64,000 nucleotides of DNA from Nitrospirota bacterium (GTDB lineage Bacteria; Nitrospirota; UBA9217), in NCBI GenBank assembly GCA_963818475.1, contig CAWFSF010000006.1:1312001-1376000 (forward strand), written 5' to 3'. Of the stretch, positions 1 through 64,000 are shown in pieces. The notes under the pieces were generated by a model that saw nothing but the letters and a program-made list of their open reading frames with translations, was not told the DNA's origin and made no database searches. The position numbers and the translations under genes are program-made. Each line of letters opens with the position of its first letter. The first letter of the stretch is position 1.

Positions 1-2241
1 ACCCGGTCCTTACTCACAACATCAATCGTCTGCTCGCTCTTCTTCTTGAGTTCCACAAGAAGCTTGCGAAGCTCCGGATTGTGCAGACGGCTTTACTGCT
101 TCTTGAATCAGCTTGGCAGCCGCCTTTTGAATCTGTGCCTCGCTCGGCTCTGCCACACCGGGATTATCCAGCTTCGCCCGTTCAACATGCCGGTCCGGAT
201 CAATGGCAGTGATGAGGCCTGCGCACAGGATCTTCAGGCTCTTGTCCGCAAGCTTCCTGATCTCTGTCTGGTCCTCGGCGCTGATCGCGTGCTCCATGCG
301 CGCCATGCGCACGGCTATGGAGGAGATCACCTCGGGCTCGATATTCCCGAGAGAGACGGCCTGGAGCAGCTTCTCGAAGGATACGGTCCGCTTCTTCTCC
401 ATGGGCCGCGAATCGGTCTTGTCCTGCTCGCACACGCCCACGGCATCGACGATGATGAAATGGTCCTTGGCCCTGGCATCGGGAGTGACTGCCTTCAGGT
501 CGTCGTCATTGATCACGCGCACGCCGCGGCCCTTCATCTGCTCGAAGAAGCTCCGGGACTTGACCGAGCGCATGAAGAGCACCACTTCGAGGGGCTTGAT
601 GTCCGTGCCGGTGGCGATCATGTCGACGGTGACGGCGATGCGCGGCATGGGGCTGGTGCGGAACTCGGCGATCAGGTCCTCCGGCTTTCTGCCGGTGGTC
701 TTGTAGGTGATCTTCTGGCAGAAGTCATTGCCTTTGGCGAACTCCTCGCGCACGATCTTTACGATGTCCTCGGCATGGGAGTCGTCCTTGGCAAAGATGA
801 GCGTCTTGGGCACCCAGGTCCTGCCCGGGAAGATCTCGGTCAGCACCTTGTCGCGATAGGTCCGGACCACGGTGCGTATCTGGTCAGGCGTAACAACGGC
901 CCGGTCGAGCTGGTCAGGATCGTAGGCCAGGTCCTCGTCGAGCCGCTCCCACCGTATCTGTCGTGTCTCGCGGTCGCGCTTGTCCACGTAAAAGCCGGCC
1001 TCGACCTTTCCGCCGCCTTCGGTGATCGCGGTCTTGATGCGGTAGACGTCGTAGTTCACGTTCACGCCGTCGGCAACGGCCTGCTCGTGGCCGTACTCCA
1101 TCACGAGGTTCTGATGGAAGAACCCGAAGGTCTGCTTGTTCGGCGTGGCGGTCAGGCCGATGATCGAGGCGTCGAAGTATTCGAGCACCTGGCGCCAGAG
1201 GTTGTAGATGGAGCGGTGGCATTCGTCGGTCACGATGATGTCGAAGGTCTCGATGGGTATGGCGGGATTGTATTCCAGGGGCGGGACTTCCTTGTAAACC
1301 GTTTCCAGTCCCTGCGCGGACTCCTCGTCCGCCTTCTTCGGGCAGATGCCTCGCCTTTGAGCATGGAGTAGAGCCGCTGTATCGTGCAGATGCAGACCCG
1401 GGCGGTGGTATCGAGCGTATTGGACGTGAGGCGCTGGGCGATGTACTCTTCGGTGAACTTGAAGTTGTTGTAGGGCGAGAGTGTACTGCTGGAATTCCTT
1501 CAAGGCCTGCCTGCCGAGATTGCCCCGGTCAACGAGGAACAGGACCCGCTTTGCCCCGCCGAACTTGATCAACCGGTACAGGAAGGTTATGGCAGTGAAG
1601 GTCTTGCCGCTTCCGGTCGCCATCTGGATGAGCGCGCGGGGACGGTTCTCGGCAAGCGACTTTTCGAGGTTCTTGATCGCGACTGATCTGCGCGGGCCAG
1701 AGCCCGTCTTCGATCAGGGGCGGCATCTGACGGATGCGGGAGTTGAGCGTCGGCTGTTTGCCGTAAAGATGTTTTTCAGCAGCCATGTTCCGTAGGGGCG
1801 AACGGCCGTTCGCCCGTACTAGCAAGCCAATCAGCAAAGGTTTCAGGCTTATGAAAGAAGAATACCTGGCGGGAACAAGGCTCGGGATCGAAGCCGTTCG
1901 TGAACCTGGTTTCGATGCCTGTTGATTGATAACAGAACGGAAGCGGACGGGTCCATGCAGGAAGGCCGTCAGGCAATCCTTTGCTGTATTTCGCGGACTG
2001 GATCTCAACGCCGGTGAGCGTGGCGCCGGCCTTCTTTGCTTCGATCACCCCGGCTGCCTTGCCGTCGACATAGAGCAGATAGTCGGCAGTACCGTAGCCG
2101 GACTTCAGCTCGAACTCGCGGATAGCCACGCCCTGTTTCGCGTACAGGTTGACCGCCTTCGCGTCCTGAACAGCCCACCCTGCCTGATACCAGCATCCGG
2201 TCGATCTGTTCACGGGCTATGTCTTCGGGGCCGAGGGGCAT
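1..2241 (-). CDS. hsdR: Type I restriction enzyme R subunit (EcoEI-like), split by several indels, runs off the left edge
   Basis: ORFs 2005..2262, 1776..2213 and 22..1623 join: MPLGPEDIAREQID..GWAVQD, ADYLLYVDGKAAGVIEAKK (nuclease), MATGSGKT (Walker A), DECH, TATP, QMKGRG. Confidence 0.9.
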
Positions 2242-2347
2242 CCATTCTTCCTTAACTGACATTGTGCATAAAAGCGTTTTTCATAGACGAAGTTACAGGA
2301 AATAGGCGCAAAAGGCAAGGTTCTTGATGGGCTAATTATGGGGTAGT

Positions 2348-2451
2348 GGGTCAGGGGTCAGGGGTGCAGGGGTGCAGGGTGCAGGGGTGCAGGGGTGCAG
2401 GGGTGCAGGGGTGCAGGGGTGCAGGGGTGCAGGGTTCAGGGTTCAGGGGTC
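2348..2451. repeat. G-tract tandem repeat (GGGGTGCA)n with GGGTTCA/GGGGTCA variants
   Basis: 8 perfect GGGGTGCA units plus variants, 14 G3-G4 tracts. Confidence 0.95.
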
Positions 2452-2469
2452 GTCGGTTCCCAAAAAAGG

Positions 2470-2503
2470 AAAAGCCCGTGAATCATATGATTCACGGGCT
2501 TTT
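2470..2503 (-). terminator. Intrinsic terminator of tRNA-Pro (possibly bidirectional)
   Basis: Perfect 34-bp palindrome AAAAGCCCGTGAATCAT|ATGATTCACGGGCTTTT just after the tRNA 3' end. Confidence 0.85.
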
Positions 2504-2508
2504 TATTA

Positions 2509-2585
2509 TGGTCGGGGCGAGCCGATTTGAACGGCCGACCACTCGCACCCCAAGCGAGTACGCTACCAGGCTGCGCCACGCCCCG
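2509..2585 (-). tRNA. tRNA-Pro(GGG)
   Basis: Reverse complement CGGGGCGTGGCGCAGCCTGGTAGCG..CTCGC-TTGGGGT-GCGAG..GTTCAAATC..CGCCCCGACCA, 77 nt; usual ihfA-merR-tRNA-Pro synteny. Confidence 0.97.
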
Positions 2586-2642
2586 ATGTAAAACACAGAG
2601 GATTTACTGCGAAACGGTAAAAGTGAATCAGAATGATCTGTA

Positions 2643-2969
2643 CTATTTCAGGATATCCAGGATCTCTCGTAATTCTTTCTTTGCCGTGTCTATGATGCTG
2701 TCGAGATCCTGTCCTGCCCTGCTGCTCAGTTTTTTCCTTGCTCCGGCGATCGTGTATCCTTCGCTATAGAGCATTTGCTTGATGTGAAGGATGCGGTCGA
2801 TGTCTTCTTTTTTATATACCCGCTGCTCGGACCGGCCTTTTTCCGGCTTAAGCTGGGGAAATTCGGTTTCCCAGTATCGCAGGACATAGGGTTCCAAACC
2901 GGTAAGCCGGCTGACCTCACCGATCCGGTAGAAAAGCTTATTCGGCAGCTGCCGGGGCTTCGATGACAT
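2643..2969 (-). CDS. MerR-family transcriptional regulator
   Basis: [39 protein letters not shown], downstream of ihfA. Confidence 0.92.
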
Positions 2970-3238
2970 GCTCTTTAAAGATCATGCTGGGCCTGAAACT
3001 GACGACTTTTCTCGGAGTGATCTCGATCTCCTGCCCCGTCTTGGGATTGCGGCCTTTGCGGGAATTTTTGCTTCCGCACCACGAAATTCCCGAACCCGGA
3101 AAGTTTCACGGTCTCCCCCTGTTTCAAGGCCTGCTTGATAGTATCCAGAATCATCTCGACCATTTCTTCGGCGTCCTGCTTTGGCAGGCCGACTTTGTCA
3201 AACACTTCTGAGATGATGTCCGCCTTCGTCATAGGCAC
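2966..3238 (-). CDS. ihfA: Integration host factor alpha subunit (one indel near 3070)
   Basis: [20 protein letters not shown], then alternate frame [24 protein letters not shown]. Confidence 0.88.
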
Positions 3239-3491
3239 CTCCTCTGGAAGTGCATAATATAGATAATAACCAATTCAAAGTCAAGGCAAATGTATATCAA
3301 ATGTATCAATATATCAAAAAAATGAATAGCAGGTGCATATCCGGATATTCGTCGCCTTCCGGTACGGCTGAGAGATCAAAAGTCATGAGCGCGATGACAT
3401 CGCCCCACTCCTGTTGCCGTCGTAAATCCGCTTTCCGTGACTTGTTATTTATGTTTGAAAACCAAGGGAGTCTGCTATAATAACCGCCGAT

Positions 3492-5317
3492 ATGATCAGG
3501 GAAATCAAACTCAGCGGCAAAGCAAATGACGTGGTAGATTACTACGTTACGATCACGGGCGAGGACCTCAGCAACCGGTATTTTTTCGAGTCCCTTCCCG
3601 AAGGGGACCGTTTTTTCTCCGGCGGCAACGAGTTCATCATCTCCGCCTGACGGCGTCCGCTACCTGGGGACCGGCGGCAGCGTTTGCGAATACATGTTCG
3701 GCGTCGACCTGCCGCTCAAGGACCTGCTGCGAAAGGACGTGTCGAACCGTCTCGTGATGTACGGTGCCTTCTACGACACCGGAGAAAACATCACCTTCTC
3801 GAACACGACGGCCGGAAAAGAGTCCTTTGACCAGGTTTTCCTTACGGGCAATGCGGTCTCGAACTATTACTTTTTCGTTCATTCTTCGCAAAAAGCAGAC
3901 ATCCGGGACCAGCAGCGCGATATCCTCAAAAGCATCGGCAAAAGCGTAAAGCGGAGCGATATGGTCGGCGCCAGCAGATGACTCCGGGTTCTGCCGCGAG
4001 ATCTTTGACGCACTCGGCGATCCCACGTGCGCTCACGTTCCTTTTCCGGTTCGTGAACCGGCATAACGAAGAATATATCCAGACGTTCAACCGGCTGCAC
4101 CTGGAGCAGAAAACGCTCACCCCTGCCGCCAGTGCGATCCTTGACGATCTCGCAAAGAAGCACAACATCATCCCCTACCAGCAGGAACGCATCAAGATCG
4201 ACGGAATGTACAAGCTTCCGGAGAACAAGAAGATCGTCGACGAATACAAGGACATCCTGATCGCCGTGTCGGAGAAGGGCGAAGTGAACCCCTCGGAGCT
4301 GGCAAAACTCTCGAGGCTCCGGACCCTGAGCCTCCGGCTCAATATCCCCCATACGCTCTTTGACACGCTCGACGAACGGCTGCTCAAGGACATGAACATC
4401 GTCGAGGTGGAGGAGCCGGACTACATCCGGGAGACGCGCGCGATCTTCGAAGGACTGTTCTTCCGGGCGGACAAGATACGCGGCCACATTTCCCATGAGG
4501 ACCTCATCAAACTGCTGAAGGCCAAGGAAAAATCCGTCCAATCACCGCGACCCGGCCTTTGAAAGCCTGCTCCTGGACACCGTGCGGGCCTGCGACGAGC
4601 ACGCCCGGGACACCAACGACACGGCAGTGCTTGAGTCCATGAGCAACGTTCTCACCTATTTCGACCGCTACGACAGCGCAGCGACCACGATCAACAACCT
4701 TGCGTTCATGGAGAACTCGACCCTGACCGAGGGCAACATCAGGAGCCTCTACGGCAACAAGGAGATCTTCGACGCGATCAACCCGGATATTTTCCGGGAG
4801 CTGTTCATTGAAAGCGTCAGGAGCAACCGCTACCTGACGCGGTACGGCCGCAAGAAGATCGACAAACTGTTCAGCGGCCTGCTCCAGATCAAATCAGGAG
4901 ACAGCACCTATCGTGAACTGGCCACCGACCATCCAGAGGATCCGTGAGGACGAACGCCTGTACGCTCTCATCCACCGCTACGTCAAGGACCGTTTCAAGA
5001 GCATCTATGCCGAACTGAACTCGAAGGAGGACCAGGAGATCTTCATCCAGGACCTGAACCGCGAGATACAGGCCAAAGGCATCGTCCAGGGCCCCGTGCC
5101 CCATGAGGTGTTCGAGGAGATCATCCTTGATTTCAGGAAGGAATCGTTCTATCTCAACAACCTCCTGCCGCACATCATCGTTTCCCGGGACAGCCAGGTG
5201 CGCGAGGATTTCCTCATGAACAGCGGCCTTGACCGCTTCTATGTCGAAGAGCTTGAAAAGGACTACTTTGGAATGAACCGGATCGAGCAGCGCATACTCG
5301 AAGAGATCAGAAAATAG
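3492..5317 (+). CDS. Conserved hypothetical protein, TIGR04442-like (split by indels)
   Basis: MIREIKLSG..DRFFSGGNEF..GGSVCEYMFGVDLPLKDLL; ORFs 3694, 3978, 4582, 4913 abut; family recalled from memory. Confidence 0.7.
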
Positions 5318-5319
5318 CC

Positions 5320-6493
5320 ATGTTCAAGATCAAAGTTCTGGACCGCTACATATTCGAAGAGCTCCTTCCGCCCTTCTTCCTCAGCATGTTCATCGATCAC
5401 GCTCGTGCTGTTCATCCAGAAGATGTTCAGACTGGCGGAACTGGTGATATCCAAGGGCGTCACGATCACGGCCACGCTCAAGCTGCTGGCCTTTATCCTG
5501 CCGGGTTTCCTCGTCATCACCATTCCGATGTCCGCACTCGTAGCGTCGATCACCGCATTTTCCCGGCTTTCATCGGACTCCGAGATCACGGCCATGAAAA
5601 CCTCTCGCGTCAGCCTTTACCGCATGCTCCGGCCCGTGGCCCTTTTTGCGTTCCTTGCCTTCTGCGCCACGGCGCTCACCTCGCTCGTCCTGCTGCCCGC
5701 GGCAAATACGGCGCTGAAGGCCCACCTGTTCAACATGGTAAAATCCCAGGCCATGGTCGGCATCGAGGCAGGGGTGTTCAGCAGTGCTTTCGACGGAATG
5801 GTCATTTATGTGGACAAGATGGAATCGCTCGACAAGATGGAGGGCATCTTCATCTCGGACGAGCGTTCGGCAAAAGACCCCTACTCCATCGTGGCCAAGC
5901 GGGGAAAGCTGATCACCGACCCGCAGTCCTTCAAGGTCACCCTCGCCATGGAAGAAGGGGCCATCTATTCCATGCCGCGCGATGAAGGCAAATACCATCT
6001 CACCTCATTCGCCGCAGGCAATATTTTCCTCGACCTTAACCGTTCCCTGCTGCCGGCGGCCCCGGCCACGGATTACCGGGACGCATCCATCCAGACACTG
6101 CTCACTGACATCAGGGCACTTCGCGCCCAGGGCAAGCCGACTTTTCGTCTCGAAAGCGAACTCCATATGCGGTTGTCCATCCCCGTGGCCTGCCTGATCT
6201 TCGGCATCATCGGCGCCCCCCTCGGCATCCGCAGAGCGCGCTCCGGAAGATCTGCCGGGATCGCGATCGCCCTTGCAGTTTTTTTTCTCTACTATGTATT
6301 GATCGGTACCAGCAAGAACCTGGCCGAGACCGGTTTACTGTCGCCGGCTGCTGCATACTGGATCCCGAATGCGATCATGATCACGGGTTCAGTCATGATG
6401 CTCCATATCAGGAACAATGAGATCAACCTTGGCATCATTGACCGCTTCGTCCATTTTTATTCCCGGCTTCGCAAACAGCGGACCATGCCCTGA
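5320..6493 (+). CDS. lptF: LPS export ABC permease LptF (indel near 5396)
   Basis: LDRYIFEELLPPF, RLSSDSEITAMKTS, ELHMRLSIP, multiple TM segments; paired with lptG. Confidence 0.88.
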
Positions 6494-6520
6494 TCCGGAA
6501 GGAACGGTACCGAAACCATT

Positions 6521-7607
6521 ATGAACATACTCAGCCGTTACATACTCAGGGAATTCTTCCGATTCTTCGCTACAGCGCTGAGCGGCATATCCATTGTCTA
6601 TCTCTGTGTCGAATTTCCTTCAAAAAGCCGACGATTTCATCCGTTTCAAGGCTACGATCTCGCAAGTTGTCCGGTATTTTCTCTACAATCTGCCGTCGAT
6701 CATCACCCCGTCCATACCGATCGCGGCACTGATCGCCACACTCCTGTCGCTCGGCGCCCTGTCGCGCCACAACGAGATCATCGCCATGCGGTCCAGCGGG
6801 ATCAGCCTCGGCCGCATCGTGTTGCCGGTGCTCGCCGGCGGCCTCCTGATCTCGGCCATCGGCTTCCTCAATAATGAGCTCATCATGCCGACCTACGCCG
6901 CCAAAGCCAACTATATCCGCAAGGTGGAGATCGAAGAAAAAGCAACAGCTCGTCATGTTCAGGCGCAATAAGCTCTGGCTGCGCGGTCCGGACAACAGCA
7001 TCGCGAACATCGCCTTCGTCTCACCGGACCGCAACGAGATGTTCGGCCTGAATATCTTCAAGCTCGACAGTGATTTCACCGTGCGGAAAGGATCCAGGCC
7101 GACAGACTGGTGTGGGAAAACGATGCCTGGCGGCTGCAGCAGAGCATTGTCTATAAACAGACCGGCGATACTGCTATTGCCCGCCCGGCTGACGGCGAGA
7201 TATACAACATCGTGGATACCCCCGCGGATCTCGGCATGATCGTCAAAAAATCCGAAGAAATGAGCTTTGCCGAACTCTGGGACTATGTGCGCCGCATTAA
7301 AAACAGCGGCTACAATGCAATGCGCGAAGAAATGGCGCTGTACGGCAAGATCTCATTCCCTTTTTCGAGCCTGCTCATGGTCATGCTCGCCACGCCGCTC
7401 TCCCTGCAGCGGGTGCGGAGCGGCGGCGCCGGCAAAGGAATAGCGATCGCCGTCTTCATCTCGTTCGCCTACTGGGGGCTGCTCAGCATCGGAACCGCAC
7501 TGGGCAGGTCCGGCGCCGTGCCGCCGCTGATCGCTTCGTGGCTCGCGAATGCGCTGTTCTCGCTCTATGCCTGCGTGATGATGGTCCGCATGCACCGCAA
7601 TTCCTGA
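6521..7607 (+). CDS. lptG: LPS export ABC permease LptG (split by indels)
   Basis: MNILSRYILREF, LSRHNEIIAMRSSGIS, EEMSFAEL, PPLIASWLAN. Confidence 0.88.
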
Positions 7608-7659
7608 TGGATACTGAGCTGCTCGGCCGATTCCTGCTTGATGAACCTGCTCTAGCCCG

Positions 7660-8340
7660 ATGATGAAAAAGACCCTCAGCATACTGTTCGGCATCGCCCT
7701 GGTGCCCTTCTGCATCGGCTTTACCTGGCAGCTCGGCATGACCGTGTCCGGCATTCGATACAGGCCCGACCTCCCCTACTTCTTTGCAGCAGGATCACTG
7801 GTCTATATAACGCTCCACGTGCTGTTCAGAAAACCGATCCTGACCTATGTCTTCGGCCATGAACTTACCCATGCCCTTTTCGCCGTGCTCTTTGGCGGTT
7901 CGGTCAAATCGTTCCATGCCAGCGAACGGGGCGGCCGTGTCACGATCACGAAATCCAACGTCATTATCACCCTGGCGCCGTATTTTTTTCCGTTGTACAC
8001 GTTCATAGCGCTCCTTCTGTACGGCACGGCTGTTGCGGCAGGACTGCAGGGGGCGGTGGGCTGGACCGTCTTTCTCGCCGGCGCGACCTTCGCATTTCAT
8101 CTGGTGCTTACTGCCGTCTTTCTGCAGACCGAACAGAGTGACGTCAGTGAATACGGGACGATCTTCTCCTTCCCGCTCATCTATCTTTTTAATGTGGCCT
8201 TCACCGCACTTCTCGTCCGGCTGCTTTTGGCAGAGAACATGGAGTACCTCCTTTTCCTCAGCGGTGGTATAATGAAGGGCATTAACGTGTCCGTGCTCAT
8301 CGCAGGCAAGATCTACCGCATGGCCGGGAACGTCATCTGA
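7660..8340 (+). CDS. Membrane protein with HExxH motif (M50-like metallopeptidase)
   Basis: YVFGHELTHALFA, ITLAPYFFP, several TM helices. Confidence 0.65.
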   Translation: MMKKTLSILFGIALVPFCIGFTWQLGMTVSGIRYRPDLPYFFAAGSLVYITLHVLFRKPILTYVFGHELTHALFAVLFGGSVKSFHASERGGRVTITKSNVIITLAPYFFPLYTFIALLLYGTAVAAGLQGAVGWTVFLAGATFAFHLVLTAVFLQTEQSDVSEYGTIFSFPLIYLFNVAFTALLVRLLLAENMEYLLFLSGGIMKGINVSVLIAGKIYRMAGNVI

Positions 8341-8489
8341 TCCGCGCAAAAGGGACCATGAACAGATTTGACAGGATAACCGGATTTACAGATTGCATGG
8401 ATCAAACGTTTTTTTTACAGATTTTATCCTGTTCTCCTGGCGCTGTTTTTTTTGTCCGATAAAGGACAACTGTTTATGAAAGGAACGCC

Positions 8490-9104
8490 ATGCTCATCGT
8501 TGGGCTGACCGGCGGGATCGCGAGCGGGAAAAGCCTTGTTGCCCGCGTGTTCAAGGATCTTGGCGCGACCGTCATTGACGCGGACAGGATCGTCCATGAG
8601 CTGCTGGAGCCGGACCAGGACGCCTGGAAAGAGATCATCCAGTACTTCGGCAGGGATGTTGAGCGGACCGACAGGACCATCGACCGGCGTAAACTCGGCG
8701 CCATCGTCTTCAGCGACCGGGAAAAACGCGCCTGGCTCAACGCCTGCCTCCACCCCCGGGTTTTCTCGGTGTACACCACCCAGGTGGCCCACCTCAGGAT
8801 GCGGGCGCCCGACGCGCTCCTGATTTTCGATGCCGCCCTGCTCATTGAATCCGGATATCACCGGAATATGGACCGGCTCATCGTTGTGTACGCGGAAACG
8901 GAACAACAGGCTGAGCGGCTAATGGCACGCGACGGCTTCACCCGTGAAGAAGCGCTTTTAAGAATTGCAAGCCAGATGCCGCTGAGTGAAAAGCGGATGT
9001 TCGCCGATCATGTTATCGACAACAGCGGGAGCCGTGAGGAGACCGAACGACAGGCGAGGGAACTCTTTGAACAGTTGAAAAACGAAGCGAAAGGGCGTGC
9101 GTGA
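8490..9104 (+). CDS. coaE: Dephospho-CoA kinase
   Basis: VGLTGGIASGKS, IDADRIVHEL, RIASQMPL, VIDNSG. Confidence 0.95.
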   Translation: MLIVGLTGGIASGKSLVARVFKDLGATVIDADRIVHELLEPDQDAWKEIIQYFGRDVERTDRTIDRRKLGAIVFSDREKRAWLNACLHPRVFSVYTTQVAHLRMRAPDALLIFDAALLIESGYHRNMDRLIVVYAETEQQAERLMARDGFTREEALLRIASQMPLSEKRMFADHVIDNSGSREETERQARELFEQLKNEAKGRA

Positions 9105-9649
9105 GTCCTGCTCTGACCATCATACCGATGAAGCGCTGCCATATCAAGGCGTGCGACGATATTGTAGCTGCATCAGAACCCTGGAAGACCCTTCGGGAAA
9201 AGGTCGATTTCGGACACGCCATCACCCGTGAACAGGCCCATGTCTGCATCCGGCGGGCGGGCGGCGCGATCGAGGTCGCCGGGTTCATTCTCTTTACGGC
9301 AGAACCTGTTTTTGCCCGGGGTGGCTATCTCCGCGCCGTGGGTGTTGCCCCGTCCCTGCGCGGTCAGGGCATCGGCGGCAAGCTGCTGGCATTCGCCGAG
9401 AAGGCGGTGTCCCGGCAGGCGCAGTACTTCTACCTGTGCGTCTCTTCCTTCAATCGAAAGGGACAAGCCTTTTACAGGAAACGGGGATATACGAGGGTCG
9501 GGACCCTTCCCGGCCTGACGTCGCCCGATACTTCGGAATATATTTACTGGAAACAGCTCGACCATACACGGAAAAGGAGAATGGAAGTCCCCGCCGGCGC
9601 AGCCACGCTTAAGCAGCGCAAGACGCGGCAGGGGCCAGCGACACCATGA
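9101..9649 (+). CDS. GNAT-family N-acetyltransferase
   Basis: VAPSLRGQGIGGKLL and AFYRKRGY motifs. Confidence 0.88.
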   Translation: MSPALTIIPMKRCHIKACDDIVAASEPWKTLREKVDFGHAITREQAHVCIRRAGGAIEVAGFILFTAEPVFARGGYLRAVGVAPSLRGQGIGGKLLAFAEKAVSRQAQYFYLCVSSFNRKGQAFYRKRGYTRVGTLPGLTSPDTSEYIYWKQLDHTRKRRMEVPAGAATLKQRKTRQGPATP

Positions 9650-10317
9650 AAAACATCAAACAGATAGAGCTGTTCAAGAACCTCACCGACGATGAAATGA
9701 AGGAGATGGCCCCTTACCTCGTCACGGCGCAGTACAAGAAGAAGGAAACGATCTTTTCCGAGGGAGAACCTCCGGAGTGGTTTTACATTGTCCTGAGCGG
9801 CAAGGTGAAGATCACCAAGCTGTCCCATGAGGGCAAGGAGATCATTCTCGAGATCATATCGCCCCATGACATCTTCGGCGGCGTGGCGGTGATCCGAGGG
9901 TTCGCCTACCCCGGCAATGCCGTTGCCATGGAAGACAGCGAAGTCCTGAAGATCTCCCGAAAGAACCTGATGCGCCTGGTGGACCGGTTCCCGAACCTCA
10001 TGTACTTCATCGCGCTCCAGCTCGGCGACCGGATGAAAAGCTCCTATGATTCCCTGAAGAACATCGCCCTTGAGCGCGTCGAAGCGCGCATCGCGGCATT
10101 GCTGCTGAAACTCGCGAACAAGATCGGCGTCGAGACCGACGAGGGCACCCTGATCGATATGCGCCTGACGAAGCAGGACGTGGCCGACATGGTCGGCACC
10201 ACGGTCGAGACCTCGATCCGGACGTTCAGCAAGTTCAAGAAAGATGGCCTGGTGTCGGACAGTGACGGCAAGTTCGTGATCAAGGACCCCGAAGGGCTCG
10301 CTGAGCTGTCGTCCTGA
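9646..10317 (+). CDS. Crp/Fnr-family regulator (Dnr/HcpR-like, no Fnr cysteines)
   Basis: IFSEGEP..GKVKI..GKEIIL cNMP domain; HTH TKQDVADMVGTTVETSIR. Confidence 0.92.
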   Translation: MKNIKQIELFKNLTDDEMKEMAPYLVTAQYKKKETIFSEGEPPEWFYIVLSGKVKITKLSHEGKEIILEIISPHDIFGGVAVIRGFAYPGNAVAMEDSEVLKISRKNLMRLVDRFPNLMYFIALQLGDRMKSSYDSLKNIALERVEARIAALLLKLANKIGVETDEGTLIDMRLTKQDVADMVGTTVETSIRTFSKFKKDGLVSDSDGKFVIKDPEGLAELSS

Positions 10318-10422
10318 AGCAAAAAGTCGGCAGGACGTTATCCGCCCTTAGTCCGACGCTAATCCGATTCTTCCGTGCTCCAAGGTTTTTTAGGATAATC
10401 GCGTTGTTGTCTACGTTGTCTT

Positions 10423-10836
10423 CTAATGCGGCTGCTCGACCTTGGTCAAAAGCGTCATGAGCATATTATAGAAGAAGAGGAACACGGTGACCGCCTCGAC
10501 AACTCCCGACACGACGGTGATCGTCATATATGTGCCTGAGGGGGAGTAGACGTTCAGCGTATAGAACACCAGCATGGCGATCAGCGCGATGTTCGCAAGA
10601 TAGAACTGCACCTCGCCGATCCTGTTGCTGTAGAGCGGCCGGCCCATGAAGCGCGGCAGGATATGGTAGCCCACGCCGTAGATCATCATCGAGACCCATC
10701 CCAGCATGTTCAGATGGGAATGCACGAACTTGAGCGCCATCAGGTCCTGATGACCCAGCATGAAGAGGCCCAAAATCGTCGACACTCCGAGATATACAAT
10801 GCTCATTACGATAAAACCCTTCACGAACCTGTCCAT
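10423..10836 (-). CDS. Small 4-TM membrane protein with conserved His (HxHLNMLGW; NnrS/heme-copper-oxidase-fragment-like)
   Basis: FVHSHLNMLGWVSMMIYGVGYHILPRF; SD GAGGAGG upstream. Confidence 0.65.
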   Translation of the reverse strand: MDRFVKGFIVMSIVYLGVSTILGLFMLGHQDLMALKFVHSHLNMLGWVSMMIYGVGYHILPRFMGRPLYSNRIGEVQFYLANIALIAMLVFYTLNVYSPSGTYMTITVVSGVVEAVTVFLFFYNMLMTLLTKVEQPH

Positions 10837-10871
10837 AGTAGATCCTCCTCTTAAAATGAATTATGGCCCAT

Positions 10872-10912
10872 AGTATATCAGATAACCCTTTTCTGCTATG
10901 ATTTTTGTCATA
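10872..10912 (-). promoter_or_regulatory. Class II Crp/Fnr-type promoter
   Basis: TATGA-N6-TCATA at 10897-10912; extended -10 TGnTATACT on minus strand (10872-10880). Confidence 0.6.
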
Positions 10913-11079
10913 TGAGCTAGGTCAGGGTCTTCTTCACCACGGAGACACAGAGACACGGAGGAAACAGATTCTTTTGACACTGAAAAAACGTGATTGTTTA
11001 TGATTCCGGTGCAAATCATATAAAATCAGTGGAAATCAGTGTCAAAAAAAGAGGTTATGTATTGACCATGAGGTGACCG

Positions 11080-11769
11080 ATGATCGCGATCAAACAGGCA
11101 ACGAAGACCTATCATCAGGGCATGAAAGAGATCCATGCGCTCCGGAATATTTCCCTGAGCATCGCCAAAGGAGAGTTCCTGAGCATCATGGGGCCTTCGG
11201 GGTCCGGCAAGAGCACGCTCCTGAACCTCATCGGCGGGCTCGACCAGCCTACGTCAGGCGAAATATTCATTGATAACATCCCGCTCCACGGCATCTCCGA
11301 CGACGAACTGACGATCATCCGCAGACGCCGCATCGGCTTTATCTTCCAGTTCTTCAACCTCCTGCCGATCCTGACCGCAGCGGAAAATGTTGGCCTGCCA
11401 CTGTTGCTCGAAGGTATCCCCTTCTCCAAAGTTAAACCGCAGGCCGAAGCGCTCCTGCAGAAGGTCGGACTGGCCGCGCGCACTGAGCATCGGCCGGAGC
11501 AGCTCTCGGGCGGCGAGATGCAGCGGGTGGCCATAGCACGCGCGCTGATCGCGAACCCTGCCGTGCTCCTGGCCGACGAACCTACCGGCAACCTTGACTC
11601 TCATACCAGCGAAGAGATCTTCCGTTTGCTCACGGGGCTGCATGCCGAAGGCCAGACCATCGTGATGGTGACCCATGACCGGTCAGCCGCCGGCCACGGG
11701 ACGAGGCTCATTACCCTGAAGGACGGCTCGCTCGCCGAAGACACGGCAACAGGAGTGCAGCTCCCATGA
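11080..11769 (+). CDS. ABC transporter ATP-binding protein (LolD/MacB-like)
   Basis: GPSGSGKST, LSGGEMQRVAIARAL, LLADEPTGNLD. Confidence 0.95.
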   Translation: MIAIKQATKTYHQGMKEIHALRNISLSIAKGEFLSIMGPSGSGKSTLLNLIGGLDQPTSGEIFIDNIPLHGISDDELTIIRRRRIGFIFQFFNLLPILTAAENVGLPLLLEGIPFSKVKPQAEALLQKVGLAARTEHRPEQLSGGEMQRVAIARALIANPAVLLADEPTGNLDSHTSEEIFRLLTGLHAEGQTIVMVTHDRSAAGHGTRLITLKDGSLAEDTATGVQLP

Positions 11770-14360
11770 ACTTCTTCAACCTGCTCAAGCACATCAGCCT
11801 GAAGCGTGTCCGGCTCCAGAAGGTCCAGACGCTCATGACCGTGGCAGGAATCTGCCTCGGCGTGGCCGCCATCGTCTCCATCGGCATTGTGAACAAGAGC
11901 GTGATGCATTCCTTTGAGGACTCGATCAACCGCGTCACCGGCAGGGCAGCTCTCCAGGTCACGGGCGCTGCGTCCGGTTTTCCCGAAGAGCTCATCGACC
12001 GGGTGCAGAAGGTCGCCGGCGTGGAGTATGCCGTGCCGGTGATCGATACCCAGGGCATCCTCGTCAAAGGCAAAGAACGAACGCTCATGATCCTGGGCGT
12101 GGACGTGCTGCAGGACAGCAATATCAGGGACTACAAGCTCGCTGATGACAACGCAGACATCCCGGACCCGCTCCTGTTCCTGGCAAGGCCGGACTCCATC
12201 CTGCTCACCAGGGAAATGGCGGACCGCGAAGGCATCACGATCGACCAGACGATCCAGATCCAGACCGTGCAGGGCATCCGGACCTTTCGCGTCCGGGGCC
12301 TCCTGAACCCTGAAGGTCCGGCGAAGATCCATGGCCGGCAATATTGCGATCATGGACTACCCTGCTGCCCAGATGGCCTTTGGCAAGGAAGGCAGGATCG
12401 ACCGGATCGACGTGAGCCTGCTGCGCGGAGAGGACCTGGAAACCGTCACGCGGCCGCATCAAACAAGCGCTGCCTGAAGGCTACACCGTCGTAACACCGG
12501 AAGGCAGGACCAAACAGGTCGAGGTGCTTATCTCCCACTTCCAGAAGAACATCAATCTCATCAGTTTTGTCGCCGTGTTCGTCGGCATGTACCTGATCTA
12601 TAATGCCGTCTCCATCTCCGTTGTGCAGCGCAAAAAAGAGATCGGCATCCTGCGCGCCCTGGGCACGACCCGGGGCCAGATCATAGCGCTCTTTCTGGGA
12701 GAGACCGTTGTCATGGCCGTGATCGGCTCCTTGCTCGGCCTGGCAACCGGCATCCTCTTTGCGAAATCTGCTTTGGGAGCCGTCGGACAAACAGTATCGG
12801 AGCTGTATCTGCGGACGTCGGTCACTGAACTATCCATATCCTGGACCGGCCTTGCCATGGGTTTTGTCGATCGGCATCGTTGCCAGCCTCGCTGCAGCAT
12901 TGTTCCCTGCCCTGGCAAGCACGCGCATCTCACCGGTATCCGCCATACGCTCTTTGCCCTATTCCGAAGAAGGGCTTCTTTCCAGCAAGAGGCTGCAGAT
13001 CGCAGCAGCGTCCTTCGTTATCCTCGCCGCCCTGCTGCTGGCGCTGTACAGGTCCTTTGGCGAGAACCCTGTGCTGCACAATACCGCGATCATGTTCTTT
13101 GCAACGATCTTTCTCCTGCTCGGCATTTCCCTGGCAACGCCTGCGGTGCTGACGCTGTTTCTCGCCGTCTTCAGAAAGACCATCGCGCCTCATGTCGGGG
13201 CTGTGGGAAGGCTTGCCGGCCTGAACCTGCAAAAGAACATCACCAGAAACGCCGTTGCAGCAGCAGCCATCTTCTACGGCATCGCCGTGTTCGTCAGTTC
13301 TTCCGGCATCATCTACAGCACCAAGCAGTCCGTGCTCGAATGGATCGATTCCTACGTGCGCGGGGACATTCTCGTGACCTCGGGCCATCCCATCGCGACC
13401 ACCGGCTCGCAGAACATCCCCATGCCGGTCGAGATGTGGAAGGACATCGAGAAGGTGCCCGGCGTCTTGTCGGCCGATCCTTTCCGGAAGATCTACATCG
13501 ATTATCGCGGAAGGCGCATCCTGCTGCTGACGCTGGACATCGATCGAAGGATGCTGTACAGCCCGTTCAAAGTGGTCCAGGGAACACGCGAGGACATGGT
13601 GCGTCTTCTCCCGAACCAGGACTACATTGCCGTCAACGAATCGCTTGCGTCACAGGAACACCTCAAACCCGGAGATACGATGGTCCTCCCAACGCCTGAA
13701 GGCCCGGTCGCCTTCACCGTCGCGGTCGTGAATGTGGATTACAGTTCCGATTCCGGCTCGCTCCTCATGGACATGCATACATACCGCAAATACTGGAAAG
13801 AATATCTCGCGGATTCGTTCTCTATTCGCGTGAAATCGAAGGACAATGTCGAATCAGTTCGCGATGAGATCGCCAGACGGTTCGGCAACGACCGGAAGCT
13901 CTTCGTCCTTCCTGCCAAAGAGTTCAAGGAAGAAATCCGGAAGGTCATCGACCAGGGCTTTGCCGTGAACCATGCCATCAACATCATCACCATGACCATC
14001 GCCTGTTTCGGCATCATTGTGACCCTGCTGGCCAGCGTGCTCGAACGCACGCGCGAGATCGGCGTCCTGCGTTCCATCGGCATGCTCAGGAGCCAGGTGT
14101 CCGGCGTGGTCGTGATCGAATCCATGCTGCTCGGCGTGATCGGCGGCATGCTCGGCGCTGGGGCCGGGATCATCATCGGATGGATGAGCCTGGAAGGGTT
14201 CCTTAAAGGAGATTACGGCGCAAGCATGCAGTACCACGTGCACTGGGTCTCGATCTTCTGGGCCATCGTGCTTTCTGCGTTGCTTGCTGCATTGGCAGGC
14301 GTGTACCCGGCGCAGCGGGCGGCGAAAACGAATATTGTGGAGGCGCTGGCGTATGAATAG
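11766..14360 (+). CDS. FtsX/MacB-like ABC permease, two repeats (split by indels)
   Basis: GICLGVAAIVSI; VVQRKKEIGILRALG; VLERTREIGVLRSIG; C-terminal NIVEALAYE. Confidence 0.88.
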
Positions 14361-14366
14361 GTTCAA

Positions 14367-14397
14367 TTGCGGATTTCGGATTGCGGAATGCGGATTT
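14367..14397. repeat. Heptamer tandem repeat (CGGAWTK)n
   Basis: attgcggatttcggattgcggaatgcggatt; same family at 21707-21808. Confidence 0.75.
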
Positions 14398-14557
14398 TTG
14401 AATCTAAGATAAAGGTGTCATTGCGATGAGTGATTTTTACGGAGCGGCAATATCAATGCACTTTCGCTAAAGCTGGGATGCCTGGCTGCTTTCGGGGTGG
14501 CCTGCTCGTTGCTGAAGATATGATGATTCTGTGTAAAAGAACGTGCTGCCGGATTTC

Positions 14558-15022
14558 CTACCTTGTCCACGTCGTGGTTCTGCCGAAGAGGGGGATGCCG
14601 ACGTACCCCCTCAGATCCAGCCGATCCGGTGAGGTGAGCGTCAGTTTGCCGCGGTAGGTGTTGCCGCTCTTCGGGTCGTACACGGTCCCACCCTTCCAGA
14701 CATTTTCGCCAACGTATTGGAAATCCTTCACGATCTGAAGATCCTGAATGGGCGTGGACCGCTTAGCAGGGTCGGGGTTGTGGTGATCGACTCTCCGCGT
14801 GCCCGGCGTCCCTTCTTTGGATCCAGCTGGATAGTTCGGCTCTTTCATGGAGACGATCTTCCCGCAGTATCTCCCGTTGCACGAGTATATCTCGATTTTG
14901 GCGTCTCTTTCCTCGTTATTCCACACGCCCAGGATCTGGTCACCTTGAGCCGAATAGGCAGACGCAGCAGAAAACAGAATGCAGGACCAGAGCAACATGA
15001 AACCCTTTCTCCTCAAGTTCAT
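14558..15022 (-). CDS. DUF2147-family secreted protein
   Basis: Signal peptide; ILGVW, YCGKIV, WKGGTVYDPKSGNTY, LRGYVGIPLFGRTTTWTR. Confidence 0.9.
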   Translation of the reverse strand: MNLRRKGFMLLWSCILFSAASAYSAQGDQILGVWNNEERDAKIEIYSCNGRYCGKIVSMKEPNYPAGSKEGTPGTRRVDHHNPDPAKRSTPIQDLQIVKDFQYVGENVWKGGTVYDPKSGNTYRGKLTLTSPDRLDLRGYVGIPLFGRTTTWTR

Positions 15023-15049
15023 AGTAAGTATCTCCCCGGTAATTTCCCA

Positions 15050-16123
15050 TTAGTATTTCCTGAGCAAATATGCATGGGCCGAAAGTCCTGCTCCAAAAGC
15101 AACCATGATGCACCACTCTCCCCGCGCCACAACACCTCGCTTCTCGATCTCCTGCAGCACGAACCAGACGGTGGGCGATGACATGTTGCCGTACTCGGAA
15201 AGGACGGAGCGTGTCGCATGGACCTGCTCCTCCGACAGCCCGAGCTCGTCCCGGACGGCATTGATGATCTTTTCGCCGCCGCTGTGAAGTGCCCAGTGTT
15301 TTATATCTGCAGCTTCCAGCGAACGGGGAGCGAGAACATCGGCAACGACCTGCGCCGCCGCCTTGCGCACCAAGTCCGGCAGTTTGAGCGAGAGCTGGTT
15401 ATAGAGCTGCCCGTTCTTGTGAACGTAGCGGATCGACTCGCGCTGCTCCGGCACATACCGCCTTGCCGAGGCGACAAGCTCGTATCCCTGCGGTCTCATC
15501 CAGAGCACGGCGGCTGCGGCGCCGTCCCCGAAAAGCGTGTTTGAAAGCAGGAGACTGAGATCGTCCTCCATCTGGAACGTGGCCGTGCAGATCTCGACGG
15601 AAACGCTCACGATGACCCCTTTTTCCGTCTGGCTCATGAGCGAGCCGGAGATCTCGAGGTTGGGGATCGCCCCTCCGCACCCGCTGCCGACCAGGTCGTA
15701 CACGCGTACGCTGCGTGACAGGCCGAGCTTCTCGATCAGATAGGTGGAAATGCCGGGGCAGATATATCCCGTGCAGGTGTTCACTACCAGGCCGGTAACG
15801 TCGGCCGTACCCAATCCTGCCTGCGCCAGCGCCCTCTCGATGGCCAGGGCCGAAAGTTCCCGGGACCAGTGCGTAAAGCGCTCGATGCGCGCGTCGAGGT
15901 CCTCATCGACGAGGTCCTCCACATCGTCGATCGCGAAGCTCCTCTGTTTGATGCTCGGATGGGCAAAGAGCGCATGGATGACCGACAGGCTCCTCGGGCT
16001 CAGTCTTTTTTCATAATGCTTGCGGGCCAGCCGACCCAGCTCCGCCTGGTCGAGCGGGTGAGGAGGCACTGCAGTTGCCACAGAAGCGATATGCGGTCCT
16101 GCAGAAGCCGGTTCTTCCTTCAT
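15050..16123 (-). CDS. Type III polyketide synthase
   Basis: Triad GSGCGGA / WALHSGG / YGNMSS; VEICT, LFGDGAAA, AFGAG. Confidence 0.95.
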   Translation of the reverse strand: MKEEPASAGPHIASVATAVPPHPLDQAELGRLARKHYEKRLSPRSLSVIHALFAHPSIKQRSFAIDDVEDLVDEDLDARIERFTHWSRELSALAIERALAQAGLGTADVTGLVVNTCTGYICPGISTYLIEKLGLSRSVRVYDLVGSGCGGAIPNLEISGSLMSQTEKGVIVSVSVEICTATFQMEDDLSLLLSNTLFGDGAAAAVLWMRPQGYELVASARRYVPEQRESIRYVHKNGQLYNQLSLKLPDLVRKAAAQVVADVLAPRSLEAADIKHWALHSGGEKIINAVRDELGLSEEQVHATRSVLSEYGNMSSPTVWFVLQEIEKRGVVARGEWCIMVAFGAGLSAHAYLLRKY

Positions 16124-16148
16124 AGATGTTCCTTTCCCAAAGCGCGCA

Positions 16149-16238
16149 CCCTCTCCTTCAGAGGGCTGGGTGAGGATGGGTTTCTGATGATTTCCGTATG
16201 ACCCATCCCCACCTTAATCCTCCCCCTGAAGGGAAGGA
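16149..16238. repeat. REP-like intergenic hairpin
   Basis: ccttcagaggg..gatgggt pairs with acccatc..cccctgaagg. Confidence 0.6.
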
Positions 16239-16278
16239 AATGTAACTTTTCCCTATACTATTTGATAATAGTGCGTCC

Positions 16279-17703
16279 TCACACCTGCATCCCGATCGAC
16301 CGCAGCCCTCCTCGGATAAAGCGTGTGTAACGCCAGAGCGGCGGCTTGAGCCCCAGCCGATGCCCCAGGCGGCTAATGTGAGGCAGATAAGGAAAGGACA
16401 TAGAGTCAGCGTTCATGAAGTTCATATGACTGCTCATGGAGCGTCGGACCTCACCCATGATCCAGTCCGGTTCTACTTCCGGAGATACATAGAAGAACGG
16501 CGCCAGCATGCTGCAGGGGGGCACAGAGAGAACGCCTTGCCTGCGGGCAATCTCCTCCAGCACGGTCCCTGGATAGATGCGGATGCCGATGTTGAACAAT
16601 GCAGCATCCCGCGGCGTGATGAACTTTTCAGCAAAGCGAAGAGTTTCCCGAACCGTGTCCCGTGTTTCTCCCGGCCCGCCGAGCAGGAATATCCAGAGGC
16701 AGGGCAACCGGCCCTGTTTCACCACTTCTGCCGCAGTATGGACCTCTCTCGTCGTGAACCCTTTTCGCAGCCCCGCGAGGACCGGATCTGATGCGCTTTC
16801 CACGGTAAGCCCCATCCCCACAAAGCCTGCACGCTCCATGGTCGTGAGCAGACGATGGTCCAGGGAAAGCGGGCTCATCTCGATGCTCTGCAGGCGCGCA
16901 CCATGCTTTGACCGGATAAGCGACTCGCATATCGTCAGGGCATGATCATAGGGAGCGTTGAACACGTTATCGACGAACTCGATGTCGCGAGATCCCGATG
17001 ATGCATAACGGAGCACGACATCGGCTACGTCATCAGGTTCAGATAAGCGGTACCCGACGCCTTCTATTTTGCGGTACGTGCAGTAGACACACTGAAAGCT
17101 GCATCCTCGTTTCGTCTGGAGCGGGACCGTGGCCAGATGGGAATTATAGGCCCTCATATCGAGCCATCGATCATAATCAGGCGCTGCACAAGGATGCGGG
17201 CAGCCGGATTCGGCGGGGTTTACCCGAAAGTCTTCACCGACCAGGGATGCAACGCCGGGAAGATCTTCCCCTGAACCGTTCAGGGCAAGTTTTTCGACAA
17301 GCCGGGGAAATACGGTTTCACCATCTGCAACCACGGCGCTGGTCACGCCCGTTGCGCGCATGATCTCCTCAGGCATGATCATGACCGCCGTGCCCCCCAG
17401 GACAAGGTGCGCGTCCGACATCCGGCGGATCGTTCCAACGAGAGCGATGAGGTCGCCTATAAAATACCGGGGGGCCCCCATATCGATGTTATCGATGTTC
17501 CGTACCGAAAGCCCGATGACATCGTACTGCACTCTTTCGAGCGCAGTCTTGACCGCACGCAGGGGGTCAGCGAGAAACATGAGGTCGAGGAAGGTGACCC
17601 CCTGTCCTGCCCGTTCCGCCGCCTCCGCGATCATGCAGGCGCCGGCGGGAAGCACCGGCACGGGAAAACCGGTTCTATTCGTGCTGATGATAAGGATGTT
17701 CAT
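16279..17703 (-). CDS. B12-binding radical SAM protein, lipid-biosynthesis type
   Basis: N-terminus ILIISTNR..PVLPAG..DVIGLSVRNIDN; CSFQCVYC; FVDNVFN; LLGGPGET. Confidence 0.9.
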   Translation of the reverse strand: MNILIISTNRTGFPVPVLPAGACMIAEAAERAGQGVTFLDLMFLADPLRAVKTALERVQYDVIGLSVRNIDNIDMGAPRYFIGDLIALVGTIRRMSDAHLVLGGTAVMIMPEEIMRATGVTSAVVADGETVFPRLVEKLALNGSGEDLPGVASLVGEDFRVNPAESGCPHPCAAPDYDRWLDMRAYNSHLATVPLQTKRGCSFQCVYCTYRKIEGVGYRLSEPDDVADVVLRYASSGSRDIEFVDNVFNAPYDHALTICESLIRSKHGARLQSIEMSPLSLDHRLLTTMERAGFVGMGLTVESASDPVLAGLRKGFTTREVHTAAEVVKQGRLPCLWIFLLGGPGETRDTVRETLRFAEKFITPRDAALFNIGIRIYPGTVLEEIARRQGVLSVPPCSMLAPFFYVSPEVEPDWIMGEVRRSMSSHMNFMNADSMSFPYLPHISRLGHRLGLKPPLWRYTRFIRGGLRSIGMQV

Positions 17704-17748
17704 GGGGCGAAGGACCGCGTCGCCTCCGGCCTGAGCGCTCTCATGATC

Positions 17749-18978
17749 TTACTCATGTTTTCTCACGATGAGCACGGCATTCGTTCCACCGAATGCAAAG
17801 GAGTTTGACATGACCGCTTTAAGGTCCGCATTCGTTCTGGCCTTCAGGGGAACATAGTCGAGATCGCATTCGGGGTCCGGCACGGTCAGTGTTGCGGTGG
17901 GCGGGATCGTCTGGTGTTTGAGAGCGAGGACTGAGGCAACAAGCTCCACTGCTCCGGCGGCGCCCAGGAGGTGTCCGTGCATGGACTTGGTCGAGCTCAC
18001 CGGGATATCGTAGGCGCGCTGACCGAATACTTTTTTGATCGCCAGCGTTTCCGCCAGATCATTTGCTTGCGTGGCAGTGCCATGGGCGTTGATGTAATCG
18101 ATCCGGCCGGGGCTCATGCCCGCTTCTTTCAGGGCGGCCTCGATCGCGAACGCTTGTCCTTCCACGGAGGGTTTCGTGATATGCTCTGCGTCCGCGGTCG
18201 AGCCGTACCCGGCCAGTTCTCCGTAGATGCGGGCGCCCCGCCTCGTTGCCCTGTCCAGGGATTCCAGCACGAGAACGGCCGCTCCCTCGCCGAGCACGAA
18301 ACCGGTCCTGTCTTTTGAAAAAGGCCTGCACGAGGTCGAGGGGTCCTCCGCTTCCAGAGCAAGTGTCCCGATCGATTCCCAGCTCATTAAGACGCCGCTG
18401 GTAAGAAGCGACTCCGTGCCGCCCGCAAGCATGACATCGGCGTAGCCGTGCTTGATCGACCGGAACGCCTCGCCGATGGCGACTGCTGAAGATGAGCACG
18501 CGGTGGAAAAGGTGAGGCAGGGGCCCTTCAGGCCGTGCTCGATCGAAACGCACGAAGCAGCGGCATTGTTCATCACCATGACCACGGTAAGCGGATGCAG
18601 CCGCTTCGCCTGATGGCGAAAAAGCTGTTCATAGGAGTCCTCAAGGGTCCGCGCTCCCCCCATGCCCGTTCCGAGATAGACGCCGCTCCGTCGCTGTTCC
18701 TCCTCGGAAAGTTCCATCCCGGCGTCCTTCCATGCTTGAGAAGCGGCGACCAGGGCGAACTGGCTCACCCGGTCCAGGGTACGAGCGGTCTTTTTTGTAA
18801 AATGGTCTTCAGCCGGAAAGTCCGCCTTGGCCGCGATCCGTATGGACAATCGGGCGTCGAAATCGGCGGAGAGCTTCCTGATCCCCGATCTCCCGGCCGC
18901 GAGGTTGGCCATAAAATCTTCACAGGTATTCCCCATCGGGGATATAATGCCCATTCCGGTAATGGCTACTCGTCTCAT
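17749..18978 (-). CDS. fabF: Beta-ketoacyl-ACP synthase II-like
   Basis: TACSSS, INAHGT, TKSMHGHLLGAAG, SNSFAFGG. Confidence 0.9.
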   Translation of the reverse strand: MRRVAITGMGIISPMGNTCEDFMANLAAGRSGIRKLSADFDARLSIRIAAKADFPAEDHFTKKTARTLDRVSQFALVAASQAWKDAGMELSEEEQRRSGVYLGTGMGGARTLEDSYEQLFRHQAKRLHPLTVVMVMNNAAASCVSIEHGLKGPCLTFSTACSSSAVAIGEAFRSIKHGYADVMLAGGTESLLTSGVLMSWESIGTLALEAEDPSTSCRPFSKDRTGFVLGEGAAVLVLESLDRATRRGARIYGELAGYGSTADAEHITKPSVEGQAFAIEAALKEAGMSPGRIDYINAHGTATQANDLAETLAIKKVFGQRAYDIPVSSTKSMHGHLLGAAGAVELVASVLALKHQTIPPTATLTVPDPECDLDYVPLKARTNADLKAVMSNSFAFGGTNAVLIVRKHE

Positions 18979-18999
18979 GAAGGACTCCTGTCCATTCTG

Positions 19000-19239
19000 T
19001 TACTGGCGCTGCTCCCGGGCCAGCCGCTCGATGACATTGATCATATCCTGAATGGAATTGAGCGTGACCTCTCTTTCGGGTATCCTGACGTTGAATTCCT
19101 TTTCCAGGGCGAAGAGGAATTCGATCTTATCCAGCGAATCGAGGCCGATGCTCTCGATCGTGGCTTCGGGACGGAGCCGCTCTTCCGGAAAATCGAAATT
19201 CGCAAGGAACAGTTTTTTAATGCGCTCCAACGTGTTCAC
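19000..19239 (-). CDS. Acyl carrier protein
   Basis: GLDSLD phosphopantetheine site; GTG start with GGAGG upstream. Confidence 0.92.
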   Translation of the reverse strand: MNTLERIKKLFLANFDFPEERLRPEATIESIGLDSLDKIEFLFALEKEFNVRIPEREVTLNSIQDMINVIERLAREQRQ

Positions 19240-19438
19240 TATCGTTCGGCCTCCTCTTTTTATCCTTTGCAGAATATTATTAAGAACCTTGGACACACCC
19301 TGCACTCGCGCATGCACTCGTAAGCGCCGGGCGCAGACAGATACAAGCGGATTGCATTATGAATAATCATGATGCAGTCTTGTGTTATCCGCCGTTGTCA
19401 AAGCCATTAACAGCTTCTTCCGTGTCAAAGATATTCTC

Positions 19439-20662
19439 CTAAATCCCCCACATCTCCCCTGAATACATATCGTCAAAGACCTCTTCATAGAGCGCGAGAA
19501 GCTCCGTTCGATAGGCGCTGTCTACCTGTACCGCCTTCCTGGCGTACGAGGCGCACCAGCCACAGGCGCCGCAGTCGGTCGACCGGCAGTCCCGGTCCCG
19601 AAAGCCTGGTATGAAGCCGGACAGTTCGTTGTTGTTTATGTAAACGGGCTCGCCTTTGAGCGGCTCCAGCATGCCGCGTTTGGCAGCAAGGTCCTTCAGT
19701 TTCATGAGCTTCGACAGCCTGACCATGCGCGGCCTGAACAGATAGCGCCATTTGTTGAACAGGCCCCCGGCCAACGACGCGCCGCCTTTCTCCTTGTACC
19801 CGAATGGCTGTATGAGGTCGAGCAGGTTCCCGTTATAGCGGCCCTCGGTGTATGCCTTGACCCTTTTTACCAGCACCGGCGTAGGAGCGCCCCGCTCCAG
19901 TATCTTAAAGGAATCGTAGCCCAGGTCAAGGTACATGCCCATGTCTTCCGGCCTGATGAACTCGGAGCGGAGGTACTGCGCCGGGTCTTTCAGCTTATCG
20001 TACGAGCATCTCATCACGCACCAGTCCAGCATGAACCCGCGCGAGACGTGGCCCTTCTGCGATGCGTGCGAGAGATTTACCATATGCTGGCCCGAGAGCG
20101 GACAGAAGAGCTGGCAGTTGGCATTCACGATGAGCTGCAGTTCCAGCGTAAGCGTCTTCCGCAGGGCCGCGAGCAGTGCAAAATCGCGGTTGACGCTGAG
20201 CGATTCAAGCGTTATGCAGTCCGCGCCGCCGTCCTCCCAGAACCTGGCCTTGGACACCCCGTCGACCCGGGCGTACACGCCCACCCGCACCTTCAGCCGG
20301 GGATGGCGCTTTTTTATGATCGGCAGGAGGAACGGGAGCGATATCGTTACCGCACTCACGCCGGCTCCTTCGATATACTCCAGCAGCGCTTCGATGTCCC
20401 GCTGCCCTTGCCGGGTGAATTCGCGGTTGTCCATGCACGCGGGGTTCAGGAGGTAGTTGAAGCCGATACCCCTGGATCTGGCATGTGCGACATGGCGCTC
20501 GAACCGTTTTCGCGACAGCGGCGCGAGCGAGAAGGAGGCCCTGCCTCCGCCGACCGCGTCGGAGGAGAGTTTGCCGAAAACCTCCTTGACCGGATACTCA
20601 GAAACGGCGTCAAGGAACGCATCGTCGAAGTTGGACGCTACTGAAAAGCCGAATTTTTTCAT
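19439..20662 (-). CDS. U32-family ('peptidase') Fe-S protein
   Basis: FNYLLN, NRDF, CQLFC...WCVMRC, FIRPEDM, FKILER; C-terminal CRSTDCGACGWC. Confidence 0.85.
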   Translation of the reverse strand: MKKFGFSVASNFDDAFLDAVSEYPVKEVFGKLSSDAVGGGRASFSLAPLSRKRFERHVAHARSRGIGFNYLLNPACMDNREFTRQGQRDIEALLEYIEGAGVSAVTISLPFLLPIIKKRHPRLKVRVGVYARVDGVSKARFWEDGGADCITLESLSVNRDFALLAALRKTLTLELQLIVNANCQLFCPLSGQHMVNLSHASQKGHVSRGFMLDWCVMRCSYDKLKDPAQYLRSEFIRPEDMGMYLDLGYDSFKILERGAPTPVLVKRVKAYTEGRYNGNLLDLIQPFGYKEKGGASLAGGLFNKWRYLFRPRMVRLSKLMKLKDLAAKRGMLEPLKGEPVYINNNELSGFIPGFRDRDCRSTDCGACGWCASYARKAVQVDSAYRTELLALYEEVFDDMYSGEMWGI

Positions 20663-20663
20663 T

Positions 20664-21386
20664 TCAGCCCTTCCTTCCCGATAGTACCATCAACCAGAAC
20701 GGCTCTCGCACGATCTGACGGCTCGCAAGGCCTGCGCTGCCGGCTAAAACGGCTAATTCGGCAACGGTGTACGATCTGAGCACCGACCTCGGGCCGTCGT
20801 GCCGGGTAAGCCTGTTTCGCGAAAAGATCCTCGCAAGGATGGATATGAGCAGCCACGCCACCCAGCTCCGCCTGAGGTCCATGATGAAATAACCGATCGC
20901 CGCCACCCTGCCGATCTCCTTCAGGAGCCTGACCGTATCTTCCTCTCCGAAGTGGTGCAGGGTCTTGGAGCATAATACAATGTCAAAGCTCCCATCCCCG
21001 TAGGGAAGCGAGAAACCGTCCGCAACAGCAACGGTTATTTCCGGATATGACCGGGCAAGATCAGCCGCCTCACGCACGGCGAGGGGATTGACGTCCACTG
21101 CGGTCACCGCCATGGCGATCCCCCGACGGCGCGCCCATTTCACGATCTCCACGGGAATGTCAGCTGATCCGGTCGCAACATCCAGCACCCTGATGGGCCT
21201 ATCCACGGAAGACACGCTGTCCTGCACAAGAGCTGAAAAGAATTTGAACACTGCATGGTAGTCGCCAAGATAGCGGTTGACCGTCCTTATGTCAGCAAGG
21301 TTTTCGGCATACTCAGACCGGTTGTAGCTCTCGGGGAGATCTATCAGTTCCGGGCTGCGCCTTCTCTCAGGCACTAAAGACATCAT
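20664..21386 (-). CDS. SAM-dependent methyltransferase (type III PKS-associated type)
   Basis: ELID..LADIRTVNRYLG, VLDVATGSAD, LHHF, DLRRS, HDGPRSVLRSY. Confidence 0.9.
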   Translation of the reverse strand: MMSLVPERRRSPELIDLPESYNRSEYAENLADIRTVNRYLGDYHAVFKFFSALVQDSVSSVDRPIRVLDVATGSADIPVEIVKWARRRGIAMAVTAVDVNPLAVREAADLARSYPEITVAVADGFSLPYGDGSFDIVLCSKTLHHFGEEDTVRLLKEIGRVAAIGYFIMDLRRSWVAWLLISILARIFSRNRLTRHDGPRSVLRSYTVAELAVLAGSAGLASRQIVREPFWLMVLSGRKG

Positions 21387-21566
21387 CTTTGAAAGGTTTT
21401 CCTTTTAGGGTCGGCGTGCTACGGACGCCATGAGCAGAGGAGACCATTTTAGTATAGCACGCGATTGAGTAAAAAGGAGGGCTGATTTCTTTGTGGCGCC
21501 TGGAAGAAGCTCGGTGTTCCGCGGCCGCTAAGGCACCGCTGTCGTTTTCCCAGGTACAAATACACA

Positions 21567-21595
21567 TTGACGCTTCCTAAGACGATATATATACT
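21567..21595 (+). promoter_or_regulatory. Sigma70 promoter
   Basis: TTGACG-N17-TATACT upstream of 21693. Confidence 0.7.
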
Positions 21596-21692
21596 TTTAC
21601 CTATTACGGGTGAATTTATGCCGGCAGAATAAATCTCGAAGTTTTTTTCCCGCGAGGCGTGCGGCAAAGGTGAATATCGTGGAGGCTCGCGT

Positions 21693-22574
21693 ATGAATAA
21701 CGACACAATTCGGAATACGGAATTCGGAATTCGGAATTTAAGATCAACGACCTGCGGTGTGGAACGTGGAGGATGTATTCCGCATTCGGCATGCCGCATT
21801 CCGCGTTCAGAACGGGTGCTAATGTTTACTCTGATCGGCATCCTCCTCTCCTCTCCCGCCCTGGCCCTGTCCGGCCGCGAGGTATACGAGAAGTTCCACG
21901 AGCAGCGCTCCAAATGGCTGGACCACAAGATCGAAGCGACCATGGTCCTGTTCGACAAGGGCGGCGGCAAACGCACCCGCTCGCTCACGCAGTACGGGAA
22001 AAAAGCAGACCCCGAAGCATACAAGACCCTCGTGGTGTTCAACAGCCCGCCGGACCTGAAGAACGTGGGGTTCCTGATCCACGCCCATACATTCGCGGAC
22101 CGCGACCTCTGGGCCTATTTCCCGGAATATAAACGGGTGAGGCGCATCGCCACGAGCTCTCAGGATGACTCCTTCTTCGGGTCCGATCTATCTTATGATG
22201 ATTTCGGCGGCCCGCCGAACCTCGATGATTACAAGTTCAGCCTTTTGAAGGAAGAAGTCATTGACAATAAGCCCTGCTATGTGGTCGAGGTCACACCCAA
22301 GGTCCGCCGCAAATACACTAAATATATCTCGTGGGTGGCAAAGGACCTCTGGATCCATCTCAGGATCGAGTATTATCAGGACAACGAAATCTATCGCGCG
22401 GGAACCTTCAAGGACGTCAGGACCATCGACGGGCTCCCCACGCCGTTCATGACCGAGATGGAGAACAGGAAAACAAATCACCGGACCGAGTTCACGATCA
22501 ACAGCGTTCAGTACCACACCAAATTCTCCGACGACCTCTTTACGCAGCGGTCGCTGGAGCGGTCGGGGAAATAA
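21693..22574 (+). CDS. Outer-membrane lipoprotein-sorting (LolA-like) protein
   Basis: FNSPPDLKNVGFL, LWAYFP..RVRRI, SFFGSDLSYDD, LFTQRSL; SD GGAGG at 21681. Confidence 0.85.
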   Translation: MNNDTIRNTEFGIRNLRSTTCGVERGGCIPHSACRIPRSERVLMFTLIGILLSSPALALSGREVYEKFHEQRSKWLDHKIEATMVLFDKGGGKRTRSLTQYGKKADPEAYKTLVVFNSPPDLKNVGFLIHAHTFADRDLWAYFPEYKRVRRIATSSQDDSFFGSDLSYDDFGGPPNLDDYKFSLLKEEVIDNKPCYVVEVTPKVRRKYTKYISWVAKDLWIHLRIEYYQDNEIYRAGTFKDVRTIDGLPTPFMTEMENRKTNHRTEFTINSVQYHTKFSDDLFTQRSLERSGK

Positions 22575-22589
22575 TGTTTTTACGACTCT

Positions 22590-23992
22590 ATGCATATTAA
22601 ACCTATCATACACCTGCTGAAGCAAGCCCGCATATACCTCCCGCTCCTGCTGCTCACGCTGCTTCAGGCCTCGCCCTCCTCGGGAGACGAACCTTTATCT
22701 GTTTCGGGCAGACTGGACCTGCGCGGCGTGCAGGCGCTGGAAACCGATTCGGTAGACGAAGATGCCAGCCTTGCCGGCAGGCTCAGGATCGATCAGGAGT
22801 CGCTGTCCTGGAAGTTCCACTCCTGGCTCGAAGGCGGGTGGGACGGGGCCGTGAAACGACCTGCGCGCGACCACTCCCTGTTTAAGAATTATGATCAGGT
22901 CTATCAGAGCAACTCCCCCTACCTGGAGTTTAAAGAGCTGTACCTGGCGCGCTCCTGGAACGATCTTGACCTGAAAGCCGGCATTCAGCGATTTGCCTGG
23001 GGCAGGCTCGACGAATACCCTCCCAACGATCTGTTCAACCCCTGGGACTATACCCAGTTCCTCAGAAAACCGCTCGAAGACCGCAAGATCGGCGTCCCGG
23101 CCATCTCTGCGATCATTAAATAACGGCGACTGGACCTATGAAACCGCCTGGGTGCCGGCACTGGTCCCCTATCGTCTGCCCCTGCCTGATGAACGCTGGT
23201 CAGGGTCTATCTATTGCGTCGATGGTCGCTCAAGCCGCACCGAACGCGAAGATCACGCCGCAGGAGCCTGACCTGCCAGAGCACAGGATCAGGAACAGCA
23301 ACATCGGCCTGCGGATAAAACGCGCCGGAGACATCGAATGGGCATTGAACCTTTTCCATGGATACGATCCGCGGCCTGTCTTCAAAACAACAGCTCTCAC
23401 GATCATCCCGCAGGGAGGCACAATCGTCATCGATCCGGGATATGTGCCTGACTTCCATCGGATCACCGTAGTCGGCCTCGACGGTGCATCGGTCTACGGC
23501 GACCTGAGTCTGCGGGCGGAGCTCGCCTACTCCTTTAACCGCATGCTGAACATCCGCCGTGAGCTCTGGGGTTACCCAACAATGCTTGCGCCCGGCGCGT
23601 ACCCTTTGAATACGATCGGCCAGAAGCATGACGTCATTGATTACGGCATTGGCGCGGACTACCGGGTTTTCGAGGATGGACTCCTGACCATGCAGGCCCA
23701 GCAAACGATCATTCTCGGCAATACGGAATTTCTCTATGATCGGCGAAGGGAAACGGTCCTGTGGACAAACCTCAAGGCAGGCTGGTTCAACCAGAAGGTC
23801 GAGACCAATGTCAGTGTCGTGTATAATCCTGAACACGGCGACCTCATGACCAAAGTGAATGCATGGTATGTTTTCAGCGACGCCTGGAAAACCGGGGCCA
23901 CGGTCGTCGCGTTCAACGGACCGGACCAGTCCCTGTTCGGAAGATATTCAAGGAACGATCAGCTTGAAATGGAGCTGGTGTATTCCTGGTAA
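22590..23992 (+). CDS. Outer-membrane beta-barrel protein, DUF1302-like (split by indels)
   Basis: Signal peptide; KELYL..GIQRFAWGRLD; C-terminal FGRYSRNDQLEMELVYSW. Confidence 0.7.
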
Positions 23993-24008
23993 GAAAAGCA
24001 CTGTTATT

Positions 24009-24176
24009 ATCCAGAAAAAGGCAGTTAACCGCGAATTTCACGAATGAACACGAATTAAATCAAGAAAGTGAAGTACTATCGGATACCACCTATCTGGTGA
24101 ATCGAACTTTTTCGCATCTCTTCGTGGTCATTCGGAATTATTCGTGTTCATTCGCGTCAAATGCCGTTTCCAGGAT
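24009..24176. mobile_element. MITE-like inverted-repeat element
   Basis: Left atccagaaaaaggcagttaaccgcgaat pairs imperfectly with right attcgcgtcaaatgccgtttccaggat; relatives at 32750-32939 and ~10312-10396. Confidence 0.55.
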
Positions 24177-24215
24177 TATGAGCTGTGCGCCCTCTATCCG
24201 CTGCCGGCCTAAAGC

Positions 24216-25437
24216 TCACTGCTTGACCAGCTTCAGAAAGTGATCGACCAGCTGCGGGTTGAACGATGTGCCGCTGCCGTTCCTCAGGACCTCCTCGATC
24301 CTGGTGAGCGGCATTGCTTCCTGATAGGACCGTTTGCTGCGCATGGCGTCGAAGACGTCGGCAACGCAGATGATCTGGCTGGCAATGTTCGGCGTCCATC
24401 CTCCTTTGATGGAGGGATAGCCGCTGCCGTCATACTTCAGGTGGTGTTCGAGTGCGGAGATGACCGCAAGCTTCGGGATGCCTTCGAGGCCCATCAGATA
24501 CCGCGCCCCTTTGACCGTATGGGTTTCGATGATCGCCCGTTCGTCCGGCGACAGTTTTCCAGGTTTATTCAATATCTCTTCCGGGATGAAGATCTTCCCC
24601 ACGTCGTGCAGCAGCGAAGCTACCCCCATCTGATGAAGGTTTTCCCCCCTGAAGCCCAGTGATTCCGCCAGACTCATGGTCAGGATGCAGACATTCGTAA
24701 CATGCGTAAAGGTGTACTCGTGTACGGACTTGAGTGATGCCAGGAGGCTCAGCGGGTTCAACTCCTGGCGAAAACCCCGGATAAACCCCTTGACCATCTC
24801 ATCGACACCCTGCACATTGATCTTCTTGTGCTTTTTGACGTTAAGGTACAGTTCCTTCAGATGTTCGAGTTCGGCGGCACTGAGGGCCAGAAGCTCCTCG
24901 GACACCGCAACAGGAACCTGGGTCCCCCCACCCATTTCAAGCGACGGGTTGCCTCCCTGCTCTCCTGGTATAGGGCCCGTGCCGGGCTATCGCGGCTCCG
25001 GCAGCGGCCGCACCACCAGCCTGACCATCATACTGCCTGATCCGGACCTCGACCTTGCCGAGTTTGATACCCGGACTGGAGCGGATCGAGACCGCGTCAA
25101 GGGAAGCGAGATCCCGGATCAGGTTCTGCAACTCCTCGTTTGACAGGCTGGCAGTGAACGTCAGGCGCTCCACACCTTTTCTTTTCATGACCCGCACGAA
25201 ATTTTCAACATAGGAGCCGAGGGGAAGAGTCCGGTTCGCTGCCACAAGATCATTGCCTACCAGGATGATGGTCACCTCAGACTGGTCGCGAAACATCTCG
25301 GCCAGCTGGGCATAGGCCCTGTCCTGGTGCTGAGCAACCAGGGGGTGGGACGGCGAATAGAGGCTCGCATTCGTAATTGCCGCGGTCAGCTGGGCAATGA
25401 CGCGGGACAGTCCTTCATAAAGGTCATATTCGGCCAT
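24216..25437 (-). CDS. HD-GYP domain phosphodiesterase (indel near 24970)
   Basis: YTFTHVTNV, LLHDVGK, EHHLKYDGSGYP, VADVFDAM. Confidence 0.9.
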
Positions 25438-25649
25438 AGGGGGTCCTTATTACGACAACGTGCTGTTATATTCGTAAAAAAAGTCATTATCCACCGCGAG
25501 ACGCGGAGACGCGGAGGAAGGCACCTTGAAAATAAAGCTTTTCTCTGCGTCTCAGCGTCTCCGCGGTTAAATCCGATTTATTGCGAGTCCAGCAAACTTT
25601 TAACAATACCAATCGGCTTGCATCCGGAATAAACAGCCTTCCACAGAAA

Positions 25650-27948
25650 TCACTTCCGCTCCATCAGTTTTTTGCAGGCCCGCTTGATCGCATCGTTGTT
25701 CAGCTGCTCCCCGGCCCGTATCAGATCGGCAATAGCTTCCCGGGGATAGCGTCCGAGCGATTCGAACAACACTTCTTTCATTTTCATCTGCCGTTGAGGA
25801 TAGAGCGTCCAGCCTGAACGGGCCAGTTTTACCAGATCGGGGATGGCCCGGCGTCGCCGATCTCGCCCAACGGCCCTGATGATCTCCTCATTGACCGTAT
25901 AGTCCGCCTCGAACAGGATGACGCGCTTGATCCGGGCAAGAATGTCCGGTGGTGACCTCCTGTACCCGGTACTGGCCTGACAGAACTACGGCCTGAGAGG
26001 CCACATCAGGGTCCTCTGAACGGATCGCTTCACGCAGCAGTTTGATTGCGCCGGGATCCTTGAACTTCAGCAGCGTGCTCAGCGCTTCCATCCGCACGGA
26101 AAGGTCCTTGTGCCTGAGCAGTTGTTTCACGTGCGGGATCGATGAGGATGTTCCAACGCGCCGAATGAGCAGCAGCAGGTTCCTGACAAAATAAGGTCTG
26201 GCATCGCGCAACCGCGTATGCGCCTCAAGCACGGTCTTATCACCGAACAGGCAGAGGAGATTGAAAACGACCCGTCTTCCGCCGACAGCTTCATCCCTGC
26301 TGAAGATGTCCATGAGCCCCGGGATGGTTTCGGCGCCCAGGGACAGGATCAGGCCGGCTGCCTCGGGGCCTTTGTCATTCATCCACAGCTCGAAAGCAGC
26401 CAAAGCCTTTGCCCGGAAGTCCGCGTCTAAAAATATTTTCCTGGCTTCCAGAGCGCTCTCGCGAATGCCCTTGACCGGTTTGTCCGTTCCGTGCCTGCGC
26501 AGCGTTTCTGAAATGTCCCAGAGCAGTTCGAAATTCCCTGTTTCGAGGAACTGCGGCACGATCGTGATCAACTTGGCCGCGAATTCCCGATAGTCCTCTT
26601 CGTCGAGCCTCTCCTCCATGAATGCCAGGAGTGCGCGACCGATCTGGAAATCAAGATGTGCATCCTCGAGAGTCTTTACATATTCATCAAGGGGAAAATT
26701 CTCAAGTCTGGGCCCCACATCCCCGGACAGGTTCTTCAGCAGCGTCTCATAGTCCTTTGAAACGTACTGCTCGTAAGCCTCACGGTCGAACAGTTTCTGC
26801 ATGTGCTCAGCCTGCATGGCTGGCACGATGATCCCTTCCGAACCCTTATCCTGGGTCGCCGGCGCAGTATGCGGATTCGTCATTGAAAGCCTTTGTACCA
26901 GGCCGGCCAGCGTGGGCGAAATCTGCTTGCCCTCCGCATTCGCCTGTCCGAGCATTTCGATGACCATGTCATCGGTAAAACCGCCGACGACCTCCTCGGC
27001 GACGGGCAATTGGGCATTGTCCGAGACCCGGTTGAACGCAACGGACAGAAACTGTTTTCTCAGCTCGGGATTCAAATCCTTCAACAGGTTGTTCAGGCTT
27101 GCCAGAGTGACCGACTGTTCGCTGGTGAGCTGTTTTTCTGCGGCGCCCCGCATGTAGGACGAAATGGTCCGGTCATAGCTCTGGATCGCGGCGCCCGGGT
27201 CCAGCTTGCGTTCGTTCAGCAGTTTCGCCAGTTCGGAAGGATCGATCTGTTCAGCGTCCTTCAGCGATACGCCGCCTTGTCCCTGCCCTGCGATCGTTCC
27301 CGAGGAGAGGTGCGAAACGAAGTCCTGCCAGATGCCTGCGCCTGCACCCGCTCCGGCGGCTCCCCGTGCCGCCTTCTCTTTGCTCGCACTGCCCCGTTCG
27401 ACGGTTTTCACCTGGGGTTTGAATATTTCCGCTTCTTCCGTAAGATGGAGGCTGTCGAAGTCTATGGCCTGGACCCTGATATTGGGTATTGCGGCGTTCT
27501 GCATCACCTTTTTTATCCCGCCCATGGTAACAATGTCTTCCGGTTTGGCCGAGATGATCCGGTGAAACCGTATCAGTTGCTCTTTGTCGAGCCCGCGGAC
27601 AAAGGTTACCGCCGCGATCCCCTGCTGGTTCATCGAAAGAGCAAAGTCCCGGTACACCGGATTCCGCTGGTCAAGGTAATCATGCCCCACCAGCAGCGTA
27701 TCCTTGGCCACACCGAGCGTCATTTCGGACCGGATCTCGAACAGCTTCTGAAGGATGTCGAAGGCCCGATCGATGCTTCTCGTGATCTGGATATGCCCGG
27801 GGGGATAGATGCTGACGTTCTTGCGGGAAATATTCAGTTCGATAACGGTCTCCGACAGCAGCCGTGTATCGATCGGCACCTCTAGGGGAGCATCCTTGGG
27901 AATAGGAGCCGGGGTATCGCCTGCTTTTTTGTCTGCCGCTTCCTGCAT
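25650..27948 (-). CDS. HEAT-repeat protein (indels near 3' end)
   Basis: DARPYFVRNLLLLI, LLRHKDLSVRMEAL; reading continues in other frames to TGA at 25650. Confidence 0.75.
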
Positions 27949-28114
27949 GGGAGGGATTATAACCGTTTTTTTCTTTGGTTACATCAGGTAAATCCCCCTC
28001 ACCCTGCTTCAAACTTTGGCTGCAGACCGACAAACTCGAATGCATGTGCTATATTTAATCAGAAATCAACCAGGAGCTCCTATCGCGTCAGTCTCAGTCC
28101 TCGAAAGTCATACC

Positions 28115-29159
28115 ATGTTATTCAAAGTCTGCGAACAGGAAGAACTTCGGCGGCTGTTTGACAGCCTTGCCGCAGATAATACCATAGTCGGACCGGTCCA
28201 GAACGGCATCGACCGGAATGGCAACGCGTTATTTGCTTTTGAACCGGTCACTGACTTCAAGACTCTGAAACTCGGCTATACCACGACCAAACAGCCGCCA
28301 AAGCCCTATTTCCTGCCCTTCCGTGAAACCCTGGCGTCCTTTCGCATCGACGGCAACGACTGGCATAAGACCGTCGATTACCACTGCGACCGTCCCACTG
28401 TCTTCTTCGGACTCCATGCCTGCGATATCAATGCGCTGAACAAACTCGACAAGGTGTTGATGGGGAATATCTATCCCATGCCCTACTATGCGGCCAAGCG
28501 AAAGAACATGTTCATTATCGGCATCGACTGCCGGCCCCAGCCGTTCTGCTTCTGCCGCTCCATGGGCTCTGACACCGTGCTCCATGGCTTCGACCTGTTC
28601 ATCACCGATATCGGCAGCCGGTATTTTATCGAGATCCAGTCTGCGACGGCGTTCAACCTGCTTTCCCGCATCACTACACGCCCCCCGGAAGAGGCTGATC
28701 ATCTCCAGTATATGGCTGTGGCGGCGGAAAAGAACAAACTATTCACTGCCCGCGTCGACACCACCGATCTGACCAAGATCCTCGATATGGAATTCCAGTC
28801 CCCGGTCTGGAAACAGTGGGGAGACCGGTGTCTTGGCTGCGGCACCTGCGCCAACGTCTGCCCCACCTGCTACTGCTATGGCGTTGAAGAGACGCGTGGA
28901 CGTAAACCTTCGCAGCGCGCAAAAGATGAAGACCCTCTATTCCTGCAATATCGTCGACTTCGCCGAGGTGGCAGGCGGCCATAATTTCCGGCCCGAGCGG
29001 TCTACAAGGCTCAAATACCGCTACTACCACAAGCACCGCGGCTTTGTCGAAGCGTATGAGGAATCGCTCTGCGTCGGCTGCGGCCGCTGCGGCGAGGCCT
29101 GTCTTGCCGGCATCACCGTGCCGGAGGTCATTGCAAGTGTCCGCGGAGAGGAGAGCTGA
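28115..29159 (+). CDS. hydB: Group 3b hydrogenase beta subunit (4Fe-4S; indel near 28895)
   Basis: GLHACD, FCFC, CLGCGTCANVCPTCYC, CVGCGRCGEAC. Confidence 0.88.
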
Positions 29160-29163
29160 TCTG

Positions 29164-30072
29164 GTGGATACGCGGCTGAAATTCGAAGATGTTACAGCTC
29201 CGCACCACGGCAAACAGCTCCGCAAGAACGATCTTGCCACGTTCGAGCACACCTATAAGGCGGAGATCGCCGGCGTATCGCAGCTTACGGCCATGGAGCG
29301 CCTCTATCGGATCCAGATCATCGATCCCGAAGAACGCAGGCGCTTTTCCTTCAAACCCGGACAGTTCGTCATGCTGGAGGTGCCCGGCATCGGCGAGGCG
29401 CCTTTCGGCATATCCTCATCAACCAGCAGCCGCGACGATATCGAGCTCTGCATCCGAACGGTCGGCAATCTCACGGCCTGCCTTGCCCGGGCCAACCGGG
29501 GCATGCGGGTAGGTATCCGCGGCCCCTTTGGCACGCACTTCCCCATGGAGACCATGCATGGCCAGAACATCCTGCTCATCGCCGGTGGCCTGGGGCTCGC
29601 TCCGCTCAGGTCTCCCATCGCCTACGTGCAGGAACACCGCAACCGCTTTAATCAGGTCGAGATACTCTACGGCGTCAGGGACCCGTCGCAGCTCCTGTTC
29701 ACTTTCCAGTACGATCTGTGGCGCCGTGACGAGATCGGCCTGAACATCATTGTGGAGAAACCCGATCCTTCCTGGAAAGGCCCGACAGGCTTCGTTACGA
29801 AAATTCTGGAACCGATCATCTCCGGCAAAGATGAGACCTTCATGCAGAATACCTCGGCCATCGTCTGCGGCCCGCCGATCATGTTCAAGTCAGTCTGCAC
29901 CATGCTGAACGAGGCCGGCATTCCCATGCAGAAGATGTTCGTCTCCCTTGAGCGCCGCATGCATTGCGGGATGGGCAAATGCTGCCGCTGCAATGTAGGA
30001 TCGACCTATACCTGTCTTTCCGGGCCGGTATTTGATTTCTGGAGCGTCATGAACCTGAAAGAGGCCATCTGA
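29164..30072 (+). CDS. hydG: Group 3b hydrogenase gamma subunit (FAD/NAD(P), 2Fe-2S)
   Basis: PGQFVML, IRGPFG, AGGLGLAPLR, CGPPIM, ERRMHCGMGKCCRC. Confidence 0.9.
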   Translation: MDTRLKFEDVTAPHHGKQLRKNDLATFEHTYKAEIAGVSQLTAMERLYRIQIIDPEERRRFSFKPGQFVMLEVPGIGEAPFGISSSTSSRDDIELCIRTVGNLTACLARANRGMRVGIRGPFGTHFPMETMHGQNILLIAGGLGLAPLRSPIAYVQEHRNRFNQVEILYGVRDPSQLLFTFQYDLWRRDEIGLNIIVEKPDPSWKGPTGFVTKILEPIISGKDETFMQNTSAIVCGPPIMFKSVCTMLNEAGIPMQKMFVSLERRMHCGMGKCCRCNVGSTYTCLSGPVFDFWSVMNLKEAI

Positions 30073-30908
30073 TGGACGAGCCGCAGGCACAGAACAGGAC
30101 CTATCTCGGCATGCCGGTTGCCCGGCCGAGGGTGGCGTTCTTTGAGCTGTCTTCCTGCGAGGGATGCCAGCTCCAGCTCTTGAACAATGAGTCTACGCTC
30201 CTGGACTTCCTTTCACTGGTAACGGTGGTGAATTTCCGCGAGGCCATGACCGAAAAGAGCGACGATTATGACATCGCTTTCGTTGAGGGAAGCGTCACCC
30301 GTGCGGACGAGATCGAGCGCCTTGCCGTCATCAGAAAAAGCGCCAAAGTGCTTGTTGCCTTTGGATCCTGCGCCTGTTTCGGCGGCGTGAACCAGTTGAA
30401 GAACCGATTTAAGGACCCGGCATGGGTTAAAAAACAGGTCTACGGTGACCATCCGATCCAGACCAACGATTCGGCGCGGCCGCTCGAGTATTTTGTCCAC
30501 GTCGACCTCAGGATCTACGGTTGTCCGGTAAAAAAAGAAGAGGTCGAGAAGATCGTCACCCATATTGTGCTGGGACGAACAGTCGTACAGCCGAAATTTC
30601 CGGTCTGTATGGAGTGCAAAGCGAACGAAAACGTCTGCCTCTTTGATCTCGGCGAACCCTGCCTGGGTCCGATCACGCGCGGCGGCTGCGACTCCTGGTG
30701 CCCCAACAGCCGGTTCGGCTGCTGGGGATGCCGCGGTCCCGCAGTGGACGCAAACATAGCCCAGTTGCAGACGATCATGAAACAGTACGGATTCACCGAA
30801 GAGACCCTGCTCGACCGGCTCGAGTGCTTTGGGGGATTCGCGAAGGACGCGGAACAGATCCGAACGAACATGAAATTATCGCCACGAAGTCTCGAAGGCA
30901 CGAAGTGA
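30072..30908 (+). CDS. hydD: Group 3b hydrogenase delta (small) subunit
   Basis: SSCEGC, VEGS, GSCACFGG, YGCP, CLGPITRGGC..CP..CWGCRG. Confidence 0.9.
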   Translation: MDEPQAQNRTYLGMPVARPRVAFFELSSCEGCQLQLLNNESTLLDFLSLVTVVNFREAMTEKSDDYDIAFVEGSVTRADEIERLAVIRKSAKVLVAFGSCACFGGVNQLKNRFKDPAWVKKQVYGDHPIQTNDSARPLEYFVHVDLRIYGCPVKKEEVEKIVTHIVLGRTVVQPKFPVCMECKANENVCLFDLGEPCLGPITRGGCDSWCPNSRFGCWGCRGPAVDANIAQLQTIMKQYGFTEETLLDRLECFGGFAKDAEQIRTNMKLSPRSLEGTK

Positions 30909-30975
30909 ATCAACACTTGAATTTACGTCTTTCTTCGCGTCTTAGTGCCTTCGTGGCAGAAGCCTGAGGTCTTTA

Positions 30976-32250
30976 ATGAAATCGACCCGCACCATCGACA
31001 TCCACCATATCACCCGCGTAGAAGGCCACGGCAATATAACGATCACGGTGAAGGACGGCAAGCTTACCGAAGCGCGCTGGGAAGTGGTCGAGACGCCGCG
31101 TTTCTTTGAAGCCATGCTGGTCGGCAAAAAATGGGAGAATGCGCCCTGGATCAGCGGACGGATCTGCGGCATCTGCTCCATCGGCCATACGCTCGCCAGC
31201 ATCCGTGCCGTGGAAAATGGCTTCGGGATCGTCCCTGACGAACAGACCGCGAAGCTCCGCCTGCTGCTGAAGCACATGGAAACCCTGCAGAGCCACGTTC
31301 TGCATCTCTACTTCCTCGCAGCGCCCGATTTTCTGAATGTGGGCAGTGTCTTCCCGCTCATCAATTCCCACCCTGACGTGGTGCAGCGCGCGGCGAAAAT
31401 AAAACAGCTCGCCAACGACCTCTGCGATTGCGTGGGCGGACGACGCATGCACCCGACGCGGACGGTCGTGGGCGGATTTACGATGCTTCCGGAGAAAAAA
31501 GAACTGGTGCGTTTCAAGGAGCGGCTGAGCGAGATCAAGAACGATCTGCTCGAGACCGCCGGGCTGTTCCGCTCCTTCGTGATCCCGGATTTTTCCCGGG
31601 AAACGGAGTTTGTCTCGCTTCAGGGAGATGGGGCGTACCCCTTTATCGGCGGGAACCTCGTGTCGACCGACGGTGTTGTCAAAAAGGAACAGGAATACGC
31701 CCTGATGACCAACGAATACTTCGTTGAACAATCGACGTCAAAATGGAGCCGTCTGTCGCGCCCGTCCTTTGCCGTAGGCGCCCTTGCAAGGCTCAATAAT
31801 AATTTCACGTTCCTGAACCCAATGGCAAAAGAAGTTTCCGCAAGCTTCGGGCTCAAGCCGATCGATCACAATCCCTACATGAACAATATCGCCCAACTGG
31901 TGGAGTGCGTTCATGTCGTACTGGACTCCCTGCAATTGATCGATGAACTGCTCGGCATGACATGGAAAAAGCCGCGCCACCCCGCCATCCCCAGAGCAGG
32001 GATCGGCGTCGGCGCCGTGGAAGTCCCCCGGGGAGTCCTGTACCACAGTTATGAATTCGACGATGAAGGGCGCATCGTCCGCTGCGACTGCGTCATCCCC
32101 ACGAGCCAGAACCATGCCAATATCCAGCACGACCTCTCCGCGCTGGCCAAGCACTGCGCGTCCCAGGGGAAGCAGGACCGGGAAATAGAACTCCTTGCCC
32201 AGATGCTCGTTCGATCATACGACCCGTGCATTTCCTGTTCCGTCCACTAG
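30976..32250 (+). CDS. hydA: Group 3b [NiFe]-hydrogenase alpha (large) subunit
   Basis: TRVEGH, L1 RICGICSIGH, EVPRG, L2 DPCISCSVH-stop. Confidence 0.95.
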   Translation: MKSTRTIDIHHITRVEGHGNITITVKDGKLTEARWEVVETPRFFEAMLVGKKWENAPWISGRICGICSIGHTLASIRAVENGFGIVPDEQTAKLRLLLKHMETLQSHVLHLYFLAAPDFLNVGSVFPLINSHPDVVQRAAKIKQLANDLCDCVGGRRMHPTRTVVGGFTMLPEKKELVRFKERLSEIKNDLLETAGLFRSFVIPDFSRETEFVSLQGDGAYPFIGGNLVSTDGVVKKEQEYALMTNEYFVEQSTSKWSRLSRPSFAVGALARLNNNFTFLNPMAKEVSASFGLKPIDHNPYMNNIAQLVECVHVVLDSLQLIDELLGMTWKKPRHPAIPRAGIGVGAVEVPRGVLYHSYEFDDEGRIVRCDCVIPTSQNHANIQHDLSALAKHCASQGKQDREIELLAQMLVRSYDPCISCSVH

Positions 32251-32312
32251 CAGCCCGCACGTCTCCCGTAATGCGGCAGATCAAAAAGCTTCACCAGAGG
32301 TATACTCTCTAT

Positions 32313-32750
32313 ATGATAGGACCGGATAAGGTTGTCGCGAGATTTAAGGACGGCAGGGTGGTGAAAGGCCATGTGCATGATCTCGATCCGAATGCCGTCG
32401 AGATCATTCTTCTTGAGCTGGAAAGCGGGAACGAGCTCAGGATCCCCATCGATGAGCTGAAAGCTCTTTTTTTTGTTCACTCGCTGGAAGGCGACAGTCA
32501 ACATCGGGAAAGAAAGGTCTTCGGCATCCGCAAGAATATCGGGCACAAGATCTATATCAGGTTTTTTGACGGGGAATCAATGCTCGGGTTTGTCAAAGGA
32601 GATGTCCCCTGGGAAAAGGGTTTCTATCGATCCAGCCCGGGAAGCGGATCCAGCGGTTTCTTCATGGAGCCGGTCGATGACGAAAGTAACAACATCAAAA
32701 TATTCGTCATCGCCGGCGCGATACGCGACATATCGATCATTGTTGCATGA
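32313..32750 (+). CDS. Conserved hypothetical protein (DUF6982-like)
   Basis: KVVARFKDGRVVKG, LKALFFV, GFFMEPVD..SNNIKIFV. Confidence 0.6.
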   Translation: MIGPDKVVARFKDGRVVKGHVHDLDPNAVEIILLELESGNELRIPIDELKALFFVHSLEGDSQHRERKVFGIRKNIGHKIYIRFFDGESMLGFVKGDVPWEKGFYRSSPGSGSSGFFMEPVDDESNNIKIFVIAGAIRDISIIVA

Positions 32751-32939
32751 TCGTTAAAAAAGCATTTGGACACGGATAAACACGGGTAAGAGCCGGATAC
32801 CAGAAGTAGGCGCTTCTAAGCGACGGCGGATTATTTTTTTATAAGAGGTTCACCCAATAGGTGAATGCTTTGCTTTAGAATTTATCCGCGTTAATCAGAT
32901 GTTTCCGATTCTTCCGTGTCCAAATGCCGTTTTTAGGAT
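32750..32939. mobile_element. MITE-like inverted-repeat element
   Basis: gcatttggacacgga pairs with tccgtgtccaaatgc; ends gtttttaggat like 24176 and 10396. Confidence 0.55.
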
Positions 32940-32947
32940 GATCGTTT

Positions 32948-33352
32948 TTACTGCCGTTCTAGCGCCCTGCGTCTTACCAGGAGGAGCAGCAGCAAAAGCA
33001 AAGCCAGAAGAAGCAGCATAAGAGGGTTGGGCAAGAGGCCCTTTTCCTGTTGAAGCGCCTGCACGGGAAGGGGTATTGCCGCCGCCTGCACCGGCTGCGG
33101 CATTTCGACCTGCTCCTCTTGGACCGATGCAACAGGAGGCTCTGCAGCGACACGTTGCTTTTTCTTCACTTTCTTTGCCACCCGTATCGGTTTTCCATAC
33201 TTGTCATGCAAATGGTACTCGCTGAAAAGCAGCTCCCATTTTTCGCACCCTTTGTAACACTTGTGCCCGCCGACCGAATCGGTCTTCCCCGGATGGGACC
33301 AGGCCAGGATAGGTAAAATGAAGATCAGCAGTGCCAGAAAGAGTGTTTTCAT
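32948..33352 (-). CDS. YHYH-like secreted/membrane-anchored protein
   Basis: Signal peptide, HPGKTDSVGGHKC..EYHLH, C-terminal TM plus RRR. Confidence 0.7.
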   Translation of the reverse strand: MKTLFLALLIFILPILAWSHPGKTDSVGGHKCYKGCEKWELLFSEYHLHDKYGKPIRVAKKVKKKQRVAAEPPVASVQEEQVEMPQPVQAAAIPLPVQALQQEKGLLPNPLMLLLLALLLLLLLLVRRRALERQ

Positions 33353-33421
33353 TCGTCGAGTGTAACCCATCGACCTGCAGGTGTCAAACCGATACAAAAG
33401 CTGAAAATACCGTCTTTTTTC

Positions 33422-33450
33422 TTGACAATAACAGCCCCTGATGTTAAATT
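33422..33450 (+). promoter_or_regulatory. Sigma70 promoter of tRNA-Ala
   Basis: TTGACA-N17-TAAATT with TG extension. Confidence 0.7.
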
Positions 33451-33482
33451 ATCCACCTCGTTGCACCGGTTTCAGCATCAAT

Positions 33483-33558
33483 GGGGCTGTAGCTCAGCTG
33501 GGAGAGCACAAGGCTGGCAGTCTTGGGGTCAGGGGTTCGATCCCCCTCAGCTCCACCA
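33483..33558 (+). tRNA. tRNA-Ala(GGC)
   Basis: GGGGCTGTAGCTCAGCTGGGAGAGC..CAAGG-CTGGCAG-TCTTG..GGTTCGATCCC..CTCCACCA, 76 nt, G3-U70 pair. Confidence 0.97.
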
Positions 33559-33727
33559 AGAAAATAACAAAAGGCTGGTCATCATTGACCGGCCTTTTTT
33601 ATTGCGTGGAGGGGGATCGAACCAAGGGAGTTTGAGGGAAAGGATTTCCCTCATGCTTCGGGGGAGCACCGAGGGGGCTGGTCCCCTCGGAAGCGAAGCG
33701 CGTGAGATTTCCCCCTCAGCTCCACCA
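33559..33727 (+). repeat. tRNA-tail module copy 1 (terminator, structured core, duplicated tRNA 3' end)
   Basis: Near-identical core at 41569-41686, partial copy at 42807-42890. Confidence 0.85.
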
Positions 33728-33740
33728 AGAATACAAAGGG

Positions 33741-34013
33741 TTAGCTCATCAGAGCTAGCCCTTTTCCATTTGATTGTGCTAATTCTGTGCTAATCCTGTC
33801 CAAGACCTCCACACCACTTCGCAAACTCTCGGGACAATGATGCGAATAACGCTGCGTCATCTTGATGTCCTTATGTCCGAGCAGTTTTGAAATCATGTAA
33901 AGGTCTATCCCCGCTTGCGCCAGCCTCGTTGCGAACGTATGGCGAAGGTCATGAAACTTGAAATCTGTGATCTTGGCACGTTTAACAGCATTGTAGTATG
34001 CCCTCATTAGATT
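33741..34013 (-). pseudogene. Tyrosine integrase C-terminal remnant
   Basis: FHDLRHTFATRL..LLGHKDIKMTQRY; N-terminal part absent. Confidence 0.9.
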
Positions 34014-34018
34014 TATTC

Positions 34019-34426
34019 TCAGAATCTTTTAACCAAATTTTCTTTAGGCCAGGCGAACACACGTGTATAAAACAATCTGCTTGCGTCAGGTAGCTTCTGA
34101 TATAAACCCTCTAAATCTTCAAAGAGTTTCTTTGGCTCCCGCTTTAAGCGTTCTTCAAAATTATCAAAAACCCGTAACAGTTCATAAGCGCCTAATTCCT
34201 TCATGACGTAGGGATCTTTCACCAGTGTTCTTATACCATCATCAGGATTGATCGATTTTTCTCGATCAGCACTGCGAATCCGTTCTTGAATAGCGTCAGG
34301 GAAAACTAGACGCTTTTCTTCAGAGGCTTTTTTTATATCGTTGATATAAACGAGAAACCTTTTGACCATCAAGTCAAACTCTGGGCCAATTATTTCCTTC
34401 CATCTATCGCGGTTTATATGAGTCAT
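34019..34426 (-). CDS. Hypothetical protein
   Basis: 135-aa ORF in AT-rich DNA, codirectional with and just downstream of the REase. Confidence 0.6.
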   Translation of the reverse strand: MTHINRDRWKEIIGPEFDLMVKRFLVYINDIKKASEEKRLVFPDAIQERIRSADREKSINPDDGIRTLVKDPYVMKELGAYELLRVFDNFEERLKREPKKLFEDLEGLYQKLPDASRLFYTRVFAWPKENLVKRF

Positions 34427-34459
34427 AATTTGAATTTATCATACGCAGACTAATGAATA

Positions 34460-35071
34460 TCAACGTTTTGCCCGTCCGTCAGTTCCCTTTGGTATTTTGG
34501 GGACATTAAAACTGACTTCATCATGCTCAACAACTATTATTCTCAAGGCTCCCTTTATCCCAGGCAAATTTTTCCAGAGAGGGAAATATGGCCTGAGTTC
34601 TCCAATATTTCCTATTCGATCAGTAAGGTAAACCTTGAGAGCATCACTTGGAACCACAAGAAAACTACCAAGCGTGTTGGTCTCCTGCATAGCTAAAAAA
34701 AGTTTATTTAGTGCGCGATGACTTGACGATATATTACCCGTCTCCCATTCAAAAGCTATGAAACCATCATTGGTGATTTTGAGCGCATCAAGATCGCCAG
34801 TTCCAAGTACAGAAGATCCAATATTAGGCAAATCTTCGATCACCCAGCCAGATTTCCTTAATGCTTCAATACATGGTAGCTTTATAGGCTTTACACCGTT
34901 CCCTTTGCCTGTTTTCTTCCCAGATTCAGGGTATATAGTAAATTTTCCGGATCCATGCGGCCAGTCTGTTGCTTTAATGGCTGCACTAACTTCTTGCCAA
35001 GCAGCAATAAGCGTGGCTGAGCCAGTAAACAGCCTTGGATTAAGTATGTCGTGTTGCTCAACAATTCTCAT
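34460..35071 (-). CDS. Type II restriction endonuclease, BamHI family
   Basis: GNGVKPIK, DLDA..FEWETGNISSSHRALNK, YLTDRIGN..EL.PYF, IPKGTDGRA. Confidence 0.9.
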   Translation of the reverse strand: MRIVEQHDILNPRLFTGSATLIAAWQEVSAAIKATDWPHGSGKFTIYPESGKKTGKGNGVKPIKLPCIEALRKSGWVIEDLPNIGSSVLGTGDLDALKITNDGFIAFEWETGNISSSHRALNKLFLAMQETNTLGSFLVVPSDALKVYLTDRIGNIGELRPYFPLWKNLPGIKGALRIIVVEHDEVSFNVPKIPKGTDGRAKR

Positions 35072-35319
35072 TTATTACCCTTCCTTGAGACCTCGACCAA
35101 CTGCGCTTCAACCTCTGCAATTATTCCGCTAGCTTTTACACCAAGAACACTAGAAATTTGAAGTAAGGTGGTGAGAGAAGGCTGACGCAATCCCCGCTCA
35201 AGTAGCGAAATGAATGTGCGATCGAGTCCGCCTTCAAGCGCAAGACGTTCTTGTGATAACCCTTTTTTTGTTCTTAATTTTCGGAGAACAACGCCAAAGG
35301 CTTCTTCAGGTTTTAGCAA
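35068..35319 (-). CDS. RM controller (C) protein, XRE HTH
   Basis: LSQERLAL..LDRTFISLLERGLRQPSL; overlaps REase start; TTG start with GGAGG. Confidence 0.9.
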   Translation of the reverse strand: MLKPEEAFGVVLRKLRTKKGLSQERLALEGGLDRTFISLLERGLRQPSLTTLLQISSVLGVKASGIIAEVEAQLVEVSRKGNK

Positions 35320-35358
35320 TGCAGCCTCCTTTCAATAATGTGTCGAAGTTACAGTGAT

Positions 35359-35390
35359 TGAAGACTATAGTCTACGGACTATAGTCTTCA
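35359..35390. promoter_or_regulatory. C-box operator pair
   Basis: TGAA-GACTATAGTC-TACG-GACTATAGTC-TTCA between divergent C-R and M genes. Confidence 0.85.
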
Positions 35391-35448
35391 TATTTGTTTT
35401 CAAATATGTTATAGTTGCCCAAGTGATTAAAATGTAAAGAGGTGGCAG

Positions 35449-36705
35449 ATGGGATATTCAAATCAGTTTTTCAAGGCAATTAACGTCAACCCTCAATCTA
35501 AGTCTGACCTACAATCTTTTTCCAACAAGACTGGAATTCCCGTAGATCGGCTCAAGTACTACAACGAAATGAACGTATTACCTAACGGCAAGGATTTAGA
35601 GACAATCACGAAAGCATGTAATGTAACAGAAATTGATCTAATGCTGAATATGGGCAGACTTGACCTAACTCTACTGAATGCCATTCAGAGTAACTCAAAA
35701 AAAATATCCGAACTTATCAAAAAAAACTACAATAGAGAAGAGATTCAAACAAAAGCTCCCAAAATTGCCCTTCAAACATCATATGGTACGCTCTATCAAG
35801 GTGATTGCTTAAGCGTCACTAAGACAATGAAAAGCGAATCCGTAGATTTTATTTTTGCCGACCCGCCTTTCAACCTCAACAAATTGTATCCTTCCAACAT
35901 TGATGACAACCTAAAAACCGAGATTTATCTCCATTGGTGTCAAGAATGGCTTCACGAGTGTGTGCGCGTACTTAAGCACGGTGGGTCTTTTTTCCTCTGG
36001 AATCTCCCCCGCTGGAACTCAGCCTTATCTGGATACCTTGGAAACTATCTAACATTTCGTCACTGGATAGCTGTAGATATCAAATACACACTTCCAATAT
36101 CAGGGAGATTATATCCCTCACACTATTCTCTGCTTTACTATATTAAAGGCAGCAAAGCCAAAACTTTTCACCCTGATAGGTTGCCAATGCTTACTTGCCC
36201 AAAGTGCTACGGCGATCTTAAAGATTATGGTGGATATAAAGATAAAATGAATGTTAAGGGTGTTAACCTATGCGATATTTGGACTGATATCCCTCCTGTT
36301 AGACATGCCAAATATAAACGTAGAGAAGGAGCAAATGAACTGTCGTTAAAACTTATGGATAGAATTATTGAAATGTCCACCGATGAAGGAGATACCGTTT
36401 TTGATCCCTTTGGGGGATCTGGGACAACATATATGGCGGCAGAACTCAAAGGAAGAAATTGGATAGGGTGCGAAATTGGCCCAGCGAAAGACATTAAAAA
36501 TAGATTTTTGAGGATAGAAGAAGAAAGAAAAATCCTTGCAGATTACAGGTCAAGACTAAACAAGTTGTTTCCAGATGACGTACGCAAGAAGCGTATTGAA
36601 TGTGATCTCTGGGTTTATGAATCGTTCCAAAGAAACGTACCCAAAGAGCCGGCAATTACTCATCGAGAAAAACCAACAAATAAACAAGTATACAAGAGAA
36701 AATAA
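35449..36705 (+). CDS. Amino-DNA methyltransferase, beta class (M.BamHI-like, probably m4C)
   Basis: FADPPFN precedes FDPFGGSGTT; divergent from the BamHI-like REase. Confidence 0.9.
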   Translation: MGYSNQFFKAINVNPQSKSDLQSFSNKTGIPVDRLKYYNEMNVLPNGKDLETITKACNVTEIDLMLNMGRLDLTLLNAIQSNSKKISELIKKNYNREEIQTKAPKIALQTSYGTLYQGDCLSVTKTMKSESVDFIFADPPFNLNKLYPSNIDDNLKTEIYLHWCQEWLHECVRVLKHGGSFFLWNLPRWNSALSGYLGNYLTFRHWIAVDIKYTLPISGRLYPSHYSLLYYIKGSKAKTFHPDRLPMLTCPKCYGDLKDYGGYKDKMNVKGVNLCDIWTDIPPVRHAKYKRREGANELSLKLMDRIIEMSTDEGDTVFDPFGGSGTTYMAAELKGRNWIGCEIGPAKDIKNRFLRIEEERKILADYRSRLNKLFPDDVRKKRIECDLWVYESFQRNVPKEPAITHREKPTNKQVYKRK

Positions 36706-36930
36706 ACCTAAACCAGCTACGCTAAACGCTGACCGTGCCATAGATCCTCGCAGACAGCAGGCTTCGCATGAAGTGGCTTGCTGCCTCAGCCAGGCAGTAA
36801 TTAATGCGCCTCGCTGAGTGCAGCAATCATTAAAAGGTTTATCTGTTTGACACAACCTAAATAAAAATGCTACCCTACCGAGAATTAATAGAGCTTCAGA
36901 TGAATCTAGTTTTGACTGTTGAGGGAGATA

Positions 36931-38702
36931 ATGACAACTAAAAATAAGCTCACGTTTCAAAGTTACCTTAAGCAGGATACCGAATATAGTAAATTCGGGA
37001 AGAATAATGTAGCAATTTTCGCCCTCGCAATGTATTTAGGAATTGACGAGATTGATGAATTTATGGCAAATTCTTGGACTGAAGATGATGATGATAAAAA
37101 AATAGATTTATTCTACATTGATCTAAACGAATCTCGGGCAGCAATAGTCCAAGTTTACATAGCAGATAAATTTGGCAAACAAGCTGCGCCAGCAAATAAA
37201 GCAAGTGACTTGAACACAGCATGTTCATGGATATTTTCAGCTAATGAAAAAAATATCCCAAAAAAAATACGAGCAAAATCCATTGAATTAAGAAATGCGA
37301 TTATTGGTCGAGAAATCGAAAGGATTGACTTTCTATATGTACACAATTGTGCGGAATCACTTAACGTAGAAAATGAACTCAGAACAGTAGCAGATGGCGC
37401 AAGAGATCAAATAATCGCATTAACCGGAAAGAAGACACTCGATGTGCAACTTAACTATAAAGAAATTGGCATAAAAACAATTGAGGATCTATACAAATCC
37501 AGAGATAAGGAGATTCTCGTAGAGGATGTTTTGCGCTTGCCCAAAAGAAACTACATTGTCGAAAAAGGTAAGGGATGGAAAGCAGTCCACTTAGCGATAA
37601 CCGGTGACTGGATAAGAAAGCTTTACTTGCATAATGGCGACAATTTGTTTAGTGCTAATTACAGGGACTACCTAGGATCTTTTAAAAGGAAAGGTAATAT
37701 AAATTTCGAAATTACACAGACTGCAGATAAAGAACCGAAGAGTTTTTGGGTGTACAACAACGGAATAACAGCCTTAACTAACAAGATTACTTTAGTAAAA
37801 AACCACATTGAAATGCACGGTTTGTCAATCATTAATGGCGCCCAGACAACAGGATCCATTGGCGTGGTATCTGAAAAAAAGGCAAAAGCTTTAAAAGTAT
37901 CATTTAGAGTAGTTGAATGCGGCGACAAAGAAACCGTAAATAAAATAATTAAATACAATAATACTCAGAATGAAATTAAAGCATTCGACAAAAGAAGCAA
38001 TGATCCGATACAGAAAAGACTCTCGAAGGATTTCAAACAATACTCCATAAACTATATTCACAGAAGAAACCAAATTCGTTCAACCAAGAACGCAATTACT
38101 GCAGTTTCAATAGGACCAGCCTTATGTTCTTTTCATGGCGACCCAAATACTGCCTACAGGCAAGCAAAAGATATTTTTTTGCAAGATGATATTTATACAC
38201 GTGTATTTAAAGATTTTATCACAGCAGAACACATTTTCTTATTAAAGAGCCTAAGTGTTGCTTTTGATCATTACAAAGAATACTTAAACGGTCGGGTGAA
38301 AAGGGATGAAGCAACCGACTTAGATAAGGATCAACAAGATTTTCTTAAATATTCTGCGTCCAAAATATTTCTTTATTACGCAATCGGACGGCTTGCAGAA
38401 ACAATATTAAATAAAAAAGTGACTAACCTATATAGTTGGAAAGCGAAGCCAGAAGTAGTCTCACCTGAAAATGGATCTCTTTGCCCAGGCATGGGTAGAG
38501 GTTATTTACCAAACAATATTGCCGCAGATCATTTTTGTTATCAGAGAAACGTAAATCAGATTTTACAAATCCTTTCTATGAAGTCCCAAGAAGTATAGAG
38601 CAGTCAAAGCTAGTAGGAGATGAATTAAAAGCCTTGCTAGCATCTCAATTGCCAATTTTAGGGAAGCAATTTGAGAACATAAGGAAACGGTCAACTTTAT
38701 AG
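36931..38702 (+). CDS. AIPR-family protein (indels near 3' end)
   Basis: LFSANYRDYLG, FWVYNNGITAL, IINGAQT, NNTQNEI. Confidence 0.88.
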
Positions 38703-38869
38703 CCCAGCAAACATAGAGGGACATCTGTTCTTACAATGTTTCGGTTTTGATTCTATTTTTGTGAGACCTTAAGGACGTTTTGTCCGAAGTGGATTTACGT
38801 ACCGGAGTCTTTTAAAGCGCTATCCAAGCAAAACCGTAACACTGACAACAAAAAGGTGAGATTCGCCCT

Positions 38870-39499
38870 ATGAGCTACGACGAAGATGATGCTGCTCGTG
38901 ATAACTTTTACGATCAAATTAGCGAGGAATTGTACCCGGATCACAAGCTTCAGGCGATAGAAGAGTTCACCGCCGACCGACTGCTTTCTTTCTACATACA
39001 GCATCCAACTGTAATGCTGCAGGCCATTGATGCACTACAGGAAGGGAAAACATTACTTGAATTGAAACGGTATTCAGCTGCAGTTGTTTTTTTTGTGTCC
39101 GCTGTTGAGTTGCTGTTAAAGGCTACGTTACTCAAACCGGTTGTTTACGGACTTGTCCATCATGAAGCGTTGGCCGACATAATTGTTCAACACGCATTAG
39201 GCCAAACTGGATTCGACCGCTACGAAAGTTTATTGGCTAATCTCTTTACACGCTTAGCTAAAATGGATTTAAGCGCTATTTATCGAGAGGGTTCAACTGA
39301 GAAGCTGCTCGAAGAAAGCAAACGGCTACAGAAGCTCCGAAATAGGATAATTCACCAAGGCGCAAAGGCTACTGAAACTGAAGCAGATACAGCGCTTCTT
39401 GTTGCGGTTGCAACATACGAGAAGATTGTTGAACCTATGCTCCATGCAATTGGTCTCAATGTTGGAGAAAAAGGCGTCATCAGTCCCTCATTATCGTAA
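38870..39499 (+). CDS. Hypothetical protein with HEPN-like motif
   Basis: SAAVVFFVSAVELLLK and LRNRIIH (Rx4H). Confidence 0.65.
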   Translation: MSYDEDDAARDNFYDQISEELYPDHKLQAIEEFTADRLLSFYIQHPTVMLQAIDALQEGKTLLELKRYSAAVVFFVSAVELLLKATLLKPVVYGLVHHEALADIIVQHALGQTGFDRYESLLANLFTRLAKMDLSAIYREGSTEKLLEESKRLQKLRNRIIHQGAKATETEADTALLVAVATYEKIVEPMLHAIGLNVGEKGVISPSLS

Positions 39500-39515
39500 A
39501 GAAAGCGTAAATAAG

Positions 39516-40190
39516 ATGATACCTGCATATACCTACAGTGACATTCTGCAACAACTTAACAACGATTTGGAAGACGCCCAAGACAAAGTGCAATTGGTAG
39601 GTTTAATATTTTCCAGGCCTCCATCAGAAATTGCAAAAGATCACATCATCCCCTCTCTTAGATATTTCCATATACGCTCAGGTCAAAATGTCTCTTTCTT
39701 CTTCGCAGGATTTCGCCCTGATGATACAGTACGTAACGTCCATGAATACCAAATCCCTGGTCCAAATGGATACTGGATATTTGACGAAATACACTTTAAT
39801 CAATTAAGATCAGAAATTGAACAGCTAACGGCATGGAGATATAGCGGTGGCAATGACTTCATTCTAGCAACTGGCAGATATAATAAGAGCAAAAGAAGGA
39901 CCTACATTGACTTTACGGATGCAATTGTAATCAACCTAGAAAAACTATTAAAAGATAATAGTCTTCCAACGATAGCCATGTTATTTGAAAAAATATTCAG
40001 CTTTGCAGAGGATGCTGATCCAAATCACCCGATATGGGATTTTAGTGATAAAATGGGACTATCTTTAGGTCGCGGTGCAATCAAAGGATTAATCCTTTCT
40101 TTATTGCCAGAGTCAGTGCGCAGCCATTTCAAGTCAGCCTTTCACTATGCTGTTCAAAATATAACGCCAGAAGATATTGTCAAACATTGA
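39516..40190 (+). CDS. Hypothetical protein
   Basis: 224-aa ORF starting 16 bp after the HEPN-like gene; no family recognised. Confidence 0.7.
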   Translation: MIPAYTYSDILQQLNNDLEDAQDKVQLVGLIFSRPPSEIAKDHIIPSLRYFHIRSGQNVSFFFAGFRPDDTVRNVHEYQIPGPNGYWIFDEIHFNQLRSEIEQLTAWRYSGGNDFILATGRYNKSKRRTYIDFTDAIVINLEKLLKDNSLPTIAMLFEKIFSFAEDADPNHPIWDFSDKMGLSLGRGAIKGLILSLLPESVRSHFKSAFHYAVQNITPEDIVKH

Positions 40191-40363
40191 CAAAAAAGAA
40201 AATATAGTGAATTAATTAATCCTTCTAAGTCTTGGCGTACTACCTGCGATACTTTAGGGGACGTTGTGTCCGAAATGGACTTAGTTTGCAACATAGGAAA
40301 TAAGCATCCTGCAAAAGTTTTCTTTCTTGAACATGATCAAATGACACAAAGGAGTATTCTCGA

Positions 40364-41288
40364 TTGAGCTTAACCTCTTTTCTTAGAAATAAAGACGTTA
40401 AGGAAAAATTTCATCAACAATTTCAGCGACCGAAGATAACTGAAGTAAGGGAACTGCTCGCCCCACCTCTTACAGAAAAATATAACTTAGTTGGAACAGG
40501 TTTTGACTACTTATTACGTTTTTGCCTAATGCACCAAAATTCACACGCCATAGCGTTTTTGAATGGATAGCCGAAAAAGCACTCAAATCACCACTACTAT
40601 TAATTCCATTGTCATCACAGGTTACCTATGCCATTGTAAAAGGAAAAGTTACCCATACTGTGAATAATGAGACTTTAACAATGGCAGAAGAAGATCGTTT
40701 TTGAAGCAAAGAAGAATTACTCAACATTCCTGCAAACTGGTGAAATAAACAATTCAATACTCAAATCGGCCTTGCTTCTCGCACAACTCGACCCTTTATA
40801 CAGGGGAAGTTATTTAGACGAGGAATTGGGAAATGTTGACAAGAAGGACATCAAGGATTTAAAAAACATCATCAAGTGTGTAGACTTAAAACAGTTTAAA
40901 TCTAAGAAAGTATGCTTATTAAATCCATCGTTCGGGGAAAGCTTCCACACTAGTTGGAAAAGCAGACGCAGACCTGGTAATTGATGATTTACTGATAGAT
41001 ATAAAAACGACTAAAGAAATAAAATTCCATTCTGTAGAATTTTATCAACTCCTCGGATACTATATTTTGACACGGCTAGGACGTCTTGAGGGGGCCCCAG
41101 CAGGACACAAAATAAAACGACTGGGGATATTTTACTCACGGTATAACTACTTATACGTAGTGAAAGTTAAAGACATAATTAATGAGGAATCCTTTCCATT
41201 ATTCATGGGATGGTTCGAAAAAAAAGCCAACCAAATATTAGAAGCACAAGCTAAAATTAATCCCTCGAAGTCTTGGCGTACTACCTGA
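40364..41288 (+). CDS. PD-(D/E)xK-like nuclease, split by several indels (may be a pseudogene)
   Basis: Fragments join to MSLTSFL..VGTGFDYLLRF..LAQLD..LNPSFG..ADADLVIDDLLIDIKTTK..YQLLGY. Confidence 0.6.
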
Positions 41289-41521
41289 GTCTGCTTTCAT
41301 TCAATAATCTTGTGCTCACCCTACCATTTTACTGTGCTAAAATTGTGCTAAAACGAATCCAAAAGGGCAAAATTATCGTAATAGACGGACTCATTGTAAT
41401 GCGTCCAAACCTTTGAATACCTGATTAAAACGGGAAACCAGGCGTAATGTCAAGGATTGTGTTTTACTTCTTCCCTCTGGCAGTCTTGGGGTCAGGGGTT
41501 CGATCCCCCTCAGCTCCACCA

Positions 41522-41686
41522 AGAATAAGCAAAAGGGTTGACCGAAAGGTCAGCCCTTTTTTGTTTTGGTGGAGGGGATCGAACCAAGGGAGTTTGAGGG
41601 AAGGATTCCCTCATGCTTCGGGGGAGTACCGAGGGGCTGGTCCCCTCGGAAGCGGAGCGCGTGAGATCTCCCCCTCAGCTCCACCA
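41522..41686 (+). repeat. tRNA-tail module copy 2
   Basis: Core matches 33606-33727; different first terminator. Confidence 0.85.
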
Positions 41687-41832
41687 AGAATACAAAGGGT
41701 TAGCTCTATGAGCTGACCCTTTTTCATTTGAGTGCGCTAAATTTGTGCTAATTAATTTTTCCAGAGTCTTGTGCTCACCCCTCAGCATCTGAATAGCGTT
41801 CGACGCCAGAAAACGGTGATTCAAATGTGGTA

Positions 41833-42129
41833 TTATGCGGCAACGAACTCGATCTTAACCTTCGTACCGGTCGCCTCGGCGATCTTCTCCAGCGTCTTGA
41901 GAGTAAAGCCTTCATACACACCGCTTTCGATTCGTGATACCGCCTGTTGACTGGTACCCATAAGCTTGGCCATTTGCTGTTGCGACAAACCTTTTTTCTC
42001 GCGTAACTTTGCAATCTTCATAGCGAGCATTAGCGCCTGCCGTTCTTCCTGATAATGCGCCTTAAACTCTGTGTCCTTGAGATCCTCGCGTAACCTGCTC
42101 CGAAATGTTCTCACTTTTTCTTTCTTCAT
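41833..42129 (-). CDS. HigA-like XRE antitoxin
   Basis: LREKKGLSQQQMAKLMGTSQQAVSRIESG; 4-bp overlap with toxin. Confidence 0.88.
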   Translation of the reverse strand: MKKEKVRTFRSRLREDLKDTEFKAHYQEERQALMLAMKIAKLREKKGLSQQQMAKLMGTSQQAVSRIESGVYEGFTLKTLEKIAEATGTKVKIEFVAA

Positions 42130-42497
42130 GATCCACCTCCTGCTGGAAAACGACTAATCCAGTCTTCCATGCGTTTTTCTGACAAATCAATGTCCTTTTC
42201 TTTCAATTGCTGCGTCTTCTTGGAAAAGGCGTGAACCAGAACAATCTGATCGCGAACGTGAAAGAAGTAAAGGACACGATATTGATTCGAGCTATAGTGA
42301 ATCCTCAATTCCCTGATTTTTCCTCTGACCACATCCGCATAGGGCCGTTTAAGATTCGGCCCTTCGTCCTCCAGGAGCGACAGGTAGGCAGCCACTTTAG
42401 CACGTGACTTCTTATCCAGCCCATCAAGAAATTCATCGATGGGTGAATCACCTCTGTCTGTTGTGTACAATATAAGATTGTACAATCGCTCCTCCAT
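42126..42497 (-). CDS. RelE/HigB-like (Gp49-type) toxin
   Basis: SPIDEFL, GPNLKRPY, IRELR, YRVLYF, LVHAFSKKTQ. Confidence 0.9.
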   Translation of the reverse strand: MEERLYNLILYTTDRGDSPIDEFLDGLDKKSRAKVAAYLSLLEDEGPNLKRPYADVVRGKIRELRIHYSSNQYRVLYFFHVRDQIVLVHAFSKKTQQLKEKDIDLSEKRMEDWISRFPAGGGS

Positions 42498-42508
42498 ACC
42501 ACACTTTC

Positions 42509-42537
42509 TTTATACATCATCTTTGATGTTATGTCAA
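42509..42537 (-). promoter_or_regulatory. TA promoter with operator
   Basis: TTGACA-N17-TATAAA on minus strand, ACATCA-N4-TGATGT in the spacer. Confidence 0.7.
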
Positions 42538-42589
42538 GCCGCTCTTTTCCCTGCAGGTTTAAGGAATTCATTGATATAGGTTGCGCCGG

Positions 42590-42806
42590 ATATAAGAAAT
42601 TTGAGAAAACTGGCGTTTCTAAGTCGCAATGTTTCGCAGAGGCCAAAAGAACTAGATATTCCTGCATCCCCTTCGCTGTTGAAGAACCACCAATTGCTTT
42701 CCTTAGTTGAACGAATCGTTTGATTGCATGTTCCGCATTATTGTTATTCCAGGGTACGCCATCGTAATCCAGGAATGTGAACAGCTTATCGCGATTTTTC
42801 ATTATC
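42590..42806 (-). pseudogene. IS66-family transposase C-terminal fragment
   Basis: KLFTFLDYDGVPWNNNNAEHAIKRFVQLRK. Confidence 0.8.
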
Positions 42807-42890
42807 CTCCACCAAGAAAATAACAAAAGGCTGGCATCATTGACCGGCCTTTTTTATTGCGCGGAGGGGGATCGAACCAAGGGAGTTTGA
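42807..42890 (+). repeat. tRNA-tail module copy 3 (truncated)
   Basis: Nearly identical to 33551-33635, including the terminator. Confidence 0.85.
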
Positions 42891-42982
42891 TAGGGTACGA
42901 GTATTGGAAAGGACGCCGGTGCTATACTCGTATTAGAGGTTTTTCCTGATTGAGTATCCCTTGACCGCCGGGTGCCAAAAAA

Positions 42983-44558
42983 ATGATCCTCGAAATGCAT
43001 TGTCATACCACGGAACATTCTGTCTGCAGCACGGTGAGCGCTGCCGATCTGGTGCAGAGTAATTTCGAAAAAGGATTGCACGGGACCGTTCTCACCGATC
43101 ATCACTACCTCTGGTCTGCCGACGCAATCCGGGAACTGAGGTCCCGTCTGAAAGTTCCGGCCTTTTATCTCATCCTTTCCGGGCAGGAGGTTGAGATCCC
43201 TGAACTGGGACATGTGCTGGTTTATGGCGCGGATATTTCACTTGAACGCGGCATTTCCGTGGCTGCAATACGGCAGCGGTTCCCGGACGCGGCGCTTGTC
43301 TGGGCCCACCCATACCGTGATCAACATATTCCGCCGCCCGAAAAACTTAAGCATCCGTTAACGGACGGCATCGAAATATTCACGTCGAACCATACCGTGA
43401 CTGAGAACAACGCGGCGCTCAAAGACTGGCACGAGCATAAATTTACCGCTCTTTCCGGCACTGACACGCATGCCGTAAGCTACAGTGCGCTTTATCCTAC
43501 CCTTTTCGACCACCCGATCGTGACGATCCAGGAACTTGCCGCAGAAATACGGGCTGGACGATGCCGCCCCTTTTTCGAAGAAGTGCCGCATTCCGGAACG
43601 TCGAGCACGAAGGTTATCGAAATCACGATCGGGACGAAAGGGGGCAACGAAACACCTGATAAGTTCGTGGTCAGGTCGCACCGGGACGCTGAAAAATGGC
43701 ATTCCGCTAAACAGAGCGTTCGGGTCATCGAAGAGATTGCGCGGCACGGCTTCGACAGCGGACGATTCCGCGTGCCCAAGCAGTTTGGGCAGGACGATGT
43801 GAATCTTACCGTGATTGAGCAGGGAATTCGAGGAAAGACGCTTTTCGCTGCACTCGTTGAAAGCGGACGCGAAGACGCACGCCGGTATCTTGAAATGACC
43901 GCGGAGTGGCTTGCGAAACTGCACAACCTGAGACTGCAGGTTACTCCCCCCGATCATTTTCTCGGCACAGAACCGGACCATCTCGCCTTCTATCTCTCTG
44001 CCTTTTACAATAGCAGTCATCCCCATACCCGCCGCGCGCAAGAAATCATGGATATCGTGACGGCGACGGAGGCTTCTTTGTATGGGAACCATCCCGAAAA
44101 AATGGTGCAGGGACATGGAGATTTTCATCCGAAAAATATTTTTATCGGCCGGGACCGAGACGATGACGTTTCATCCACCTTCATTGCTGCTATCGACTTC
44201 AACAGCTCCAGCTCCATGCCTCCCGCATACGATGTCGGAACGTTTCTCGCCCAATTCAGAAACCAGTTTTACGACAATAAAACGGTGACGGATAAGGTTT
44301 CGCCGACGATTTTTCTCGACGCCTATCTGGAGCACGTCCGACGAAACGGACATCGATTTTCTTTCACAGGTGGAGCTCTTCAGGGCGCGCACCAGTTTGA
44401 GCATCTGCTACCATCTCATCAAAATAGGATTGGGAATGAGTGACAATCTCTGGAGAGTCCTCGTGGAGGCCGGCCAGGCCCTGGCCCGCCTTTCCGTAAA
44501 AAGCATGGGAAGTACGAAGGTCATCGAACAAACGGAGGACCAACGCAAGCTTGGGTGA
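42983..44558 (+). CDS. PHP-domain / APH-like kinase fusion (indel near 44340)
   Basis: EMHCHT, LTDHH, GTDTH; WLAKLH, HGDFHPKNI, IDF. Confidence 0.8.
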
Positions 44559-44631
44559 TAAAAAGAACACTGAAGGCAATTCGTTTTGTTCGGTAACCGA
44601 AGGCGAGCTTTCATATGAACGAGGTGATCTT

Positions 44632-44937
44632 ATGCCGGCCTCCCGCAACCCTCAACAAAAACGCTGGTCCAGAAAAGTCACGGAAGAGAGCAATGCGCTC
44701 GACCTCGAAGTCGGTGTATTTTCAAAACCCGATCCGCGAAGCATCGCACGCTCATTGAAACGATCGGCAGAGCGAAGCACCCGCCGGAAAAGCGACCCCT
44801 TTCGTTCCGCAATGTCGATGTTGACGTTCTATATCAATAGGGCGGGAAAAAACCTTTCCAAGACGGATCGCAGCAGACTGGAAAAGGCGAAGAACGCCTT
44901 GCGCGACCTCTATGGGAAGCCACGAAAGGCAGCGTAA
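44632..44937 (+). CDS. DUF3175-family protein
   Basis: WSRKVTEESNALDLE..IARSLKRSAERS.RRK..FRSAMSMLTFYINRAGKNL. Confidence 0.88.
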   Translation: MPASRNPQQKRWSRKVTEESNALDLEVGVFSKPDPRSIARSLKRSAERSTRRKSDPFRSAMSMLTFYINRAGKNLSKTDRSRLEKAKNALRDLYGKPRKAA

Positions 44938-45276
44938 ACTCCACACTCCGCAATCCGAATGACTATTTCCCATACGCAGTCATCAAGTCCCGGCCTGTAG
45001 CATAGACCAGGCTTGCCCCGGGCTGGCGAGCTGAAGTCCAATTAATTATTTTAATATTTCAAATGGTCATTTCAATATGCGCAATCGCTCTCAATAAGTA
45101 CGACCAGCAGCCGGAATAATAAAATATCAACGGCAATTCCTTTCTCCGGTCGTCACCGGATCGGTGAAATCCCGCGTGTTGAACTAATGTTGAATGTTCG
45201 ATATACTATTCCTGATGCATTCGCAACAAGGAGAGAAAGCCGTCTTTGCGAAAGAGAGCCCTCTTTGGAAAACGTT

Positions 45277-45756
45277 ATGGAACGTGAGCAGGTAAAAGAC
45301 GGACTTCGTGTCGTATCCATCTTTGAAGCGGCAAAAGGACTGCTTGTCTTGCTGACCGGATTCGGGCTGTTGGCGTACATTCATAAAGACGTTCACCTCG
45401 CTGCCGAGCAGCTTGTCCGGCACTTCCATTTAAATCCGGCCAGCCGCTATCCCCGGATATTTCTCGATCTGTCCGACCACGTGACCGACGGGCAGCTTTG
45501 GCTCATGGCGCTCGCTGCCCTCCTCTATGCAGTGGCTCGTTTGGTCGAATCTTACGGCCTCTGGCATGAGCGGCAATGGGCCGAATGGTTCGGTCTTCTT
45601 ACGGGCGGGATGTATGTTCCTATCGAACTGTTCGAGATCACGCGCGGGGTGACATGGCCAAAAGCCGTTCTTTTGATCGTGAATGCGGGTGTCGTGGGAT
45701 ATCTCTCTTTTATCGTATACCAGGCGAGACAAAAGCGTAAACACGCGGGGGAATAG
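45277..45756 (+). CDS. DUF2127-family membrane protein
   Basis: FEAAKG, HLNPAS, ESYGLW..WAEW, YVPIELFE. Confidence 0.88.
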   Translation: MEREQVKDGLRVVSIFEAAKGLLVLLTGFGLLAYIHKDVHLAAEQLVRHFHLNPASRYPRIFLDLSDHVTDGQLWLMALAALLYAVARLVESYGLWHERQWAEWFGLLTGGMYVPIELFEITRGVTWPKAVLLIVNAGVVGYLSFIVYQARQKRKHAGE

Positions 45757-45941
45757 TAATGAATGGCGTCACCTGCGTTCCAAATATGCTGCAAGCTCTC
45801 GCCCAGAAGAAAGTTGAAAAAAGAAATTACCTCATTGGGAATTATTCGTTTCGCCGCTCCGGGGTGGCATGATTTCTCTCTTTCCTATAAACAGGTAAAG
45901 TGGTAGCATAATAGTAAAGATAATATAGATATTTTTCAAAA

Positions 45942-46241
45942 GGCGTTGCCAGGCCGAGACCAAAAGGTCAACGTATTGAGAACTCTGTTGAGGGTTACCA
46001 GCCGATCAAGAAGGAGTTCTAGAGCCGCCGAACAGTTGTTGTAAAGAATCGCTGTTCCCGGCAAATAGTATCCTGAAAGACCGGAGGGAACAAAAGACCC
46101 CGCGTCCGGAGGGAAAAAAGCGGCAACCATGGAAACAATTTCCGCAAAGGATCCACGAAACCGCGGAAAGCGTTTGTATATCACCGCAATTTATACCTGC
46201 GGTTCAACTGGCAAGTTTGAAAATACGGGCCAGACAACGCC
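45942..46241 (+). ncRNA. Candidate ~300-nt structured ncRNA, family unknown
   Basis: Closing stem of 12/14 bp plus a second long-range helix and at least 6 internal hairpins; terminator follows; no credible ORF. Confidence 0.55.
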
Positions 46242-46257
46242 CGTACTTATTCACGAC

Positions 46258-46289
46258 AAAAAGCCGGCAAAACATTTTGCCGGCTTTTT
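46258..46289 (+). terminator. Intrinsic terminator
   Basis: AAAAAGCCGGCAAAA-CA-TTTTGCCGGCTTTTT. Confidence 0.85.
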
Positions 46290-46594
46290 CTCTTCCTTCC
46301 AACGAAGCGCTCTTCGGGCGGACTCATCACACGTCAACAACTCCGCTGCACGGCCCACCCCGCTCCTTCAACGATGACTTTGCTCTTGAACTCTTCTTTT
46401 GAAACATCAACAATAGCCCTTCTCGGAATGAACAGGTCATGCTCAGCATATTGACAACGCAGCGTGAGAGAATTAAAGTTAATCAGGAAAAGAATCGGGA
46501 ATATGCGAACTCCAGGAATAAGGATGAGTACCTTGTCATACTAAGGTAGTTGTCTGACGGTCTGATCGAAGTCAATGGTGTGATGCGGGGAGAA

Positions 46595-47248
46595 ATGATA
46601 ATCATGTTCAAGGACCGCAGCGAAGCAGGGACCCGGCTTTCAGCCCGGCTTCTTCAATACAGAGACAGGCCCGATGTGATAGTTCTGGCTCTTCCCCGGG
46701 GCGGTGTCGTAACCGCCTATGAGATCGCGCGATTGCTGCATGTCCGGCTCGATGTGGTGATCGTCAGAAAACTAGGGTCTCCCGGGCAACCCGAACTTGC
46801 CATGGGCGCGGTCGCGGAAACCGGAGTTGTTGTCGTAAATGAAGACATTGTCGCAGCAGGCGGGGTATCCGAAGATTTTTTACAGCAGGAGATCGAACGT
46901 CAAAAGGGCGAGATCACCAGGCGGGTGGCCGCCTACCGCGCGGGAAAGGGACTTCCCGATCTGGAAGGCATGACTGTCATCCTTGTGGATGACGGGGTCG
47001 CAACAGGCGCAACGATAAAGGCAGCGATCACGGCGCTCAGGAACGAGAAGGTCGCGAATCTGGTCATCGCTTTCCCGGTAGGGCCGATGGAAACCGTAGA
47101 GACTTTGCAAAAGATGGCGGATGAGCTTATTTGCCTCGAAACACCGTTCGGCTTCATGGCTGTTGGAGCGCACTATAGCGATTTCACCCAGGTATCGGAC
47201 AAGGCAGTAGTGGACCTTCTTCAAAGGTCAGCTGCAAAAGCGGCGTGA
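46595..47248 (+). CDS. Phosphoribosyltransferase-family protein
   Basis: FKDRSEAG, LALPRGG, ILVDDGVATGAT. Confidence 0.9.
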   Translation: MIIMFKDRSEAGTRLSARLLQYRDRPDVIVLALPRGGVVTAYEIARLLHVRLDVVIVRKLGSPGQPELAMGAVAETGVVVVNEDIVAAGGVSEDFLQQEIERQKGEITRRVAAYRAGKGLPDLEGMTVILVDDGVATGATIKAAITALRNEKVANLVIAFPVGPMETVETLQKMADELICLETPFGFMAVGAHYSDFTQVSDKAVVDLLQRSAAKAA

Positions 47249-47289
47249 AACAGCATGAGCCGGCACGATCAAACAAAGGAGGTATTCCC

Positions 47290-47817
47290 ATGAAAGCACT
47301 TTTTATCAGCGCTGACCGGTATGAGGATTCGGAGCTCCTCGTTCCGTACTACCGGTTCCTGGAAGAAGACATCACGGTGGACATTGCGTCCATGAAAAAA
47401 GGGGCGATCAAAGGCAAGCATGGATACGAGGTGGACGTGACAAAGACCCTTTACGAGGTCAGGCCGGATGACTACGACATCCTGGTGCTGCCCGGCGGCA
47501 GTGCGCCCGAAGCGGTCCGTAAGGAGCCGAAGGCGGTGGAGATCGCCCGGGACTTCTTCCTGAAGAACAAGCCGGTCGCCGCCATCTGCCACGGTCCGCA
47601 GACACTGATCACCGCCGGTTTGCTGAAGGGAAAACGCGCAACGTGTTACCGTACCGTTGCGGCGGAATTGAAGGCAGCAGGTGCGATCTATGAGGACAAA
47701 GAAGTGGTCGTGGACGGGAACCTCGTCACCTCGCGCCAGCCATCGGACCTGCCCGCGTTCATGCGCGAGACCATGAAGATGATCCGAAGCGCTGCGCAAA
47801 AAACGAAAGCAGCATAA
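47290..47817 (+). CDS. PfpI/DJ-1-family protein
   Basis: YEDSEL, LPGG, AAICHGPQ, VVVDGNLVTSRQPSDL; SD AAGGAGG. Confidence 0.92.
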   Translation: MKALFISADRYEDSELLVPYYRFLEEDITVDIASMKKGAIKGKHGYEVDVTKTLYEVRPDDYDILVLPGGSAPEAVRKEPKAVEIARDFFLKNKPVAAICHGPQTLITAGLLKGKRATCYRTVAAELKAAGAIYEDKEVVVDGNLVTSRQPSDLPAFMRETMKMIRSAAQKTKAA

Positions 47818-48008
47818 TGATAGAGCGGGGCAGCCCCCGTTAGCGCCGCAGCAGCTTGAAATAGCATGCAGAGAACAACGGATAAAGTGTCGTGACCTGT
47901 TCCTGTGCGGTGATGTAATGACAGACCGGGGGATAGAATCAGTCCTTCCCATCCTGCCAATTTTCAGACGAACTCGCCACGGACCAAGAAAGACTGAATT
48001 CTGAACTT

Positions 48009-48212
48009 TCAGTGTTTCTCCATCTGATTGAGCGCCTTTCGAGGCGGGATAGGGCGCAAAGTCGATCCGCCATCTCTCTTGACGTAAAATGGACACATCT
48101 TGAACCGGATATTTTTGCAATATTCGCCAAACTCAAAATCGCTAGGGATGTATACCTCCCTCAGTGCTGCGCAAGACAGCATGTATTTCCCCGCCAAAAA
48201 TGGGCATCCCAT
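48009..48212 (-). CDS. Small Cys-rich hypothetical protein
   Basis: MGCPFL..SC..YIPS..EYC..CPFY; SD GGAGG. Confidence 0.65.
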   Translation of the reverse strand: MGCPFLAGKYMLSCAALREVYIPSDFEFGEYCKNIRFKMCPFYVKRDGGSTLRPIPPRKALNQMEKH

Positions 48213-48469
48213 GGCTTACCTCCCTTATAAACAGCATGCATTTTAACTATAGCACAAGGAAAACTCTGTTTAAGTTCGTAAAATACGCCAAAAGTATTAC
48301 AAAATATGAGGTGACTCGTTCAAAGGGGGAATCGCGAGGCCAGCCCAAAGAACTACACACGCATGCTGCCTCCCCCGATGCCATGTTTTTTTGCGTGCGA
48401 TATAAGCGATATAATAGGAAATAGAGGGATGTCGAAGATCGAGGTCGAAGAAGACAGGAGGTGTTGTGT

Positions 48470-48814
48470 ATGCCGGTACTGGAACGAGGTATGAAAAAGA
48501 TAGCCGTGGACGACGACGGGTGCCTGGTCGAGTTCAACGACTGGGATGAAGAGGTTGCGCGTGAACTGGCTGTACGGGCGGGGGTAGGAGAACTTTCTCC
48601 TGAGAGCATTGCCATGCTGAGATTCATCCGTGACCATTATAAGGCCTACAACTTCTTCCCTATCGTGAATTCGGTCTGTAAAAAGCTTCATGAACCGAAA
48701 GACTGCGTAGCGGAGAAATTCTACAACCCGCTCATAGCCTGGAAGATAGCAGGTCTCCCGCATCCCGAGGAGCCCATTATCAGCCTGCTCGAGGCTGGTC
48801 AGTCTCCGGGGTAG
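48470..48814 (+). CDS. TusE/DsrC-like protein lacking the C-terminal cysteines
   Basis: VDDDGCL..DWDEEVA..LRFIRDHY..AWKIAGLPHP; SD AGGAGG. Confidence 0.82.
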   Translation: MPVLERGMKKIAVDDDGCLVEFNDWDEEVARELAVRAGVGELSPESIAMLRFIRDHYKAYNFFPIVNSVCKKLHEPKDCVAEKFYNPLIAWKIAGLPHPEEPIISLLEAGQSPG

Positions 48815-48867
48815 GGCTTTGACTTCACGCTGCCCAGGTGCCGGTTTCCGAACTCTCGCGCCAGTCG

Positions 48868-48915
48868 CTTGCCCGTAAGAAACCCGCTGGCCAGCGAGTA
48901 ATAACTGATCACGCC
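48868..48915 (-). pseudogene. Aldo/keto reductase fragment
   Basis: GVISYYSLASGFLTGK motif in isolation. Confidence 0.5.
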
Positions 48916-49139
48916 CGATCCTGGAGGCGTGCGATTTGAGGATTTGACGTTACGCGAATCGCTTAATATTCCCCCAGCTCCACCAAAAAATAAAAAGGGA
49001 TCGAACGTAGTGCATGGGGAAGAGGCTCCCCCATGTTGCGAGTTAAAGGCAAAATAGTCCAGCAATCCGTAACGCAATACGATGAATAAGAAACAGAACG
49101 GACAGAAGCGAAACAACTGGACTTGAGTAGTTATTTTTT

Positions 49140-49316
49140 TTATCGGTATGCCGAGAAATCCCTGTTTTTGTTCCACTCCTTTCCGAAGGTTTGATATCGA
49201 TTCAGCCACTTATAAAACCATTGTTTAGACCGATGGAGGCTGGTATAGATGCTCTTTGGCGATTCCCCCTCCAGGATGTAGCGACGAATTGCTGCTTTTC
49301 TGATTTTTTCTTCCAT
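49140..49316 (-). pseudogene. Transposase-type (IS481-like) N-terminal HTH, 58 aa, not in the ORF track
   Basis: Hand translation MEEKIRKAAIRRYILEGESPKSIYTSLHRSKQWFYKWLNRY..; SD AAGGAGG. Confidence 0.65.
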
Positions 49317-49382
49317 GACATCCTCCTTCGAGACCGGCTAGACTGCGCAGCAGGCTTCACCCGAGTGTGAAGGCCGCATCCC

Positions 49383-50102
49383 CTATGACCCTGACGCAGC
49401 CGCGGTTTCTGTCCTTTTCGAGCAGAGATACTCCTCTCGCTTCCTGATGCCGGCACCCGCCTCCTGATTTTTGTTGACCAGCATGACCGGACGGGAACAT
49501 TCTCTCTGCCGGTAGAGCGACGCATCGACGACGCTTGCCATTTTATCGGTATCCAGACCGTTCTGCAAAAACCGGCTCACGGTCTCGCTGCACTCACGCG
49601 TCCGCTCCATGACGTCATTATAACTGACATACAGCACCTGCATGTTCTGCTGCCCTGCGAGCCATTGCTCCATCTCCTGGAGGTGCTTCGTGTACAACCT
49701 CCTCATCTTTTCATCGGGTGCGCTGTCCTGTTCCTTGCCCAGCCTCCTCAACATCGTTCGCTGAGACGCCAGGATTTCCTCCATCCGGCGCCTCATAAAG
49801 ATCACTCTATACGTTCTCGTTGCAGGAAGGTCATACAGCAGCATGGACACCATTTTAAAGACCTTGCCTTCGGTATTGTCCAGCCACGAAGCATCGTTCT
49901 TGATCTTCTTTACCTTTTCGAACTCATAATATCCACGGGGGTTGTCCTCGTCGCTCTTTCGTATGTTGTCGATGACGACTTCCATCCCGCCCGTTTCGAG
50001 CATTTTCATCATCAACGATGTTCCTGACCGGGGCAACCCGGACACTATGGTGATGATTTTTTCCGTCTGCATTTTTGGCGCTGCCATAACCGGTTCAATC
50101 AT
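49383..50102 (-). CDS. Sulfotransferase-family protein
   Basis: IVSGLPRSGTSLMM (5'-PSB loop), DNPRGYYE, VIFMRR..EILASQ. Confidence 0.85.
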   Translation of the reverse strand: MIEPVMAAPKMQTEKIITIVSGLPRSGTSLMMKMLETGGMEVVIDNIRKSDEDNPRGYYEFEKVKKIKNDASWLDNTEGKVFKMVSMLLYDLPATRTYRVIFMRRRMEEILASQRTMLRRLGKEQDSAPDEKMRRLYTKHLQEMEQWLAGQQNMQVLYVSYNDVMERTRECSETVSRFLQNGLDTDKMASVVDASLYRQRECSRPVMLVNKNQEAGAGIRKREEYLCSKRTETAAASGS

Positions 50103-50189
50103 TTTACTACCTCCTGGTGTATTGCGTTATTCACGATCACTTTATTATTTAACATTGCCCTGAATTGAGGATCAAACAGGCTGCGTTCC

Positions 50190-50232
50190 TGTGACTTCAA
50201 TCACTGACATAAATTCCGGAAAAAGTGATACT
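50190..50232 (+). promoter_or_regulatory. Class II CRP-type promoter
   Basis: TGTGA-cttcaa-TCACT centred 29.5 bp before -10 GATACT; conserved at 58420. Confidence 0.65.
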
Positions 50233-50277
50233 TAAGTACCGGAAAGAATAAAACACTCAAAAAGGGAGGTAACTACT

Positions 50278-51459
50278 ATGAAGTATGTCGGTGTCAGTCT
50301 TGTTATAGTATGTTTATTGCTTGGTACTCTTTTCTTCAGCGGCTGCGGAGCAGATTCGGAACAGGCACTTACTCCGGAGATGGTGGACACGCCAATAGTC
50401 GGTGAGGGAGATCAGGCTGCAGATCAACCCCAGGTACTCTCCGGAGCGCTCTGGGATTGGTGGCTCAGATGGTACGGCGGCGGCACCACCACCAGCGGCG
50501 GCACCACCACCAGCGGCGGCACAACCAGCGGCGGCAGCACCGGCGGCGGCACGATAACGCCTCCTCCGACTGACGCTGATTGTACGGCGACAGTAGACTC
50601 GTACGGGAAAAACGGACAGTACAGCATGACCTATCAAACCTTCTCGAATCCGATGTGGTCGGGAGGTGCGCCGGTAACCGTTTTCCTTCCGAACCGTACT
50701 GACCCGGCGCCTGTTATGTTCTTGTCACATGGCTACGGCGGAGCGTATGGAGCTCAGACCTCTTACAAAAGCCTGATCAATTATCTTGTCAGCCGCGGGT
50801 TTATCGTGGTTTACTCACCGTATCCGAATTCGTTAACCCCGGTCCTCAACAATTTAAACATTATGTTTAACGGGTTTGAGTTGGCTGCTCAGAAGTACGC
50901 TTCCCGGATGGACCTGACCAAAGTCGGTTTCCTGGGTCATTCCTACGGCGGCGGCGCGGTGCCGTCGATGGCGCGCCGGGGGCTGGCAAAAGGCTGGGGA
51001 ACGAACGGAGCGTTCCTGTTCCCCCTGGCGGCCTGGTATGTCTATGACATGACCGATGCCCAGATGGCGTCATTTCCGGCGCAGGTGAAAATGATCGTCC
51101 ATGCCTACGATGCAGACACCATGAACGATCACAGAATGGGAATCGATATTTTCAACAGCACGACTTCCATTCCGATGTCGGAAAAATCATACTACAATGT
51201 CGTGAAAGGCACGTACCCGGCAGATCATTACGTACCCACGGACCAGCGGATCAACCAACTGGATACGGATGTTGTTCGGAAGTCGCTTGGCGCCTTGATT
51301 GATTACACCTTCAACGCCGGCGCATGCGGAGCCCAGGCAAAAGCATATGCTCTGGATGGCACGGGCACGCATTTCCAGCATACTGTAACGAAAAGCCCTG
51401 CTGCGGTGGCCTCATCGTATTTGCAGCAGTGGTCTTCTTCAATGAACCCGAGAAGGTAG
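50278..51459 (+). CDS. Lipoprotein alpha/beta hydrolase (family A)
   Basis: Lipobox FSGC; SHGYGG; GHSYGG; Gly/Thr linker. Confidence 0.85.
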   Translation: MKYVGVSLVIVCLLLGTLFFSGCGADSEQALTPEMVDTPIVGEGDQAADQPQVLSGALWDWWLRWYGGGTTTSGGTTTSGGTTSGGSTGGGTITPPPTDADCTATVDSYGKNGQYSMTYQTFSNPMWSGGAPVTVFLPNRTDPAPVMFLSHGYGGAYGAQTSYKSLINYLVSRGFIVVYSPYPNSLTPVLNNLNIMFNGFELAAQKYASRMDLTKVGFLGHSYGGGAVPSMARRGLAKGWGTNGAFLFPLAAWYVYDMTDAQMASFPAQVKMIVHAYDADTMNDHRMGIDIFNSTTSIPMSEKSYYNVVKGTYPADHYVPTDQRINQLDTDVVRKSLGALIDYTFNAGACGAQAKAYALDGTGTHFQHTVTKSPAAVASSYLQQWSSSMNPRR

Positions 51460-51559
51460 CCTCTGTTTGCATCGTTTCGGGAGAGAGGAGCGAAAGCTCC
51501 TCTCTTTTTTTGGTTTATTCGCAATAAAGTGAAGTCAACTACGAACGGACACCACCTCA

Positions 51560-53101
51560 TCATGGGTTGTCGACTCCCGTATCCGGGGATTCGGTTTTTC
51601 TGTCCATGTCAAACGTGCCGCCGTTGGAATCGACAACAGGGGTTTCGACTTGTTGTATCCCGGTTGGCGAAGTAAGTGCCCATACTCCGTTCTGATATGA
51701 GGAAAAGACCACTAGGGGTTCACCTGAGCTGTTTAACACGATCGGGAACTGTCCCCACGGCATGGCGGAGTATCCTCTTCCCTCATCGACCCGGTATCTC
51801 CATAAGAGCGTGCCGCTCGATAGATCGATTGCAAGAACATACTGCCTGGAGAAATATGAATTCGCAGCCGTTACCATCATAACGGGCGCGTTATCGTCTC
51901 CTGAAATGGTCATTGCTGAGCGGGGCCTGTACGTCGTGCCGAGGTTCATGAGCGTAGTCACATTTATTGTCTGAAGCACTTCCCCGGTTGTTTCCGAGAG
52001 CCTCAGAAGGTTCGCGGAACCGTAGGGAAAATACCACATACCTCCTCTTGGATCGCGGGCCGGGGAGGTCTGCGTCGCGGACGACAACCGATAGTTCCAT
52101 AAAAACTCCCCGCTCGTCCCCAGGTCCGTGACTGCAAAAGCGCGGGGTGCGCTTGACAACGCAGGGTCGGTTCCCGCTCCATCAAAAAAGATGACGGTAC
52201 GGTCCTCACTATCGGTGCTGAGCGTGGGCGATGCGCCGCTTGGCGCCCTGAATCCGACGAACCACGCGACCTGAAAACTGTATGCACCAAATCCGTCAGA
52301 GACAAGGTCCAGGGCAATTAATCTGCCGACCGGCAACGAAGACCCGTACCCATATTTAAACTGTGTTACGACGTATATCCTGTTCCCCCTGATCGCAGGT
52401 GTGTTCATCGTGTCGAAATAACCATTATAGGTCCTGCCGTTGTATGTTATGGCAGCGTTCAGTCTTAATTGGGCAAGCATCGCGCCGGAGTCGTAGTCGT
52501 AGGCGGATACAGGTCCGTTTAACGCGGCGAGAATGATCTCACCGTTGTCCGTAACCGTTGGACTGAAGGGTGTTCCTCCGGGAGTGGTACTCGTCCATTT
52601 CGCTTCGCCGTTTGGATAGAACCGGATGATCCTGCTGCTGTCCGCCATGATGACTCCGCTGTCGGATCCGATCATCGGCGCCGATAAGTAGGCATTGGAG
52701 CCGAAGACCGAAGAGCTCCACAATGCCGTCCCGTCGGGACCGTACACCCGCAGCTCCGACGGTTTGCTCGACGCCGACCTGAACGAACAGGCAACGGCAG
52801 CGCCGTTTGAAGAGCATCCAAGGCCGAGAAGAGAACCATTTACGGTCCTGTCTCTCCATGCCACGACTGGTTGCACGGGCATCGGAAGATGGGTGTTGTC
52901 CGTCATTGCCTGGTCGCAGTGGGCCATTGCGCAGCCTGTCGGGGCAACGATGTCTTGTGCAATCTGAGCCTCGGCAGATTGGTGGATAAGAAGTATGAGA
53001 GCAAAAGCAACAACCACACCAAACACACCGTTCACCCTGCGTCTGTCGGAAAGGAGCATTTCAACTCCTGAAGCTCTATTTTCCCTCAAGGTTCCATTCA
53101 T
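51560..53101 (-). CDS. Secreted PQQ-like beta-propeller protein (family B)
   Basis: Signal peptide; CAMAHCD; repeated G..LW blades. Confidence 0.7.
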   Translation of the reverse strand: MNGTLRENRASGVEMLLSDRRRVNGVFGVVVAFALILLIHQSAEAQIAQDIVAPTGCAMAHCDQAMTDNTHLPMPVQPVVAWRDRTVNGSLLGLGCSSNGAAVACSFRSASSKPSELRVYGPDGTALWSSSVFGSNAYLSAPMIGSDSGVIMADSSRIIRFYPNGEAKWTSTTPGGTPFSPTVTDNGEIILAALNGPVSAYDYDSGAMLAQLRLNAAITYNGRTYNGYFDTMNTPAIRGNRIYVVTQFKYGYGSSLPVGRLIALDLVSDGFGAYSFQVAWFVGFRAPSGASPTLSTDSEDRTVIFFDGAGTDPALSSAPRAFAVTDLGTSGEFLWNYRLSSATQTSPARDPRGGMWYFPYGSANLLRLSETTGEVLQTINVTTLMNLGTTYRPRSAMTISGDDNAPVMMVTAANSYFSRQYVLAIDLSSGTLLWRYRVDEGRGYSAMPWGQFPIVLNSSGEPLVVFSSYQNGVWALTSPTGIQQVETPVVDSNGGTFDMDRKTESPDTGVDNP

Positions 53102-53141
53102 TGTCGTCTCTCCTTCATTTCGGTAGAACAACCTGTTTTAT

Positions 53142-53741
53142 TCAAACTATCCGGTTCGCCGCCAGGTAATCGAGAATTTGTGACACGCACTCATCCACGC
53201 TCAATATATCCGACTTGATGCTGATTTCAGGATTTGACGGCACTTCATAGGGGTCGGAAACCCCGGTAAAGTGTTCGATCTGTCCGTTCCGCGCCTTCTT
53301 ATACATCCCTTTTGGATCTCTTGATTCGCAGACCGCTATATCGCAGTCCAGATATACTTCGACAAACTGTCTTTCGGGAAACAGACTGCGGATCATAGCC
53401 CGGTCGCTTCCATAAGGAGAAATGAATGACGCTATCGTGAGGATGCCTGCGTCGACAAACAACTTTGCGACTTCTCCGATTCTCCGTAAGTTTTCCTTGC
53501 GGTCCTCTTCTGAAAACCCGAGGTTTTTGTTCAACCCATGCCTCACGTTATCACCATCAAGCACGTACGATCGAATCCCTTCCTCATGAAGCCGCAACTC
53601 CAATTCGTGGGCAATTGTTGATTTCCCGGACGCGGACAGGCCGGTAATCCAAATAAGCGCTGACTTATGTTTATTGAGCTCCCACCTTTCTTTTTTTGTA
53701 AGAAGCCCGTTATGCCAGACAACATTGGATGTTAAAGTCAT
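53142..53741 (-). CDS. cysC: Adenylyl-sulfate kinase
   Basis: WITGLSASGKST, LDGDNVRHGL, SFISPY, RDPKGMY, FTGVSDPYE. Confidence 0.96.
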   Translation of the reverse strand: MTLTSNVVWHNGLLTKKERWELNKHKSALIWITGLSASGKSTIAHELELRLHEEGIRSYVLDGDNVRHGLNKNLGFSEEDRKENLRRIGEVAKLFVDAGILTIASFISPYGSDRAMIRSLFPERQFVEVYLDCDIAVCESRDPKGMYKKARNGQIEHFTGVSDPYEVPSNPEISIKSDILSVDECVSQILDYLAANRIV

Positions 53742-53807
53742 ACGATGCAACCTCCTTTTTTAATATATTCATGCGAGGCATGATCTGGTTGAGCGGGAAT
53801 GCGGCGT

Positions 53808-54146
53808 TCATGCGGCATCATGCTTAATTATCTGAGCAGCTGCTGCATTCGGTCCTTGAAACACCATACTTTTTTGCAAACTATTCGACTCTGTTGTTTC
53901 GCTCGTTTCCAATTTATAGCCTCTGAGCGATTGGAGCAGGCAATCGAGGATGTAGCTCGATACATAGACAATTTGATCATCCGTGAAACCTTTTTTTCTC
54001 AGAATCTTATAAAATGATTTTGCGACAATTTTCGTTGCGATCTCGGCGTCCTTTGTAGCCAGCATGAGTACCTGATCATAACCGTCATTTTGTTCCACAG
54101 CAATTTCCTCCTTCCTTGCGTCACCGTTGTAAATTTTCACAACCAT
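53808..54146 (-). CDS. Small hypothetical protein
   Basis: IVAKSFYKILRKKGFTDDQIV; SD GAGG. Confidence 0.6.
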   Translation of the reverse strand: MVVKIYNGDARKEEIAVEQNDGYDQVLMLATKDAEIATKIVAKSFYKILRKKGFTDDQIVYVSSYILDCLLQSLRGYKLETSETTESNSLQKSMVFQGPNAAAAQIIKHDAA

Positions 54147-54161
54147 TGATGACCTCTAAAG

Positions 54162-55166
54162 TTATTGGATAAAATCAAAAACAAAATCCAGCAGGTTCTT
54201 TCCGGATGTGCTTTGCAGGGACTCTAAAGTATGTTTGCCCGATTCGATCCGCAACAGCTTGATCGAATCGCCGCAGAACGACCATGAAGTTACATTGCCA
54301 TCCGTAACAGCATCCGCATCGCCGTCCATAACCGATTCTCCGCAACGCCGTGACACCCTGTCCGATAAATAATATCGTTCCCCGATAATGACAGGATCGA
54401 GCATCTGTTCCCCTGTTGCGAATAACGGGTTTATTGACCAGGTCGCCGCCTCCCAGTTGCCGGTCACTTGCAGCATATCGTCCTGTGAACCGACAATGCC
54501 GATATAGGGCTTAACGACCGACGGAGCGCAAGCAGTCTCAGGAGCAAGAAAGCGCTCGGACGGCGGCCCGGCAATGGCAACGTAGCCTTCGAACAGGTCC
54601 GGCTGTTCACACCATATCCGGTTTGCCATCATGCCGCCGTTTGAATGACCCACGATATAAAATCTGGTGATCTGATAGTGCGCGGATAGATAGGCAACCA
54701 GGTCGCGCAGAAACTGAACGTCGTCCTGGCCGCTGGTCATTACATAATTGCTCCACGTAAACGCCAAAGGCGCCGCAAGAACAGCCTGACCCTGCGGGAA
54801 GACCGCAAGAACCTTGTTGCCGAGAATTGTCTGTTCATCGACCCCGATGTAATCGCCTTCGACGGAGCTGGGAATGAGGCCGAGTTGGTACGCGAAAAAA
54901 TGTTTGGTGCCTGTGGCACCGTGCAGGAACACAATAGCCTTGTCCGCGTTCGTTGCCCGGTAGACATCGAAGAGGTGCGGAGCTGTGGAGAGTTTCTGGT
55001 TCGTTTCGACCAGGACATTCGGCTGTCCCCCAGGTTGGATTGAACCGGGGCCGCTGGTCGGGGAGCATCCAGAAACGAATAAACACAACACCATGATAGA
55101 GCACACAATCAGACCTGTTCGTTTGCGCTTATCTAATCGCATTACAGGCGATTTATTGCTTTTCAT
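54162..55166 (-). CDS. Lipoprotein esterase, PHB-depolymerase/LpqC-like (family C)
   Basis: Lipobox VSGC; FLHG, VFPQG, DDVQFL, GHSNGGMM. Confidence 0.85.
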   Translation of the reverse strand: MKSNKSPVMRLDKRKRTGLIVCSIMVLCLFVSGCSPTSGPGSIQPGGQPNVLVETNQKLSTAPHLFDVYRATNADKAIVFLHGATGTKHFFAYQLGLIPSSVEGDYIGVDEQTILGNKVLAVFPQGQAVLAAPLAFTWSNYVMTSGQDDVQFLRDLVAYLSAHYQITRFYIVGHSNGGMMANRIWCEQPDLFEGYVAIAGPPSERFLAPETACAPSVVKPYIGIVGSQDDMLQVTGNWEAATWSINPLFATGEQMLDPVIIGERYYLSDRVSRRCGESVMDGDADAVTDGNVTSWSFCGDSIKLLRIESGKHTLESLQSTSGKNLLDFVFDFIQ

Positions 55167-55210
55167 TTTCTTTCCTCGGTTGACTCTTTCTTAGCGATAC
55201 TCTGGCGGTG

Positions 55211-56644
55211 TTATTCCGCGGAAGTAAGAGCCCAGATCCCGTTCCCATATGTCGTAAAGACCACGACAGGCTTATTTGCGCTGTTCATCACAATCGGGAA
55301 TTGTCCCATTGGTACGCCGTTTATCCCTCTTCCCTGATCAATCCGGAATTTCCATAATAAACTGCCCGAGTCAACGGTCAAATCAATTGCAGTAACATAC
55401 GCCCTGGAGTAATACGAGGTTGAAGCTGTAACGAGCATAATCGGTTCAGTTTCGCTTCCAGAAATAGTCATGACAGAATAGGGAGTGAATGTGCCTGAAT
55501 CGGTAATAAGTGAGTCTATATTTATCCTCTGGAGCAGATGCCCGTCAATTTCAGAGAGTCTGAGAAGTTCCGACCGCCGCGGTGCGTACCACCACACTCC
55601 TCCTCTTGGATCGAGCGCCGGTGAAGCTTCCGGTTTATACGCCATCGGATATGTCCACAGAAGCTCTCCGCTTGTTCCTTTATCCGTTACTGCAAAGGCC
55701 TGCGGACTCAGTGTTCCGCCCGGTGTCAGTCCGCTTCCGTCAAAGTGAACAACGGTCCTCCCTTCCTGATCACTGCCCAAGGTAGGGGTCGCGCCGCTGG
55801 GCGCTCTGAATGAGAAATACCAGGCGACCTGAAGGCTGTAGTTTCCCTGGTTGTTCACAAGATCCAGGGAATACAATCTCCCGATCGGCAGCGTGCTTCC
55901 GTAGGAGCCGTATTTGAACTGAGTTGAAACGTATATTCTATTTCCCTTGATCGCAGGGGTGTTTAGAGTGTCAAAATACCCGCTATAGGTCCGGGAGTTA
56001 TAGGTCACCGTTGCATTAAGTCTTAATTGCGCAAGCGTATCTCCGGTCGTGTAAGAGTACGCTGATATCGGCCCTCCGTAAGTTGCCAGGACGATCTCGC
56101 CATTGTCGGTAACGTTGGAACTTATCGGGAAGCCTCCGGCAGTTGGTTTGGACCAGACCACACTGCCCGTCGGACCAAACCGTATGATCCTGTTCTGGTC
56201 TGCTGAGATAACTCCTCCTGAGGGGTCAACCAGCGGTGTTGCAGGAACGCCGGCGCTGCTGAATGCCGTAGAGCTCCACAGTATATTCCCGTCCCGGTTG
56301 TAGGTCCGCACTTCCACAGGCTTGCTCGTGGTCGATCTGAACGAGCATGCAACGACCTCGCTGTTTGAAGCACATCCGATACCCATGCGGGAACCATTGA
56401 CGGTTGTGTCTCTCCACACCTGAACGACTTCGCTTGATACGGGAGGTGAAAGATGCACATTATCGGTCATTGCCTGATCGCAGTGGGCCATGGCGCATCC
56501 AGTCTGCGCAACCACGTCATCCGCAGTCAGAGCATCAGCGGATTCTTGCAGGGAAAGCGTGAGGGCAAAAACGCTGCAAAGGACGATCAAGAAATGCCGG
56601 AGTTTATTTCTTAAATCTCCTTCAACCGTTATATTTTTTGTCAT
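55211..56644 (-). CDS. Secreted PQQ-like beta-propeller protein (family B paralogue)
   Basis: GCAMAHCDQAMTDN, GYFDTLNTPAI.GNRIYV, GQFPIV shared with 51560-53101. Confidence 0.72.
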   Translation of the reverse strand: MTKNITVEGDLRNKLRHFLIVLCSVFALTLSLQESADALTADDVVAQTGCAMAHCDQAMTDNVHLSPPVSSEVVQVWRDTTVNGSRMGIGCASNSEVVACSFRSTTSKPVEVRTYNRDGNILWSSTAFSSAGVPATPLVDPSGGVISADQNRIIRFGPTGSVVWSKPTAGGFPISSNVTDNGEIVLATYGGPISAYSYTTGDTLAQLRLNATVTYNSRTYSGYFDTLNTPAIKGNRIYVSTQFKYGSYGSTLPIGRLYSLDLVNNQGNYSLQVAWYFSFRAPSGATPTLGSDQEGRTVVHFDGSGLTPGGTLSPQAFAVTDKGTSGELLWTYPMAYKPEASPALDPRGGVWWYAPRRSELLRLSEIDGHLLQRINIDSLITDSGTFTPYSVMTISGSETEPIMLVTASTSYYSRAYVTAIDLTVDSGSLLWKFRIDQGRGINGVPMGQFPIVMNSANKPVVVFTTYGNGIWALTSAE

Positions 56645-56665
56645 GCTGTCTCCTTACGCACGTTA

Positions 56666-58262
56666 TTAAGGATTTGTCTTAATATTTTTTTGATTAAGAC
56701 CATATTGCCGTACGGTGCGCACCGGGAGATCAATCGAAGGGACCGTGCTCGGCGTCCTGTCGCCGATTCCAGGAGCTCCTGTTACAGTAAAGTTGGCCAG
56801 GCTCACCGCTGTTCCGGCTGAGTTGGTTACTTGAATCGGACCAGTTGTTGCTCCAACAGGGACGATTGCCATCAGTATTTTGGGAGTGGAACCAAAACGA
56901 AGGGACGGCTTGCCATTGAATGTGACGGACTGGATATCGACAAAATTATTTCCGGTCAGCGTGACAGCGGTGCCCACGTCTCCTGATGCAGGTGAAACAC
57001 CTGTTATGACGGGAAGCAGGTTCATGATCGTCGTCGGGTTCTCGAAAAAGGCAAAGGTCTTGTCGTTCATATTGGAAAAGAACGTGTGCCCTGAATGGGC
57101 TGCGCGCAACTGCCTGCCGATTTCCGAAAGAAAATCAGTATACCCCGCTAGGAAGGGCTGCCACCCAATCCGCTGCGCCGTCGCCATTTCCGTCTTCCAG
57201 CGCGTACGCCAGAAGAAAATTCTGCGCATCCAGCAGCCCATTCGCTTTCAGTCCTCGCTGCAATAGCTGGGAATCCGTTTGAGACAATCCGGGAATGCCC
57301 CAAAATCTGTCGGGATGTACCGGGGTGGGCTCCTGTATCCATAGCTGCGTAGCTATGCCGCGGTCGAGCAACAGATCAAAATCGGAAAGCGCCCATCCAT
57401 TGTCCATTACATCGTCATTCCGGGCCAGCATAAAAATGGTAGGAACAGCAGTGTTCTCCAGGGCAGCTCGGCTTCCCGGGCAAATATATGATGCAACAGC
57501 CTTGACAGTAAACGGCAAGGCGCCGCGATCAGCCTCAGCGGCAGCCCTGGTTGCGAAAAACCCGCCTTGAGAAATCCCGACAAAATAAACGGGATAGCTG
57601 GCAAGTATCATTCCTTTTGCGATCAATCGTTTGTGCACTTCAACCAGTCGCGCCATATCAACATTATCCGCAACGGCTGTATGGTCCACATCCCACAGAC
57701 CTTTTTTCCTTTCATAGCTCTCGATCATTACAACTGCGAAATTACGCGAGAGAGCCTGATCGACAAAACGGGTCATTTCCAAACTGGCTATAAGTTCTGC
57801 GATGCCGCCCCTGATCCCGTGAAATACATAAATAACGCCGACAGGATGCTCGGGAAAAGACGTTATGATGTGCGGCGATTTCCAACGAGCAGCATCCTTG
57901 AACTGCGCAGTTACGCTACTATTCTGCGACGGCATAACCAGTGTCGTTTCTCTTGCCTTGATATCATTGACCGTGGCAGTATCACCGCTCCAGCGGGCAA
58001 ATATGCGAAGCGGTGCCTTAGCGTCGCCAGGCTCTGCGGTAGAAGTCGCCGGGTCATTGGCATCATAGGGGAAGGCTGAGATATGCACTATCGATGAAGG
58101 TTCATAGAACCCTCCTCCGCTTCCTCCATTGACGATGAGCTGATACGGAACTGCATACGCCCCATTGGCTGCCCCCATACTACATAAACACGTAATAGAG
58201 AGTAATGCGATGCGAACGAATGACAAAACGCCGAGCAACCGTTTTGCGAACTGGCTCATCAC
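56666..58262 (-). CDS. Secreted alpha/beta hydrolase with IPT/TIG domain (family D; indel near 57145)
   Basis: FHG, GISQGG, NDDV; collinear with 59470-61233. Confidence 0.78.
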
Positions 58263-58419
58263 TTGTTTTCCTCTCTGCCCGACATAGCGGACTTGTTTTT
58301 ATGCTGTCATGAACATACCGGCATCCACAAACAGGATTTCGCCACTTCACCTGCTCCTCGCAGTTCTCCTTGCCAAGGGGCGTCACTCACCCGATGACAT
58401 TTTCTGAAATCTATTCATA

Positions 58420-58462
58420 TGTGACTTGAATCACTGAGAAAATAACCCGGAAGAGTAATACT
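58420..58462 (+). promoter_or_regulatory. Class II CRP-type promoter
   Basis: TGTGA-cttgaa-TCACT centred 29.5 bp before -10 AATACT. Confidence 0.65.
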
Positions 58463-58507
58463 AAAATCGTACAGTACGAACTGTGCGCATGGTGAAACGG
58501 AGGCTTT

Positions 58508-59446
58508 ATGAAACGATTTGCTGCCGGCCTTATTGCTTTATTCCTGGTGTCTGGTCCGTTGCCCGCGTCTGCCATGACTCCGGGCCCTCCTCAGTCTCTC
58601 TGCATCGTCAATACTGCAGTGCAGTACACGGACGGAAAATCGGGAACCTATACCATGACGTACGAAACCTTCGAGAACCCGGCATGGGTCGGCGGCACCC
58701 CGGTAACCGTCTTCTTTCCGAAAGAACGGACCGATCCGGCGCCGGTCATGTTCTTTTCCCACGGCTACGGCGGCTCAGCCTGGATCAGCTACAAAACAAT
58801 GATTACCCATCTGGTTACGCGCGGATTCATTGTGGTTTATTCCCCCTATCCTTCGACGACAAATTATTCCGGGCTGTATGACATCATGTGGAACGGGTTT
58901 CAGATGGCAGCAGAGCGCTATGCAGCGCGTATGAATTTGCAGCAAGTCGGTTTCCTCGGCCACTCTTTCGGCGGCGGTTCCGTACCAGCCATGGCCTGGA
59001 AAGGCCTTGTGGAGAAAGGCTGGGGAAAACAGGGCGCATTCCTCTTCGTCCTCGCGCCGTCGCCTGCGCTTCAAATGACCGACAACCAATTCAGTTCTTT
59101 TCCGAAGCAGGCAACCATGATCGTGCAGTCTTACAATGAAGACACTGTTGTCGATCATCGCTACGCGATCGATATTTTCAACAAAATGGGGGTTTCGGAT
59201 TCGCAAAAAGCGTACTACAACATTCTTACCGGCGCTGTTTCCCCGGCAGGTCATACCGTGCCGTCCGACAGGGAGATCAATGACCTTGATGTCTACGCTG
59301 TTCGGACGCCCCTCGATGCCCTTATCGATATAACCTTCAAGCTCACCGACCGCGTATGCGATGCGAAAAGCTATGCTTTATTCGGCTACGGCGATCATTT
59401 TCAACACACGGTGACGAAAACGCCTGCTCCTGTGGCCGCGCAGTAG
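58508..59446 (+). CDS. Secreted alpha/beta hydrolase (family A paralogue)
   Basis: Signal peptide; SHGYGG, GHSFGG, HFQHTVTK shared with 50278. Confidence 0.85.
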   Translation: MKRFAAGLIALFLVSGPLPASAMTPGPPQSLCIVNTAVQYTDGKSGTYTMTYETFENPAWVGGTPVTVFFPKERTDPAPVMFFSHGYGGSAWISYKTMITHLVTRGFIVVYSPYPSTTNYSGLYDIMWNGFQMAAERYAARMNLQQVGFLGHSFGGGSVPAMAWKGLVEKGWGKQGAFLFVLAPSPALQMTDNQFSSFPKQATMIVQSYNEDTVVDHRYAIDIFNKMGVSDSQKAYYNILTGAVSPAGHTVPSDREINDLDVYAVRTPLDALIDITFKLTDRVCDAKSYALFGYGDHFQHTVTKTPAPVAAQ

Positions 59447-59469
59447 CCAGCGAGACTGTTTAATCCGCT

Positions 59470-61233
59470 TTAAGCCGCAGACCATCGTTCTGATACGCTG
59501 CCATACGAACCGCCAAAAATCCAAAAACGCGTTGTACTGGTCGCGGATCCGGCCGGTGTCGTCACCGTAATCCGGCTCGTCTGGGCGCCTTGAGGGACAA
59601 CTGCCCGAACCGAGGTATCCGACAGTACGACGAACGAAGCCTGGATCTGGCCGAATCTCACTGACGTTGTGCCTGACAGGCCTGTTCCAGTTATTGTTAC
59701 GGCTGTGCCCGTTCTTCCCCATGAAGGCGTAAATCCCGAAATAGTGGGGCTGACAATCTGGGTAACGGTGAAAGTGCTTGAACTCACAACTGATCCTGCG
59801 GAATTAGTAATTTCCAGAGGCCCGGTTGTTGCGCCGGCAGGGACCGTCGCCGTAAGCCGCGTGGGATAGTTAACAATAAAGCTTGAGGGTGTGCCGTTGA
59901 ACGTTACTGACAGGATATCGACAAAATTATTACCGGTCACCGTGACCTGAGTACCGACGTTTCCTGAAGCGGGTGAAAAACTCGTTATCTCGGGGAGCAT
60001 ATTGATAATCGTCGTCGGATTTTCAAAAAAGGCAAAGGTCTTGTCGTTCAAGTCTGAAAAAAAGATGTGTCCGGTGTGCGCAACAAGCAGCTGGTTGGAT
60101 ATCTCAAACAAGAAAGCCGCATATCCTGCTGGAATAGCCGTCCGCCACTCGGGAAGCCCGTCGCCGTTCGAATCTGACAATGCGGACGGCAGGAGAAAGT
60201 CATTGGCATCGAGCATTCCTTTTGCCTTCAGTCCGCTCTGGAGCAGCTGTGAATCGCCTTGCGACAGGCCGGGGATTCCCCAGAACCTGTCGGGATGCAC
60301 GGGAGTCGGCGCGAGTATCCATACCTGCGAAGCAATGCCGCGGTCAAGCAGCAGATCGAAGTTGACAAGCGCCCCTGTATTGTCTATTACATTGTCATTC
60401 CGGGCCTGAATAAAAATGGTCGGGCTCAATGTCGCAGCCAACGCTTCACGGTTGCCCCAGGAAATATAGGACGCCACCGCGTTCACGGCGAACGGCAAGG
60501 CTCCCTGCCCTGCCTGCTCCGCAACCATGGTTGCGAAGATGCCGCCGTAGGATATCCCCATGCAATAAACTGGATATTCAGCGCGTATTTTCCCTTCGGC
60601 CGTCAATTGAGTATGCACATGGGCCAGCCGCTGCATGTCGATATTGTCGACTGCAGCAGGGTGGTCCACATCCCAGAGCCCCCCTTTTCTCTCATAGCTT
60701 TCCAGAATTACTACGGCGAACCTGCGCGAAACAGCCTGGTCGACAAACCGGGTAACTTCGAGACTGCCGAGAAGGCCGGTTATGTCTCCCCCCATCCCAT
60801 GGAAAAGGTAAATAACACCGACCGGATTCTCGGGGAAATAGGACGCCAGGCGCGGCATTGCCCATCGCGGCGCATCCTTAAATTGCGCCGTAATGGTTAT
60901 GTTCTGCGACGGCATGACCAGCGTCGTTTCCTTTGCCATGATATCCGCGATTGCCGCGGTGTCACCGGTCCAGCGGTCGAAGATCCGCACAGGAACGGCA
61001 GCGTCCACCGGTTCGATAGTCAAAGTTGCCGGATCAGAAGTATCATACGGCGAGGCTGAAATATGGACGACAGATGCAGGTTCGTAAAATCCCCCTCCTC
61101 GCCCTTTATTCACGGTGAGTTCATAGGGCGCAGCATCGGCCCCTGAGACTGTCCCCGCAATATCTGTTAAAGAGAAGATGAATAGAGTAAAAAAAAACGA
61201 TAAAATCTGAAACCGTCTCAGCGATTGATTCAC
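59470..61233 (-). CDS. Secreted alpha/beta hydrolase with two IPT/TIG domains (family D paralogue)
   Basis: FHGMGG, GISYGG; ITSFSPASG and ISGFTPSWG IPT repeats. Confidence 0.82.
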   Translation of the reverse strand: MNQSLRRFQILSFFFTLFIFSLTDIAGTVSGADAAPYELTVNKGRGGGFYEPASVVHISASPYDTSDPATLTIEPVDAAVPVRIFDRWTGDTAAIADIMAKETTLVMPSQNITITAQFKDAPRWAMPRLASYFPENPVGVIYLFHGMGGDITGLLGSLEVTRFVDQAVSRRFAVVILESYERKGGLWDVDHPAAVDNIDMQRLAHVHTQLTAEGKIRAEYPVYCMGISYGGIFATMVAEQAGQGALPFAVNAVASYISWGNREALAATLSPTIFIQARNDNVIDNTGALVNFDLLLDRGIASQVWILAPTPVHPDRFWGIPGLSQGDSQLLQSGLKAKGMLDANDFLLPSALSDSNGDGLPEWRTAIPAGYAAFLFEISNQLLVAHTGHIFFSDLNDKTFAFFENPTTIINMLPEITSFSPASGNVGTQVTVTGNNFVDILSVTFNGTPSSFIVNYPTRLTATVPAGATTGPLEITNSAGSVVSSSTFTVTQIVSPTISGFTPSWGRTGTAVTITGTGLSGTTSVRFGQIQASFVVLSDTSVRAVVPQGAQTSRITVTTPAGSATSTTRFWIFGGSYGSVSERWSAA

Positions 61234-61347
61234 CTCGGTTGCCCCCTTTAAACGGGTTTGGAACGGAAATTACTCCACTTTTAATCCAGGTAAATCTGAA
61301 TTCCCGATAGAGACTTCCAGTGACGACGAAAAAATGTCGTTGCAGCG

Positions 61348-62317
61348 TTACGAAGGAGACAGGAATCCCCAGACTGCTTTTTGCAGCGCGTCCAGGCCTT
61401 GCTCCGAATCAACTCTCAGCAGCTTGATTGAGTCTTCGCAGAACGACCATTTTGTGATCGAACCGTCCGTAATCGCAGAGGCATCGCCGTCCTGCACCAA
61501 TTCGGCGCAACGCTTCGACACCCTGGTCTGCAAAAAATACCGTTCACCGATGACAACGGGGTCGACAAATGCTTCAGGCGCCAGCATCAGGTCCTGATTG
61601 ATCGTCCACGTCGGTGGCCTCCCAGTTGTCGCGGACTCCCAGCACGGCGTCCGCTGAACGAACAATGCCGAGATAGGGTTTTGCTTCAGCAGGCGAACAC
61701 TGGGTCGATGGTTCGAGAAACCGTTGTGACGGCGGACCGCCGATGGCTATATACCCGTCGAATAATTCCGGCGCCTCACACCAGATGCGGTTTACCATCA
61801 TGCCCCCGGTGGAGTGACCGACAATATAAAAGCGGGTGATATTATACCGGGAGGAAATAGACGCGACCAGTTCGCGGATAAATGCCATATCATCCTGGCC
61901 GCTGTCCGTCACATAATTGTTCCAGGTATATGCTTCGGGCGCGGCCGGGATAGCCTGGCCCTGGGGAAAAACAGCCAATGCCCTGTTCGCAAGCAGCACC
62001 TCCTCATTGACAGCGCTGTAGTCTGCATCCACATCGTTCAGGTTTATTCCGAATTGATACGCGGCATGGTGTTTGTCTGCGCCGCCTCCATGCAGGAAAA
62101 TAATGGCTTTATTTGCATTGGTCGCGCGGTAAATATCGAACCCTTGCGGAGCAGTAGGGAGTGTTTGATCGGGTTCCACGATCACTCCGGCCGTGGCGCC
62201 GACGACGTTTTCCGACTTCGACTCTGAACTGCAACCACACATGATGAGAAAAACCGACAACATACTTACCATCCAGATTCCGCTGCCTGATAACCGTGCT
62301 CTATTCTTCTTGTTCAT
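61348..62317 (-). CDS. Lipoprotein esterase (family C paralogue; indels near 61600-61665)
   Basis: FLHGGG, VFPQG, DDMAFI, GHSTGGMM; collinear with 54162-55166. Confidence 0.8.
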
Positions 62318-62443
62318 GATCTATTTCTCCTCTCAGATTATAGGGGCGAGAGGTCAACCTCCCACCCTGCTTCAAACCAACGTTTAACCGCTTCTCAAAC
62401 TTCATGTCCCGGACCACCAGTGATTGCCGTCCAAGGCTGCCTT

Positions 62444-64000
62444 TTACGACTGTTCCAGGACCTCCAGATAAAAGTCCGTGGTCTTTACGAGAGCGCCTGC
62501 CGTCCCGGTAACCGTTATTCCATACACGCCGGCCGGGGTAGCGACTGACGTAGTAATCGTGAGACTTGTTGTGCACGCCGGGGAGCACGAGTCAAGCGAG
62601 AATAACGATGTAGCTCCGTCCGGAAGCCCCGAGATCAAAAAGGTAACGGCCTGCGTGTCTCCGGAAACCAGCACGGCGCTGATCGTACTGTCACGGGGAC
62701 TTCCCTTTACAACGGATTTATCTCCATCGTTGGAAAGCGAGAAATCGAATTGCGGCGGAACTGTCTTTGTGAATGTAGCAACTGCTATGCTGCTCGGCTG
62801 GTAGCCTCCTAAAAATGCTCTGGTCTTCACTGTCGTCGTATCCGTGAGAACGATCGGAGACCCATACAGTGCCGAACTTTCCGTCGGATCGGAACCGTCG
62901 AGCGTATAGTAGATCGATGACCCGGCTGTGGAACCGGAGATCGAAACAGTAGCAGAATCAATAAATGTTCCGCCCGCAGGGTCTATAACCGGCGCGTCAA
63001 GCAGCGGAGGAGGTATTTTTGTAAACAGGACCGTCACGATACCGCTCGGCAGATACCCTGACAGAAATGCCCCGGCCTTTACCGTCACCGTATCCGTAAG
63101 AACGATCGGCGACTCATACAGTGCCGAGCTTTCCGTCGGATCGGAACCGTCAAGCGTATAGCGGATTGCAGCCCCGGCTGTGGCCACAGAAATCGAAACA
63201 GGAACAGAATCAATGAATGTGCCGCCGGCAGGGTCTATAACCGGCGCGTCAAGCTGCGGAGGAACGGTTTTGGTAAACGTGGCGTTTGTTATGTTGCTCG
63301 GCAGATACCCTGCCAGAAATGCACTGGCCTTAACCGTCGCCGTTTCGGTAAGAACGAACGGGGATTCATAAAGATAAGAACTTTCTATCGGATCAGAACC
63401 GTCGAGCGTATAGCGGATTGCGGCTCCTTCTGTCGGCACGGAGATCGAAACTGCGACGGCATCCGTGAACGGCCCGCCGTCCGGGTTTATTGCAGGCATC
63501 CCCAGCGGCACTGCTTTGGTGAAGGTAAAGGCTGCTGAAGCGCTCGGCAGATAGCCTCCTAAAAATGCTCTCGCCTTTACCGTCGTTGTCCCCGTCAGCA
63601 CAATTGGGGAGACATAGGGCTTGGAGGTTTGTGTAGGTTCCGACCCGTCAAGCGTGTAGTAGATTGACGACCCGATTATGTTCGCGGAGAGCGAAACGGT
63701 GACTGAATCCGTGAACGTGCCGCCCTCGGGCGATATAAACGGCGCATCGAGGCTGGTTGTGGGCGCGGCATACAGAAGTTCCCTGAGCTCCCAGCCTGGG
63801 TCTGAACCCAGGTTCGCGTAGCTTGCCATGCCGCAGAAAAGTGTGTTGCCGTCCGCCGATGCCTCCATGGTACGGATACCGTAGTTCCGGTAATCACCCA
63901 ACCCGGAGCCGTCTTCCCGTACAGCCGGCAGATTCGAAGAGTCAAAGCGCCACAGGTCAGTGCCGGTAAGATCGAGAGTCCCGATAAAAAGCCTTCCATT
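62444..64000 (-). CDS. Surface protein with four Fn3-associated/CHB_HEX_C repeats, 5' part outside window
   Basis: Four P.GG.F.D.V.VS..I.YTLDGS.P..TVK..AF repeats and a C-terminal Ig-like domain. Confidence 0.85.
   Translation of the reverse strand, partial: NGRLFIGTLDLTGTDLWRFDSSNLPAVREDGSGLGDYRNYGIRTMEASADGNTLFCGMASYANLGSDPGWELRELLYAAPTTSLDAPFISPEGGTFTDSVTVSLSANIIGSSIYYTLDGSEPTQTSKPYVSPIVLTGTTTVKARAFLGGYLPSASAAFTFTKAVPLGMPAINPDGGPFTDAVAVSISVPTEGAAIRYTLDGSDPIESSYLYESPFVLTETATVKASAFLAGYLPSNITNATFTKTVPPQLDAPVIDPAGGTFIDSVPVSISVATAGAAIRYTLDGSDPTESSALYESPIVLTDTVTVKAGAFLSGYLPSGIVTVLFTKIPPPLLDAPVIDPAGGTFIDSATVSISGSTAGSSIYYTLDGSDPTESSALYGSPIVLTDTTTVKTRAFLGGYQPSSIAVATFTKTVPPQFDFSLSNDGDKSVVKGSPRDSTISAVLVSGDTQAVTFLISGLPDGATSLFSLDSCSPACTTSLTITTSVATPAGVYGITVTGTAGALVKTTDFYLEVLEQS

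Follow-up and report, generated by a model that had tools for sequence, protein, structure and literature searches.

Large structured bacterial RNAs of no known function are, to our knowledge, rare, and earlier examples reportedly proved, time and again, to be ribozymes, riboswitch-like sensors or ribonucleoprotein (RNP) scaffolds, with biology that had not been expected. The raiA motif RNA and OLE RNA, both of which are Rfam families, are said to be large, lineage-restricted orphans of this type. They run to hundreds of nucleotides, combine numerous covarying helices with nucleotides that are conserved but unpaired, are encoded by stand-alone genes, are, as far as is known, near-universal in one bacterial lineage and absent outside it, and have a function that is not evident from sequence. 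The Nitrospirota RNA described here is alike in each of these respects. However, it has no sequence or structure match to either, belongs to a different phylum and differs in having 1-5 matches per genome, two gene types and an invariant terminal helix.

Other described systems share individual features with it. Like 6S RNA (RF00013), of which some bacteria have paralogues, it is an abundant-type, independently transcribed RNA with paired 5′ and 3′ ends, but its fold is branched with two domains and not a rod with a central bubble. With the Y RNAs (Ro60/Rsr) it has in common a conserved-sequence terminal stem made by both ends, as well as a U-tract at the 3′ end, a structured module that varies and several paralogues, though it is two to three times longer and matches no Rfam Y RNA; the TROVE domain of Ro60/Rsr (PF05731) was found in one of 64 genomes of the class concerned, with control genomes being positive. 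CsrB/RsmZ RNAs also have a stand-alone promoter and terminator and occur in multiple copies, and some A(N)GGA motifs are present in the copy studied here, yet this has conserved long-range structure instead of repeated GGA hairpins.

Comparison with Rfam 15 (4227 models) at gathering scores over the whole window, that is the complete 64,000-nt stretch of DNA analysed, identified two tRNAs elsewhere and nothing on the RNA, the unmatched models including RNase P, tmRNA, SRP, 6S, OLE, raiA, GOLLD, ROOL, HEARO and riboswitches. A lax scan likewise assigned the RNA to no family, giving 13 weak matches, all far below gathering, of which the top two either fall on its terminator hairpin or finish within it (CsrC, 23.1 bits with gathering at 61; Thr_leader, 28.1 bits with gathering at 55). 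Within the locus this hairpin alone drew weak matches. Twenty homologous loci gave no Rfam matches and the best-scoring member of the family gave noise only. A diverged housekeeping RNA was considered and rejected, as canonical genes for RNase P RNA (278.3 bits), 6S RNA (87.6), tmRNA (189.6) and SRP RNA (72.9) are located elsewhere in the genome. Among the literature listings and abstract openings consulted no such RNA is described, though the supplements of motif-discovery studies may hold one.

The locus and its transcription signals

The preliminary description of this DNA had proposed a structured RNA gene within an ORF-less gap of approximately 840 bp. The region is free of ORFs from 45757 to 46549 (to 46604 if an ATG start is assumed), and the sequence elements listed in that description were all found in place, including CCGGAGGGAA twice and five ANGGA motifs. 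The window has a single match to covariance model R2 (built from 31 sequences), at 45938-46244 on the + strand, which is full-length (model positions 1-310 of 310) with a score of 118.1 bits and an E-value of 6e-40. Model R1, built from three sequences, scores this copy at 293.9 bits. Together with its -10-like box and terminator, 45938-46244 (+) is probably an independently transcribed structured ncRNA gene, a diverged paralogue of an undescribed family of approximately 310 nt that, among the genomes searched, is confined to one uncultured class of Nitrospirota and present in nearly all genomes of that class.

Upstream of the RNA, where an AT-rich -10-like sequence had been noticed, lies the conserved box AAAGTGGTAGCATAAT (45897-45912, + strand) with the extended -10-like TGgTAGCAT (45901-45909). 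This box varies little or not at all among the three closest copies, these being the window copy and those of genomes G004 and G006, and as a promoter-like element it would place the transcription start near 45916. Downstream, an intrinsic terminator (AAAAAGCCGGCAAAA-CATT-TTTTGCCGGCTTTTT; 46258-46289, + strand), comprising a 14-pair stem followed by a T run, begins 16 nt 3′ of the closing stem of the RNA, as first proposed; being symmetric it could work in both directions. The RNA folds at -126.7 kcal/mol on the + strand compared to -94.5 ± 5.7 for 100 shuffles (z = -5.62), none of which equalled it, but the - strand folds similarly (z = -5.38) so that the strand is not assignable from energy alone. 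The orientation of promoter and terminator agrees with the + strand, as does an excess of G-U cells (578) over A-C cells (288) on that strand in an alignment of 72 copies. Open frames across the family have a median of 84.5 aa, compared to 80 aa in shuffles, with varying strands and frames, and carry no coding signal.

With respect to expression, metatranscriptome X1 has one 237-nt contig lying over 45998-46233 at a depth of 10.3 with 95-99% identity, and none on 45600-45997 or 46234-46700. Its contigs show neither ends nor strand, and X1 is one RNA library, which can contain DNA. Two other runs of the same study (X5, X6) had nothing on the RNA, while X2 had fragments of relatives only, and stretches without coverage are given no weight here.

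Secondary structure and covariation

The RNA is built from a terminal helix (P1), then a small hairpin (P2) and, beyond this, an extended irregular stem (P3-P4), from which two domains with several helices each, A and B, emerge. Helix coordinates for the window are those of a consensus of three sequences (window, G004 and G006), since the window copy is so diverged that the 72-sequence structure misaligned several helices on its row. All helices are given for the + strand. The closing stem read from the sequence, GGCGTTGCCAGGCC/GGCCAGACAACGCC, pairs at 12 of its 14 positions. It corresponds to P1, the 5′ strand of which (GGCGUUG and GGCC; 45942-45955) has its partner at 46228-46241, with canonical pairs at 7/7 and 4/4 positions in all three close copies. 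Among the 72 copies the part GGCGUUGC/GCAACGCC of P1 is nearly invariant while the inner part covaries (AU:31 GC:13), and the family terminal helix GGCGUUGCC/GGCAACGCC is likewise nearly invariant in sequence. Due to this invariance the pairing of P1 is without covariation support, and its inverted repeat could equally be a site acting at the level of DNA.

P2 is the hairpin GACC-AAAA-GGUC (45958-45969), which is canonical in the three close copies; across the family (helix 4) it is 88.9% paired with changes on both sides at four of its five pairs. The 5′ strands of P3 (CGUAUU, GAG) and P4 (CUGUUGAG) occupy 45972-45992 and pair over a long range with 46203-46227, the window copy having 6/6, 3/3 and 7/8 pairs, with its single U-U mismatch being A-U in G004. 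P3 appears in the alignments as CGUAUC/GAUACG in other copies of clade II, the group of dispersed paralogues to which the window copy belongs, and in clade I, the group of core copies, it takes the form UUUUAAAC/GUUUAAAA or UGAUA/UAUCA. The 3′ strands of P4 (UUCAACUG), P3 (UUU, AAUACG) and P1 (GGCC, CAACGCC) follow one another in 46203-46241.

Domain A (45993-46101) is closed by GGG (45992-45994) with CCC (46099-46101) and contains a stem-loop formed by GCC/GGC (46024-46026 with 46060-46062) and AACAGU/GCUGUU (46031-46036 with 46051-46056). In the family its closing helix (helix 7, GGGG/CCCC) is 87% paired, the first pair being GC:27 AU:16, and helices 9-12 are 73-85% paired with compensatory changes at nearly every pair; mini variants of 236-256 nt have a reduced domain A. 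Domain B (46106-46202) is closed by CCGGAGG (46106-46112) with CCUGCGG (46196-46202) and has as inner helices GCGG/CCGC (46120-46126 with 46181-46187) and a hairpin UUCC../..GAAA (46140-46169). The window copy has 6/7, 5/6 and 3/4 canonical pairs here, while in G004 and G006 the closing stem is complete at 7/7; over the family helices 13-17 of this domain are 77-87% paired and covary. Conserved unpaired stretches are also apparent in the family alignments, namely GCAAGUUGAGCGG, CACAGGGUC and CAGAAGC. A pairing of the loop GUUGAGC with the 3′ strand GCUCAAC was dropped, as in the alignment, judged by eye, loop variants were uncompensated.

The set of hairpins first drawn for the window thus stands in part. 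GACC-aaaa-GGTC, CGTATT/AATACG, GCCG..AACAG..CTGTT..CGGC and TTTCCGC/GCGGAAA recur at homologous positions in relatives, whereas AGAACTC/GAGTTCT, CCGGA/TCCGG and ACCGCA/TGCGGT are not conserved and are window-specific alternatives, competing with the long-range pairs CUGUUGAG/UUCAACUG, GGG/CCC, CCGGAGG/CCUGCGG and GCGG/CCGC which the relatives keep.

The family structure has 78 pairs over approximately 310 positions and was tested on a MAFFT alignment of 72 copies with a median pairwise identity of 52%. Paired cells amount to 82.1%, compared to 34.3-45.4% when partners are slid, an advantage which is partly by construction, since the structure was derived by averaged pair probabilities from the same sequences. 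Cells changed on both sides number 437, compared to 136-191 with slid partners and 190.9 ± 12.7 in shuffles, and none of 500 shuffles reached any of five covariation measures, though this shuffle test is inflated by the related sequences in the alignment. RNAalifold applied to a MAFFT alignment of 32 sequences recovered 29 pairs, and averaged pair probabilities were used instead. A rough scan for covariation over all pairs of columns gave too much noise for use. Compensatory changes, own transcription signals and no coding potential together are, as judged from sequence, those of a structured ncRNA gene.

Distribution, gene types and neighbourhood

BLAST identified a homolog of 77% identity in G004 and a partial one in G006, and in the window's own genome found nothing beyond the element itself and the terminator, with no second copy. 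Covariance models, however, place four copies in this genome, three of them beyond the reach of BLAST. The window copy is the most diverged of its full-length copies (118 bits compared to 171-212) and has many positions that are non-canonical with respect to the family consensus; it could be a decaying paralogue. The class to which the window belongs comprises one order, one family and 19 genera, and all of its genomes are metagenome bins, that of the window being 91% complete and 6% contaminated. Model R1 has matches in 46 of the 64 class genomes searched and R2 in 63, with all 32 high-quality genomes and all 19 genera represented; searched with a covariance model, 62 of the same 64 genomes have a match at E<=1e-5. 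There are more than 100 matches in the class, at 1-5 per genome, and full-length members are approximately 291-323 nt. Tandem or neighbouring copies also occur, with three within 1.2 kb in G006 and neighbours in G016 and G010.

In a sample of the phylum, all 37 genomes of the window's family (f1) carry the RNA, compared to none of 113 genomes from 23 other families. Two other phyla (151 genomes each, 302 in total) gave no full-length match, and partial matches there of 80-90 nt (19.8 and 19.1 bits) were taken as noise. A pattern scan of assembled contigs found eight members among the 80 loci listed, all titled as Nitrospirota, Nitrospirae or Nitrospiria bacterium, the other 72 being chance matches, many of them in records of G+C-rich groups; the scan thus supplies names of members and not a distribution.

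The copies fall into two clades, which differ in their gene architecture. In the core copy (clade I) the promoter is approximately 55-65 nt upstream and a U-tract stands right behind P1, with U5 or longer directly 3′ of P1 in 40 of 43 copies. In the dispersed paralogues (clade II, including the window copy) the promoter abuts P1 and the gene has its own hairpin terminator, a separate hairpin and T4 being present 3′ of 15 of 29 copies. Upstream, 41 of 43 clade I copies and 24 of 28 in clade II have an extended -10 (TGnTAnnnT). Synteny of the core copy extends over the 19 genera, with trpE (PF00425 and PF04715) lying divergently 78-196 nt upstream of 37 of the 43 clade I copies, compared to none of the 29 clade II copies. 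The intergenic region shared with trpE has a conserved box, GATCTTTGAAA, in 29 of the 43 core copies, while the other flank varies (methyltransferase at 13 loci, thioesterase at five, NTP transferase at six). The adjacency to trpE may be merely inherited gene order.

Possible roles of the RNA

Several other explanations were weighed against this family of stand-alone RNA genes. As the window copy lies upstream of a phosphoribosyltransferase gene (46550-47248) on the same strand, and a homolog of this gene also lies 3′ of two other clade II copies (L012 and L043), it could be thought a cis-acting leader or riboswitch of that gene. This is scarcely credible, since the strong terminator and approximately 260-315 nt separate the two, the phosphoribosyltransferase gene has a promoter-like site of its own (46451-46479) and the downstream genes differ across the family and are often convergent. 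A riboswitch or mRNA leader was also rejected for the family in general, as there is no constant same-strand position before coherent genes, and trpE and the core copy are divergently arranged. A non-autonomous MITE-like element or relic, in which GGCGTTGCC/GGCAACGCC would be the terminal inverted repeats and the fold a by-product, would account for the 1-5 matches per genome, the tandem arrays and the invariant 9-bp terminal inverted repeat. In one paralogue subfamily the flanks are shared between about -100 and +100, and an imperfect direct repeat, TTTCTCGTTTCCCT / TTTTTCGTTCCCTCATC, lies to each side. The preliminary description had itself named multiple copies with target-site duplications as a sign of a MITE; of this, the four copies in the window's genome and the imperfect direct repeat of the one subfamily were found. 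Nevertheless, a MITE is highly improbable. Copies of the same genome are too diverged for BLAST, at a family median pairwise identity of 52%, and the core copy is syntenic (37 of 43), which is the opposite of a MITE pattern, while compensatory changes and G-U outnumbering A-C two to one point to selection on an RNA. No transposase is nearby, and six pattern matches on viral contigs included no members, which is weak evidence because the exact pattern covers around half of known copies (16 of 35).

A CsrA/RsmA sponge had been suggested for the window copy, which has five ANGGA motifs compared to 2.2 expected, CCGGAGGGAA twice, its own promoter and terminator, and several copies, as with RsmX/Y/Z. 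However, CsrA (PF02599) was not found in the 91% complete genome of the window and occurs in one of 64 class genomes and none of the 32 high-quality ones, the controls E. coli, B. subtilis and T. maritima being positive, and over the 72 copies GGA shows no enrichment (mean 7.99 compared to 7.13 in dinucleotide shuffles); for these two reasons the sponge idea fails. The sole CsrC match in Rfam is the terminator hairpin, GGA sites of the window copy such as the CCGGAGG segments lie within consensus helices, and the fold has two domains and is no succession of GGA hairpins. As far as incomplete genomes allow, a CsrA sponge is already refuted, and a protein-sequestering RNA like CsrB/RsmZ, or a small RNA that acts by base pairing, is in general very unlikely. 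It is quite unlikely, too, that the RNA is a ribozyme performing a lineage-specific housekeeping reaction. A length of approximately 310 nt, a multi-domain fold, conserved unpaired nucleotides and near-universal presence in the class are the profile of a large ribozyme, but it resembles no Rfam ribozyme family, RNase P RNA is encoded separately, the variants of 236-256 nt can dispense with domain A and nothing indicates a substrate. A regulator of tryptophan biosynthesis is an unlikely explanation with several points in its favour. In this proposal a pathway signal (tryptophan, one of its precursors or tRNA-Trp in uncharged form) would be sensed by the core copy, or its control would be shared with that of trpE, and its targets in trans would be trp genes; the paralogues would be extra or specialised. 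Where divergent genes stay paired in distant genomes they are often a regulator and its target, and this pair is kept across the genera of the class while the flank opposite trpE varies; the shared region has the box GATCTTTGAAA and, from the distances, appears to leave no room on the trpE side for a T-box or a long attenuator. As the RNA is on the strand opposite trpE, though, it is not a trpE leader; it is also without similarity to the T-box or other Rfam regulatory families, the 29 paralogues adjoin no trp gene and the adjacency may be historical.

A stand-alone RNA gene of an unknown class, as originally proposed, is borne out by the combination of no Rfam match, conserved promoter and terminator, covariation across 72 homologs and a metatranscriptome contig confined to the RNA. 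Its likeliest identity, at a guess, is a folded RNA or RNP acting in trans. The RNA would act in trans as a compactly folded molecule, most likely inside an RNP, with the invariant P1 and the 3′ U-tail offering a sequence-specific handle to a protein or to end formation and the covarying domains A and B supplying the functional fold. In core copies P1 with its U-tract probably doubles as the terminator. The persistent pairing with trpE may hint at co-regulation with, or action on, tryptophan synthesis. A bolder reading, which is tentative, is that this is the first seen member of a new class of ornate bacterial RNA which defines an uncultured Nitrospirota class, possibly as the RNA subunit of an RNP or ribozyme or as a trans-acting sensor tied to tryptophan synthesis through trpE, with the paralogues, including the mini forms of 236-256 nt, as specialised versions.

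The family combines near-universal presence in a class-level lineage known only from metagenomes with clear covariation, two architectures, in one of which the closing helix of the RNA, with its U-tract, seems to serve as terminator, and a persistent linkage to trpE. Testable hypotheses follow concerning a binding partner of P1, the link to tryptophan and the modular loss of domain A. Should it turn out to be no more than a stable RNA with a minor role, the family would still be new and merit deposition, and the RNA is a candidate marker of this lineage for metatranscriptomes.

The window element and its homologues

The RNA element in the window (about 45938-46244, + strand) belongs to a new family of RNAs of about 310 nt, which among the genomes searched is restricted to one class, shows covariation and carries its own transcription signals. 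It is flanked by genes for a DUF2127 membrane protein (45187-45756), a phosphoribosyltransferase (46550-47248) and a DJ-1/PfpI protein, and no transposase gene was found among the neighbouring genes. The closing stem, the GACC hairpin and the CGTATT/AATACG helix of the preliminary description can all be read in the window sequence at the positions claimed, and the terminator lies downstream at 46258-46289. This terminator is symmetric (A5 run, stem, T5 run) and therefore could halt transcription from both sides. A sigma-70-like site (TTGACA-17-TAAAGT, 46451-46479, 10/12 matches) is found upstream of the phosphoribosyltransferase gene, and at two other loci (L012 and L043) the RNA is also followed by a gene of this phosphoribosyltransferase family.

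The + strand of 45938-46295 reaches a minimum free energy of -126.7 kcal/mol; 100 dinucleotide shuffles gave -94.5 ± 5.7, and none folded as well (z -5.62). The opposite strand folds almost equally well (z -5.38), so folding energy leaves the strand undecided.

A BLAST search of the element against its own genome found no second copy, and among 40 relatives it gave one clear homologue, in G004 (77% over 350 nt), with a partial one in G006. The whole element is common to these three copies, together with an upstream box, AAAGTGGTAnnATAAT, and RNAalifold predicts 84 pairs for them with compensatory changes in 16. A covariance model built from the three (R1) has matches in 46 of the 64 genomes of the family, including three further copies in the element's own genome (C2:801628-801933, C5:209527-209827 and C5:451117-451431), each with promoter-like boxes and a terminator. 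The four copies are spread over contigs C2, C5 and C6 of an assembly that is 91% complete and 6.2% contaminated. The 72 loci analysed contain 77 R1 matches, and 72 matches span the full length (291-323 nt). Copies may be tandem or closely spaced, as in G006:C90:11692-12887 (L009; three within 1.2 kb beside trpE), G016:C3:47629-49244 (L042), G010:C12:350587-351297 and G007:C67:84594-87829.

Conserved structure and distribution

The 72 full-length copies were aligned with MAFFT (alignment A7). Their median pairwise identity is 52%, and none of the other 71 exceeds 77% identity to the window copy (median 48%). A consensus structure was obtained by averaging single-sequence pair probabilities over the same 72 sequences, so that the structure tested for covariation derives from the sequences used in the test. 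Standard pairs occupy 82.1% of cells, a share that falls to 34.3-45.4% once the 3′ partners are shifted by 1-3 columns. Of the 79 pairs, 67 have changes on both sides, and 437 cells are doubly changed, where the slid controls give 136-191 and the shuffled ones 191 ± 13. None of 500 shuffles attained any of the five measures, a test inflated by kinship among the sequences. As G-U cells outnumber A-C cells (578 vs 288), and given the orientation of promoter and terminator, the RNA is assigned to the + strand. ORFs in the family do not exceed those of shuffles in length, and their strand and frame differ from copy to copy, in line with the earlier reading that the gap holds no credible ORF.

The fold comprises a closing helix (P1), whose outer word, GGCGUUGC/GCAACGCC, is nearly invariant and whose inner part covaries, a small hairpin (P2), a long irregular stem (P3-P4) and two internal domains. 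Domain A is closed by GGGG/CCCC pairs and domain B by GCCG../..GGCUC, the latter holding a conserved CUUCACAGGGUC...GAGCCGCAGAAG stem-loop. Three hairpins proposed earlier (AGAACTC/GAGTTCT, CCGGA/TCCGG and ACCGCA/TGCGGT) are lacking in relatives and compete with conserved long-range pairs.

A second model, R2 (31 sequences less than 78% identical, 78 pairs), aligns the window copy with 118.1 bits (E 6e-40); this copy is an intact-looking, diverged paralogue. R2 has matches in 63/64 genomes of the order, in all 32 high-quality genomes and all 19 genera, with 1-5 per genome. Class, order and family coincide here, since the class search returns the identical 64 genomes. Mini variants of 236-256 nt (27-60 bits with R2; L239-L244, on G010:C15, G079:C143, G064:C90, G044:C77, G058:C23 and G063:C68) have a much reduced domain A but keep the P1 word, a -10 box of their own and a terminator of the GCCGGC type. 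When the phylum was sampled evenly, R2 matched 37/37 genomes of the window's own family and 0/113 in 23 other families. Two other phyla, sampled at 151 genomes each and centred on genomes whose loci bear the titles Desulfotignum sp. and Acidobacteria bacterium, gave no full-length match and one partial match each of 80-90 nt, taken as noise (G232:C76:451-531, L237, 19.8 bits; G390:C5:81732-81819, L238, 19.1 bits). Among the pattern matches listed, 8 of 80 loci were confirmed by R2, and these 8 bear the titles Nitrospirota, Nitrospirae or Nitrospiria bacterium; a pattern scan of viral contigs yielded no confirmed member.

Two types of gene

A tree of the 72 copies separates clade I (43 copies) from clade II (29, including the window copy). 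In 37/43 clade I copies trpE, encoding anthranilate synthase I, is divergent and 78-196 nt away, and two further copies have it within 700 nt; the opposite flank varies. An extended -10 (TGnTAnnnT) is present upstream in 41/43 (median distance 53 nt), and a GATCTTTGAAA-like box lies between it and the RNA in 29/43 by a strict pattern. This conserved box sits about 25-35 nt upstream of P1 in the intergenic region shared with trpE (e.g. L026:1248-1258, L078:1965-1975) and might serve as an operator, as a processing site or within a 5′ leader. As at least five U directly follow P1 in 40/43 copies and a separate hairpin terminator occurs in only 5, P1 and the U-tract probably end the transcript.

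No clade II copy is directly beside trpE, one being about 1 kb away in a tandem array. The -10 lies right against the RNA, at a median distance of 4 nt, often with TTGACA just 8-10 nt before it, where the usual spacer is far longer at 17 nt. This arrangement, with the extended -10 TGTGGTATAnT, is conserved across genomes (L076, L077, L010-L014, L017), also occurs in the window's own genome (C2:801560-801627, C5:209828-209900), and might be either a site for a regulator or a promoter form peculiar to the lineage. In 15/29 a T run comes after a separate, perfect hairpin, and members of one subfamily are alike in their flanks between about -100 and +100 and carry an imperfect direct repeat.

A hint of expression comes from one metatranscriptome run, where a 237-nt contig (depth 10.3, 95-99% identical) spans 45998-46233, with nothing from that run on either flank; the ends and strand of a transcript cannot be read from such contigs, and DNA may be present in RNA libraries.

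Alternative readings and possible role

Rfam 15 at gathering scores identified only two tRNA genes in the whole window (33483-33555, +; 2512-2585, -), none on the element and none in 20 homologous loci. A lax scan of 45700-46650 gave 13 weak matches, all far under gathering, the top ones being Thr_leader (28.1 bits vs 55) and CsrC (23.1 vs 61). The CsrC and mir-3926 matches are caused by the terminator hairpin alone, while that of Thr_leader finishes in the same hairpin (46258-46289), which forms the conserved end of the match; the best-scoring family member gave only noise in a lax scan. A diverged RNase P, 6S, tmRNA or SRP RNA, already discounted in the preliminary description, is rejected, as canonical genes for all four were found elsewhere in the genome above cut-offs. 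The CsrA/RsmA sponge suggested there is not borne out: CsrA was searched for and not found in the own genome, was found in 1/64 genomes of the class, and GGA motifs are not enriched in the family. The Ro60 TROVE domain likewise occurs in only 1/64. Full-text searches of the literature turned up no account of such an RNA.

The RNA is unlikely to be an mRNA leader, since terminators are present, the genes downstream vary and are often convergent, and trpE is divergent. Multiple copies with target-site duplications had been named as a possible sign of a MITE; the own genome does hold four, but a MITE is unlikely because these are diverged, compensatory changes are present and the core (clade I) copy is syntenic. 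Covariation, transcription signals and the lack of an Rfam family agree with the original proposal of a stand-alone RNA gene of an unknown class.

Such an RNA would act in trans as a folded RNA or RNP, with P1 and the U-tail potentially serving as a sequence-specific handle, which in the core copies may also be the terminator. A functional tie to tryptophan synthesis is conjectural.
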